Shown here one piece after another: positions 1 to 64,000 of a stretch of DNA of 64,000 bases. Origin of the DNA: Saccostrea cucullata. Taxonomy: Eukaryota. How positions within the stretch are numbered: the stretch's first letter is position 1; every line of letters starts with the position of its first letter. The stretch covers positions 496,001 to 560,000 of the forward strand of contig NW_026925910.1 in the NCBI RefSeq assembly GCF_032062105.1, in the 5' to 3' direction. Position numbers and translations under genes: made by a program. The notes beneath the pieces are model-generated. The model was not told where the DNA came from. It saw nothing but the letters and a program-made list of their open reading frames with translations, and did no database searches.

Positions 1-108
1 GATGGACAGACAGTAAGACAGATTGATTACTATATATATCACCTACAAATTCTTGTGGGGCCCCAATTACATTGTGAAAAAGTAAAAGATGCTTCAACAA
101 ATACTTAC

Positions 109-3100
109 GTTTTTTTTGACACTGCAAGCAGGTTTGTAGAATTCTATCATCATTGCACTCAGCCTGGAATTCTTTAGAGGCATCTGATGCCTGAAAAAGA
201 AAATTTTATTTGTAACTGAAAACCAAAAAGTTTCAGAAATATATTCAATTTATTTGTAATTGAAAATGGATATCTGCATCTGTCTAGCTACTGATGTTTT
301 ACTGTACCTGTGTTGCACTTTGACCAATCACTCGCTGATGGTTGTCCATGAAACATTGATAGATATAGTGTACAGCTGCTCTGGCACATTTACCAATCTT
401 CATGGACTTAAAAAAAAAATGGAAAATTACATTTGGTTTCCACATAGTCTTAAAAATTAATTTTCTATGATTTTTTTTTTTTTCGCCAAAAATACAACTA
501 TTAAAACAAAGTAAAGTCACAGGCAAAATCCGCTCAATCTTACACAAGACAGACATTTTAAACTTCATTTTACCATAGTGGCAGCAGATGACTTGTTTGA
601 TTTCAGTGCATCCAATTCCTGCATCACCACCCACGGAATGACTAGATTAGGAAGCCCAAATTCTAGTAGGACAAATAAAATGTTAATTCTATGTCTCCTT
701 AAGCCAATGAGGTATAATCAGTAACCTTTTAATTAGCATTTTTTAAGGATAAAATCAGTTGTCAAATTATTAAATTATACTGACAAACATCACATCTACA
801 TGATCAGTATTTGTTAATTTCATTTAAATATGTAGATGAACTCAGGTGAAAACAACATGTAAATACTTTAAAATTTCAAAAACAACATCTAACTGGTAGT
901 ACAAGTATTAGCCTTTTATAACTCTAAATGAAGAAACTGGTCACTTACTTTCAAAGCAGTGGTCTCGAAGGTCTTGTACAAAAGCCAAGTTACTTATGAA
1001 CACATTGGTGTCAACAACTATGTGTAAACCCTGAAAATACAAATCCCACAATTAGAAAGAACTGCAACTGGCTGGCGACCAACTCTATACAGTGTCCACA
1101 TAAATGAACTTAAAACTTCAATTTTTAAACGATATTCTCTATTTCTTTCTCAGATAAAACTACTCATACATAAGAGAAAAGAATTTTCTTGATTCAATCA
1201 TGAATTTCCCTTTCTATACATATTGACAATTTATGTATATCCATCTAATCAATATGGAAATTTCCAACTAGACAGTTATCTCTAAAATTATGAAGTGATG
1301 ACATGATGAAAAATAACTCAAACATTATTATTTAAATTGTAATGGAAGCATCTGTGTTACCTAGGACTACAATTTTTAAAAAAAAGAAGAATATTTTGAC
1401 TCCTTAAGTATAACTTACATGGTCTACACTGTGGATATGCCCTGGTTGGCCTGAGGTGAAAACTTGTGTCAGTGTTCCTATCACTTCACTTGGATACTTC
1501 TTCACAGATTCCCGGACTTCTTTCAGCTGAAATATTGAAAAATAACTTTTGGCTCAATTTCAAAGGTTTATCATTTTATACAATATTATACAAATTACAA
1601 AACAGTTGAAAAAGAAATCTTTTTTTCTTCGGGGCCAATAACATATTTTTCCAGAATAACCAGCTATACCTGATACATACAGTTATGTAATTGCTTATCA
1701 TTTGGTATTTTGTTACCCTTTTATATTCATCTCTTGAAGACAACTTGAGCAAACAACTAGTAGTGGGATAGGAAAATGTCTACTGAGATATCATTTGATT
1801 GTTGATAAAAGTATTTAAAACTCAATTTCATGATATTAACACACATGAAAATTTTCAAAGACTAAACAGTCTATACCACTATATCAGATACATCCATCTC
1901 CTCGATCTCTCTGTCATCCTCTCTAGAGAGCACCTGCTGGACTTCATCAATCTCCATACTGATCTCCTCTCGCCGCTTCTGGTTGATGGGAACAGGAGTT
2001 TCATGGACACCTGGGGTAATATAAAATAAAATACTTATCTAAATGACACTAGCTAAAAGTTTCTCTGCCACTATCTTCCATAAAATGCATTTTAAGTCTG
2101 ATGTAGAAATGGAACATCTTTAAAAAATTTATAACATAATTAAATGACATTCAACAATGATGTGTACTAACCTTTCCATGGATTGACAACAGCTTTCTTC
2201 ACAGGACCATCATTTTTGATTGTCAGAGTGATATTGCTGAGATTACTTGTATCACCCACAGACAAAAACCCACTGTCATGTGACTGAACCAGCACTTTAC
2301 GATTGTCATTCTCCAGACTGAAAGTTCCAGAGTCTGGTGAACCTTGATACAAAGTTGGATCCAGGAAGTCACCCAGAGGATCTGATGGAGGGTCATCCGA
2401 CTCTAAATGATTGATCCATGACTGAATATCCTCCCTTTTCTTAGGGTCATTTAGCAGTAAATTATCTGGAGATGATTCTCTTGGTGAGAGATTACATGTG
2501 TCAAAAGCTGAAGGAGGAGATCTTTTCACAACTTTTCTGGTATCGCAGAAATTCCATTCTTCTACACCATCAGCTTTCAATCTTTTGTTGGTAAGTTTAT
2601 TATCTTGAGATAAAGACTCTGCACTTCTCTTCAATGTCATTTTTTCAGATGAAGCCTTTTGTGATGAAAGTTTAATGACCTTTTTGTGTGGAATATTCTC
2701 AGAATTAACAGAATTTTTATCAAAGGTAATCTTTTTTGTTGGTGCCTTATTATGCTGTGATTGTTCATTTGTGGCAATAGGAGGTCTGCTACTCTTTCCT
2801 TTCACAATTTTGCTGGAATCTTGTTGAACAGATTTAGGATGTACTGAATTTGAAGGATGTAAAGGTTTATCTAATGCTGGTTGTGATTTAACTTTGCACT
2901 GATCTTTCTGTTGCTGGACGGACACTGGATTAGATTTGACCTGCTGATTTACAATGCCCAAGGAGTTACTTTGTGTGGTAGTACCTGAATGCAGGTTAGC
3001 CGAATTATAAGTTCCTGAAGGAAAGGCATTACTAGCACCAGAATCTGTTCCATCATGTGACAGCTCTAGATCTAAGCTGTCATTCTCATCACTGTCCTGG

Positions 3101-3575
3101 GCTGGTGAAAACTGGGCTTCCTGATAATTGGACCGAGGCAATATGGGCCCTGTTGTAGTCTCTACTTTCCTACTACCACCCATTGCATGTTTATTTGATG
3201 ACTTGCTCTCTGATGATTTCTGAAATGTTTATAACTATCCATATCAATCTGTGATGTTTATTATACGAATTAAATAAAAGAAATTCCATGTATATTTTCT
3301 ATGATGTTAGTTTGAGTGAATAATCAGAAAAAAATTCAAGCATATTTGTTAGTGTGACTTTTTTTTTTTAGCAAACAGTGACAGTGAAATTGCTTGAATT
3401 GATATATATTTTGTACACAAGTACTTACTAGATAAGGTTTGAGAAGTTCAGGGACCTCCCAGGTAGACACTCCCGTTAATGTATTGAAATAATAGACCTT
3501 GTCTGGATAAGTCTTGGATTGTTTAACCACCCAACCATTCGGCAATTCCTGTTTTTCATGTTTTTTATAGCTCAT
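109..3575 (-). CDS. SWT1: SWT1 PIN-domain RNA endoribonuclease with N-terminal WW domain (multi-exon; 3' end runs off the window start)
   Basis: Exon 3575-3429 encodes a WW domain (LPNGWVVKQSKTYPDKVYYFNTLTGVSTWEVP). It is followed by a large low-complexity exon 3219-2172 and small exons ~2009-1877 and ~1526-1419. PIN motifs follow in exons ~1030-949 (HIVVDTNVFI), ~662-573 (LVIPWVVMQELDALK), ~407-307 (ARAAVHYI...RVIGQS) and ~190-109 (NDDRILQTC). Junctions are GT/AG. Confidence 0.88.
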
Positions 3576-5037
3576 TTTACATAGCTGTCAAAAAGTTGAT
3601 CTGAAAAACACAAAGATTGATCATCACTGACTAGTAATAAATACTCTGTGTGTACTTAAAATAGCGGACTTCATATTCTGGCGGCTTTGGCGCAGACAAT
3701 GATGCACTAATTCATGAATACCGCAAAGAAATAATTTATATAAGTAGAATATACAGCACAAATGTGTAGCGCTAATTTATGATTACGTCATCAATTCCAT
3801 ATCCATTGATTGCGCTAAATTTTGAATATACGTACAGTATATTTTTCTCAAGGATACATATCACTGTGAACCTATAATTCTATTGTGTTCTTAATTTAAT
3901 TGTTTTCCCAGTCGCAAAAATAAATAGTTGTGGATGATTTCAGAAAGACAATTATAATAGGGAATAAAAGATGTCAAAAAAACATAGCATTAGGCAATCA
4001 GAGATTACAGAGCTCACCATGCATGGGCAGGATATGTTGATTGTTGAAGATTAAAATTTGCATGGGGAATCTTTTATACAATCCATGTAATACATGTACC
4101 TCAGTGCCTACAACATTACAGAGATGACATCTTCATTGTGGGATCAAGGTGAAATAGTAAATACTGGGTTTTTTTTAGTCCAACAATGACTTCTGACATC
4201 ATTTATTGACATCCCATGGCTCCTAGCTTGATCATTTGTCAAAATTGTTAAATACATAAATACGCATTCATCACTGAAAATTTTTAATGGTATTTTTTTT
4301 TAAATTGTCTGCAAAGTAAAACTAAAGGAATAAAGAACTGGCCAGGGTTATCTTTCTTACTTAATTGATTGCAAATAAATAATGCAATTATTAGTAAGTT
4401 ACAATATCTGAGCTTCTGTCATGCAAGCATACGGTGTATTCAATGGTTCCATAGAACATAGACTATGCCATAAAAATGATACCCACTCTAGTTGTGCAAA
4501 ACTCCAACAGCCAGCAGGTGGCTTCTGGTTTGCATGTTTTTTTCTCAGACAGTACCGGAAACTGACTCCATAGTCGCAAAAGAGTAAAATAGTCAGACTT
4601 GTTACTTAGCCTAAAAATTATATAAATATGCTATAATTTTTAATACAATCATATATGTATATTTGCATAGTTTGTCATGAATGCTTTTCTTTCTAAAGTG
4701 AAAATTACGACATAAACAACAATTTTTTATGAACCCGATGTGTAAAGTAATCATCCAATCGAAGAAAAGAATGTGTGACATTATCAAATAACAATATTAA
4801 AAATCAAAAGAATAAATTTATTAGGGTAAATTAATTTATTTAGATTTGACGATCTGATTAGATTATATTTTTTTAAAAAAAGAGAATTCGTCGGGATCAA
4901 AATTTCCTACTTTACACGTTCTACTTCCGGTTTATTTGTTTGGATTGCTGTGAGAGAATTAAAATTGTAAAAATCTGGACTTCTTCAAACTAAAATGAAA
5001 TTCTACGGGTAGTGCAAAGTTTTCTGCATGGTTAACA

Positions 5038-8000
5038 ATGATTGAGGGAACAACCCGTGAAAACCAGCTATCAATTAACCTTGGGTTTGATGATTACAGC
5101 AATGGAAAAGACTACAAAAAGAGACAGTCAGTTTTCAGGGTAGGTAACCATTCAGTTACTGAGTTAGGGGACAGTTCTTGATGTTTGTCGATGTACTACA
5201 ATTATGTGACAGTAAATGCACATAATAGATCTACACTCTATTTATTTTAATGAAAGTATATAGTCTGTCACATCCATTACATTTAGCTTTCAGGGCCTAG
5301 GAACAGAGGCGTTTGTTTCATACAGTAAGCTTAGTTTTCTACTATATAATAACACAAGGTATCCATCTTTCTGGAGACCAAAAATGTAGGTCACCAATTC
5401 AAACCCCTTTTTTATTTATTATCCGCAACTGGCCACAGAAACCCCACATGTAATTAATAATTCACTTCTTGGACTTGGCCCCATATATACTTACCTCACC
5501 CCCTTGCAAACTTTGACACTGGCCATAAAATTACATTTAAGTCATTTAAAAGAAAAAGTAATATCTAAACAGCTCATCACTTCCGGCTTGGCAACTGCGA
5601 TATAATACACAAGATCTCATTGGCTACTGGTACATTTTGCACTAGTGTAGAGAGGATCCTTAGCAAAATAATTTTGCATAAAATAACTATTAAATCATCT
5701 TAAAAATTACCCAAACGTTGTCATCTTACAAAATATTTGTCAGAAACTTAGAACAATATCGATTTTCAAATTTGCACCAAAATAATATTTCGGGTTTCTC
5801 TTGTGTCTTATACAGTTGCATGGAAAACTCCTGAGAGTACAGTAGCCAATGAGATCTTGTGTATTTATATCGATATATTGCCAAACTGGAAGTGTAAATA
5901 AAATGTTGTTAAAAGTTAGCACTTTCATGCCTTGGTTTGGTAATGAAACGTGTAATTTTATGGCCAGTGTCAAAGTTCGCGAGGGGGTGAGGTAAGGAAA
6001 TATACATGGGGTCCAAGAAGGGGGATTCTGCTAACCTTTACATGTGGGGTTTCTGTGGCCAGCTGTGGATAATAAATAAAAAAGGGGTTTGAATTTTTAA
6101 ATCATTTTTTTAAAGAATAATTAACAATAAGGTTTGTGTTATTATATTGTTAGAAATCTAAGCTTAAATCAATATGAAAAAGCATATTTTGCATATAGGG
6201 GTTGTGATATGTGCTTATGACACAATATCTAGTCAATAAAAATTTTGATTTGACCTCTCTACACAGAGACATCAGACCAAAACTTTTAGACTGTACAAAT
6301 CTCTCTTAGATCAAAATAAGTTCATTGTCAAAAAAAAGGCAATATGCATTAGTGGTGTGTTGCACTATGTGGCAAATCACAGAATATTCCGAAAAAATAC
6401 AAGCACATATGACTTTCTTGTTTCTAAATTTGCTGCCAGTACATAAAAAATGATTCAATTTATGTCAATAAGAATATTACTGGATGTTAATTAATTTGAA
6501 TGATGGCACATACAGGGATCGACACTAACTTTTAAACCATAGTTGTCAGCAGGGCTAACCATTTTGAATTTCTACTAGCCCTGTTCATGTATTAGTTGTC
6601 CAGCAGCTGAAGGCTGGTGGCCGAGGCACGAAGCGATGAGGGGGGTAGGTGCGGGAGGGGGTTTGCTCCTGCATGTGGCTAATCACACAATAATCGAAAA
6701 TTTTGAAAATAGAGATGCCAAATCCTGCATTCTGTCTGTATTTTGGGTAGAAATTATATGCCACTCTATGACTGTACCTTAGACATTCTTCTATTCGAAT
6801 CCAAATTTAACATATATAATCATTTAGGGTATTTTCACCTTTAAATTTTACAATTTTGACATACAAAAAAAATAATTATAAACGTTTGAAAATAGATTTA
6901 ATAATTATTAGATACATTGTATGTCATTGATAATTATTTTTGTTGCTCTGGGTGAGTATTTAGTAAAATTCTTAGTAGCCCTGCAGGGCAAGTTTAAAGG
7001 CATGTTTGGTAGCCCAACCTCAATATTCAGTTGTCCCGGGCTAGCGGGCTACCGTTAGTGTCGAACCCTGACATATCAGTGGTATAATGGGAAAAGAATG
7101 CAAAATCTTGATTGTGATATGTTTTTCTTTTTAAGGTATGGAAAAGACTGTCTAGTTTACAGAGAAGTGTGATTTGTTTTGTTTTACTATTGGGAGGAAT
7201 CAGTATTATATACATAGTGTCATCAGTAAGAAAAGGTCATAGAGGTAGTTATGGAGGACCAAGTGAACTCAGTGATTTTCTGGACTCAAAAGAGAGACAG
7301 CAGATGGAGCAAGAGAAGCGAGAATACATACAGAAAATGAAACGGAGACATGCTGCCGAGCAAGTTAATCAAATAGTGGTAAGTTTGGAAAATGGTCAAT
7401 ACATGAACGTCCTTAAATATCAAATAGCTGCAAATTTTGATTATGCAAATAGGATAGAGTGAGCATAGGAAAAATTTCAAAGCAGAGTGAAAAGAAAAAA
7501 TGTTTAAAATGTGATGAAATCATCCACGTATATAAATATGTCTTATTTTTAATGAAGAAATTGTTTGATTCAACACAGAAAAAGAACCAGGAAAATATCA
7601 GGATTAAGAAAGGACCACCCTCAAGAAAGAAATCCGAGAAAGAAGACAAGGGACTGGACAGAGTACAGCTTCCTCCTTACGAAAAAGAGGGACAATTGGT
7701 AAGGGACGAGCGATTTCCCCATGGGAACGAGGATGAAGATAATGACAGAGACGACAATGTTGATGGACATTTAGTAAGGGAGACAAATAGCTGCTGCTTG
7801 TTTTGAATGACATTCCAAAAATGTAGCAGTCAAAGCTTCTCTGGTGTTATCATGATTTACAGTATGCTATACATGTATATAGGCATATGGGAATTAATAT
7901 CGTATGTCCGCTTTATTCATATGGCTCAATTTAAATTATTTTAACATTTACATCATATGATCAAACCAATACATGTATATTAGAAAGGGAAAAAAGCTGC

Positions 8001-11000
8001 AATATTTAGAAATACAAAGATTATTTATCAAAAAATTTATCATTTGTTGTTGCCAATACATCTAAAATATGCTGTTATAGTGTTAGCTTTCTCTGACAAC
8101 ATTGTAAATAATTCATATCTGAATAGAAGTACCGGTAATATCATCAGTATTTTAAATTATTTGTAGAATTTACCTCCAAAGACAGCAGGTGATGATTTTG
8201 TGGACCAAGCAAGTGATGGGCCTTATGACTATTTTGATCGTAAGTCCATTCCAGTTCTTACTTATTTAACCTTTTGCGTTTGATAATGTTATAAGTATTT
8301 AATATGCTCTTGGGTACATTCACAACAGCCTTTCAAGAAATATTGTGATTTGTCTCAAAATCAGCATGGCTAAATTAAAAAAAAAATCATCAATATGTAC
8401 ATATTTAGACTTTCAGATATTAGAGTTTGAGACATTAAGTAATAATACAGAATGATCAAAGATTTACTTCAACATACATATAGAATTGATATCTAACTTC
8501 ATGTGATTCAAGGTTCCAAGATTCTACTAAATGAATCTTATACTTATAAATACATGTACATCTAATTCTTCATTGTAGCAAAGAGACAGTTTTCAGAAAA
8601 GCAGAAAGCAATTCAAGATGCCTTTAAGTTTGCCTGGAAGGGATATAAACAGCATGCCTGGGGCCATGATGAATATCATCCAATCAGTAAGAGCCACTCT
8701 GAGTGGTTTGGAGTGGGTCTGACTATCGTAGATTCTGTTGATACAGCCATTATCATGGGACTTAAAGATGGTAAAACATTCATGCTTTGTTTTGAACATT
8801 GACAGAATATTCATGTACATCCAGCTAAATATGTGTTAACTTGATTCTTAGTTAAAGATAACAAAATCTGTGTTAGAGAAAAATGGTACAGACTTGAATT
8901 CCATTTTAATTAGAGACTGCAAAATTAGATGAATTAATTTTTTTTCCGGTTGCAGAAGTTATTTCCTCATAAGTATATAAGCATAATACAGAAAACATTT
9001 GAGGAACACAAAAAAGATGTGCCATTATTGGTTGAAATTTTTCATTACAGAATATTTGGAGGCTAGAGAATGGGTTGACAAGTCCTTGACCTTTGACAAG
9101 GATAAAGATGTCAACTTGTTTGAGATCACTATCCGTGCCTTGGGAGGACTTCTGTCTGCTTATCACCTGACAAATGATGAAGTATTTAAAAACAAGGCTG
9201 TAAGTCTAATACTCTAAGAAAACAAATAAAATCATCTAAAAATGTATTATAATTATTGCATCATTAAGTTTTAGATCTTCGGCTTATTCTTATTCTCTTC
9301 TACTTAAAATACTGATCAACTTTCTTGTAGAAAGAGTTGGGGGATCGCCTTTTACCTTGCTTTAAATCTCCGTCAAATGTCCCTTTCTCTGATGTGAACC
9401 TGAGGACTGGACATGCCCACGCCCCCCGGTGGGGCCCTGACAGCAGCACATCAGAGGTGACCACCATACAATTGGAATTCCGAGATCTCAGCAGAATCAC
9501 AAAGGATAATAGATATGAGGTCAGCAGACATAATTTGATTTTAGCATTTGAAATATATATTTTTGTCATCAGGTCTACACAAAAGAGCATTGTACTTCCA
9601 ACTTGTTGGAGTTCAGGCTGTAATTTCATAGGTGTGAACAGTTCACTATTCATTCCCAAATGCACTAAATTGACTTCTCTTGAATGGATAATGAATCTGT
9701 GGTTTACAATTGTATTCTTGGTTTACAGTATTTTTGAACATGTAACTAAACTTTGCATCTAAAAGACGTGCATTATTTGTATGATTGATCAGATTGTAAT
9801 CTAATTTTGAATTTGAAAAATGCACAGTACTGTTGTATTCATGAATTTCTGTACAATTTTTCAGCATGCAGTAGATGTAGTGTCAGAACATGTTCACAAA
9901 CTACCAAAGAAGGATGGACTAGTGCCAATATTTATCAATGCCAATACAGGGTCTTTCAGAAGTTCTGCCACCATTACATTTGGTGCTAGAGGAGACAGTT
10001 ACTATGAGTATTTATTGAAGCAGTGGATACAGACAGGAAAACAGAAGGAGTAGTATGTATCTTCAACATGTATCATAGAATATCAAGTTTTAAGAGGGGA
10101 AATGTACAATAAATACTTATTGTCAACAACCAAGTAAAGCATAGAGGAATGTGCTCTGAATTCTTTTTTAAAACATCTATGATGATTTTGTTAATACCTG
10201 GATTTTTTTTTCTACAGTTTGAAACAGGACTATGTGCAGGCAGTAGAGGGCATTAAGACTCACTTACTGAAGGAATCTGAACCCAGTAAACTGCTGTACA
10301 TAGGGGAGCTACTGGGAGGGAGGTCATTCAGTCCTAAAATGGTGAGGCAGCTGTAGCAAGTGTTCATATCACTTATCAATTATATCCATTCTGCAACTGT
10401 TTCAATGGGATTTTCATATGAATTCTAGTTGTTTAAAAGTATTAATTTTTTTGGGGGGGGGATTTTAATCAATATTCATTTGATTAAAAAACATGAATTT
10501 TCATTGATACCCGGTACATGATAAAAAAAAAAATTGGCATCAACCATAGGGATATACTTTTGAAAATATTTTTTTCTTCTCATTCATTCATACAGTATTA
10601 TAGACCTGGAATAATAAAAAAAAACCAATTTCACTTTTTCTTTCATTTTCACAGGATCATTTAGTTTGTTTTATGCCAGGAACATTGGCTTTGGGGCATC
10701 AACATGGTCTTCCAAAGGATCATATGGAAATTGCCACTAAATTAGCGAAAACATGTTATGAAATGTATAATAAAATGCCAACCAAACTCAGTCCTGAGAT
10801 TGTGTATTTTAATCAGGCACCAGGTTCCAGTGATGATCTCATAGTCAAAGTAAGGCAGAAATAATTTTTGCAATACTCTTAAATTTGTGAGAAATGTTTT
10901 GGAAATTATTTCCTTTTTATTGTGTAAAAAGAAAATTTTAAATGCTTCATAATTCTGGAAATGTTATCTCCTATACTAAACTAGGTATACTTCAAATAAT

Positions 11001-11405
11001 ATATTTAACTCTGTGATAAGTATTTAACTCTGTGATAAGTATTAAACAAAGAACTTGCTTCTTCCATTTCAGCCGCTAGATGCCCACAACCTGTTGCGTC
11101 CAGAGACCGTAGAGAGTCTATTTTACATGTACCGATTTACTCAGGACAAGAAGTACCGAGACTGGGGCTGGCAGATCTTCCTAGCCTTCATGAAATACAC
11201 CAAGATCGAGGGGGCTGGCTTCTCCTCCATCAACAATGTCAAGAGCCCGAGTAACCCAGGGTACAAAGACAAACTAGAGAGCTTCTTCTTAGCAGAGACT
11301 CTCAAGTACCTGTTCTTATTATTCAGTGACGATCCTAAACTGATACCCCTAGACAAGTTTGTGTTTAACACTGAGGCTCATCCCCTGCCCATTTACTCCG
11401 AGTGA
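5038..11405 (+). CDS. MAN1B1: ER mannosyl-oligosaccharide 1,2-alpha-mannosidase (GH47), 11 coding exons
   Basis: ATG 5038 ([10 protein letters not shown]...[17 protein letters not shown]|[11 protein letters not shown] + TM helix). Approximate exons: 5038-5139, 7136-7378, 7579-7773, 8167-8238, 8579-8770, 9051-9199, 9331-9519, 9865-10052, 10219-10342, 10655-10849, 11073-11405. GH47 motifs: [78 protein letters not shown]. Confidence 0.95.
5326..6166. mobile_element. Foldback/MITE with ~300-bp imperfect inverted arms in MAN1B1 intron 1
   Basis: TAAGCTTA at both ends. Arms mirror each other, e.g. cttacctcaccccc...actttgacactggccataaaattaca versus tgtaattttatggccagtgtcaaagt...gggggtgaggtaag. Confidence 0.85.
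6513..7070. mobile_element. Non-autonomous DNA transposon (hAT-like termini, 5-bp TSD)
   Basis: TIR CAGGGATCGACACTAAC / GTTAGTGTCGAACCCTG, flanked on both sides by ACATA. Confidence 0.8.
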
Positions 11406-12127
11406 TTTTAATAATTGTTCTTGTGTCAAATAGAGTGATTGTATGTGTGTGTAGGATTTAAAGTACATTCATAGGATATATTGTGTGCTAGATTAATGTG
11501 AATATTTGGTGCATCTCCTTATAAGGTGTGTGAATAATTTACCATGTGATATACAATGAAAAGATACAACACTGAATTTGCTCATTATTGTAAATTTTTA
11601 CACTGAACATAGAATATACGAAGACTGAACATATTTGAAATGTTTGTACATTATTTAAGCTATAAGTGTGCAATCTGTGTGTTATGCTCTAAATCCATCT
11701 TGTATGCTTGATTATGTTAATATCTTCTGTCTTTAGTTTAATATTTCTTCTCATGTGTATTGCTTGTCAAAAGCAAGTTTTCTCTTATTATCCAAGGGTT
11801 CTTTTTGAAATGTTGAAAATGTATTTTTCATTTATTTACTGACTTCATTATATTATTTTAAATCAACCTTACTGCATATAAAAAATGTATGTGTATATTA
11901 GGTTGTATGAACAGTGTTAAATAATTTTTTAGTATGTGAATTGAAACAGTATAGAAGATTTATGATTTGGTTAACTCTGGTGTTTCAACACTGGTGGAAA
12001 TATTAATCATAAAAAATTCATAACACTTTAAAGCTGAAATATGCTACTAATGGTATTCTGTTATTTTATCCACAAAAAGGGAGTGTATATAAAGTAATAT
12101 CACAGTAATATTGGTCAAAATTAATCT

Positions 12128-12202
12128 TAGCTGCAGAACTGTAGCTCTCTGCTTTATCTTTTCCGAATTTTCTCAAGCAGAGAGCTACAGTTCTTCAGGC
12201 TA
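12128..12202. mobile_element. 75-bp mini-MITE (hairpin) with 9-bp TSD, AcademH-like termini
   Basis: TAGCTGCAGAACTGTAGCTCTCTGCTT...AAGCAGAGAGCTACAGTTCTTCAGGCTA, flanked by the direct repeat AATTAATCT. Same TIR as 33277-34347. Confidence 0.8.
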
Positions 12203-12660
12203 AATTAATCTACTACATATCAACTCATTTAAATGAAATGGAATAATAATAATAATAATATGCAGTAAGACAGAAGAGATTCAAGTAAGAGTGTTACATG
12301 TAGAAAAAAAAATTACAAATGTATTTCCACCATTTTAAAATAATTACAAGTTCCAGTAGGTTTGTGTAAATATTTGTGTTTACCTCATTATTATTATTTT
12401 AATTTCTTGCATCTTTGATTTGTTTTCAGATTATTTATTATGATCTTACTTCACATTCCTAGTCATATACTGTACTTGTTGCATTGTATTGTTTTTTTTT
12501 ATAAGAACTGTGTCATATAATAATGATGTGGTCAGGGAAAACATAATAGGAATATTTTTTAAATATCACTAAAATTCTTGTTTAGATAAAATTCTTTCAT
12601 AATATTAAAATCTATGTAGAACATAAATGATTTTACCAAAGAAACTTGTATATTCAATTA

Positions 12661-13077
12661 CAGTCAAACCTCGTTATCCTAACTTGATGAAACCAAGACA
12701 ATAGTTTGAGATATCTGAGGATTCAAGATATCCAGGGTTAAATACATAAGAAATAAGTGCTTGGGACTTCAAAATCACTTAAACATATCCATATTATTTG
12801 ATAGCGGTGATCTAGATATCGCAAGTCGACTGTACATGTATGAATTAGCTACCGTATAAGTAGAATTTTTAGCGAGGATTTAATTTTGGCATTATTAGCG
12901 AGGGTGCCGAGATCGCTAAAATTAAATATCGCTAAAAATTAATTGCGTTTATTTGTAATAGCCTCTTTAATGTGCATTTTAAAATCGCTAAAATAACATC
13001 TTGCTAAAAATAAATTACCAGTTTTTAAGGACTAATCGCTAAATTTGTGTCTCGCTAAAATTTCCACTAATATACGG
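12661..13077. mobile_element. Two adjacent Tc1/mariner-type MITEs (TA-flanked)
   Basis: TA|CAGTCAAACCTCG...GTCGACTG|TA (~12661-12832) and TA|CCGTATAAGTAG...CTAATATACGG|TA (~12852-13077), the latter with internal cgctaaaa repeats. Confidence 0.65.
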
Positions 13078-14559
13078 TATTAAAATAATGAGCAGATTTT
13101 ATTGCAAAAAATGTCACCTAAGGAGACTAATTACAGTGAATGCAAAATGTATTTTAAAGATGTTAAAACAATTATAGAGTTTTGTGCTGAATGAATATTG
13201 TCTGTTTGTCCTCTGTGTCTTGTAAGGTTGTCAGTCTATTACTTATAAACTTTTTCATAACTTTAAGATGCACTGCCAGAACTAACAGTGAACACATATG
13301 AACATTAATTTTTTCTTGAATTTAAAGCTTGACCAGTAGTGCAATTTAATCTATACAGCATTCTAGATGGCACAGATTTTATATTTTCATATTCATACTT
13401 AATATACCAACATCAAGGGTCTATTTTTGGGCAGTATGAGATTACAAAAAGTAGTTTTTATGTATTTTTGGATATTTCTTGAATTTATTTTTTTAATCTA
13501 GATTTTGTACAGAAACAGTGGACTCTACACTTTTCATTCCCTTTGCATTAAATATCATACAGTTGACTTCTATTCTGCTTCTGTATCAAGGGGGGAAATT
13601 ATTTTTTTGATCTAGATTTTGTACAGAAACAAAATAGTCATTAATATAAATTAGATTTAGTGGACTGTATACTTTTCATTCCCTGTGCATTAAATATCCT
13701 ACAGTTGACTTTTATTCTGGTTCTGTATCAAGAAAGTAAAGGGGGAAAATTCCACATGATCGATCAAGAGTCAATTTTTTATACATTGTAATTTTGGGAA
13801 ATTCCAATTTTTTTTCCAGGTTATTGTTTGTGAAACTTGTATTGGGCACCTAATATCTAAGGGAAAAATACATACACATAATAGTGACTAAATGGTCCAG
13901 AATTGATATTTTATTCTTGAAATGTTTAGAATTTCTTAACTCTAACCTGGGAAGAAATTACTAAGGAATAACTGGCCATAACCTGTTTTGGGTCAGTTTA
14001 CGGTTTATAATCCGCGAAGCGGATTATAAAAAAGCGTAAACTGACCCAAACCAGATTATACTCGATAATATGGCCAAGAATTAAAGTCATTCCTTATAAT
14101 TTAATTTTTAAATAATTAAACAACTTTTGATGTAAAATTGTGTTGCTTTTTATAAGTTCAAATTTACCGCGCAATAATACAACCGTAGTAACGGAAGTGA
14201 TTTGAAGCGAGGGGAGGTAATAACTGATACATAGATCTAGCAGCCATGATGTTTGTTAACATGAGGTAAGAACGAGTAATTCTTTAAAGTTGAAGGTACA
14301 TTTATTAAATGGAATTTTCCATGGATTCCGAGGACTGGAAATGAGGGGATTGCATGGATATGATGATGAAGCTGGTCGTCAAGGGGGTGTGTCCCCATAC
14401 CAAACCAGATTATACAAAATGTTATGCGTTCCTTTTTGGAAATCAACCAATGAGAGGCGAGAATACAAATAAAATTAAATTATTCTTGTATGTAATTCTT
14501 CATTGACTCTTGATTATTTAGTTTTTCTCATGTAAGGAATCCATTCATGAGACTAAACC

Positions 14560-14621
<62 letters not shown>

Positions 14622-14700
14622 TGTCGTCGTTGTCGTCGTAAACTTTTCATCTTCTTCTCAAGAACCACTGGGACAATTTCAACCAAACTTGCTACAAAGT

Positions 14701-14744
<44 letters not shown>

Positions 14745-16371
14745 TGCCCTTTTCCAAGGGGAGATAATTATGAATTTGAGAAAAATTAATGCCATTTTAA
14801 AAAATCTTCTTCTCAAGAACGACTGGACCAGGAAAGATGAAACTCACATGGAATCATCCTCAGGTAGTGTAGATTCAAGTTTGTTCATATCATGACCCCC
14901 GGGGGTTGGGGCCAAAATGGCCGATCAAAGTTTTACATAGGAAATATGTCAAGAACCACTGGGCCAGGAAAGATGAAACTCATGTGGAATCATCCTCCCA
15001 AATCACGGGGGTAGGGTGGGGCCAAAATGGCCGATCAAAGTTTCACATAGGAATATATAGGAAAAATCTTTAAAAATCTTCTTCTCAAGAACCACTGGGC
15101 CAAGAAAGATGAAACTCATAAGGATTCATCCTCAGATAGTGTAGATTCAAATTTATACAAATCATGACCCCCGGGGGTAGGGTGGAGCCAAAATGGCCGA
15201 TCAAAGTTTTACATAGGAGTATATAGCAAAAATCTTTAAAAATCTTCTTCTCAAGATCCAAAGGGCCAGGAAAGATGAAACTCATGTGGAATCATCCTCA
15301 GATAGTGTAGATTCAAGTTTGTTCAAATCACAATGCCCGGGGTAAGGGTGGGGCCAAAATGGTCGATCAAAGTTTCACATAGGAATATATAGGAAAAATC
15401 TTTAAAAAACTTCTCAAGAACCACTGGGCCAGGAAAGATGAAACTCATAAAAATTCATCCTCAGATAGTGTAGATTCAAATTTGTTCAAATCATGACCCC
15501 TGGGGGTAGGGTGGGGCCAAAATGGCTGATCAAAGTTTTACCTAGGAGTATATAGGAAAAATCTTTAAAAAAAATCTTCTCAAGAACCATTGAGACAGGA
15601 AAAATGAAACTCATGTGAAATTATCCTCAGATAGTGTAGATTCAAGTTTGTACAAATCACGACCCCCGGGGTAAGGGTGGGGCCAAAATGGCTGATCAAA
15701 GTTTTACCTAGGAGTATATAGGAAAAATCTTAAAAAATTCTTATCAAGAACCATTGAGACAGGAAAAATGAAACTCATGTGAAATTATCCTCGGGTAGTG
15801 TAGATTCAAGTGTACCCCCGGGGTAATGAGGCCAAAATGGCCGATCAAAGTTTCACATAGGAATATATAGGAAAAATCTTTAAAAATCTTCTTCTCAAGA
15901 ACCACTGGGCCAGGAAAGATAAAACTCATATGGATTCATCCTTAGATAGTGTAGATTCAAGTTTGTTCAAATCATCACCCCCGGGGGTAGGGTGGGGCCA
16001 AAATGGCTGATCAAAGTTTTACCTAGGAGTATATAGGAAAAATCTTTTAAAAAATTCTTATCAAGAACCATTGAGACAGAAAAAAAGAAACTCATGTGAA
16101 ATTATCCTCGGGTAGTGTAGATTCAAGTTTGTTCAAATCATGACCCCGGGGGTAGGGTGGGGCCAAAATGGCCGACCAAAAATTAATTCTCATAGGAATA
16201 TAAAGGGAAACCTTTTAAAATCTTCTTTTCAAGTACTTCAAAGCCATGATTAGTAATATTTATATAGAATTATCCTCAGGTAGTGTAGACTCTAGTTCGT
16301 CCAAACCATGATATGTGCTTTTTCCTAGCTGATGTGCTCAGGTGAGCACTGTGGCCCCTGGGCCTCTTGTT
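14560..16371 (+). mobile_element. HINE (non-autonomous Helentron-associated element) carrying an array of ~166-bp Cg170/HindIII-like satellite monomers
   Basis: 5' TTTTTAGCTCACCTGAGC subTIR, inverted repeat and (GTC)n microsatellite. About 9-10 tandem units (tcaagaaccactgggccaggaaagatgaaactc...gtagtgtagattcaagtttg...ggggccaaaatggccgatc). 3' GCTCAGGTGAGC subTIR, GGCCCCTGGGCC hairpin and TT end. Confidence 0.9.
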
Positions 16372-19000
16372 AAAATTAGTACATGTATTTAAATGATTAT
16401 GCAGTATTATATATATTTTCAAAAAATGTCTATTTTTTAAATGACATATTTTTGAAAAATGAAAGTGGTTTTACTATGATTTTTTCAACTTTATTAGAAT
16501 AATATAGTAATAAACTCCTAAAATCCACTGCATTGCATAAAAGAAAATATTTCTTTTTAAAAATATTGACATTTTATCTTAGTCATTTAAATTTTAATGT
16601 CCTTCCTGTTACTTTCATAAAAAAAGCTGTAAAACTCTATTTCAAAATTTTTATCTAATAATCTCTCAAAAAATGAAAAAAATTATCATTGAATGCCAAG
16701 ATGTTTGACATTCATCTAATATATGCGTTTAAAAGCATGTCAAACTACCATATACCAAACAGAAGCAAAATCTATGGGTTTTTCATTGAAATGCCTTAAA
16801 TATTTATATGCTATAGTAGAAAAAAACATTCTGTACATTATTTTTGTGATTAGAATAAACAGTTACAGAAAGTTATTTAAACAGGTGCTCTGCCAAAGCA
16901 ATTTAAACTAGGAAAATATACTGGTAACAGTAAGGACTTGGGTAACAGGAAGGACAAAACAGTAACAGGATGGACAAAACAGTGTAACAGGATGGAAAAT
17001 GAAATCTACATTTGAAATAAAAATTGACTTTTTTTAAACTTTATTGGTTAGGAAAAGAGAAATAAATGTAGAATAAAAACATGATTTTGTCAAATCTGGC
17101 AAATTCGAGACAATAAAAGACATTTATGTTTTTATCGAAATTTAATTGTAAAGTGCTATTAAAATATTTATGTCTTCAATTTTTGTTTATTAAAGGTACT
17201 CTATGCTGTTGCAAAACTAAGAATTTTTCATAATTTTAAGAAAAACAAATGATAAAACTTAAATCAGTATATAAATACCATGATAATTTGTCCCTCCTGT
17301 TATAATTTCTGTCCATTCTGTTACAAGAGTGCATGTTTAAGTAGTAATGGCACTATTTGAAGCACTAACATATTTCAATATTATAATACGAAGTTTTTTA
17401 ACATATGTTATTAAACTTATATTACTTAGAAAAATAAAAGTAATTGTTTTTATTGTTAAAACTCAAGATATGAAGTCCAGTTTTCCTTACTGTTACCATA
17501 TTAATGGTAACAGAAATGACAGTAACAGGATAGACGTTTTTCATATAAATCACCCGTTATTTAGTATAACGTACTCTTTTTGCAACATCGAGACATTGAA
17601 ACAATTTCTTTGTAGCTTAGTTAATCTAATTGTTTTAGCAGAATAAACAATTTAAAGAGTACTTGCATATTAAGAAGGTAACAGATAGGACGTATTTTAA
17701 TTATACTCTACCAATAAGACAAACGTATCGACCTTTGAACCCTTTCTTTACTCACTTTCAAATCATGGCGCTCATAAACTTGAGACAACAGAAAATGATG
17801 ATATATTGTGGATCATGAAAACAGTTCCTAGGAAAGTGAAATAACTTTTATTTTAACATTTTCTTTTTGGTAACAGAAATGATATATAGGGACATGTCAT
17901 GAATGTTAAATGCACAATGCTAGTATTTAGTGGGCGGCATAAGTAAAACAATCATATTAAATTAATCTGTAAAAAACGATTAATAAGTGCAAAATTTGTA
18001 CATATCTTCACATGGTGATATTTTTCTATCATTTAAATAAATATAAAATTTTTGTTAATGTGACATGGTTTTACTGTTAAATTTTACTGCGAATGCATGA
18101 AATTTTTTATAAAACATGGGAGATGATCATAAAATAACTTATAAGCTGTATGACCATGTATATTATCCAACGGGAAAAAAACTTTCACTCTAGAAAATTT
18201 TTTTCCTATTTTTCTGACCAAAAGACAAAAAAATAGACTTTTTTTGAAAATGACCCATATATATTTTACCATTTTGTCATTTTTCAGGAAAAGGGGTCAG
18301 GGTGGGGGGTAGGAAGGTAATTATGTTTCTTAAGTGCATTTCAGTACTCTAGTGCTTTTTTGTCCCAATCCTAATTCATGTAAACAACTTGTATAAATAC
18401 ATGTATACACTTCATATATTTACTATACTCTCAATTTAACATTGTGTCAATGTCCCCTTAGCCGAATATGCCTAAATTTTGACTACACCAATATTACGAA
18501 TTTTACTTAAGCTGTATTACATTGCAAGTGTTGAAATGTTCTGTAAAATAGAAAAAGAAATTCTCTCATTTTTTTTTCTTTAAAGATTGTACGAATTCAG
18601 ATTTATTTAATGTTTGAGATATGTATGACATCATCATTGCATGTATTGAAAGATGGCAAGAACATTTTTATTTCATCTTGTATTGTTTTAAATGGTAAAT
18701 ATGGTGTATGTGATTGGAGTAATTTAGAAGTTTTTTTTTATCATAAGAGTTTTGATATTTTCAGTATGTTGTGATAGGAGGCATTTGTCATTGCAAGATG
18801 ATTCATCAGAAGTTTAACAATAAAATTAGTATTTTAATATATTAAATCAGTTGTTGACCCTTTTTGGGGGGGTGGGGAGTGTATATATTGATGAATATTT
18901 TTGTCATCATTTGTTAGATTATTACTACAAATATTTTTTATTTAATACTAATTCCAACATCTGTTTTATTTGATATTAATTCTGACATCCAGTGGGACTT

Positions 19001-22000
19001 TCAGGAGAAATTTTCTTCACAGAGTACCCGGTACTCCATGTTATTGTCCCCAGTTTTCCAGTGGTCGGGAGGGGAGTTGTAAGCATACACTGAGTGACCG
19101 TGGGGGTCATGCTGACCCTCCCAGAGATTATCTGTGACCGGACTAGACTGTCCATTCCCCACCCACTGCCAGTCTCCATTAACAACCTCCATTCCCAACC
19201 AGAACTGAGGGGCGTAACCTGTCAATTCAATAAAAGATTTCATCATTTTCCTGTTGATATAAATATAGATACATAGTAAATGAAAATCAGTTACCTGGTA
19301 AAAAAAAAAATTACAAGTCCCCATCCCAAACTTCCTTGTCAACTTTTTCCATGGAACGAAATTAATTTGGGAATCAATATATTTCCGAAATCATGGTTAT
19401 TATACCTTCTCACAGTTGGGCGAATTTAAAACGGGGCTAATTCACAGAATACAGTATAATTGTTTAAACAGAACTGTGACTGTAACAATTGTTAAAATTG
19501 ACAAAATTGTTAGCAAGTGTAAAAGGGCGAAAATAAACCAGTATACAGTTTACAAAATTTGCCCCCTTTTCCCCGGATCAATTGGTCTTCCCCTTAGGTA
19601 TTTATCAGCTGTCTGTTATAACGAGAGATTGTCAAATATCAGACATTTTTTATTTTGGTTATCCAGAAGGTCCTAGGATTTAAAAACAGACAAACATAAT
19701 CTAAAAAAAGAAAACAGTATCGGTTGCAAAATCAAGTAAATCTAACCAGGCATTGTTTCAAAAGGAGAACATTTAATTGTGCTGAAATGGAAAAAGTATC
19801 AAATCCCTCCCCCCTCCTTGCTCTGTGAACTTTAAGGTAGGATTCTTCTCTGGTTTCTGACAAGATGGAATATTCAAAGTACATATCTGTTGATATGTCT
19901 TATATATTTAGATGTAAGAGATTTAAAAGACCATATTTTTCTTTCCTCATCACAGTTATACAACTTTAAATAGAAATGGTAAACTGCGTTTGAAAACTAG
20001 CAGTGACTATATTTTTGGCGGAATGGTGGCGTATGAAAATATCTTCTTTTCTGCCATTCAAAATTAGTATAGAACATTGAATTTAGTTAAATTTTCAAAT
20101 GTAAGTTAAATTAATAATAAGGGACTAAATATATCAAATAAATACGATTTTTCACACATACTAGAAATATGTTGTCTTTTAAATGCTTCAAATCTAATTA
20201 CAGATTTGAGCCAAAAATCCGTAAAGTGTTATTTTTCGCTTAGTAAACGATAAAAACTTTTAGTTTTTGCCTCGTTTTGTACCTTTATGTGACAACTTTA
20301 CTATATGTGAAAATTACAAAAAGTTAAATATAGGAAGCATATAAGAATAACTAATAAATCCTAAAAAATTTAAGAAAAGTAGAGGAAATTCGGATTAGCA
20401 AATATTCATTTTATTTAAATTATCCATGTCAATTTGGTAATATCATCTAATAGGCCCTATATGGTAGTATCTTTTTATGCAAAAAGAAAAACATTCGATT
20501 TTTTTCAATTACAAGTAAGGATCGCATGATTGGGAACAGTAATTTTTTATTCTTAATGTCCAAGAAAAGGGTAATGACCTTGACCTGACCTTGCCTCTAA
20601 TATAAAACGGTCAAATTTAATCTCACTGATACCATCACTTAGTGATATTGTCCTCTTGATTCTGTGAAAATTTCATTAATTTTCATTTTTCAAATACAAG
20701 AAATGTGAGAAGAATCCTACCTTAATGAAACAAGCAAATTCAAAGAATTGTAGTCCCATGCTTTCGGTATCCATGTGGGTGAGATGTCATTTATTATAGC
20801 ATATTGTGTCAAATATAAACGCCGTATCATATGTCATTCAAAACTTATCACCAAAGTTGATTTTTTTTTTTAAATGTAGGTCAAACATGAAGGCCAAGGG
20901 AAATCAGCATGCTCGGAAATATTTTGTCACAGGAAATACCCATGTCAAAAATTTGAAAGTCTTATCTCTTCTCTATCAAAAGTTATAACGAAAAATTAAC
21001 ATTTTTAAAAAGTAGGTCAAACGTAAAGGCCAAGTTAACTTTGTCAAAAAACAGTGTGTATTCAGAAAGGTCTTTCACAGGTAATACACATGTTTTAGTA
21101 TGAAGCCCTATCTCTTCTCATTCAAAAGTTTTGGCCAATTTAATGTTTAAATTTTTGACAAACTCCAAGGTCAAGGTCACAGGTTTAAAATTCATAGGAC
21201 ATTTAGAAAGGTCTTTTCACAGGTAATACACATAATATATGATATGAAAGTCCTATCTCTTATTCAAAAGATATGACCAAGGGTAAAGTTTTTGTGACAG
21301 ACGGACAGACGAATGAGATTTAATGTCCCCTTGCTTTCGCGAAAGCGGGGAACAAGTAGACAATTTATCATATCTAAATAAGATATTCAACCTGTCATAA
21401 GCCTTCCCAATCTCAGTTCCTCCTCGTCAGATTCTAGATGCACCACGTGGGTGGCTTCGGCTTCGCAGATTCGTTTGGCGTCCTTGTAGCGTTTATTGAG
21501 ATCGTAGAAGTAATAACAAGTACCGTGATCTGTATCGGGTATCGTCATAGTGGCCGACTGATGCTTGTCACAACTTACTGTCGTCGAACCTTAACAAAAA
21601 CTAAAAAGTCTGCAAGATATATTTATTCAGTATACTGTCTGACATTTCCGTAATGATAACATAAGATGATAACCTTAACAAAAGTAAAGTTTTATGATGA
21701 ACGTGATGACTTCAACTTTTTAATCGTCACTTATTGACGAACCAGTTAAGTAGACAAGGATTTGAACAGTTTCTTTTAAAGCCTCATCTCGCAAGTTCTA
21801 TGGTCGATACAATAATTGAGCATCAATTTTAGAATGGAACCCCTTGAGCAGCTTTTGAACATCATTGTCAGACAGAAAAAAAAATAGACCACCAATTTCT
21901 CCAAGAATTGTTTATATTTCAATGAATACCTGAGGATGGATTAACAACGGTTGATGACGTTAGCAGTGCACTTGTAGTTGATTTGCTGGATTGGCCAGAG

Positions 22001-22621
22001 GTAGTGAGTGTTGATTGGATACTAGAAGATGCTACGTCAGTATGTGTAGGGATCGGATTGGTTGGATTTGTGACGCTTCCTGGGTCTGTGTTACACATGT
22101 TACAGGTCTTGGCACACAGAAAAAGAGCAGAAGATGGTCGAAGGTTACAGATATCCAAAGTCTGTATCAAATGTTGGCAGTTTTCTTCTGCATCAGTACA
22201 TGCTATTTGTTGAGCTTTACCTAGAATTAATTGTATTTTGTATCGAACGGAGAAATATTGAGCAGGTGCGAATCAGGGAATTGGAATTTTTAAGGGGGGG
22301 GGGGGGTTCCACATATCAAAAACCCCTACAGACACCAAACTAGGACATTTTTGACTAGGAGAAAAAAATTCAAAATTTCTAATCATGCAAACCTATTTAC
22401 TGGAGTTGGGAATGTTAGGTACTTTTTAAAAGTCTTATTTTAAAACATTCCGGAGGTTGGCATTGGACAAATTGTCGCAAAATATGCGCATGGGGTAGAA
22501 TATATTGAATATAGTGAATTTTAAGGTTACAGTAAAAGATGTATAGTATACATTTACCATAGCTTATTGCAAAGATGTAACACACAACAATCCAGCTGTA
22601 TGCAAGCATTTTTTCTCGCAT
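19001..22621 (-). CDS. Secreted ShK-domain + Ser/Thr linker + C-type lectin-like domain protein (4 exons)
   Basis: Exon 22621-22558: signal peptide MREKMLAYSWIVVCYIFAISYG. Exon 22220-21930: ShK (CTDAEENCQHLIQTLDICNLRPSSALFLCAKTCNMC) plus S/T-rich linker. Exon 21589-21392: GTCYYFYDLNKRYKDAKRICEAEATHVVHLESDEE. Exon 19250-19001: FWLGM...WQW...YRVLCE*. All junctions are phase-1 GT/AG. Confidence 0.85.
19836..20721. mobile_element. Kolobok-like non-autonomous DNA transposon (TTAA TSD)
   Basis: TTAA|GGTAGGATTCTTCTC ... GAGAAGAATCCTACC|TTAA. Confidence 0.8.
20730..21355 (-). mobile_element. Degenerate HINE/Helentron-like element with ~150-bp internal repeats
   Basis: Repeated aaggtc...ttcacaggtaatacaca...atgaaagtcctatctct...tcaaaagtt units. 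Ends in a GACAGACGGACAGACG microsatellite and a ccccttgctttcgcgaaagcgggg hairpin. Confidence 0.65.
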
Positions 22622-23541
22622 CAGAAGAAATCAGAAATATAGCATTGTATGATAAGATTATTCTTTAGTGAACACCACTTTGAGTGACATCAAGTTCGAG
22701 AGATAAGAAACGTGAAAGGTTAAAATGTGGGAAAGTAAATTCTTGAATACAATACAATGAAAGTTGTTTGTTTCAATACGTACACATGTGCATGGTTATC
22801 TTGTTTACTTTATTTATGTTTTGCTCTTTTTGTGAATTTTGAGTGCCATAAGTATGTACTTGACAAAAGGTTTAGCTAGTTTAAGAGTTTTTTCTTGTTA
22901 TTTCAATTTTATGTATTCATACATGTAAGGCCTATTTTTAGCCCTAGTATATGCATTATTTCTACATACAATGTCTGTTTTTGGATCATAATGATATGGT
23001 GTTGCCAGTCCCTCCCTTGATCGGGAATCCGAGGGTAACAACAGGAAGAAGTTTCTTTAAGTGAAAGAACAAGTGTTATCCTAGCTTTCTCCCGATGTCG
23101 CTCTTGTAACTCTGCCCTCCAGGCGTGCTTCCCCGCCCTTAGGGGGAGTGAGAGGCCTTAATTGTGCAGCAAATGATCTTTTTTTCAACTGATATATCAC
23201 AGACGAGCAAACGGTTTTAGCGGCAATTTGACATAATAACTGTCAAATAGGAGACCAACAAAGCGGGATCGTTTTATGTTCATAAGTTAAACAGGAAACT
23301 AAGGAGGAAATCGGTACTTAGTACAATACTTATCCCATGACTGAACAAAACATTTAATATCCCATGACTAAATTCGTATGGGCGAAAATATATGGTGGTT
23401 TCAATGGTAATACTGATGGATTTGATGTTTCTGTTATTTAGGGGTTGAAGATAAACCTATTTGCTGTCTTCGGATTAACTTCTAAAACTGTCGAGGAACT
23501 CCGACAACATTTATGCCGAAATCCAATTGGAGATCTTTATT

Positions 23542-25224
23542 ATGGCGTCGAAGTCTCCTGATTCTGAATTTGCACAAGTGTTGATAACATGCCATCTCTG
23601 TTCCACCCAAGTAGGACTTTACTGTTCCACCTGCGGTATAAATTTGTGTGGAGGGTGTGTTGGTCAGCATATGCTATCTCTTCCATTGCAGAAACACGAT
23701 GTCGTCAAATATTCCTCAAAATATGACGTACTTTTCCAGCCATTCTGTACTGCACATCCTGATGTGCAATGCGAGATTTTCTGCGAAGAGTGTCAATCTC
23801 CCGTTTGTTCTAAATGTATCGCTTCTATGTCACATAAAAACCATCAATTCAAGGAACTCCAAGAAAAATATGCCATCTTGAAGGAAACCGTAGCAAAAGA
23901 TACCGAAACTCTCGAAAACCGAATTGTAAAAGAATATCAAAATATTGTTGGGGAGCTGCATGGATTAAGAGCTGACTTATCAAACTACTATTATAATCTT
24001 CGGTCGGCTGTCTTAAAGAGAGGAGAAGGGTTACACCAGCTTATAGACAGCGCCATCCAAAAATGCCACTCTGATATTGACGCAATGGAAACTCAAGAAA
24101 TCGGCAAAGTTGAGCAGAACCTGTCCGAGTTTAAAAGGCTCCTGCAAACGGTGCAAAACAAAATTAAGGAGAATAACAGATACCTTCAGTCGATGGATAA
24201 AGAAATATTTAGCTACAAGTCTACGTTGACTGAATTTACAGACGTTCCTTCAAGACTAACGCTTGCAGCTCCACCTATGTTCATTCCAGCAAAAATGGAC
24301 ATGAATACTGACGATAAGTTTTTAAAATACGTAGGCAAAATCATCCCCTCTAAAATCATAAACAATGATTCTTACACACTTACTCAGACGAGTTCTAACA
24401 GAGATGTCTTGAAAAAGCCATACGTCATTGCCTCCATTGAAATCCCTAAGTACATGTACAAGAACCTGTTTAGACTGAGCTGTTTTGGGAAGGAACAAGC
24501 ATGGATCAACGGCTCAAGTAAATCTCTTATTCGATGTGATAAGCAGGGTTCAATCTTGGAGGTTGTTGATGCGAACTCTGGTGATATTCCGGTTGGTTTG
24601 ACTGTTACTAAAGACGGAGAACTAATGTACACAGATCGCAAAGCCAAAAGCATCAACATTGTACGAAACGGTACAACAGAGGTACTTTGCAAACCAAAGT
24701 GGTTCCCGGGTACCATATGTTCCACGGACAACGGGGATTTTCTGGTTGCAATGTGGAATGGCTTGACTGGGAAGCAAAAAGAAATCAAAGTCACAAGATT
24801 TTGTGAAACAGGTCTAAAACAAGATATCCAGAACGATGAAAACGGGCAACCTCTCTTTCAAATAGAGGGCGAATTTACGGGACTTGCTGTCACTGAGAAC
24901 AGAAACGGGGATATCTGTGTAGCAGACTGGAATGCGAATGCCGTGGTGGTCGTCAATGGGAGAGGGAGACTCAGATTTAAGTACTCTGGGGCAGGGGAAG
25001 GGTCGTTCATCCCTCGGTATACTGCGACAGACAGTCAGGCCAATATTCTAATTTCCGACATCAAGAACCAATCTGTTCACGTTCTCGACATGGATGGAAA
25101 TGTAGTCCTGTTAATGGATAATTGTGGATTTTCTAATCCCTATGGTGTTAGTGTTGACAACGAAGATAATCTGTGGTTGCTGGAACGATTTGGGAAAATA
25201 AAAATCATTAAGTATCTGAAGTAG
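23542..25224 (+). CDS. Intronless RING-less TRIM-like protein (two B-boxes, coiled coil, NHL/beta-propeller)
   Basis: Single ORF of ~560 aa. B-box 1 CHLC..YCSTCGINLCGGCVGQH...H and B-box 2 CTAH..CEIFCEECQSPVCSKC...HKNH, then a coiled coil and NHL-like repeats (ENRNGDICVAD, GRLRFKYSG, ATDSQANILISD, PYGVSVDNEDNLW). Typical of the oyster-expanded TRIM2/3/71-like family. Confidence 0.9.
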   Translation: MASKSPDSEFAQVLITCHLCSTQVGLYCSTCGINLCGGCVGQHMLSLPLQKHDVVKYSSKYDVLFQPFCTAHPDVQCEIFCEECQSPVCSKCIASMSHKNHQFKELQEKYAILKETVAKDTETLENRIVKEYQNIVGELHGLRADLSNYYYNLRSAVLKRGEGLHQLIDSAIQKCHSDIDAMETQEIGKVEQNLSEFKRLLQTVQNKIKENNRYLQSMDKEIFSYKSTLTEFTDVPSRLTLAAPPMFIPAKMDMNTDDKFLKYVGKIIPSKIINNDSYTLTQTSSNRDVLKKPYVIASIEIPKYMYKNLFRLSCFGKEQAWINGSSKSLIRCDKQGSILEVVDANSGDIPVGLTVTKDGELMYTDRKAKSINIVRNGTTEVLCKPKWFPGTICSTDNGDFLVAMWNGLTGKQKEIKVTRFCETGLKQDIQNDENGQPLFQIEGEFTGLAVTENRNGDICVADWNANAVVVVNGRGRLRFKYSGAGEGSFIPRYTATDSQANILISDIKNQSVHVLDMDGNVVLLMDNCGFSNPYGVSVDNEDNLWLLERFGKIKIIKYLK

Positions 25225-26383
25225 CTTAAATATGAGACGATGCATCTACTGCCAATGCCAACTCATTTTATATGAATCCATTCGAAAAGTCGTCCTTTTC
25301 CCCGAAACAATTGAACGATTTGAAAAAAACATGATAAAATGAGGGCTCTTCGCAATAAAAAAAAAAAGTTTTATATACATAGCTTTAAACGCCAAATTAA
25401 AAATTGAATGTACTTAGAAACCAAACACGCAATATTGAACTTCAACGTATAGGGATACTTTGTGGACTTTCAAATGATATGGCCTCGATATACCAATCAC
25501 GACTTTTTGATATTATTGGAATAACTATACTTAAGGTACTCCAGTCCTCAGCCAGGAAGAATAACTGTTTATTTATAATTTAATTCAAAAAGCCTCAGAA
25601 TCAAGTTTAAAAATAAAATCTTTTCATGCAGCAATTTTCATTTTATACCTCTCAATGTACTTTTAACCTTATAACCAGAAGGGTTCTTCTTTATGCCGTA
25701 AAGAGTAGTGTTATAGTATAATTTTATTGAAAAAGTTAAAGAGTTTTAAAGATATAACCTGGAAACAAAGTTTATCACAAAAATGAATGAAATCATGACC
25801 TTTAATTTTTGACTTCAATATCCTTCAGGCCAAATGGAAATGTAAAGAATTTCATTGCAAAAAGTTCAAGGGTTCTACTGATATCACACAAAAACAGAGG
25901 CATTTCACACAGACAGAATGTACTACTATGCATTTATGACCTTGACCTTCAAATCAATAGGGGTCTTCTTTAGGCCATGCAGTTGCCATATAAAATCTCA
26001 TTGCGAAAAGCTTGGAAACAATATTACACACAGACATGATTTAAGATCTTGACCTAAAAATCAATAGGTGTCTTCTTTAGGCTGTAGGGAATTTCACTGC
26101 TCAAAGGCTAGTAGAGAAATTAATGTGAAATCAAATGTTACAATGTATGAATTTCTGGCATTGACCTTTGAACCTTAAAACCAATAGGGATCTTCCTTAG
26201 GCCATAGGGAGTTGTAATATAAATTTCATTCCAAAACCTCAAAGACTTCTTGTACAAAGACATAAAAGATCATTTAATGAATACTTTTTTTAATTATAAA
26301 TCTTCAGAATTACGAATTAATCCAAATTAATTTCCAGTCAATATGCCATCAGCAACTTTACAATAAATAGGATCTTTTGCAAA

Positions 26384-29300
26384 TTAGTTGGTGCCGGAGG
26401 GTCTACAAATAGAAAATAAATATGTGTTAATCTTATAGCAAAATGCTTAAGAAATAAATAATTTATCAAAATTATCAACAGTTATATATAGATAAAAACT
26501 TCCTGAATTTTCAATGATTAAAGTGAAGCTTAATCAGCATGAAGATGAAATTGTGTATCAGGACACATTTTCTGTATACAGTGAAACATGTAAAAACAGG
26601 GAAAAAGAATGTATCCAGATTTTCTGTACCTGGCTTTTACTACACACAAGATCATAGAGACACAGGTGTGTGAAAACTCCAGGATATTTCCATCGCATTA
26701 ATAATCAAAACGGCAATGAGCCAGAAAGTTCCTATGAGTCATCACCTACTGTAGCCCAATCAAATCCCAGGCTCTTGACTGAATTAAGTCAATTAACTGC
26801 ACTACACTATCGTAAGGTGCTTGCATACTTTAAAATATCATTGTCATCAGCATGCTGTTTTTGATGTAAAGATTTTTAAAAATCTCTCCTGCATATTCTC
26901 ATGTGTTAAACTGTTGCTTTTGCTTTTTTTTGTTGCCTCAACTGCCCCCCCCCCCCCCCCCAAAATTGGATTATACTAGAATTTGAATCTACAAGACTTT
27001 ATAGAATGCTTGCAAAATATACATTATCATGCCCATCCTCTCTTTTTTTTTTTAGAAAAAATTCCCTACATATTTTCATGTAAAATTTTTGTGCCCCACC
27101 CTACTCTGGGCCCCAGGCTATATTAAACTTGAATCTACATTATCTGAAGACAGTAGCATATTAATACATGTAACACCTTGTTCGAACTGAAATGGTATAT
27201 TCCCCAATCTCTGATCTCTCATTTTGGCCCCAGACACCCTGCCGAGATGATCTGAACAAATTGGGACTCTACTTACAGAGCTGCTAACATTCTGAAATGA
27301 AAAATAGTAAGGCGTGGTCCGGCGACCGCCTAGGCCCCCTACCGCTGAAGATGTTTTGTAAATGGACATGCAATCGGAGTAATTTGAAGCACATTTCCAT
27401 TTTGTTTACTTTAAAACACTGACATGAATGTGATCGGCCATCTTAAAAAACAACGATACAAGCAAGAGTTGTAAAGATTATGACTATATTTCATTATAAT
27501 AGTAGAATCTGTAGATGGCCAGCTATGAAAATTCCGGTGTTATAAACTTTGATCCAGAAAAATTGAAATCAAAAGAATAGTGAGAGAAATCGTAAGGCGT
27601 ATTTTGGATGCTAATTTCGGAAGACTTATGCCAAAATCATAAGGGTTGGCAGCTCTGTACTTAAAGGAGGCTTGCAGCAGATTTTCAAACACTTTACCCA
27701 AGGGTAAAAATGCCTGCACTAAATAGACTAATCCTGTAAAACTCACTTGGCCCACTCCACATTGAGGATGAGGTGATCATAGCCAAAGCCTGACACACCA
27801 GCTATAGCCCGGGCAGCATCTTCTCTTCTGTGGAAGTTAATGAATGCAAATCCCTGTAAAAAATTAAACTAATGTCAGCATTCTGAGCCATATGATAAAA
27901 CCAAAATTAAAGACACCAACAGTAGAGTTCAAAAGTGAATCATTTTGCTCAATTAATTAAACTGTTATACATCTTATCACAGAGTACTCAATACAGTCAT
28001 ACACAAAAACTGTTACCTTTGACTGGCCTGTATTTTTGTCTTTCGCCAAGTAAATTCTCTGAATGGGTCCAAACGGTCTGAAGAGTTCCTGTAAATCTGA
28101 CTCCCTGGTGTCCTCGGACAGATTCGTAACTCGAATGGTGGCAGACTCGTCTACAGAAGGAAAACAACAATTAAAATCTGTAACTTGAATAGTGGTAAAC
28201 TCATCTACAAAAGGAAAACAGCAAATGTCTATGATAAACATGTGGTCAAAGACTAAAATGAATTGAAAACAATTAGGATTATTTTAAATGCTTTACAAAT
28301 ACAATCTCATTATTTATAATTAAACTATTTAAAATATTTGCAATGTTATAAGGTTACTTGACAATTGTTTTAATCATATGCAGGTAATCATGATAACTGC
28401 AACATACTGTATTTGAACACAATATGAAGTTAACAAAAATCCAAGTTATTGCAAAATTTAAATGAAATAGTATAAACACCAAATAAATAGCATAGAAACA
28501 GTCAACTTATTTGGAACAAAATACTATATGCACTAACACTTGTGCACCTGTACATGCTATCAATTATTAAATGATACCTCAAGGAATCTATACCAGTTAT
28601 CATATTTATGATGTAAAATTCAGACCCAGAGTTTAAATTTGTACCTGCATCCCCCCCCCCATGTTCAAATTGAATTGTTGTTATTTCACACCCTTAAAAG
28701 CATGCAGTATTTGTATTGATATAAATTTGAAACAGCAAGATAAAAAAGTCAGATAAAGATATTTTTAAAAGATAAAAATAAAGTTGTACCTGTTGTGCCT
28801 ATGAAAGAAAAGAATAGTTTGCTATTCATTAATAATTGCATTTTTTTAAAAAATTGATGTTCTTATGATAACATTTTACATTTATAAATCACATAATTTA
28901 TTTACATACTCTCATATGTAGCAGATTTAGTGTATTATCTTAAGTATTTGGAGTAGGGTTTCGTTTGGTTTGATTGGTTGTGAATCTGGCCTAGAAGAAG
29001 TCAAAAATGTGAAAAGCTTTTTAGAGACGACATACAACAGATGCAGGACTTCAATTGATCAGAAAAGGTCACTAATGCTTTTGGCTCAGGTGAGCTTTAA
29101 AGGAAAATAGACAGTTACGAAAAAATCTGCCATTTCAAACCTATGATGGAGGAAAACAGACAATCACAAGAAATGAAGAATAACTAGAGAAACATTAAAG
29201 TAGGTCTACACTCGCACTACGTCATTAACGAATAGTAAAACCGGAACCACGCTTCCTTTTTCCGAGATGTGATTTTTTAACTATATTGGTTTGACTTTTA

Positions 29301-32300
29301 CTTAGCGTTTTAAATAGTGTTGGCAACGAGTACCCGGTTAACCGGTTAACCGTCGAACGTTGCGAGTATCGGTTAGTAAAACTGCTATTCGGCGGATAAA
29401 ATACATTTTTCATAGTTAATAGGTATAAAATGATTTTTATGCTATTTGTAAATGTTTATTGACACATTTCCCTCATTTAATTACCGTTAATTACCGTTAG
29501 CTATAGGCTTGCTTTGCTGGTTTACAGTTGGGATCGATTTGTTTTGATTAGTTTTCACAGCGTATATAATTGATGGCTTTGATTACCATGGGGGTACATG
29601 TTTTGAAAACCTGAGTTATAATTACTTCTAAAGTAGACCTGTGATAGTTAGAGGGACTTACTTTCACAAGATGCCGCCGCAAACATCTAAAGCGTGGGTA
29701 TATTAAAAAAAACTGAATCGAAATACGGGTGGAACTACAATATGCTAAATCACCTTAGTTTTAAACATAATTCGGAAACCAGTGACTTGCAGGAAACTCT
29801 ACAAAAACAACCAGCAATAACAAGGTCATGTGTTGATAATTTTTTTAAACAAGACGAGACGAGACGAAACGAGACGAAAACAAACTGACTGTTTCAAGTG
29901 ACATTTATATTCAATAGTGTTCGAAGATGCTGTGTTTTTAAAGTTTGTATTTGTAAATAAATTATAATTCATATACGTAGCATATGTGGATTATTTTTAC
30001 CAATAAGTAAAAGGATGAGGTAAGTAATAAATACGGAAACTATTGCAAAAAATCATCCGAGTAACCGGGTACTCGATCGGAAGAATAAGCGAGTAACCGG
30101 TTAGTAAAAATCGTCCGATTTGCCAACACTAGTTTTAAATATCTGGTAACGATTTTGCTCCAAGTCGCTCGCGTCAACAAACGTACAAACACTGATTGTA
30201 CAGTTTAATTAATTGAAAAGAGAAGGCTGGGAACAACTTTCGGTTGACAGAAATAATTAGGTAAGAAAATGATATTTCTGTGAATAATGCATGAGTTATA
30301 TGCCGTGTCAATAACACGGACCATCAGAACATGTTTCAAACTGTCGAAGTCGAGGCGACTATTGTCGGCGGCCAAGTTAAAGTTACTAGTGATAATTCGG
30401 AAGAAAAGTAATGACTACGATTTGACTTAGACAATTTATGAATTTTACTAATTAAACATTACAAAATTAAATTTACTTTGAATAATAATTATTGTATAAG
30501 ATGCATACCCCCCCCCCCCCCCAACCTGCTTACCCATGAATCACAATGCGAAAATTATCTTTTGAATATAAGTTTATGACAAAAGTTGATTCACTTGCAT
30601 ACTTACTTTCTGTAACAAAATTATCCAGTTTGTTAGAATCAGTCAATAACTTTCATTTTCATTGTCTCCAATTTACAGACAAGTGTGTTTTAATCTTTTT
30701 TAAAGCGTAAAATAAGATAAATTTTAGGGACAATAGGTATTGGGTGTGTATAATTATTGTTTTAAATATGTACAACTTTGTTAATACAAATATACGTGTC
30801 ACTCAAACATGAACAGTATTACAGGAAAATGTGGCAATATATTACTTCTGGAAGAAGGATATTAGGGGGGTCCCTTTAGTGTAGAGCTCATACTACGAAA
30901 AGTAATGTGTCAACATATAATTTTTTTTAGCTTATTCTTTTTCTTAAATATCATTTAGTAAAAATAATGCAAATTTACGAAGTTTGAGTCCATAATTTTT
31001 TTTTAATGGCCGAGATTGAACTGTGAAGCATATTTTCTCATATTAAATTTTGATACGTTAGCCTAACAAAGTGCATCTATTTATAATAATTCATGCAAAA
31101 CAATGATTATATATTGTTTACTAACATTTTTCTACTTTATTTTGGGTATTAAAGTTGAATAATTAGACTTTAATTCATTTATATACAACAAAATCTAGGA
31201 CAGGTAAATTTTCAATATTTTACATTTCGGGGTATATACTCCGATAGGCAATAGCGGAAAAGTTAACACGTTGACATATATTTTTTCTTGCGTCTATCCA
31301 TTGCTCGGATGTATGACTATCTTATGAAAGTAGATTTTTTAAGATTGAGCCCATTTAGTGCCGAGTGTAGAACTACCTTAAGGCATATAACCATAAGCCT
31401 TCTGCCAAAATCATAAGGTTTGGCAGCTCCGTTGAATAACTAAGTTTAAAATCTTTATATTCCTTTATGGTAAAAATGAAAGCCATCTGTCCCAATGACA
31501 CTCTCTGACAAAAATAATGGCAAATAACAACAATGGTATTAGCTCAGTTGAGCTTGTTTTTACTAGGCTAGTAATGATGCACAGTTTACCCCTTTTTGAG
31601 GCCATAGTTTCCCCTGGTCTTTTACCCCCTCCGTCTCTCAGACTTGGAGGAACATATTTTCCCGATGTTTTGGGGGCCGCTGCAGCAGGTGCCTGGCTTT
31701 GTACTGGTCCTCCCGGTGTCTCCCCCACTGGAGGCTTCTCTCCATCCTGAAGCTTCTCCTGTGGTACAGAAAAACCAAAGACTCCCATCAGAAATTCGTT
31801 CTAAATATTTTTGAAGATTCTTCTGCTTCTTTTTTTTCTCTCTTATTTTAGCATTGCATTGGGGTTCCTTACAATTTTGAAACATTACAGTGATAAACAC
31901 AGAAGCATTACCTGAAGAGGTCCCAGTGTATCCTTATACGGACATTTTGTGGTCCAGTGGTCGCCTTTACAGATACGACAGGAGACCAGTTTCTGGCTTT
32001 TCAACTTCAGTAATGGGTCCTCTTCTTGTTCCACTGTCTCCTAAAAAGAAGAAAAATACAATTTGTTTCTTTCAACTGCATTATTTATGTACCTGTGTGT
32101 GAAAATTTCCCCATCAGGGTCGATATGTAGTTTTTCTTTTGTGGTCTCAGACGTTGTGCGTTTATTCCATCTTTTATGTACATATTTTCATGTTTGTTAA
32201 TAATGTATTGTCTTGTATATTTTACTTTCTCCTGATGGGAAAAAGTATGTAAATTCAATAATTTTATTGCGAGCAAGTAATTTCATTGCAATGTAAGATG

Positions 32301-34754
32301 TACAGTGAGACCTCTACGGCCAAATACTTTCAATTGTCAGGAGGCCTGCAGCTCATATAGGGGTTGTAGTGACAGAAGTGATGAAAGAGAAATATGGTGG
32401 ACAATGCCTTTTATAAGCTGTGTTCAGCTGTAAGTCTGTAGATTTACAGATATTAAAGTTATTACATCTGACACTTGATGGATAGACAGACCTGGTGATT
32501 ACTTAATAGCACTTACATTTTAATGAAATTCAGTGACGAATTCACATGATCTAAAATATCATGTTGAAACAGCTAAATATAAGGATATGCTAGACAGGGT
32601 AAAAGTTCATTTACTGACCTCCTTATTATGGACAAATTGCATGTTAATCTCCTCTACTTGTACAATGGTGTTGGCTGGATTGGGTCCAGGGGGATCTCTC
32701 TCTGCTGCCCCAAACTTTCTCCAGGTCTGTAACACAAAAGTTGCCCAATCTTTGAATTTGCTTATTTACATTATAATCAAATAATTTCCATACAACATAA
32801 ATTTACAATTGAGAATATTAGACAAGTTAATGAAGTTTGTGTACAAACATAAAATGAAAATTACCTTTCTTTTTGCAATGCTTTTAGGTACCTTTCGCTT
32901 TTCAACTTTGTATGTTTTAAGAACCTACAAGAGGGGAAAAACTGATTTAAACATACATGGACAGTACAAGTTCATTAAATTATATAGGTTCAATAATACT
33001 GATTTAACAATTAAACAACAAAACTTTTAAATTTGTATCTTCATGCCATCAGATCACAGATACAAAGTAAACAATGCCTGACTCACCTTGACCATTTTGC
33101 CATCATCATTATACTTGAATTCTGTGATTACTTTTATGCCTTTCTCATCATCATACTGCTCTGAAGATGGTGGTAAGACTCCTGTACAAAATGATAAATA
33201 TTATAATCTAGTCCACCAAGAATTCTACCAGACTGAAATCTTGGAATTTCTGTGACAACTCATACTCCATACCTTGTAGCTGCAGAACTGTAGCTCTCCA
33301 AAAAAATATATATTGACAGACCAGAGAGCTACAGTGCCACCCATTGAAAAAATTGTATATTTATGTTTCTCGATTTATTTCTCCAGGTTTTTTTAAAACT
33401 GTCATATCAAAATATTACTATCCTTGAGTTTCTTACATATTCTTTCACTACTTCCACAACAAAACATTCCTTATAATCATTTTTAACGGCCATCCTGGCT
33501 GTTAAATTGAGATCATTGAAAATTTTGCTTATTTATACTGCCATTCATCTTCGCTAGCCAAGGGTTTCTGATACGCTACTCTCCTCATAAACCCTTGGCA
33601 TACGGTGAAGTCAAAAGACGGGATTGTTTTCGTCACGTGATCTTGAATCTATCAGGTACTCACAGATTGCGTCATCGACAGAAATAAAGACGCATGTTTA
33701 AAAAAATTTAAAGTTTTTTCAAGAATAATTTAGAAGCAATAATTGAGTAATGTTTATTTATTATTTATAGTACAAATCGGAAGCTTCAATATAGATTCTT
33801 AATCACATATTTAGAAGATATTGGATGACACCATAGCTATTTATAGAATTGCATGTTATCTTACGGATCGTTGTTTACTTGCGTTTTTCAATTCCGAGGT
33901 TAAAGAGTCAAGAAGTATCCCGAATGCAAATATCGTCATTTACAAAAAACAATTGATGATTGGTCGACAGGTGTGTACTGAAATCCAATCAGAACTCTGG
34001 AAAAAAATCCCGATTTTTATGAACACCGTAGGCCAAGGGTTTATGAGGAGAGTAGCGTATCAGAAACCTTTGGCTAGCGAAGATGACTGCCATTTTGGTT
34101 TGCTAGATAATTTTGGGCCAATGCACTTTGTACAGATGTAAACTATGAAAGTAATAGATAGAGGAGTAAGGACCTTTTTTGAAATATAGCTTTTTTGCAA
34201 TTGAGGTAAGTATTTGGAAGAATTAATCCAGAATCGAGGCAGCACACTTTTTGTGCACAATAAATATACAGTTTTTCCAATGGCTGGCATTGTAGCTCTC
34301 TGGTCTATCAATATACATTTTTTCGGAGAGCTACAGTTCTGCAGCTACATACCCAGTGATTGTGCTAAATTTTAAAGGCGTTAATTTATGCACATGTACA
34401 GTATTCACCGGGCCGGGGAAATTGTTTCCTGGGGGTAGGGGTCACGTAAAGTGTTGGAGATTTTATGAGATTATTTCACTCAAAAAACAATGTATAATTA
34501 AATAAGAAAATCACAAAATTAACCTAGATCTATGTCAAATAATTAAAATGCATATGCCAGATAGCACTGAAAACCGCTCAATATGTTGGCTTACCATCTT
34601 CCACTTGCTCCACCTGTTCTGCCCAACTTATTGGTTTACTGAAATATAAGAAAGATATAACATTAACATAGTGTTTACACTATTCAAAACAAAATAATTA
34701 TGGAGTTTTGGTATGAAAATTGACTAAAAATTCGTACTCGTCAATGGAAGGCAT
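26384..34754 (-). CDS. EIF3G: Eukaryotic translation initiation factor 3 subunit G (10 coding exons)
   Basis: Starts [17 protein letters not shown] (ATG 34754). Approximate exons: 34754-34738, 34638-34595, 33181-33087, 32924-32865, 32726-32619, 32040-31912 (zinc knuckle [15 protein letters not shown]), 31758-31590 ([11 protein letters not shown]), 28150-28017 and 27853-27747 (RRM: [25 protein letters not shown]...GFAFINF...[13 protein letters not shown]), 26402-26384 (PSGTN*). Confidence 0.95.
27276..27657. mobile_element. MITE with 6-bp TSD
   Basis: TACTTA|CAGAGCTGCTAAC ... GTTGGCAGCTCTG|TACTTA. An orphan end of the same family lies at ~31402-31430. Confidence 0.75.
29199..31377. mobile_element. 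Kolobok-like element (TTAA TSD) containing a nested hAT MITE
   Basis: TTAA|AGTAGGTCTACACTCGCACTA ... TAGTGCCGAGTGTAGAACTACC|TTAA. Confidence 0.75.
29315..30131 (+). mobile_element. Nested hAT-family deletion derivative with BED-finger relic
   Basis: TAGTGTTGGCAA...TTGCCAACACTA TIRs with a perfect 8-bp TSD GTTTTAAA. Internal decayed coding sequence [11 protein letters not shown] ... [10 protein letters not shown] resembles a hAT BED zinc finger. Confidence 0.85.
33277..34347. mobile_element. AcademH-like non-autonomous element with a second element nested at 33546-34085
   Basis: Outer TIR TAGCTGCAGAACTGTAGCTCTCC / GGAGAGCTACAGTTCTGCAGCTA with imperfect 9-bp TSD (CATACCTTG / CATACCCAG). Inner ~60-bp TIR CATCTTCGCTAGCCAAGGGTTTCTGATACGC... 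with perfect 9-bp TSD ACTGCCATT. Confidence 0.85.
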
Positions 34755-34977
34755 GCTTGATGATGACTTCCGGGTATAGATTGGTTAAATTGTACGTTGA
34801 TGCATGTTGAGTATTTTCCAAAGATCTATGCCACTAAACAACTTACTTTTGTTTAAAATATACTTTTTACAATTCATATTATTTAAACAAATAAACAAAC
34901 AAATAAATAAATTTATATTTATGACATAAATGATTCTTCCGAAATATTAATCTTTGAGTTATCATTTTTAATGCAAG
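34755..34977. promoter_or_regulatory. Compact bidirectional promoter between EIF3G and C10
   Basis: Only 223 bp separate the divergent ATGs. ETS-like ACTTCCGG (~34766), ATTGG (~34780), and YY1-like AAGATGGC over the C10 start. Confidence 0.7.
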
Positions 34978-37900
34978 ATGGCAGCCCCCATACAACATTT
35001 TTCATTACAGGATTGTAGAAGTATGTGGAAGTTGTGGATTTTATATTTTTAAATGCTGTCCTTTGATGTAACAAACATGATATAACACACATGATATCAG
35101 TTAAGAGATATACACAAATGTCGGCAATAGAACAGATGGGCAATCTTATCTTTGGAACTCCACACATCACATGCAAAGTTGAAAACAATATCTACATTGT
35201 ATTTTTTGTTTCTGTTGTAAACATTTTCCATCACATTGAATAATAGTAACTCAATAATGTCATATAGCAAAGTACAAGGAGTATGGCTGTCAAAAGTATT
35301 TCAGTCATTTACGTTCTCTTAGTCTGAAAAGGCCAGGTAAAATTAATCTTTAGATTCTCATCCTAATTTGCTAAAAAATTGGGACGGGTGGGCGGATTTT
35401 ATTTTTTTATTTTTTCTAATTGTTAAATTATAAGTAACAACAAAACATGGACGCCTTGTACACATTTTTTTCATTATGTTAATGCAAATATGAATAGATT
35501 TAATTCTTTTCATATTCTTTTAAATATTTAAAGAAAATTCTTGCTTTAAAAATTTAATATTTATTGTTAATGAACAAATTATCAAGTACACATTATACGG
35601 CACACCCTGAACAAAATGAGATGGGAATACCAATAAATTGTATATGTGTGACTTCTTATTTTGTAAAATCTATATATTAAATGTTCTAATAATTATTGTA
35701 CTGAAAAATCTAGGCCTTCTCTAAAGTCTGTCTATGATGTTGTTGGGTTTTTTTTTTTCAAAGCAAAACCACACACAGCTGGAGATCGTTATATATAACT
35801 TGACCAGGTGTCAGACCTGTTTACTCTTACGATTTCGCCGTATTTTGTACGGATTTTTAGTCCAAAATACGACTCACGTTTTGCTTTTATGAAAATACGG
35901 AAATAAAAAGTACACTTGTTTAGAATTGGGTAGGAAGTTTTCCTTACGATTTGTCTTAGTTTCACACTTCTTAATCGATAGAAAAAGATTTCAAACACAG
36001 AAGATATGTCGGTTTGCCAAAAAGCTGTGGTATATAATGACCAAGAACACGTTATTAAACCATGTTTTAGTAATCAAAAAGCAATTGTTCTCCATTAATA
36101 TACGTAAAATCGATAGAAAATGAAATCTTACTGGCAAATGCCAAATCTCACGTGCAAATCTAATCAAAAGTACTGAGAGACAACGATTTGGGTAAACAGG
36201 TCTGAGGTGTCATTTTCCTCGTCTATTTTTACTTAGTTACAATCTCTCTAAAAACTTGCTCCTGCCAGTGATGGTATCTAGATGTGTTTTTCTTCTCTGC
36301 CTTCTCTATACTGACAAATTATCTTTTCCTTGTATATTTGCTTTTGTTGCCGATTTTTCTCCATTCTTCACATTGCTCTTTTCATATAAATAGCGACACG
36401 GGTCTTTTAATACAGACGGGAGATAACTCTTAAACTTTGACTTTGCTGAATAAAAATACATGAAAATACCTTATTAACACCCAAAATCAAAATAAAAAAC
36501 ATCGGGGCTGGACACTTTGAGAGGGGTGGGCGGGGATGAGAATCTAAAGATCAATTTTACTGGTATATGGCCAAAATGTGTAGATCAGTAGATGGACGAT
36601 ATGTTATCCAAAATACTGTCACTCTCTTTTACAATGCAATAATCTATACACCTGACACCTTGAGGTCTCAGGTGACCACCCACTTGCTACAAAGAACTAT
36701 TTTTTAATCTATTAACTTTTGAATTTTCAATTTTGGCATATCATGCCCAGTTGCACACCACGCATACCACCTGTCAAAATAATCAATACGATGATTGTCC
36801 TGGGCAGTGCTTGGCAGAACTAGAACAAAACCAAGTACATATGACATGCTTATCATTGTTGTCCTTTTTGTATGTAATTTGTGTCAAAACATTGCTAGTT
36901 GGCCAGAAAAAATGTTTCAGAATCACACTACAATATGTTATGTGCATGATAAATGTTTCAAATTGTCAGATTTTTAACAAGATGCACATGCAATATTCAG
37001 AATTCTGACTGGTAAAATGTTAAGATTTAACTACAGTGTGAAATTGTCATTGAGGGAGCTCAGTGTTCTTAGATTTTGCCAGTCACCATTACTCACAAAA
37101 TTACATCACCACCATTATTATTTTGTCACATATTGATGCATTCAAACTACAAATGTACTTGTAAACAAGTAACTTTTAAAGTGATGTCATCATGGATGCA
37201 TTAAATTTTGCATGCCCACAAATTAAAGTGATTCCACAATATGCAGTTGTGTCCTAATCATTTGTTGTTAAAGTGAATTTACCTTTACATGTCAGTTAAT
37301 ACATGTACATAGAAAGGTAAAATCAAGTTCATGAATGAAAATATTTTTGTGTGTTTATGAGCTAACAAAATACCCAGTATGGGTATCATAGTTTCACCTC
37401 TTATAGACTGAAGTATGAGAAGAAAGAATCTTTTTTCAAACTAAGTTGGAAACTATTCCATTCATGAAAAAAAAATCTTTGGTATTCAAAACTTTCATAT
37501 ATACTTTTTTTTTCATACTGGTATCATTAAAATTGACTGTTTTTCGTTATTTTTCAGATGCTTTAAGTGACATTTTAGATGCCTTCAAAGAGGGAGATAA
37601 CTTTCAGAGATTAGAGGAAGCGAAGGTTGCTGCAGGAAATGATATGCTGCGATGTATGCAGATTGTTTTCCCAGTGGCCACAAACATTCAGATGGAAGTT
37701 ATAGAAAGATATGGGTTCCCAGCGGATGGAGAAGGTATTGGTTCTTGTTTGAACAAGTTCAATTGATTTTTTTACTTCACAGTTGTATTCATCATTTCAT
37801 CGACATTGTTAATTGATACAGTTGTTCCTTATTCTATGTCTGTATACCAGAACATACCAGAACATGTTCATGTAGCATTTACAGATAACTGTTAATCACT

Positions 37901-38553
37901 TCAGTTTTGAGTTATTTGTTTTACATTGATAAGGGAGACAATTAATTTATGTAGCTTTTTTTTGTATTTTAAGGGGAGACAATAATTTTGATTTAGATGT
38001 TTGGTATTTATAAATGAGACAAATTTTTCACAAATTCTGGTTGCTGTTGTACCCGTATATCATCATTAGTGGTAAAAATAAATGCAAGAATTCTCACAAG
38101 ACATTCCTAAGCTTTTAACTTGACTACTGTACAATAAGTGAACAGCAGGATAATTGTAGAGATTATTTGTACTTAACTCCTTCGTTACTTTACTTGTAAT
38201 CTTAAGATCACTGTAAAAAAAAACTATCGATTGAAAAATTATGTCTACATATTAAAAGATTTTATGAAACTTCAACAAGGAAGTCCGCCATAGCACTTTA
38301 AATCAATGAATGAGTATTTACATAATCTATGCTTTCTCTTCCCAGTGAAATAATGCTACTGACAATAATTTTTCTCATGTATGTAAATGGTTATAATTAT
38401 GTTTTATTAGGTATAATCCGATTTACCCAAGCAGTAAAAATGTATGAAAAACAGGATGAGGAGATCCAGCAGCTGAACCATGCCTTGAAAACACTTCTAA
38501 TTCCCACCGTTACAGTTATACCCAGTGGACCAGAACAGCACAATGGCTCATGA
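34978..38553 (+). CDS. C12orf57: Protein C10 (C12orf57/GRCC10 homologue), 3 exons
   Basis: Exons 34978-35020, 37558-37734 and 38411-38553 splice in frame to MAAPIQHFSLQDCRNALSDILDAFKEGDNFQRLEEAKVAAGNDMLRCMQIVFPVATNIQMEVIERYGFPADGEGIIRFTQAVKMYEKQDEEIQQLNHALKTLLIP..., matching the C10 pattern (NDM..MQ.V.PVAT.IQ.EVI..YGF..DGEG). Confidence 0.9.
35331..36572. mobile_element. Non-autonomous DNA transposon in C10 intron 1
   Basis: GGCCAGGTAAAATTAATCTTTAGATTCTCATCC at left and GGATGAGAATCTAAAGATCAATTTTACTGG..GGCC at right. Confidence 0.7.
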
Positions 38554-39695
38554 CCAGCTTCTCACAGAGGCTGTGCCATTAGAAGTGGTGTTCTCAACTT
38601 TTTCATGCCACAATCCCAAAAGATTCCATTGGAACTTGTCTGAACTATTTTTAATACCTTATACATGTACCTATGTATGTACGGTAATTTTATTGTATTA
38701 TTCACCATGTGAACAACATTTTCTGTGAAAAATGCCTATTATACAACATACGCCCCGGTATATATTATATATATTAGGGTAACAAACACCCCAAGGAAAA
38801 CCATTGTCAACCGACATAGCAATTGTAAAGCACCATTTATTTTATTATACTGAATGACAGCAAAAAAAACCGTCGATCGTCTTTACGTTCATGTATAGAA
38901 AGCTTTAAATCACACTCACCGGTTCACTAATCTCCTTATTGTTTGTTTGATACTCGAATTTGAGTCATTTATCATATAAAGTTTCGTTATTTCTGGCTCG
39001 CAAGCATGTTTCCTACACTCGCAAGCATGTATCGTCTGTCGTTTGTTGTTTTCAAGTAAGCTATATCGGACGCAAGCTTTTATTGACGTCAAGTTAATTC
39101 CGGTTCTTTCAAACGCGCAACTGACGTTTTGAGAATTCTACGGTGAACCGTACGCGCATAATTTCCACGCATGCGGCATTACCGTTGTGTTACCCGTTGT
39201 CACGTGTGTTGCTAAGGCTCAGGGTAATCGAACGGATTGTTACCTACGTCTAAACCAATCAGATTTTAGTATTTAACATGAAAGTATAATAATTACAAAT
39301 ATTACATAGCAATTGTAAAGTGACATACATTACATGTATCTGATCCAATGTACATGAATATTTCAATTATGAAGTGAAATGAATTTATACAATGTATTTT
39401 ACCCAATATACTGTCGATCACTTAATTTTCGCGTCACCTTATTTTCGCGAGATAGTCATTGATTATTTATTAGCGAGGCAAAATTTTCACGAATTGTGGT
39501 CATTGCTCTATATAATCTTAAGGAATTCTATTATATGCGAGAATGAAATTTTCGCGAGAATACCGTCTCGCGTAATTGTGCGAAAATAAAGTCCTCGCGA
39601 ATAAAAAGTGATTTAAAGTACATGTTAGATGCTATTTTTAATTGCCATTTCATTGAGATCATTTTGACACAAATACCTGACCAGTACAATTTATA

Positions 39696-40759
39696 CGAGG
39701 GTTGATCCAAAAGTTCGTGGAATTTCTTAATATTTCATTCATTTATAAGTGAAATTGGTTGAAAATTACAAATGAGAATAAAGACACTTATTGAATATTT
39801 TAAATTAAAAAATGTTTTAAATATTTGTGATAGTAACTCTATGGCAGTTGCCATAGAAACGGATGTTTGGAAATGCGGGAGAGACATCTACGCGTTTATT
39901 ATCATTTTAATTCTTAATACTTGAAATGAGAATTAAACCGCTCTTCGTGTTATAGAAAACGAAAATTATGTCATTATTACGATTGCTTCATCTTTTATAA
40001 AACTTTGTGTGTGTATTTTACTGATTTTACTGGATATTTTGTTTATTAGTTGATAATTTATTGTTCATCTTAAGGTTGTTAAACAGACGTCAAATTTCGG
40101 TCAAGTCATAAGTTTTGTGAAAATACCGGAATCACTCTATCTTAAATGCGTATATTATTGACATAGACTGAGGAAAAATGCATTTAGCCACTGGTTTTCC
40201 AGTGGCGTAAGAAAATGAAGAAAAATAGAACCTTCATGGACGTTGATTAAAGGTGTGGCTGCCTTTTTGAGGCTCTTTTTTAAGTGTCGTCCCCCTTGAT
40301 AAATTGAAAGCATTATTATACGTTGTCGACTGACGTACTGTTCTTGACATTGCTACTGAAATCGGAACATCATATGGAAAGATGGGGGGTATTTTGAAAT
40401 ATGAGTAAAAAATGAGGATAATTTGGTGCGAGGGCATACCCAGGCTTTTCTTGAGAAAAAAAAATGGAGAAAAGGGCAGCATTTTGAAGAATTATGTGTT
40501 CGAATTTGACATTAGGGTGAGATGATTCTATAACGTGACGTGACATACCTAACTTGACGTTACGTCGAAGTCTCCCCCGGGTTTCACAACCATCCATTTT
40601 CAGAAAGCTCTTGTGACCTTATTGGTAATTGGAACGTGGTGAAATTTTCCAGTATTGTTGCATTATGACTCTATTTTATAAATATGCCTATTGTTTGCTT
40701 TTGTCAAATCATGATAAAATTTTAAAAAGAAATTCCACGAACTTTTGGATCAACCCTCG
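39696..40759 (+). mobile_element. Decayed mariner (Tc1/mariner) element
   Basis: Perfect ~31-bp TIR CGAGGGTTGATCCAAAAGTTCGTGGAATTTC with TA TSDs. Internal HTH-like transposase relic (~RTVLDIATEIGTSYG) near 40335-40380. Confidence 0.85.
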
Positions 40760-43700
40760 TATATGTTATTGAGAGAGAGAGGGAGAGAGAGAGAGTATGA
40801 CTGACATTTGTTTTTGATTTTAAACATGAAAACAATATAGATTTCAGTGTTTCAAAATTTGAAAAAATATAAAATAGTCATTTTATGTACAGACAGATTT
40901 GTACCAACATGTTTTTCTTGCAAATTTGAAAAGAAAATGATGGCACCCATCATTTTAAATGTTCATTTTTGAATGTACTGTCAGAGCATTTTGATTACCC
41001 AGGTGTTGCCCTTTATGTTCTGTATAAGTATTTATTATGGGCAAAAATACCTTCATTTAAGAAATGAAACTTTTTAAATGTTCATATTTGAGCGGTTTAT
41101 GCACTGTCAGTTGAAATTAGCTTCATTCCTTATAATTTAATTTGTATAGACAATAAGACAATTTTTCCCCAGAATAAGGCTTCAAATTGTGCATTATTTT
41201 AAAAGTAACATCAAGCTTTATACGTAATTCATTGTGTATATGTTATCCAAAATATTATATGTTCCTCTGAATGATTCAGCCAATGAAATAGCTTGATACA
41301 CGTGAAATTAAATTATTTCAATTGAATGTTACATTAATTAAACTGTTACTTTGATATCATACATGTATAAAACAAGGTTGTTTAATATTTTTTAGCACAT
41401 GTACATGCATTTTTGTTGCAATATGAAGTATTCATAACCATAGTATGTAGTGGAATGTATTTATGTGTGTAGATTCATGATTAAAGATCTCAAACTTTAG
41501 GAAATTGTGTATTAAAAAGAATCATATTTGTTCCTTTGAATGGATTTAAACCTGGTAGCTCTGGCATGCCAGTGCGCTGTCTACCTACTCCTACAAGTAA
41601 GAGCCTCGGTTAACTTCCCTATGCTCCTTATATACGCGGCGCCAAGTCAAAAGTATCTCGCCGTGAACCTCTAGCATGCTGGAGTAGCTGTCTACCAATC
41701 ATGCTGAAGGCTCGATCCGCTAGCCCAAATTAGTAGGATGCCATATGTCCAACACTATCATACTGTCCCACTCCTTCTGGGTAGAAATGTCCTCATCTCT
41801 TTTAGAGTGCTGATGCCTACGTGGTGAAGTTCTTGGGAGAATCACTTTCATCCACCAGATAAAAATAGGATCCCTACAAGGATGCCAAATGGCAGTTCCA
41901 TTATGAATTTTAATATGTTGATTGAATTTTTTTTAATGCTAGCTGTTGTCATATCATCCCAAATTTTCAGGTGACCTATTGCTAGCAGTTTTTGTTTGTC
42001 ATCATTTGTGAAAATTGTGAAGTTCAACATTTTCAATTTCTCTGTAACTGCTTGTTGAACCACATGGTATTTACCCATTAATGGCAAAGGGGAACAAACA
42101 TTGTGAATTTCATGCTCTCTGCCCCACTGGGGCATGATGGATGGGATGAAAACCATCAGAATCTTCTTCTTTACCCCTGGACATCAAGCAAACAAACTTG
42201 GCATGATGATATGCTCTCTATCAAGATTATGAAAGAATGGAGGCATACACGGCAAGGATAATACCTCACTCATGAAAAGTTACATTTTTCAAAAATTGTA
42301 TTTTCAATTTCACTTCCTTTATTTTACTGAATAGCTTACTAGTATTTAGAAATAATTTATTTTTTACATTATATTTTTTTAAGGTATATGGGAAAGATGA
42401 AAAAAAAAGCTCTATATGGGATTTTAACCTGCGCACCAAATAAACATGGTGCACTACTATGTACACCATTAAGTTTCTCGGTGCGATTTCAATGAACAAG
42501 TGTTTATTGATGCATAAAATTGTCACAAATGTTAAATTCTGAATTTTTAAAAAATAATGGAACTTTCCTGTCAAAGAAAGAGTGCACATGCGTACAAGGC
42601 ATGGACAATCCCCTGCTCTGAGATAATATTATGTTTCTCAATTTTCAAAATTCAAAGGAAAGTTATATTTTTCTAAAATCATGTTCTCAGTAATGTCGTC
42701 TTCAAAACATTTCATTTTATTTTGCTGAACGACTTATCATTTGACAATCTTTTTTTCAAAGTTGAGAGTTTAGTATATTTAGTCAAAAATTGGTTTACTA
42801 GAGCCATAAAAATGAATTTTGAACATGAATTGGTCAAGTCTCCATTCTTCGTTAATGCTTAAATGATGGAATTTTCAAATGTAAATGTGAAATCTATTTC
42901 ATTTGTCCAAGAAATGGAATTCTATATGAAAATGGAATATTTCTGGAAAAACTAAATTACACTGACAGACATCGATAATGCATCAACTTCGTAGAGTAGT
43001 GGCGAACGCAGTCTGTCTTGCACCAAACCCTGTGCTTTGGAGAGAGTTCAAACCATGCGTGAAGCTTTCTTTTTTGTTTTCACATATTTTAAAACATGTC
43101 AATGACTGAAAAATAAATTATTAAAACAATGAAATACAGAATTAAATGTGTGAAAGATTATATAAACCATATTATTTTGAAAAATACATGTATAGTTTTC
43201 AAGAACTTTAAGAATTGAGAAAAGTCTTTTCTCAGTACAGTGGGGTATTGTCCTTGCCTGGTACGCCTCCCTTCTTAAAAGTTAATGTATACTAGACTAC
43301 ATGTCTTGGAATAAAACTTCACCCATTCATATTCAAAATTCATTTTTTTTTTATGGCTCAGAAAATCCCATTTTCCACTGTAACTAGGCCTGGAGTAGTA
43401 TTTTGAAAACATTTCAAAGAAATTTCCATTATTAGTAACTATGGCAATGCCATTCATCGAAATCGAAAATCGCTATACATAATTATGCATCTTAGTGTCA
43501 TCTGCTTGTGTGCCAATTTATATATTGACATTAGACCAAAACTGTAGGGGGGAGGGGAAATGTTCACAGACAAACACCTTACTATTGCATGAGCTCTTCT
43601 GGTCTTTAACCAGTGGAGTTAAAAATTACCGGTACTGCAAATTAACATGATAAGGCATTATTTCAAATTCTGCAAAGATTACAAAAGATATAAAATTTTA

Positions 43701-44300
43701 TGTATTTTATTTAACATCCATCATATACATGTATCCATTAACAAAAACATATTTACACGTATAAATGGATTTCATCCATCACACCTTGTTCAAAATTTAC
43801 ATTTACTCTCAAAGTTCAGTCGCATAACACAACATTCACACACTGCTGTCAATAAATAACATTAAACTTTCAGTTTCTGTGATGCAACTTGCAAGTAGTT
43901 TGGCAGCATAATCATTCAGCATTACCAATTTCCTTTTCAACACTCTTCACACCATGGTCATGAGGAAATGGCAGCATTTTCACAACTTATACACATCAAA
44001 ACTCAAAACTTTCTACAAGATCTGTTGTGAAATTCACAGTAAATGATTCGTTAAAAAAATAATTATGCTACATGATGTATTCACCAACACAAGCACACTT
44101 CTGGAGGGTAACAGTTGCCTCCGATTTACAAGACAAAACGATGTCAAATGTACACACAGTTAACATTTCCTACTGAATTTAGCACTTGCATGAAAAAAAT
44201 AATTTTTAAGGAAAAAAAAATTTTCAGAGACCATCAAATGATAATGAAAAATGGAGATAAAAAATGGAAAGTGTCCAGATAACCTAATGATAAACTGTTT

Positions 44301-46925
<2,625 letters not shown>

Positions 46926-47844
46926 TTCTAAAACAAAATGTCACCATTAAATCCCTCGCAAGTCAGAAAAACTTGTGGACAATCAAAATACTTCTACCTT
47001 TCAAGATCAGCGATTTTGTATATATTTATGCTAGGTTTTACTAATCCTCCTTTATTCATTCACCCAACACATTCTAATTTGGTTAGAACTAATAAGGCAC
47101 AATGTTGGATTCAAGGGTTGCAATGATTCCATTTTTAATAAGCTGAAAAAAAATTATGCTTAAAGTCAAGTGAAATATTACAAAATCTTGAACTGAGAAT
47201 CATATATACATGTATTTAATCTGAATTAAGTTCCCCCTCTAAGTTTTTCTTTAATAAAATTTAGATATTTCATGAAAGTTCTGTTTGTCATGTTTAGGGT
47301 CTTGGGGTCTCCACTACCTAGAACTCAACATCCAGTGTGGCAACTTCTACTTTAAAAAATAACTAAGGTGAAGTCCACAGCAAAAAATTTAATTAAATAT
47401 GTTTAGGTAGTTCATATGGGGTCCAGTTAAGATGCATATGGCATGAGTTGAAGCAGGCCTACCCAACCTAAGTTCACCAATAATTTAACAGTTAATCTTC
47501 TATCAACCTTAACGTTTTTAACATTTTCATTGAAATATGCCTATAAGATATGTCAATAATTCAACTAAAATGTATTCTCCTATGCCTCAATACATTTTCA
47601 GTTGACAATTCACAGCTGAGAAAATGCCGGCAAAATGCCGGTAGTAACATGTTCGCTATCTAGGCCCTATCTGAATTACTTACAAACTGATATATATCTA
47701 AATTTTTGATTACTTACTGTCTATTTTAATTTAAGTTCGTTCTTTTCTCGGTTTCCTCCAAACTTCGACTTATATCTTTTCCACCTGTCAAACAGAATGC
47801 CAAATACTTACACGCGTGTACTTTCTTCTTACAGCACTACCAGT

Positions 47845-47995
47845 CGTGTCGAATTTTCATTGGCTACCGTAATGTTCACTATGAAATTTCATTGGATAAA
47901 CTTAACATACTCCCATTCATATCTCAAGGACACGTATAACTTCGACAAACTACGTAAATCAAGAATATCGAGAATTGCCGAGAACAATCGAGAAT
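47845..47995 (-). promoter_or_regulatory. BiP promoter: ERSE-like element, second CCAAT box and HSE-like arrays
   Basis: Minus strand 47863-47845 reads CCAAT-GAAAATTCG-ACACG (ERSE consensus CCAAT-N9-CCACG, one mismatch). Second CCAAT at 47895-47891. nGAAnnTTCn next to both boxes. GAA repeats every 10 bp at 47972, 47982 and 47992. Confidence 0.6.
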
Positions 47996-48850
47996 TTAAA
48001 ATTTCATCAGCAAAAACTGTTTACATATGATTTCAAAGAATCATGTCCAAGTTTCATTACGTAATTGTTATAGCTTATCTAATTTTATTCTACATTAAAA
48101 CTTGTCTTTACTTTCTTAGTTCGTTGTACGTTGTTGATTTCGTATTTAAGTGCAAAATGTTCCAGAAAAATTACTGTGCATCAAGTTTCATTATAATAAT
48201 GAATTATTTTTTGCAATACGTTTGTAAAAAAAAATATTTGTGTGCTTTCTGAAGACTTCATATGAAAATAAAACATGTTTACGTATTTATTCTATAGTAC
48301 GCCTTAATCTAAATAAGCAGTTCGTGACTGCGCATGCCTTCCACACGAACACGTGCTCCATTCCAGGAGCCTCACTCCAGACGGGAAGGGTAGGACGAAG
48401 ATGTATAGATGCAGATATGCATCCTTATCCTTGTCCTGGTGCGTGTAACCGTAAAGTATGTATTCTCTGTACTTTTTTTTTTTTAGGATTTCAATATTTT
48501 AGTTGAATGACAATTGGCCACATACCTTTCTTCGAAAGATGAATAGAGCTAGAAACTTATCAATGCATTTTTGGTAGAGCAGAGTTCTTTTAAATGTGAA
48601 TTGTTGAATATCGGTCCAAACCAATATTTAGACCATATTGATACCCAATAAGGCCTTTTTCAAGTGTTGAAATCTCTTGATTTAGCTATAGATTCAAATG
48701 AGCTTAATTAAAATTGTATACAGTGTTACACAAAAAAAGTCAAATAGACAAAGCCACAAGTAGTAGACAGTAGTTCAGTTGGAAAGAGGAAAAAGAATTC
48801 CAAAGAGATAGTCTAAGCATTGTTGCTTTTGAACATTAAGCAAAACTTTA

Positions 48851-49257
48851 AACAGGTTAGGACCACTCGCCCAAATGGGATATAATAGTCCATTTGGGAT
48901 ATAATATCCCAAATGAGCCTTAAATTTACAGTGCAAAAATTGAAATTAAATTCGCAACAGGACACTTAAAAAGGAATAACTTTTGATTGACAAGTTTTGC
49001 TGTATGCCCATTGTTTAGGAGATTGATCCCTCGGAAGTTCCGCAACTTCTTGTGGATCAATCTAACAAACAGTAGGGTTGCAGAAAAACTTGCTTACCAA
49101 AAGTTATTCCATTTTAAGTGTTTTGATGCGGATTTATGATATTTATTATCAAAATAAAAATTTTCAATTTTTGCACAGTAAATTTATAGCCCATTTGGGA
49201 TATTATATCCCAAACGGACTATTATATCCCATTTGGGCGATTGGTCCCAACCTGTTA
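48851..49257. mobile_element. ~400-bp near-palindromic MITE
   Basis: AACAGGTTAGGACCACTCGCCCAAATGGGATATAATAGTCC... mirrored by ...GGACTATTATATCCCATTTGGGCGATTGGTCCCAACCTGTT over almost its whole length. Confidence 0.85.
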
Positions 49258-49393
49258 AAGATGTATTTCCATTCAGTGAATTGGTAAGTACACAACCTTG
49301 AGTGTGTGTTGAATATAGTGAGTGAGGTAAATCAATATACTCTTATTACATACAGTTTTAATGGTTAATGTTCATGGAAGTAAAAAGACCAGA

Positions 49394-49475
49394 AGAGTGC
49401 AGATGATGAGATCATAGTTCATCAGAAATTAATTGAAGACCACAAAATGTCTTTCGCTTCTAGCTGATGCACTCT
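49394..49475 (+). ncRNA. SNORD80: Box C/D snoRNA SNORD80/snR60/Z15 family (double guide, 28S)
   Basis: 8-bp terminal stem AGAGTGCA/TGCACTCT; C ATGATGA; D' guide CATAGTTCA + CAGA; C' TTGAAGA; D guide GTCTTTCGCTTCTA + CTGA. The guides pair with 28S UGAACUAUG and UAGGGGCGAAAGAC. Confidence 0.9.
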
Positions 49476-50027
49476 AAAATCTGAAAAGGGCATCCCATTT
49501 CACTGACATTACATATTCTGTTTAGAAAGATATATGAATCATTTCAGGGCCCAGTGAATGCAATTGTCATTTGAATTGATGATTGGACAACATTACCAGA
49601 ATTTGAAGAAAGTAGGGTAAGAATGGTATTTCTTTAAAATAAAAAGTGTATTCCAGTGCTTTCCGTAAGAACCGGCCACCGGCCAAATTGACCACTGCAA
49701 ATGACAAAAATGCCATTTTGAAATAAAAATTTATAGTCAGGTCCACAGATTCTGTTCATAAACCTCAGCCCCTAGTTTGTTGCAATTTTTCTCTAGCCCT
49801 TTACTTTGTAATAATGGGAAAACACTGGTAGTCATTTAGAAATTAAAAATTCAAAGCTATTTTTGATGTATCTTGGTATTCTTGATGTATAAAATTGTAA
49901 TAAAAATCATGGTTGAACTTTGTTGAGCCAGTTTTATTTTTGATGAAAAAGTTTGCAAGTTCATTCTCAGAAAGTAATTATTTTGATTTTAAACATGCAG
50001 CATCTGTAGATATAGCATAAATATAAT

Positions 50028-50127
50028 GACAGGTAGTGATGATGAAAGCTTTTTCTCCATTCGCGGTTTCCACCAGAGATTTTTCGATGATGGACCAATC
50101 CTTCCTTGGATGTCTGAACTACCTGTT
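50028..50127 (+). ncRNA. SNORD14: U14 snoRNA copy 1
   Basis: C GTGATGA (50036); domain A CATTCGCGGTTTCCACC (pairs 18S GAAACCGCGAAUG); domain B CCTTCCTTGGATGT + D box CTGA (pairs 18S ACAUCCAAGGAAGG); terminal stem ACAGGTAGT/ACTACCTGT. Confidence 0.95.
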
Positions 50128-50611
50128 GTTAAAATATATATATATATATATTTACCCCTTTTTGATAACATTAACTCTTGTGAAAATAAAATTTATGACA
50201 GTTGGTATCTCTGTTATAAAGTTCATTTTCAAGTTTAAAGGGAACAAAATAGATAATTCGTAATTGCTGTTCTGTTTATAATGTATTTTTTTTAAACGTA
50301 AGGAAAATCTAGCAAATAGGAGGACCAAGATCACTTGTGACAAAATTTCTTTTATGACTTTCTAATGGACTAATTTCAAATATATATGTTTAACTACAAT
50401 ATTAATGTTCCTTACCACCAGAGTTTTGGGGGTTATGTTAGTTTAATAGATAATCTTAATGTTTAATAATTTTCTAATCTTATACTGTAATCATTGCAGT
50501 CTACGCTGAAGTTACCTTCTTCGGTCAGTTTTAATATCGAGTGCCACTGTGGTGGTGTTGGAAGGGAAAGTGGTAAGAATATTCTACCAAAGTGGAAATT
50601 TTTTTAACAGT

Positions 50612-50681
50612 TGTCAAAGGGATGAAAGCTTTACAAATTACTGATTTGTGATGTTTGTATTATTAGCTCTATCTGATTGGC
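50612..50681 (+). ncRNA. SNORD44: Box C/D snoRNA SNORD44-like (18S Am166 equivalent)
   Basis: Variant C GGGATGA; D' CTGA; C' GTGATGT; 11-nt guide TATTAGCTCTA + T + CTGA, complementary to 18S UAGAGCUAAUA; stem GTCAA/TTGGC. Sits in a 185-nt intron (50573-50757). Confidence 0.8.
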
Positions 50682-50857
50682 CTCGATGCAGTATTGTCTG
50701 AAAAGCAAGCAAACTCTTCAGTGCAGTTAATTAATATCGTGTGAAATTATTTTGCAGGAAAAGGAGAAGAAATTATTCAATCTATAAACAAGGTAATTAT
50801 TTGAAAAGTTACAAACCAGGAGAATTATTTCTTGAAGTCAATAACATGATTAAGATT

Positions 50858-50956
50858 TCAGGTAGTGATGATGAAAATTTTTTTCTCCATTCGCGGTTTC
50901 CACCAGAGATTTTTCGATGATGGACCAATCCTTCCTTGGATGTCTGAACTACCTGA
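50858..50956 (+). ncRNA. SNORD14: U14 snoRNA copy 2
   Basis: Near-identical to copy 1; stem TCAGGTAGT/ACTACCTGA. Confidence 0.95.
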
Positions 50957-51987
50957 CTTCAAAATCAAATGGAATTTTTTTTTTTACTAGATTTATAGTT
51001 ATACTATATTAAAATGATCAATAAATGAGTCTGATATAGTGTCAATATATAGCCAGCCATTTAACAGATACAGTAAAAGTTATAACGAAGTCACTGGGAC
51101 CTATTAAATTACTTCCCTATATCCATGAATTTGCAATGTCCGTGTTCGCACTAACCGAGTTTTACTGTACCCATATTCAAACTTGTATATGAAAAATAAT
51201 CAATTGATCTGGTTTGAAAAATAAGCAAGGAATACAACATTTTAAAGGGAATGAAACAAATCCTTTCCAATTTAACCTAACAGTGAAAAAATTTTGATTT
51301 AGGCATATCATCGGCACACTTAATTATTATCGTACCTTATAAACGATTGCATAATACTTTTTCTTTGCACTATATAACCCATAACCAGCATTGTTTCGCA
51401 TAGTAATTTACAAAGGATTTATATACGTAAAAAAAACAATTAAAAAAATTAAGATAAGACAGGCTAAATAGCTGGGTATGTGAAACATTTTGACAGAAAA
51501 TTCAAACACAGTTGAGTAAATAGTTCTTCCGTCGTTCCGACTGTCCTCGATTTCTTTTTTTTTCATCGAGCATGTTCATGATGTTGGTATCTTTATTATC
51601 GATGCACAGAGTTTCTTGGACTCATTTTCGAGGCAAAATGTAATTCCCAAATGCATTAATGTTTTTAAAAAATTACGTTTACTATGCAGAATTATCATTC
51701 ATTGTTACCTGCTAAAAGTGATGAAATCTAGTATTGTTATAAATATATATAAATTTTAAATTGTTTTATTAAGTAATGTGTACTTAAGAAAATAAATATA
51801 ATTTTACACTTAAGATTAAAAATAAACAAAATAATTCTTCTGCCGGAAATATCTGAAAAAGTTTTCCACAGCTCTGCCTGAACCCATTTTAGTCTACTCA
51901 TTCTTCATAACTGTTCCATTTGATCTTGAATGTATTGTTACAGTATTAATAATGCACTGAATGATTAAAAATCTTATTGTACTAATA

Positions 51988-52061
51988 AATGAATGATGAA
52001 AAATCTTGTGGGAATCTCTCTGACAATACAATGAAGAGATCAATACAAGTATCTGACACTT
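51988..52061 (+). ncRNA. SNORD79: Box C/D snoRNA SNORD79-like (28S guide)
   Basis: C ATGATGA (51993); D' guide GTGGGAATCTC + T + CTGA, complementary to 28S GAGAUUCCCAC; C' ATGAAGA; D CTGA (52053); 82 nt upstream of the acceptor tattgcag. Confidence 0.85.
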
Positions 52062-52186
52062 GAAACTTCTAGTATATAATAATCAGATGTCTATTCTGTT
52101 TCTTTTGCTCATCAATTTGTATGTACATTGTATTGCAGGTTTCGGATAGAATAATGTAAATACTCACCAAAAGAATAAGGACTTGG

Positions 52187-52992
52187 GCCATCCTTAAAAA
52201 ATTTATTTTTTGCGGTAACACGCCTCATCATTTTAGATGTGAGTAGGTAGGTAGGCTTTTTTTTTTTGAGACAAAATGTCAGAAATAAATTTCGATTATA
52301 TAGAGGTATTAAGTATGTCTTAGATTTCACCTTACTAATCAAACAAGAAAATTAAAGCATTCTAAATGAATTCAATCTTTTATTGCTCAAATATCGGAAC
52401 ACATCAGTTCTCTTTAGGCAAACTTTTTCAAAGAAAGTGACTCTCATCAGCCACGTACCTCAAATAACTGACTCCACACTAATCTAGTGTTTCGGGGGTG
52501 TGATATATATGAGGTTTAAGATTTTGATAGTTTATTAATTAGCTGCAAATTCATCATCCCACATGGAACTGTTGCCACCAATTTGATATTTTAAACATCA
52601 TACCATGTATCTGTAAGGTGGAACTGACGCACGATATTTTGGACTAGCAATTAAGATGTTTTTCCTTTCAAATTCACTGTAACTGACAGAACTATAGAGT
52701 CAATATTTCCCGCAACCTTCGCCTACGCCATCTCTAAATTTGTAGATCACAAAAACATTTTAATAGTACTTGGGGAAAGATAAAGCGTCGGTGTAACCGA
52801 GGCGTAAAAAAAATATATCAATCGGATAAAAACGGCATAAGTGCAATGGAGACGTAAAAAAATATTAATCGGATAAAAACGGAAAATGGATACATAAAAA
52901 AAAAAAGATTTTTGAACAGATAAAAAAAAAATCCAGTCGGGTGGTTTTGGACAGAATAATGTAAAAACTCACCAAAAGAATAAGGATGGCCT
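52187..52992. mobile_element. Non-autonomous DNA transposon inside the snoRNA host gene
   Basis: GGCCATCCTTA ... TAAGGATGGCC termini. The right-end sequence agaataatgtaaa..ctcaccaaaagaataagg is duplicated at ~52149-52180. Confidence 0.6.
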
Positions 52993-53193
52993 TGGCTGCT
53001 AGCTATTTACACAAAAGGTACTGGTACATTTTTTCCACATGTTGACATGAAAGGTAGAAAAAAACGAATTTATGAAATTTCAAAATAACAATTGCAACTA
53101 CGTAATATCTAGGTCGTGTAAATTATCATGAAGTCATTGCTGTCTAAAATTGGTACTATAAAGTTGAATGGAATAACCCAATGAAAAGCTTGT

Positions 53194-53289
53194 AAGGCAG
53201 TGATGATGAAAGTTTTTTCTCCATTCGCGGTTTCCACCAGAGATCCGTCGGTGATGGACCAATCCTTCCTTGGATGTCTGAACTGCCTT
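53194..53289 (+). ncRNA. SNORD14: U14 snoRNA copy 3
   Basis: Domains A and B are identical to copies 1-2. The terminal stem AAGGCAGT/ACTGCCTT shows a compensatory T-A to C-G change. Confidence 0.95.
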
Positions 53290-53982
53290 CTAAAATGATC
53301 ATAACTTTTAAAACAAAATAGTGAAATAATTTGCATTTCAAGCATGTTTGAGTAGGTCAATCGTATTTTTTCAGAACTGAAAAACCTTTCAAAATGTACT
53401 GAAAGAAATCAATTTTATGCTTCAATGCTGTAGAGTACAAACAAGCAAGATATTTACAATTTGGAACAAGACAATAAAATACTTCTACAGATCACTTAAA
53501 GTTCTAAGTTAAGAATATCATACTTCCAATTCTTAGTTTTAAGGAATCTGAGAAAAAAAATGAGAAATGTGTATCTGAAATAAAATTGGTGGTAAAGATG
53601 AGTTTAATTTATACATATTAGCTTAAGTGATGTTAGGATGGTAGTAAACCTTGATCAATTTTTCTTAACTAATATTTTGGTCAATACAATCATGATTGTC
53701 AGCTTAGTAGAAATGTGTTGTACTAGAAGAATTTAAAAGTCACTAGAAAGTGGATAATTGATGTTGCATTTCAACCAATAATAATAATATAGTCAGCTAA
53801 TCATAAAACATGACCTCATCTATATGTTTTTCAAATGACGATCAGTTACTTATTAGAGTTGAAAGCTGTGTAAGAGTGCATTACACTAAATGTTCAGCAC
53901 TATAGGGTTTATTCAGACATGCAAGTTCCATAAATACAAGTCTTAAGGTAGGAAATTATGAAAAGTGAAAGATTTTGTGTAA

Positions 53983-54042
53983 AGTAAATGATGATTAGAA
54001 CTTTCAGAATTCCTGAAGAGTTATCTGCGGATATCTGATACT
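53983..54042 (+). ncRNA. Compact box C/D snoRNA, family unassigned (probable 28S guide)
   Basis: Stem AGTA/TACT; C ATGATGA; D' CAGA; C' CTGAAGA; guide CTGCGGATAT + CTGA, complementary to conserved 28S AUAUCCGCAG. Confidence 0.7.
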
Positions 54043-54550
54043 GGACACAAAATGCTAGTCAATTGAAAACTGCTTTACCAATACTATATAGATGGATAGC
54101 TACTCTTGATTTAAAAACTTTAATTCAGTTTAATATCTACCTCATACTCATTCAAACTACCATAAAATATCTTGACAGCAATTTTGACTATTTTGTAGTC
54201 TTATTCAGTTGTTGTATGTGTCAGGGTATAGCTCATTGAAACCAAATTATGCCAAATAAGCCTTTAGATAACATTCTGACTAAGTCCATATCAGTCCTTG
54301 TTGAAATAGACATGTATTTAGGGGAGATTATGAAAATGGCACTAAGGTCTGATCATTGTAAACTTGATTATTTGAAGTGAAAAGATTTTGCAAAGATGAA
54401 GGATCATTGTAAGAAATTATTAGGACATTTTTCTAGCAAGCATGAATAACATTTTAACCAAAGTTGTAAAACTATAGGATGATCCAAGAATTTTTCATTG
54501 TAATATTAATTGTTAAAAAGATGAAAAATCATATGTATAAGATCTGGAGC

Positions 54551-54625
54551 TGCACAGTACATGATGAATTTGAACTCTCTCACTGATATTGGTGAGGACA
54601 ACATAATATCTGATCAAACTGTGCA
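54551..54625 (+). ncRNA. SNORD81: Box C/D snoRNA SNORD81-like (28S 5' region guide)
   Basis: 8-bp stem TGCACAGT/ACTGTGCA; C ATGATGA; guide TTGAACTCTCTC + A + CTGA (pairs 28S GAGAGAGUUCAA); C' GTGAGGA; AATATCTGA D box as in vertebrate U81. Confidence 0.9.
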
Positions 54626-55112
54626 TTAATCACATATCTGTAAAATAGTCGGAAAATCAAGATTACTGGCCTTTTCTTTATGAAAATCTCAAAATGTCAA
54701 ATTAGCAATGCAAATGATTGAGACTGCCTGTCTTACAACAAATAAGTTTACTTAAGGTAAAGCATCTAGAAACAGTAGGAGGATTAGAAGCTACATGTAT
54801 TTAAGGAAAAAATTCAAAAATTAAGTTTACAAAGACAGATTCTTTGTAATATGTCGATATTTTCAGTATTGGTAGTATTCAAAATTTACCAGACACTTAT
54901 GTATTAAAATATCCTCTCTTCGACTGAAAAAAAAGGTTTTTTAAATAAAGAAAATGTGTTACATTTGTTGTATTGGAAATGAATTGCGCACAACTTAGGA
55001 AATTGATAGTATGTCAAAGTAAATATTCATGTGTATTTTCCCAGTGTAAAGACAAGAGAATAGCCATGAATGCTTTACAAAATTTAAAATATTTTGTAGG
55101 AATTAAATGGAT

Positions 55113-55195
55113 GGCCTGCAATGATGAAAAGAAGATTAAAATGTAGAAAGGGACATATGAATCTCTGTGATATTCTCTTCTTTCTGAGACAGGCT
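55113..55195 (+). ncRNA. Box C/D snoRNA, SNORD74-like (possibly degenerate)
   Basis: Stem GGCCTG/CAGGCT; C ATGATGA; GTAGAAAGGGACA + T + ATGA (D'), one mismatch to the expected 28S UGUCCCUAUCUAC; D CTGA. Confidence 0.55.
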
Positions 55196-55612
55196 ATCAA
55201 TTGTAGGGGACTTCATCCACTTGGTTACTAATTATAAAAGACACATAAATACTAACTGTATAGAGACTGGCCATCAATTGTAGGGACTTCATTCAATTGG
55301 TTACTAATTAAAATAGACACATAAATTCTAACTGTATAATTATGTTCAATCAATACATAGGCACATATTGTCTATGAGATGTATCAATAAACTGAACTAG
55401 TTATTTGGACTGGATATTGAGTTAATTCACAAAAGAAAACAGGGGGTGATGGATCATAAAATTAATATCTTTTAAATAAATTGACTATGAGATGTATGTC
55501 TCTCGACTTCAATAAACTGATAAACTGAACTAGTTATTTGGACTGGATATTGAGTTAATTCACTAGGAAAAAAAGGGGGTGGTGGGTCATAAAATTAATA
55601 TCTTTTAAATAC
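55195..55612. repeat. Two local tandem duplications (~75 bp x2 and ~132 bp x2)
   Basis: atcaattgtaggg..acttcat..ttggttactaatta..gacacataaat..taactgtata occurs twice; ataaactgaactagttatttggactggatattgagttaattcac...cataaaattaatatcttttaaata occurs twice. Confidence 0.8.
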
Positions 55613-56316
55613 TGATATGTGTGCTTAAAACTGTTAATTGAAAGTTTTCAATTATGTTGGTACAGTTCTTTTATGTAATTATGGGAAATGATAAATTGGA
55701 GCTATAAATAATGTAATGTCTCTTGTGATGCAATTCAATATATTGCTTTGTGGGGTGCTCATTCTTTTGATTGAGATTGTTTTGAATTTGGAACATGTTT
55801 TATTATTTCAGAATTGAAGAGGAATCTAATATGTCTTCAACAAAGCCAGAGTTATAGGAATTTAGGAGTCTTGTTGAAATAATGTTTCGGACTTCAAATT
55901 TCTTTATCTCTAGCATATATAATCTACTATAAAGAGACACAAGTCATTCCAAGTTAATCCACTTGTACACACGTTATTGTAAGTCTCGGAATACTAACAA
56001 TCTTGTAGGTAAAATGCAATGAAGGGCCTTTATCCTCCCCTCCACTGGCAAATGTTGGCATCTCCAATAAATTATGGAGACTCCATATGAGTGAAAAATT
56101 CTTTAGAGGGATCTTTAAACAACAAACAAAATACAAACTACTAGGAAAAAAGCTATTTTTTCTTGTCTGTGTGTATTGAGTGTGCCAGAATATGAAATAT
56201 ATTGAAGGAATGCATTGCCAAAAAAAAAAAATTTCCAGAACTAGGAAGCTATATTAAGAACTTATGAATCAACATGCTAATTAAAACATGAAATTAAAAT
56301 ATTGAAGAAGAGCACA

Positions 56317-56713
56317 ACAAGATGTGTTTGTGAAACACTGATGCCCACATATGGCAGGTTATGGCAAAGCTTTCAAGTGCAAATCTAAATTCAAAGTCAA
56401 GGTCAAAATTGTAATCCAGAGAAAGGAATGCGCAAGTAAAAAAGGAAAACCCTAGTGCTAATTGTTCAAAAGTTATGACCAAGGTTAAATTTTGATTTTT
56501 TTTTTCAAAAGTAGACCCAGGTCAAGAGGTCAAATGTGGTGAAACCCAAAGAAAGGTCTTGTCACAAGGAATGCACCTTTGAAATATGAAAGCCACAGCC
56601 CCTCCAATTCAAAATTATTGGCAAGTTTAAGTTTTTGCAGACAAACGGACAGACAGAAGTACGGACAGGGAAAAAATTATAACCCCTGAATCTTTGACTA
56701 CAGGGGCATAAAA
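56317..56713 (-). mobile_element. Short HINE/Helentron-type element
   Basis: AACAAGATGTGTTTGTGAAACACTGATGCCC at one end; GACAGACAG microsatellite and cccctg...caggggcataaaa hairpin at the other. Confidence 0.65.
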
Positions 56714-59639
56714 GGTTTAATTTTAGTCATATAGTATTCTTTAAAGGATTAAATATATTTCAAGCAGCATAATTTGTATTTTGTTGACTTGATCAATACT
56801 GTTATGTTTAATCTGAAGTCGTGGTGATAAACTGCTGCAGTTTCTACATAACAAGAAAATTTAAAAATATCAGCAAGAAAATTGCATGGTAAAGTTTTTA
56901 TTTTCATCTGAATCATAAAGCATCAACTTTTAACAATATATAAAAACATTACATTGGTATTACTTTTCATGCTTTTCAGAAAGTAAAAAAAAAAAAAAAC
57001 TAGAGAAAGAAGAAACTATAGAAAATCTATAAAGAAAAAGATGCTTGACAATGAAATTTCTTTGCATGCTTCTCACAGATGAGAAACTTAGGATAAAAAC
57101 GAATTTCTAGAAAACCTATGTGTACTAGCAATTCTTTTTCAAGTATAATCTTTACTTATTATATGACGGACTACACCTCGAATAATATAACACTTCTGCT
57201 GTAAGCCAGGCTAGCTTAGTGGGAGCATCTGACATTTAATAACAACAAATAATAAACAGGCATACATTAATGTGCATGTGAATAATGAAATACTGCAATG
57301 TTTTGTTAACTATACGTTACATGCTATGCATTATATCCCTATCACAGACATTAAAAACCGCCCAGGAAAAAAACCATAGACACGTAACTATGGAAAACCG
57401 CCCAGGAAAAAACCATAGACACGTAACTATGGAAAACCTGTGTCCGTCGCTATGTAAATAATGTCTCAATGGAGAATGCCGGACGTGCATTCGGTGCAGT
57501 ACTTGGTATGCATAAACACCATAGATGTACATGTACAATAGAGCGAAAAACATGCCAATATTGTTGTCAAAATTTTAAACATAAACGTATTGAAATACAT
57601 GCAAATGTTGGTAATATTCTAAACATAAACGTAATATATAAACAAAAACACGTGTGTGTTCTGCGGAGCACTGGCTTAGAATGTTCCAACACCTCAAAAA
57701 AAAAAAACGCCTTCTCATTGGCCTTACTTTGGCCACGATTACCATAAACAGGCATTTCCAATAAAATACGTTCCTATCATACAACGTTTTCCCGCTATTC
57801 TAGGAAACGCGGGAAAACTCGACTACAAATGGTGTATACCATTAAAAAATGTACAAAAGAAAAAATTCTGATTCATTGTACAGGTATTATTTAAACTTTA
57901 AAGTTTTAGTGTTTTTTAATAACATTTAAGTTCTATTAATATAGAAAAAAGAACATCGGTTGCATAAGATAAAAATAAATAAAAAATTTAAGGTCTTGCT
58001 CTCTCTATTATTGACTTTGTGTAGCGATTAATATTTTTTCCTCTTAAAAAAGTAAAAACATGACTTTATTAAAATGTTCCGGCCTCCCCAATTTATAATA
58101 GTGAGAAGAAGGAGTTTGATATTTTTGCATGTACTGATGAACAAAATTTAACAAAAATAAAATAGATGAGTTTGTTTGTTTTTCTTCTATTCAGAAAATT
58201 TACTCACACAGAGGATATTTTTAAGCAATTATTCAAAATGACCCAGCATGTCTATTCCTTCGCTACAATACCTCGAATATACAGTGTTAATATTATTTTC
58301 AGTAAATGTGCAACAATCGAACCATGTACAGGTATTTACATAATATGCACCTGTACACCTCAACCCTACTCAAAGACTTGTGCATATAAAGCAAACATAT
58401 TTTTCCAGTAAGTAGGCATTTCAGCAATTTTGTAAACCTGACCCATAAAGTGGTAATAAATATGCATTAAAAATGCATGTATTAGAAACACTGAAAAAAA
58501 GATATTGCATGCTGTACTCTGTAGTCCTTTTCTAACTTTACGGTATATGTACTGATCAACGGGGGGAAAATCAAATTCATGGACAAGGAGAGAATATAAT
58601 GTTGGTTAATTTTTTATATATACATAATGAAAGTCTACTCTAGTAGAAATCATTTGAACTTAATAATCACCTTTCATTTGATGCCACCATACAATCATCA
58701 ATGCCAAATAAACAAATTGCCAATAAAATTTTATATGTCTGAGAATAATATATATATATTTAAAGATGCTATTATGTTGTCTTAGAGGATTTATATACTT
58801 TTCTATTATGAAAAGAACATTTTTTACTTAGTGTCTTAGTGTATGAAGTCTTGAGCAGATGGAGGGAGGCATTTAAAAAAAATGTAAATTGCTTAACTAT
58901 GAAAGTGAATACATGGACCTCTGTAATATCTTCTTTTTTTTTTGATGTCATATCCATCCTGTATTTGGCAAATATTAGAAGTATTTTAACAATAAGATCA
59001 AATGATCTGAATAAGAATTTATTTTAAAATGTCATGATTTATTTTAAACTCATCCAGATTTTAAAATTGCAAAAATATTGATCGCAGAGCAGTCAAAATT
59101 TAAGTAATAAAATGGAGCAAAAAAAAATCCTAGACGTTCAAATTAAGAATTTTTGCATCGATTCATATGCCAAATTATGGCTTAATATATATATATATTG
59201 CTTCGTTGAAAAGAGAAATTTTGTCCACATTTAAATTGACAAAAACGATGACGTTGTAGAACCTCATAGATCAGCAGCTAAAGATGCATGCAATTGTGTG
59301 TTTTACTCGGTAAAATTCCTGAAAAACTCTGGAATAAAAACATATACGGTATCACAAGCAAGTCGTGTATTTTCGTGTAAATAGTAGAGGCGGTATTTGA
59401 TTGACTGAAACTGAGTATTTCGAATGAAGACACCGTTCTATGAAGAAACGGTTTGAATGGAAAAAATATTCTGAACAAAAACTTTTAAAAGCTGGAACGT
59501 AATGGAATGGAAAGACATAGGCATTTCAGAGTTGCTGATCTTGTGAAAGCACATTAAAGTTATAAAGGAAATTAAAACATTGACAAAGGAAACAACGAGA
59601 GAAAAATTATTTAAAAGTGAAACTTCACACAATTTTTAT

Positions 59640-61922
59640 CCTTAGACATTGCAAACTTCAGGTATTGAGGGATGTTTTTATGGCCTTTGAGATATCTCCT
59701 GCCATTTTGTTCCTCTGAAAAATGAGAGGAAGGGGACTGATCAGTCCTTTTTACAACACACCGTTGAAAAAAAATTAAAATCTTAGAGACTAAAACACTC
59801 AGAAAACTAATTTGATGTAGTATAAACCGATAAATGCATCAAAGTAAAAATTAAAAAAAAATATATACTACATTTAGCTTCATAGATAAACGATTAAAGA
59901 ATAAAAATCAGAAAGAGAGAAAAGATGAGAGATAAAGTATGAAATAACGTCCGTAAAAAAGTATGTAAAAAAAAATCTTAACTTTGAAAAAGAACTCTTT
60001 ATGTAACTTAGCCCCCCAAAATTATTAAGAAACAGAAAGAAGGAAAGTTTATCTTATAGAAAGGGGGAAATAAGAATGCACAACTTTATTAAAAAAATAA
60101 ATAAGTGAAAGAAAGAAGAAAGAAAGAATATCTTTGTTTAAAAATATCATACATTGGGTAAATTCTGTGGTTATTTTGACTGCCATATTTGATGCCAATT
60201 GTTAGGCTTTTCTTTGTATAGATAAATATGACTACGGGATATTTCGTCCATTTGATGAACACATGGGGCTCACGGCCGATGTGACCAGCCCAAGAGACTC
60301 CACCTAGACACTTGATACTACTTTTTAAATTTCTGAGGCTCCGTCTTTTATGCTCGTTTCACTAACTTGTATTGTCCATACGTTTTCTAATGAGACCGAC
60401 CACTGTTCGCTATCTCTAATAAAGTTTTTGTAGAATTTTGCTGGCTTATAAAAAAAAATCAAACTATAATATTGCTATATAAATTAAAAGAAAAAAAATA
60501 CGGAAAATGGCAATCAATATAAATCACAGAAACAACCCATTATATGATAAAATTAAAAAAAAAAAAAAAACTATAGATAATAAAAATAATGCTGTCTTAG
60601 TAAAACTGTATCCGAAGATAACATCTGGGGGTGTTTTTTTTCAGAAAGAATTCAAACATTTCAATGATCATTGCAAAATTGAGGCACTGAGGGAGGTTTT
60701 TATGGCCTTTGAGATATCTGCATTTTTGTTCCTCTGAAAAATGAGAGGAAGGGCACTGATTAGTCCTTTTACAACACACCATTGAAAGAAAACTTAAATT
60801 CAGGGAGACTAAAAAATCAGAAAACTAATTTAATGTAGTAAAAATTGATAAATGCATCAAAAAGAAAAAGGAATAAAATGAATACTAAATTTAACTTCAT
60901 AGACAAAGGATTAAAGAAAGAAAAAGAGAAAAAAGATGAGAGATAAACTATAGAAAAAAAACATCCGTAAATTAAAGTATGTAAAAAAAATCTTAACTTT
61001 GAAAAAGAAAGGAAGATGGAAGGAAAGAAAGAAAAATTTAGAATTCTTTATGTACCTTAACCAAAATAAAAGAAAGAAACTAAGAGAAAGAAAGAAGGAA
61101 GGATTATTTTACTTTAAAGAAAAGGATAGAAAAAAAATTAAAAAAGCACAACTTAAAAAAAACATACAAGGGAAAGAAAGAAGAAAGAAAGAATATCTTA
61201 CTTTAAAAATATCATATATTGGGTAAGTTCTATGGTTATTTTGACTGCCATATTTGATGTCAATTATTCGGCTTTTGTTTGTACAGATAAATTTGACTAC
61301 GAAATATTCCGTCCATTTGATGAACACATGGGGCTCACGAAAGATATTTTGTGACCAGCCCGATGACGTATGACTTTCCTAGACACTTGATACCACTTAC
61401 ACAAAGGGTCCGTGTTTTGTGTTCGTTTCACAGATTTGTATTGACTATAAGTTTTCTAATGAGATGGACCAATGTTCGTTATCTTTATTTCAGTTTTCGT
61501 AGAATTTTGCATGTTTAATAAAAAAAACCCAAAAATTAATGTTGCTATATAAATTGAAAGAAGAAACAAAAAATGGCAATCAATTTAATCCATAGAAATA
61601 ACCCATTATATGATGAAATAAAAAAAATATATAGATGATATAAAAAATAATACTGTCTTAGTAAAACTGTATGCTATGATAAAATCTGTTGATTCAGAAA
61701 GAAGTCAAACCTTTCAATGATCATTGCAAAGTTGAGGTACTGAGGGAGGTTTTTATGGCCTTTGAGATATCTCCTGCCATTTTGTTCCTCTGAAAAATGA
61801 GAGGAAAGGGACTGATCAGTCCTTTTTACAACACACAAATTAAAGAAAAATTAAATTCTTGGAGATTAAAAATCTCCGAAAACTAATTTGATGTAGTAAA
61901 AACTGATAAATGCATCAAAAAG

Positions 61923-61994
<72 letters not shown>

Positions 61995-64000
61995 CTACAT
62001 TTAGCTTCATAGATAAACGATTGAAGAAAAAAAGTAAGAAAGGTAGAAAAGATGAGAGATAAGGTATGAAAAAAAAAACGTCCGTAAATAAAATATGTTA
62101 AAAATTCTTAACTTTTAAAAGAAAGGTAGAAAGAAAGAAAAAAAAGAATTCATGTAACATAACCAAAAAAAAAAATTATTTAGAGACAGAAAGAAGGAAA
62201 GTTTATTTTAAAGAAAAGGGTAGAAAAAATAAGAATGCACAACTTTAAAAAAAATAAATAAGGGAAAGAAAGAAGAAAGAAAGAATATCTTAGTTTAAAT
62301 ATATCATATACTGGGTAAGTTCTGTGGTTATTTTGACTGCCATATTTGATGCCAATTGTTCGGCTTTTCTTTGTACAGTTAAATTGACTACGGGATATTC
62401 CGTCCATTTGATGAACACATGGGGCTCACGGCCGATGTGACCAGCCCACGAGACTCCTCCTAGACACTTAATACCACTTTTTCTAAGGGTCCGTGTTTGT
62501 GCTCGTTTCACAGATTTGACTTGTCTGTACGTTTTCAAATGAGACCGACCACTGTTCGTTATCTTTATTTCAGTTTTCGTAGAATTTCGCTGGCTTATAA
62601 AAAATCAAACAATAATATTGCTATATAAATTGAAAGGAAAACAATACGGAAAATGGCAATCAATTTAGATCACAGAAATAACCCATTATATGATAAAAAG
62701 AAAAGAACTATATATAATAAAAATCATGCTGTCTTAGAAAAACATCTGTTGATTCAGAAAGAAGGCAACCCTTTCAATGATCATTGCAAAGTTGAGGTAC
62801 TGAGGGAGGTTTTTATGGCCTTTGGGATATCTCCTGCCATTTTGTTCCTCTGAAAAATGAGAGGAAGGGGACTGATCAGTCCTTTTACAACACACCATTG
62901 AAAGAAAACAAAAAATTCAGGGAGCCTAAAAAAACTCGGAAGACTAATTTGATGTAGTAAGAACCGATAAATGCATCAAAGCGACAAAGGGAAAAAAGAA
63001 TACTACATTTAGCTTCATAGATAAACGATTAAAGAATAAAAATAAGAAAGAAAGAAAAGATGAGAGATAAAGTATCAAAACGTCCGCAAAAAAAAAAATC
63101 TTAACTTTGAAAAAGAAAGATAGAAAGAAAGTAAAATAAGAATTCTCCATGTAACATAACCAAAAAAAAATACTAAAGAGAGAAAGAAGGAAAGGATATC
63201 TTAAAGAAAAGGGTAGAAAAAATAAGAATGCACAACTTAAAAAAAAATAAATAAGGGAAAGGAAGAAGAAAGAAAGAATATCTTAGTTTAAAAATATCAT
63301 ATATTGGGTAAGTTCTGTGGTTATTTTGACTGCCATATTTGATGCCAATTGTTCGGCTTTTCTTTGTACAGTTAAATATGACTACGTAATATTCCGTCAA
63401 TTTGATGAACACATGGGGCTTACGGCCGATGTGACCAACCCACGAGACTCTTCCTAGACACTTGATACCACTTTTTAGATTTCCGAGGGTCAGTCTTTTA
63501 TTTACGTTTCACTGATTTGTATTGTCTATAAGTTTTCTAATGAGACCGACCACTGTTCGTTATCTTTAAATCAGTTTTTGTAAAATTTTGTAGGTTTATA
63601 AAGAAAACCCCCAAAAAACTATAATATTGCTATATAAACTGAAAAAAGGAAAATGGCAACCAATTTAAACCACAGAAATAACCCATTATATGATGAAATA
63701 AAAAAAAATATATAAATAATTAAAAAAGAATAATGCTGTCTTAGTAAAACTGTATGCGAAGATAACATCTGTTGATTCAGCAATGATCATTGGAAAATTG
63801 AGATATGAGGGAGGTTTTTATGGCCTTTGAGATATCTCCTGCCATTCTGTTCCTATGAAAAGTGAGAGGAAGGGGACTGATCAGTCCTTTTTACAACACA
63901 CCGTTGAAAGAAAACTTATATTGAGAGAGACTAAAAATCTCAGAAAACTAATTTCGTGTAGTAAAAATTGATAAATGCATCAGAAAGAAAAAGGAATAAA
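59640..64000. repeat. ~1.0-1.06-kb tandem array (macrosatellite), more than 4 units, continuing past the window end
   Basis: The anchor gggaggtttttatggcctttgagatatctcctgccattttgttcctctgaaaaatgagagg recurs at ~59668, 60691, 61743, 62803 and 63809. Unit 3 has an (AT)n expansion at ~61927-61993. Confidence 0.95.

What the first reader, a model, noticed from the sequence alone, without database searches (positions are those of the whole stretch)
47718..48460. BiP and the snoRNA host are head-to-head across a stress-element-rich promoter
Seen: the presumed HSPA5 first exon (~47718-47800) and the host's first donor (~48456) are only ~650 bp apart. Between them lie an ERSE-like CCAAT-N9-ACACG, a second CCAAT, nGAAnnTTCn units abutting both CCAAT boxes, a 10-bp-periodic GAA array (47971-47995) and an NRF1-like TGCGCATGCC (~48329). 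Known: ERSE is the ATF6/NF-Y site of BiP promoters, and vertebrate U14 is heat-responsive through its Hsp70-family host HSPA8. Inference: U14 and rRNA-methylation guides may again be tied to an Hsp70-family gene, here through a shared promoter instead of intron hosting, linking UPR/heat stress to ribosome biogenesis.
Basis: partly seen in the sequence, partly recalled or inferred. Interest (0 to 1): 0.8.

Follow-up and report, generated by a model that had tools for sequence, protein, structure and literature searches.

The report
BiP beside a divergent snoRNA host
In this mollusc the ER chaperone gene BiP lies back-to-back with a non-coding gene that carries U14 and other rRNA-modification guide RNAs, a pairing seen in two other molluscan-type lineages; only BiP's ER-stress element is conserved, and nothing yet shows that the two genes share one stress-driven promoter.

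Summary
The sequence features are all present at or near the stated coordinates. RNA reads fix the BiP 5'UTR intron (46928-47717) and show that exon 1 runs from 47718 to at least 47834.

The CCAAT-N9-ACACG element (47863-47845, BiP sense) is a real ERSE-type module. A sense-oriented CCAAT-N9-NCACG sits upstream of BiP in all seven other lineages sampled. It is a perfect CCACG in two of them. Five loci, including the window, also share a second CCAAT and an ACGCGTGT box.

A snoRNA cluster (snR60/Z15, SNORD79-like, U14) lies divergent to BiP in two other lineages as well. It is absent within about 7-10 kb in four others.

The stress-coupling idea is not supported:
- The GAAnnTTC units and the TTCTCG array are absent from every other lineage.
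- There is no canonical three-unit HSE.
- The intervening DNA is AT-rich and unconserved.
- The host start seems to have its own GC-rich island with a TGCGCATG motif.
- The host's first exon got no read support. This is weak negative evidence, because the runs differ from the window by about 3-6%.

U14 also sits in the last intron of HSC70 in this genome, so the link is "in addition to" intron hosting, not "instead of" it. Verdict: a real, conserved gene pair with BiP-only ER-stress wiring shown. Modest interest.

The parts
44301..45062 (-). BiP last coding exon, ending ...EKDEL plus stop
   Evidence: ORF and HSP70 Pfam match, E 3e-77
46789..46927 (-). BiP exon 2, with ATG at 46925 and the signal peptide
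   Evidence: RNA contig piece and splice joints; ORF
46928..47717 (-). BiP 5'UTR intron, 790 nt, GT..AG on the minus strand
   Evidence: Joint 46927->47718 in four runs
47718..47834 (-). BiP non-coding exon 1. 47834 is a lower bound for the 5' end.
   Evidence: Contig of depth 384 ends at 47834 followed by adapter; read depth falls towards that end. Exon 1 is conserved in L019 and L020.
47810..47817 (-). ACGCGTGT box just inside the transcript start; function unknown
   Evidence: ACGCGTGT in the window, L010, L017 and L018; shifted variant CGCGTGTG in L016 (alignment A3)
47845..47863 (-). ERSE-type element CCAAT-GAAAATTCG-ACACG (proximal CCAAT)
   Evidence: Unique in the window. Conserved in position and orientation upstream of BiP in L010, L015, L016, L017/18, L022 and L023.
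47883..47895 (-). Distal CCAAT box with adjoining GAAATTTC
   Evidence: The distal CCAAT, 25-28 nt upstream of the proximal one, is conserved in A3; the GAAnnTTC is not.
47963..47994 (-). TTCTCG x3 plus TTCTTG array at 10/10/9-bp spacing (step-type-HSE-like); specific to this lineage
   Evidence: unique in the genome. Absent from the other loci.
47996..48310 (.). AT-rich, unconserved spacer between the two core promoter regions
   Evidence: GC 0.18-0.32; no similarity to any other locus
48329..48338 (+). TGCGCATGCC, an NRF1-like half palindrome at the putative host promoter
   Evidence: TGCGCATG in host sense also lies in the BiP-host intergenic DNA of L010 and L017/18.
48338..48456 (+). Putative host exon 1: GC-rich island, pyrimidine-rich start CCTTCC, candidate donors at 48439 and 48457. 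Inferred only.
   Evidence: GC peak. No read support.
48853..49257 (.). MITE-like insertion with terminal inverted repeats, inside the host's 5' part
   Evidence: Sequence read; internal repeats
49394..49475 (+). snR60/Z15 (SNORD77/80 clan) C/D snoRNA
   Evidence: Rfam 58.8 bits, above the gathering score
49548..49616 (+). Candidate host exon, with GTAAGA donor at 49617
   Evidence: An RNA contig of depth 20.6 joins about 49614 to about 50505, consistent with a GT-AG intron at 49617-50499
50034..50121 (+). U14 copy 1
   Evidence: Rfam 64.0 bits
50500..50574 (+). Candidate host exon downstream of U14 copy 1
   Evidence: Same contig joint; AG acceptor at 50498-50499 and GTAAGA donor at 50575
50863..50951 (+). 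U14 copy 2
   Evidence: Rfam 65.7 bits
51985..52063 (+). SNORD79-like snoRNA
   Evidence: Rfam 32.3 bits, below the cut-off. Its guide 15-mer at 52009-52023 is identical to that of the L010 and L017 SNORD79 genes.
53198..53285 (+). U14 copy 3
   Evidence: Rfam 63.7 bits
54553..54623 (+). SNORD81-like snoRNA (weak match)
   Evidence: Rfam 34.4 bits, E 0.002
55121..55187 (+). Further C/D box candidate with a 7-bp terminal stem
   Evidence: Own C/D box scan

Best explanation
Two neighbouring but separate core promoters face away from each other.

(1) The BiP promoter is a compact, TATA-less module bound, by inference, by NF-Y and ATF6. It consists of a distal CCAAT, about 27 nt of spacer, a proximal CCAAT-N9-ACACG (ERSE type), and then the transcript start with an ACGCGTGT box. 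By analogy with vertebrate GRP78, it gives basal and ER-stress-induced transcription of BiP.

(2) About 0.5 kb away, a small GC-rich island with a TGCGCATG motif and a pyrimidine-rich start most likely launches a GAS5-like non-coding host on the other strand. Its introns release snR60/Z15, three U14 copies, and SNORD79- and SNORD81-like guides.

The gene pair is an old piece of microsynteny, kept in at least three lineages. The DNA between the two cores is free to vary in length and sequence. The GAAnnTTC units and the TTCTCG array belong to this lineage only and are not shown to be stress elements.

Shown: the BiP gene model and intron, ERSE conservation, the snoRNAs, and conservation of the pairing.
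Inferred: factor binding, the host start site, and any co-regulation.
For: - BiP exon 1/2 joint and 5' end.
- ERSE-type site unique in the window.
- A single sense-oriented CCAAT-N9-NCACG 0.85-2.5 kb upstream of the BiP ATG in L010, L015 (Pinctada imbricata), L016, L017/18 and L022 (Potamilus), and just upstream of the BiP coding exons in L023, where the ATG was not located.
- Aligned double-CCAAT / ERSE / ACGCGTGT / GGCA module (A3).
- snoRNAs on the strand opposite BiP in the window, in L010 and in L017/L018, with the snR60 -> SNORD79 order shared and guide sequences shared.
- No ORF of 90 aa or more along the host.
- One RNA contig joint consistent with a GT-AG intron around U14 copy 1.
- GC island at 48310-48430.
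- TGCGCATG in host sense in the intergenic DNA of three lineages.
- No similarity in the DNA between the two cores.
Against: - The host start is not mapped. There is zero read depth over 47882-48669 in four RNA runs, although those runs are 3-6% diverged and only reads at >=95% identity were laid.
- The ERSE's ATF6 half-site is ACACG, not CCACG.
- The element ends only 11 nt upstream of the mapped 5' end, closer than in vertebrate GRP78 promoters.
- TGCGCATG is only an 8-mer and occurs about once per 20 kb in unrelated parts of several loci.
- No snoRNA cluster lies within about 7-10 kb upstream of BiP in Pinctada, Potamilus, L016 or L023.
Confidence: 0.6

Rival explanations
1. One reading: one bidirectional, stress-responsive promoter. 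ERSE and HSE-like elements drive both BiP and the snoRNA host, coupling UPR or heat stress to the supply of U14 and methylation guides.
For: - The starts are probably less than 1 kb apart on opposite strands.
- The pairing is conserved in three lineages, which is typical of pairs under shared regulatory constraint.
- In L017 the TGCGCATG site is only 212 bp from the ERSE.
- A human snoRNA host that lies head-to-head with a coding gene (ZFAS1) does rise under ER stress (PMC13238724).
Against: - No canonical three-unit HSE lies within 3 kb.
- The GAAnnTTC units and the TTCTCG array are absent from all other lineages, including Pinctada.
- The host side has its own GC island and motif.
- Spacing varies five-fold and the spacer is unconserved.
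- The same ZFAS1 paper states that host and neighbour are co-expressed although independently regulated, and that intronic snoRNA levels are uncorrelated with host levels.
Confidence: 0.15
2. The host starts elsewhere, for example at or beyond 48779-49285 near the MITE. The GC-rich patch at 48310-48450 is then unrelated, and BiP and the host are merely neighbours without paired promoters.
For: - No reads over 48276-48472 in any run.
- The first faint + side coverage begins in the 48670-48866 bin.
- The candidate donor GTAAGT at 49286 lies just past the MITE.
Against: - The runs are from a diverged source, and non-coding exons may fall under the 95% identity cut.
- The GC island is the only one between BiP and the first snoRNA.
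- It carries the motif shared with L010 and L017.
- snR60/Z15 at 49394 needs an upstream exon and donor.
Confidence: 0.2

Closest known systems
Vertebrate GRP78/HSPA5 promoter with ERSE-I (CCAAT-N9-CCACG; NF-Y plus ATF6)
   Same: A CCAAT box, an exact 9-nt spacer and an NCACG half-site, in sense orientation just upstream of the BiP start. More than one CCAAT box is present. The consensus is as stated in PMC5890977.
   Different: There is a single ERSE rather than several. The half-site is ACACG here and in Pinctada, GCACG in three lineages, and CCACG in two. The spacer is AT-rich. No TATA lies between the element and the start. The element ends about 11 nt from the mapped 5' end.
U14 (SNORD14) in introns of vertebrate hsc70/HSPA8
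   Same: This genome also carries U14 in an intron (the last one) of two HSC70 loci. U14 in hsc70 introns of human, mouse and rat is cited from PMC7277114.
   Different: Three further, sequence-distinct U14 copies (A1) lie in a non-coding host next to a different Hsp70-family gene, BiP. They are outside that gene and on the opposite strand.
Human GAS5 (non-coding, 5'TOP, multi-snoRNA host)
   Same: A non-coding gene with many short exons whose introns carry C/D snoRNAs from the families GAS5 hosts. SNORD77/80-clan, SNORD79-like and SNORD81-like are in the window; SNORD47 is in L017. GAS5's own content is from my own knowledge.
   Different: It also hosts U14, and a SNORD24-like gene in L010 and L017. 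Its neighbour is BiP. A TOP start is not shown. Orthology of the host transcript itself cannot be tested.
ZFAS1/ZNFX1-type head-to-head pairs of a snoRNA host lncRNA and a coding gene
   Same: A non-coding snoRNA host abuts a protein-coding gene head-to-head (PMC13238724).
   Different: The partner here is a stress chaperone with an ERSE, and the pairing is conserved among distant molluscan-type lineages.

Membership tests
ERSE-I (CCAAT-N9-CCACG) | CCAAT box followed by exactly 9 nt | tested here: met
   47863-47845 (-): CCAAT GAAAATTCG ACACG
ERSE-I (CCAAT-N9-CCACG) | CCACG half-site (ATF6 side) | tested here: not met
   ACACG, a 4/5 match. The equivalent site is ACACG in Pinctada, GCACG in L010, L016 and L017, and CCACG in L022 and L023.
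ERSE-I (CCAAT-N9-CCACG) | Sits in the proximal promoter of an ER chaperone gene and is conserved there | tested here: met
   11-29 nt upstream of the mapped BiP 5' end. There is one sense-oriented copy upstream of BiP in every locus examined; Potamilus L022 also has an antisense match about 6 kb further upstream.
ERSE-I (CCAAT-N9-CCACG) | NF-Y/ATF6 binding and induction by ER stress | not testable with these tools
   Needs a reporter, ChIP or stress RNA-seq
Heat shock element (HSF site) | At least three contiguous inverted nGAAn units | tested here: not met
   No GAAnnTTCnnGAA or TTCnnGAAnnTTC within 3 kb upstream; only two 2-unit sites
Heat shock element (HSF site) | Step-type variant nTTCn(5)nTTCn(5)nTTCn | tested here: inconclusive
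   The pattern is met at 47994-47972. It is unique in the genome and absent from all other lineages. That metazoan HSF1 uses such sites poorly is from my own knowledge.
Bidirectional promoter (opposite-strand starts under 1 kb apart) | Two mapped start sites under 1 kb apart on opposite strands | tested here: inconclusive
   The BiP 5' end is at or above 47834. The host start is only inferred, at about 48340.
Bidirectional promoter (opposite-strand starts under 1 kb apart) | Co-regulation through shared elements | not tested
GAS5-like non-coding snoRNA host | Several C/D snoRNAs, one per intron, on one strand | tested here: met
   Seven to eight snoRNAs on the + strand from 49394 to 55187, with candidate short exons between them
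GAS5-like non-coding snoRNA host | No protein-coding capacity | tested here: met
   No ORF of 90 aa or more between 48500 and 57400
GAS5-like non-coding snoRNA host | Spliced, polyadenylated transcript with a 5'TOP start | tested here: inconclusive
   One contig joint is consistent with a GT-AG splice. Oligo-dT runs gave almost no coverage. The start is not mapped.
NRF1 site (YGCGCAYGCGCR) | Full palindromic 12-mer | tested here: not met
   Only TGCGCATGCC is present; the second GCGC half is missing

The most novel reading that the evidence does not exclude
BiP and a GAS5-like, U14-bearing snoRNA host form an ancient, selectively maintained divergent unit in molluscs, in which the ERSE module also sets host transcription. 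U14, which here also sits in the HSC70 intron, would then be tied twice to Hsp70-family promoters, coupling chaperone demand to 18S rRNA processing and modification.
Probability: 0.12. Interest if true: 0.7.

Novelty: new member of a known kind. Interest (0 to 1): 0.4.

Why it matters
Two results have value.

- It gives a cleanly delimited, conserved invertebrate BiP core promoter: double CCAAT, an ERSE-type site and an ACGCGTGT box. This suits UPR reporter work in bivalves and shows that the ATF6-side half-site tolerates A, G or C at its first position.
- It shows that U14's link to an Hsp70-family gene predates vertebrates, because U14 sits in the HSC70 intron of a mollusc. It also shows that a second set of U14 copies lies in a host next to BiP in more than one lineage.

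If the pair were truly co-regulated, it would connect ER stress to the supply of ribosome-biogenesis guides. As it stands, this is a conserved neighbour relationship without a shown mechanism.

Tried and rejected
- Laying reads from three raw oligo-dT runs and one metatranscriptome. This fixed the BiP model, but the runs are 3-6% diverged, so the empty host exon 1 is uninformative.
- Reaching closer relatives for promoter conservation. Contigs L014, L019 and L020 (95-96% aa) stop at or before exon 1. A 27-kb contig of a 96% relative came back without DNA.
- Searching with the accidental ORF that spans the promoter found nothing. Two exact-pattern scans of metagenome contigs also found nothing.
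- A 30-letter loose end of an RNA contig seemed to match 48779-48817, but it scores no better than background. Dropped.
- A haplotig or second copy of the promoter in the genome: none found.
- The second BiP-like gene (74% aa, C23106) has no ERSE-like site or exon-2-like sequence within 4 kb upstream.
- A TATA-like GATATAAG at 47778-47771 was rejected as the BiP TATA box, because transcripts extend upstream of it.
- Literature searches found no report of a BiP/snoRNA-host pair or of a molluscan ERSE in the held library. That library lacks most subscription journals.
- The joined, spliced BiP protein was not assembled or searched.

Full report
**What is in the window.**
The minus strand carries a BiP/GRP78 gene.
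- Its exon ORFs give HSP70 Pfam matches (E 3e-77 and 3e-72).
- The last exon ends in KDEL at 44301. The ATG is at 46925, followed by a signal peptide.

The plus strand downstream of 48460 carries C/D snoRNAs (Rfam):
- snR60/Z15 at 49394-49475 (58.8 bits).
- Three U14 copies at 50034-50121, 50863-50951 and 53198-53285 (64.0, 65.7 and 63.7 bits).
- Weaker SNORD79-like (51985-52063) and SNORD81-like (54553-54623) matches.
- A further C/D candidate at 55121-55187, from my own box scan.

No ORF of 90 aa or more lies along this stretch. It therefore looks like a non-coding, GAS5-type multi-snoRNA host, as another note on this window also says (s1-721894).

**BiP gene model from RNA.**
- All four runs show the joint 46927->47718, with CT..AC on the plus strand, which is GT..AG for BiP. 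Support is 42, 31 and 23 independent read starts, plus a contig of depth 384.
- That contig runs on to 47834 and is then followed by adapter letters. Read depth also falls towards that end. Exon 1 is at least 47718-47834, and the start lies at or slightly upstream of 47834.
- The TATA-like GATATAAG at 47778-47771 is therefore inside the transcript and is not the TATA box.
- The runs differ from the window at 8 of 139 positions in coding exon 2, so they come from a diverged strain or species.

**The motifs.** All are present as described.

| Motif | Place (strand) | Chance check |
|---|---|---|
| CCAAT-GAAAATTCG-ACACG | 47863-47845 (-) | only match in 64 kb; 0.13 expected |
| Second CCAAT | 47895-47891 (-) | both boxes read CCAATGAAAWTTC |
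| TTCTCG x3 plus TTCTTG, spacing 10/10/9 | 47994-47963 (-) | never seen in shuffles; only match in the 1.17-Gb genome |
| TGCGCATGCC | 48329-48338 (+) | one other TGCGCATG in the window |

**Conservation.**
I searched the BiP exon ORFs one by one and fetched genomic loci from other lineages:
- L010/11/12, L016, L017/18 and L023, all unnamed ENA assemblies.
- L015, Pinctada imbricata.
- L022, Potamilus streckersoni.

Every one has a sense-oriented CCAAT-N9-NCACG upstream of BiP. It lies 0.85-2.5 kb upstream of the ATG where the ATG was located; in L023 the ATG was not located. It is the only sense-oriented copy in each roughly 20-kb locus; Potamilus has a second match on the opposite strand. 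The half-site varies:
- ACACG in Pinctada, as in the window.
- GCACG in L010, L016 and L017.
- A perfect CCACG in Potamilus and L023.

An alignment (A3) shows a shared module:
- a distal CCAAT,
- 25-28 nt of spacer,
- the ERSE-type site,
- about 20 nt further on, an ACGCGTGT box,
- then GGCA.

This is strong comparative evidence that the element is a real part of the BiP promoter. The ERSE definition and the NF-Y/ATF6 roles are taken from PMC5890977.

By contrast, none of the other lineages has GAAnnTTC next to its CCAAT boxes. They read CCAATCA..., and both forms fit the NF-Y flank preference CCAAT[C/G][A/G] (own knowledge). None has a TTC array. No locus, the window included, has a canonical three-unit HSE within 3 kb. 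Closer relatives could not be reached. The heat-shock reading is therefore unsupported rather than disproved at short evolutionary range.

**The pairing.**
- In L010, SNORD24-like, snR60/Z15 and SNORD79 genes lie upstream of BiP on the opposite strand.
- In L017 and L018 the set is SNORD24-like, two snR60/Z15, SNORD79, SNORD47 and U14.
- The snR60 -> SNORD79 order matches the window, and the SNORD79 guide 15-mer is identical.

The BiP/host head-to-head arrangement is therefore conserved in three lineages that share no alignable non-coding DNA. Pinctada, Potamilus, L016 and L023 show no snoRNA within about 7-10 kb upstream.

**The host start.**
- No read at >=95% identity falls on 47882-48669, so exon 1 (about 48338-48456) and its donor remain inferred.
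- In its favour, the only GC-rich island between BiP and the first snoRNA is here: 0.48-0.58 against 0.2-0.3 around it.
- TGCGCATG lies at its upstream edge, followed by CCTTCC. The same 8-mer in host sense lies in the BiP-host intergenic DNA of L010 (1.1 kb from the ERSE) and of L017/18 (212 bp). An 8-mer is weak evidence, since it also occurs elsewhere in some loci.
- Further downstream, one metatranscriptome contig joins about 49614 to about 50505. This fits a GT-AG intron at 49617-50499 that contains U14 copy 1.
- A MITE-like insertion occupies 48853-49257.

**U14 and Hsp70 genes.**
The genome has two more U14 genes. Each lies in the last intron of an HSC70 gene that ends in IEEVD, on contigs C12882 and C13148. 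They differ from the BiP-side copies in the central part and the terminal stem (A1).

The vertebrate hsc70/U14 arrangement (PMC7277114) therefore exists here too. The BiP-side copies are an addition to it, not a replacement.

**Reading.**
The best-supported picture is two separate core promoters in divergent orientation, about 0.5 kb apart, held together as old microsynteny. The ERSE module serves BiP. Whether it also acts on the host is open.

A human precedent is ZFAS1/ZNFX1. That snoRNA host is head-to-head with a coding gene and is raised by ER stress, yet is described as independently regulated, with snoRNA levels uncoupled from the host (PMC13238724). This shows the idea is possible but also that proximity alone proves little.

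**Limits.**
- The organisms behind L010, L016, L017 and L023 are unnamed.
- No expression comparison was possible.

Noticed in passing
G000:C12882:11617-11711 (+) and G000:C13148:270241-270335 (-); L008:4618-4712, L009:4942-5036: U14 lies in the last intron of two HSC70 (IEEVD-ending) loci, which may be paralogues or haplotigs. The vertebrate hsc70/U14 arrangement is therefore present in this mollusc.
   Followed up: partly
window 47810-47817 (-): An ACGCGTGT box about 20-27 nt downstream of the ERSE, at the very start of the BiP transcript. It is present in the window, L010, L017 and L018, with a shifted variant in L016. Its function is unknown.
   Followed up: partly
window 48853-49257: A MITE-like element with roughly 25-nt terminal inverted repeats, inserted in the 5' part of the host. 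RNA contigs that map here probably come from other copies.
   Followed up: no
G000:C23106:44089-46589 (L030:4089-6587): A second, divergent BiP-like gene (74% aa identity in the last exon). It has no ERSE-like site and no recognisable exon 2 within 4 kb upstream.
   Followed up: partly
window 52138-52181 and 52943-52986: Two 44-nt near-identical candidate host exons (93% identity). With the three U14 copies, they point to tandem duplication of exon-plus-snoRNA units inside the host.
   Followed up: no
window 51079-51126 and 51801-51841: Short stretches with high RNA depth but loose ends on both sides, with variable continuations. These are most likely fragments of dispersed repeats, not host exons.
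   Followed up: no
L016 versus L017/L018 (same ENA sample ERZ26696912): One sample holds BiP loci both with and without the divergent snoRNA cluster. All have the same core promoter. These may be paralogues or different organisms.
   Followed up: no

Follow-up and report, generated by a model that had tools for sequence, protein, structure and literature searches.

The BiP-linked locus and its snoRNAs

The window analysed here, 64,000 nucleotides of the oyster Saccostrea cucullata, carries nine plus-strand box C/D snoRNA candidates between 48.4 and 55.3 kb (Table 1), arranged 5' to 3' as U80, U14, U44, U14, U79, U14, a guide outside the GAS5 families, U81 and a degenerate U74-like copy. An earlier note on this sequence had described about nine such snoRNAs in a region with no meaningful ORF, and this description holds. 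The locus is a GAS5-type non-coding snoRNA host, divergent from HSPA5/BiP, whose last exon shows 100% amino acid identity with S. echinata BiP and whose 5' exon probably lies further upstream, with a donor near 47718. The region between the two genes, 76% identical in S. echinata, contains an ERSE-like element (CCAAT-N9-(A)CACG, 47845-47863) in the orientation of BiP, an NRF1-like site at 48330 and an E-box (CACGTG) at 48350. HSPA5, C10, eIF3g, MAN1B1 and OSTC are the neighbours, and the next downstream gene found, OSTC, is ~23 kb away on the opposite strand. The host is without annotation in every assembly examined; the earlier note had held that protein-centred annotation would miss it.

Table 1. 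Features of the oyster locus (window positions)
Feature	Position	Strand	Remarks
HSPA5/BiP coding region	44301..46924	-	head-to-head with snoRNA host
Putative shared divergent promoter region	47845..48420	.	read from the sequence
Probable exon 1	48421..48455	+	pyrimidine-rich start, donor at 48456
MITE in first intron	48848..49259	.	98-nt inverted arms, dispersed repeat
Predicted exon 2 (earlier note)	49261..49283	+	good donor; acceptor at MITE edge
U80/U77-family snoRNA	49403..49467	+	Rfam snR60/Z15 58.8 bits, cut-off 41
Exon 3	49548..49616	+	spliced to 50500 in run-X1 contig and one X12 read
U14 copy a	50036..50117	+	Rfam SNORD14, 18S pairing
Exon 4	50500..50572	+	both junctions present in RNA
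U44 snoRNA	50619..50676	+	D guide pairs over 11 nt at 18S A161 (human Am166)
Exon 5	50758..50792	+	RNA junction; splice sites conserved in S. echinata
U14 copy b	50865..50947	+	Rfam 65.7 bits
Decayed exon between U14b and U79	51189..51224	+	acceptor AG to AT, donor GT to GC
U79 snoRNA	51993..52056	+	D' guide pairs over 11 nt at 28S A2655 (human Am3809)
Exon 6	52139..53017	+	interrupted by dispersed ~800-nt MITE (about 52186-52992) in assembly
U14 copy c	53200..53281	+	Rfam SNORD14
C/D snoRNA, non-GAS5 family	53988..54038	+	10-nt D guide, predicted target 28S C2153
U81 snoRNA	54561..54613	+	D' guide pairs over 13 nt at 28S A394; SNORD81 model of Rfam, 34.4 bits, E 0.0016
U74-like snoRNA	55121..55187	+	D' guide to 28S C2666 (human Cm3820), one mismatch

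The snoRNA guides are complementary to rRNA of the same genome at sites equivalent to those in human, for which the published targets of the U80/U77, U44, U79, U74, U14 and U76 guides served as reference (PMC3511168). Perfect pairing over 10-14 nt occurs at known sites. The D' guide of U80 is directed to 28S A1061 (human Am1521) and its D guide to 28S G1152 (human Gm1612), where the target nucleotide itself is in a G.U pair. In U14a, 14 nt of domain A match 18S 82-95 and 14 nt of domain B match 18S around C420 (human Cm462), and all 14 positions of both domains are Watson-Crick paired in each of the three copies. The U74-like D' guide forms 12 pairs and one A.A mismatch, the mismatching base being present in all four 28S copies checked; this copy is not intact in S. 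echinata, no U74 with a perfect guide was found elsewhere in the oyster assembly, and the copy is possibly in decay. Eight of the nine snoRNAs are 91-98% identical to S. echinata (92% for the non-GAS5 snoRNA), compared with 47-71% for flanking intron, and U80, U44 and U79 end 80-82 nt upstream of the acceptor (80 nt for U80, 81 nt for U44).

Rfam recovered the anticipated three SNORD14 (63.7-65.7 bits, cut-off 64) and snR60/Z15, whereas SNORD81 (34.4 bits) and SNORD79 (32.3 bits) fell under their cut-offs, yet carry the family guide; the scallop U79 copy scores above its cut-off. Matches to the U44 clan and the U74-like copy are weak, and identity is given by guide-target pairing. Of the five GAS5 families named in the earlier note, U80/U77, U44, U79 and U81 are thus supported by their guides, and the fifth is U74-like with a guide mismatch. 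Over the whole 64 kb, Rfam matches at gathering level were confined to the cluster, and a guide scan gave two isolated weak matches outside it.

Some other segments were considered and rejected. The segment at 51717-51856 has a C box and a 10-nt match to 18S, but is AT-rich, has no D' box, is polymorphic in RNA contigs and is absent in S. echinata; at 54219-54350 the pairing runs into the D box. A conserved 44-nt block (53862-53905) was rejected as an H/ACA RNA: the window offers no H box of canonical form, and the folds differ between oysters.

Exons and splicing

Three GT-AG splices are present in RNA (49616 to 50500, 50572 to 50758, and 50792 to exon 6), so that a spliced plus-strand transcript links exons 3-6; the support consists of one contig and one read, from an allele ~92% identical to the assembly. 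The introns removed contain U14a, U44, and U14b together with U79. The proposal of one snoRNA per intron fails for U14b and U79, which share an intron in the only isoform seen: the decayed exon between them is skipped in the X1 contig, and an intact 35-nt exon is predicted at its place in S. echinata. The contig keeps the U80 intron unspliced and apparently derives from an allele without the exon-6 MITE, the S. echinata counterpart of exon 6 being a 71-nt exon. The remaining introns are predicted from splice sites conserved in S. echinata.

The probable exon 1 is 76% identical to S. echinata with the donor position kept, and similar pyrimidine tracts are found in mussel, scallop, limpet and Glandiceps; no mapped reads cover this 5' end. 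Neither reads nor an S. echinata match were found for the predicted exon 2, for which an alternative acceptor would leave a 7-nt exon from 49277; the MYFHSVNWAQ peptide given in the earlier note is accordingly a putative one. Exons are 35-73 nt long and 68-76% identical to S. echinata, have no conserved ORF, and differ in length between the two species by non-multiples of three (69/70 and 73/68 nt). Reads were mapped to 6,000 bases, with coverage ending at 54389; they do not cover the 3' three snoRNAs. Low depth in the poly(A) runs need not mean a low level of transcript, because the exons are too short and too diverged for read mapping. Two peaks in depth, at 51079-51124 and 52186-52990, consist of reads from transposons.

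BiP-anchored loci in other animals

Using HSPA5/BiP as an anchor, we scanned the divergent strand for GAS5-family snoRNAs within 10 kb, a limit beyond which a cluster would be missed; a metagenome contig labelled human-gut (L078) was excluded from all analysis, and none of the contigs was treated as human. Such snoRNAs were present in six further animals, five lophotrochozoan and one deuterostome: S. echinata, mussel (U44), scallop (U76, U79, U80, U81, U74), limpet (U76, U80, U44), the brachiopod Lingula (U76, U80, U47 at 57.4 bits with a cut-off of 50, U74) and the hemichordate acorn worm Glandiceps (U74x3-U76-U44-U47, which is the human order). U44 thus recurs in mussel, limpet and Glandiceps. 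The BiP strand, taken as a control, had none at the same loci, and no annotated protein gene occupies the host position in any positive genome. No cluster was found within 10 kb of BiP in Pinctada, the starfish Acanthaster, the amphioxus Branchiostoma lanceolatum and two further ENA contigs.

Five of the nine GAS5 families are present in the oyster host and seven across the BiP-linked loci together, U75 and U78 being found at none of the loci examined. U76 is located in HSPA9 introns in the oyster; U47 was not found in its genome, a weak negative, and the U47 target base is T in its 28S. Each BiP-linked host also carries non-GAS5 snoRNAs (U14, U24-, U62- and SNORD103-like). U14, with two to three copies in scallop and Lingula as well, is indeed combined with a GAS5-type host in the oyster, but not as an oyster novelty. 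The collinearity with human put forward earlier was overstated, since order is shuffled among lophotrochozoans: the oyster agrees with human in part, U74 being last in the former and first in the latter, and scallop and Lingula have orders of their own. A scattering of these families among unrelated hosts, which would have spoken for chance co-location, is not what the relatives display; the families recur at the same BiP-divergent position.

Relationship to GAS5

GAS5 is a heavily studied lncRNA. In the literature it has been traced through "at least" jawed vertebrates (PMC4408788), its snoRNA content varies within vertebrates too (PMC2653536), and our literature search found no report of a BiP-linked GAS5-type host outside vertebrates. 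The same position and families in scallop, limpet, brachiopod and acorn worm imply that GAS5 probably derives from a gene predating the protostome-deuterostome split, as the earlier note had suggested, and we consider it probable that the oyster host is the orthologue of vertebrate GAS5 and that the host was present in that ancestor. Orthology is argued from snoRNA content and paralogon-level synteny rather than common flanking genes; because the locus does not have the DARS2/ZBTB37 position, we class it as GAS5-type and a probable orthologue, not as GAS5 proper. Five of the seven oyster snoRNA families are GAS5 families (p about 3e-5 under free assortment of ~100 families), a value that overstates independence, as snoRNAs are mobile between hosts (PMC3511168) and U74, U76 and U79 travel together even in fungal-like contigs.

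The same mobility underlies an unlikely alternative, in which the non-coding host is real and a co-travelling U74/U79/U76/U80 module was captured separately by the BiP-linked host and by GAS5. The placement of oyster U76 in HSPA9 and U14 in Hsc70, the adjacency of U76, U79 and U74 in the fungal-like contigs, a plant snoR44 that guides both the U74 and the U79 site, the lack of any flanking gene in common with vertebrate GAS5 and the amphioxus BiP with no cluster within 10 kb would all fit separate capture. It does not readily account for the co-occurrence of U44, U47 and U81 or for the hemichordate U74-U76-U44-U47 order, and 1q25/9q33 paralogy is consistent with one ancestral locus; human 1q23-25 and 9q33-34 both go back to a single cephalochordate chromosome (PMC13012124).

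That the snoRNAs belong to several units, an unspliced polycistron or the 5' introns of a protein-coding gene that escaped detection is very improbable. RNA links exons 3-6 only, the U80 intron is retained in the contig and the 3' three snoRNAs lie beyond the reads, but S. echinata keeps the splice sites while its exons differ in length by non-multiples of three at 68-76% identity, OSTC is distant and on the other strand, and no positive genome has a protein gene annotated there. Hardly credible is a cluster made up mostly of dead copies or chance C/D motifs: U79, U81, U44 and the U74-like copy do score under Rfam cut-offs, but the high identity of the snoRNAs against diverged flanks, the perfect guides at known sites and the empty strand controls all oppose it. 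Such a description probably applies to the U74-like copy only, with its mismatch and its loss of integrity in S. echinata.

We return to one ancestral GAS5-type host. It would be transcribed by Pol II from a promoter region in common with HSPA5/BiP and away from it, possibly with a 5'TOP start; splicing of the short, fast-evolving exons would release introns to be trimmed to mature box C/D snoRNAs, which are predicted to guide 2'-O-methylation of 18S and 28S, U14 acting also in 18S processing, and the spliced RNA itself would probably be a by-product, disposable and prone to NMD. The protostome-deuterostome ancestor probably had the host next to BiP already; vertebrates would have retained the host in the 1q25 copy of the ancestral region and HSPA5 in the copy at 9q33. 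The full scenario is tentative, and we rate it as somewhat less than an even prospect: a bidirectional promoter coupling ER-chaperone and rRNA-guide supply (U14 included) in the ancestor, the pair kept in molluscs, brachiopods and hemichordates, and its separation in vertebrates by reciprocal loss after genome duplication. If the orthology is true, GAS5 would be among the oldest traceable lncRNA genes, with a syntenic anchor in molluscs, a brachiopod and a hemichordate; its ancient job would be snoRNA delivery, with exon functions as later additions; and it would be a case in which snoRNAs did not move freely over deep time. The head-to-head arrangement with BiP, being conserved, hints at co-regulation of ER stress and ribosome modification, and BiP is usable as an anchor for finding the host gene.

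Comparison with known host genes

Like the oyster host, vertebrate GAS5 (SNHG2) is non-coding and multi-exonic with short exons, and faces away from its neighbour. The two have U77/U80, U44, U79 and U81 in common, the oyster U74-like copy probably being a further shared family, and the GAS5 families U76 and U47 occur at the same BiP-linked locus in relatives of the oyster. Unlike GAS5, the oyster host carries U14 and a non-GAS5 guide in a shuffled order, and U75 and U78 of GAS5 were not seen in it; its neighbour is HSPA5, in contrast to DARS2/ZBTB37 at GAS5 (PMC6789762). The expression strategy is that of UHG/SNHG1 and Drosophila Uhg1-8, although the UHG payload (U22, U25-U31) differs. Drosophila Uhg1 is a Myc target with an E-box by its start (PMC4430873), and the oyster host likewise has an E-box, here ~70 nt upstream. 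The oyster genome has a U14 in the last Hsc70 intron, as in mammalian hsc70/HSPA8 (PMC7277114), whereas the three copies in the non-coding host are additional and shorter. The Neurospora UHG-like intronic clusters of fungi are likewise non-coding hosts of C/D snoRNAs (PMC2780460), with a snoRNA composition described as different.

snoRNA identities and guide targets

The cluster of box C/D snoRNAs proposed in the earlier note is borne out by nine candidates, in which the boxes, the stems and guides pairing with rRNA are all demonstrated. Targets were assigned by the D+5 rule against the 18S, 5.8S and 28S sequences of the same oyster genome. Of the expected Rfam matches, three to SNORD14 (63.7-65.7 bits against a cut-off of 64) and one to snR60/Z15, which corresponds to the U80 family (58.8 bits against a cut-off of 41), were obtained; SNORD79 and SNORD81 scored under the cut-off, with alignments covering their guides. 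The U79 and U74-like sites lie 11 nt apart in oyster 28S, the same offset as between human Am3809 and Cm3820 (PMC3511168). The 3' end of the U74-like RNA is also similar to the U81 guide of snoRNAs on a metagenome contig, L058.

Eight of the nine snoRNAs are present in S. echinata in unchanged order at 91-98% identity, and no intact copy of the U74-like snoRNA was found there; host introns are 47-71% identical, so the source of the window is an oyster species related to S. echinata. This comparison shows that the host's snoRNAs are under purifying selection.

Features of the host gene and of related loci (window positions unless stated)
Feature	Position	Target or content	Remark
U80		D' guide, 28S A1061; D guide, G1152	G.U pair at G1152
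U14		18S C420	two perfect 14-nt duplexes
U44		18S A161	11 nt pairing
U79		28S A2655	11 nt pairing
U81		28S A394	13 nt pairing
U74-like		28S C2666	one guide mismatch
Ninth snoRNA	53988-54038	28S C2153 (predicted)	10-nt guide; no GAS5 counterpart
Splice	49616 to 50500		GT-AG
Splice	50572 to 50758		GT-AG
Block	53862-53905		44 nt, ~90% identity in S. echinata, without C/D boxes
Tandem array	59400-64000 and beyond	~1 kb units	between host and OSTC
MAN1B1, eIF3g, C10	11055-37766		window neighbours
U14 in last Hsc70 intron	L009/L010 1501-1595 (own genome)	two further U14 matches	two haplotypes
U76 in HSPA9/mortalin introns	G000:C3323:61535-62326 (own genome); also C2277	U76 twice
Scallop	opposite BiP	U76, U14, U79, U80, U81, U80, U14, U74, U80, U14 and others
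Lingula	opposite BiP	U76, U80, U80, U14, U14, U47, U74
Limpet	opposite BiP	U76, U80, U80, U44
Mussel	opposite BiP	U44 and a U62-like RNA
Glandiceps talaboti (hemichordate)	opposite BiP	U74 x3, U76, U44, U47
Glandiceps U76	L147 (-), 5427 nt 5' of BiP	also U24 D guide, 28S C1699	yeast-like bifunctional U24/U76
Scallop U14-derived snoRNA	L025 (-), 3087 and 6737 nt 5' of BiP	18S A423 (predicted)	guide shifted three bases; part of a tandem repeat along with U14 and a SNORD103-like RNA
Metagenome contig L058	8350-8972, 5816-6655	U74 D' and U81 D guides in single molecules	also U14-like RNAs with domain A only

Transcript and splicing

RNA reads mapped over 48390-54389 demonstrate three GT-AG splices linking exons 3-6 on the plus strand, as had been anticipated: the two tabulated (one contig from run X1 and one read from run X12) and a join of exon 5 to exon 6 in the X1 contig, which retains the U80 intron. 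This last splice removes U14b and U79 within one intron, so the arrangement of one snoRNA per intron does not hold for that pair; in S. echinata a predicted exon separates them, and its acceptor is lost in the present oyster. Neither the probable exon 1 nor the exon proposed at 49261-49283 had support among these reads; RNA data are thin because of the short exons (35-73 nt) and an allele in the RNA that shares ~92% identity with the assembly. Compared singly, exons are 68-76% identical to those of S. echinata, with length differences that break frame, indicating no conserved ORF, in agreement with the earlier note.

U80, U44 and U79 are each followed by an acceptor 80-82 nt downstream, a distance typical of C/D snoRNPs whose assembly depends on splicing. 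In hosts of this class, debranching and trimming of the introns yields snoRNPs for rRNA methylation, and U14 additionally helps 18S processing. The oyster introns would be processed likewise into snoRNPs for rRNA methylation, with the host's U14 also serving 18S processing. The host transcript may have a TOP start, and the spliced RNA may be cleared by NMD, as are those of UHG and GAS5 (PMC7277114, PMC6954239).

A BiP-linked host in other genomes

The host gene and HSPA5/BiP lie on opposite strands, with the host starting ~600 nt from the BiP 5' end, and the two may share promoter control. The last BiP exon is identical in protein to S. echinata BiP (100%) and 92.5% identical to that of Pinctada; beyond it lie C10 and then eIF3g, as in S. 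echinata. BiP is also linked with MAN1B1 in the limpet, and with a Brix-domain gene in starfish and hemichordate.

With BiP proteins as anchors, 10 kb upstream was retrieved in nine named genomes. GAS5-family snoRNAs beside BiP were always on the strand opposite it, with none on the BiP strand, and they were found in S. echinata, scallop, Lingula (where SNORD47, SNORD14 and snR60 exceeded the Rfam cut-off), limpet, mussel and Glandiceps, whose cluster is preceded by an E-box and a TOP-like tract. No such snoRNAs were found in these 10 kb in Pinctada, Acanthaster or Branchiostoma lanceolatum. All BiP-linked loci pooled contain seven of the nine GAS5 families. A metagenome scan gave contigs with U76-U74-U79 and U74-U79-U14 at intron-like spacing, and fungal-like contigs with U76-U79-U74 close together.

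Relationship to vertebrate GAS5

Since the BiP-linked host is common to Lophotrochozoa and a deuterostome, it is older than their split, as had been suggested. GAS5 families make up five of the seven oyster families, upholding the proposed payload (p ~3e-5 assuming 100 families, a value too optimistic because GAS5 snoRNA families co-travel). The claimed collinearity with human GAS5 (U74, U75, U76, U77, U44, U78, U79, U80, U47, U81; PMC6856654) fares less evenly: the Glandiceps order U74-U76-U44-U47 is collinear, but order is shuffled among loci.

Human HSPA5 is at 9q33.3. GAS5 is at 1q25 (PMC6789762), and 1q23-25 and 9q33-34 are paralogous (PMC13012124). From payload, hemichordate order and this paralogy, we consider it quite likely that the oyster host is orthologous to vertebrate GAS5. 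Against this count the lack of a common flanking gene, the absence of a cluster within 10 kb of BiP in amphioxus, the shuffled order and the known mobility of snoRNAs.

Comparison with known hosts

Non-coding snoRNA hosts are already known in flies and fungi. Conservation of GAS5 has been described for jawed vertebrates at least (PMC4408788). Our literature search, whose coverage excluded key fly-host papers, returned neither an invertebrate GAS5 nor a BiP-linked host; such a host is of real interest for evolution. Elsewhere in the oyster genome, neither a U74 with a perfect guide nor any U47 was found. Each of the three constitutive HSP70 genes has a link with snoRNAs: HSPA9 (U76), Hsc70 (U14) and HSPA5 (the adjoining host). 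U14 likewise lies in an Hsc70 intron in mammals (PMC7277114); the oyster Hsc70 location is vertebrate-like. The U14 copies of the BiP-linked host are shorter than those in Hsc70.
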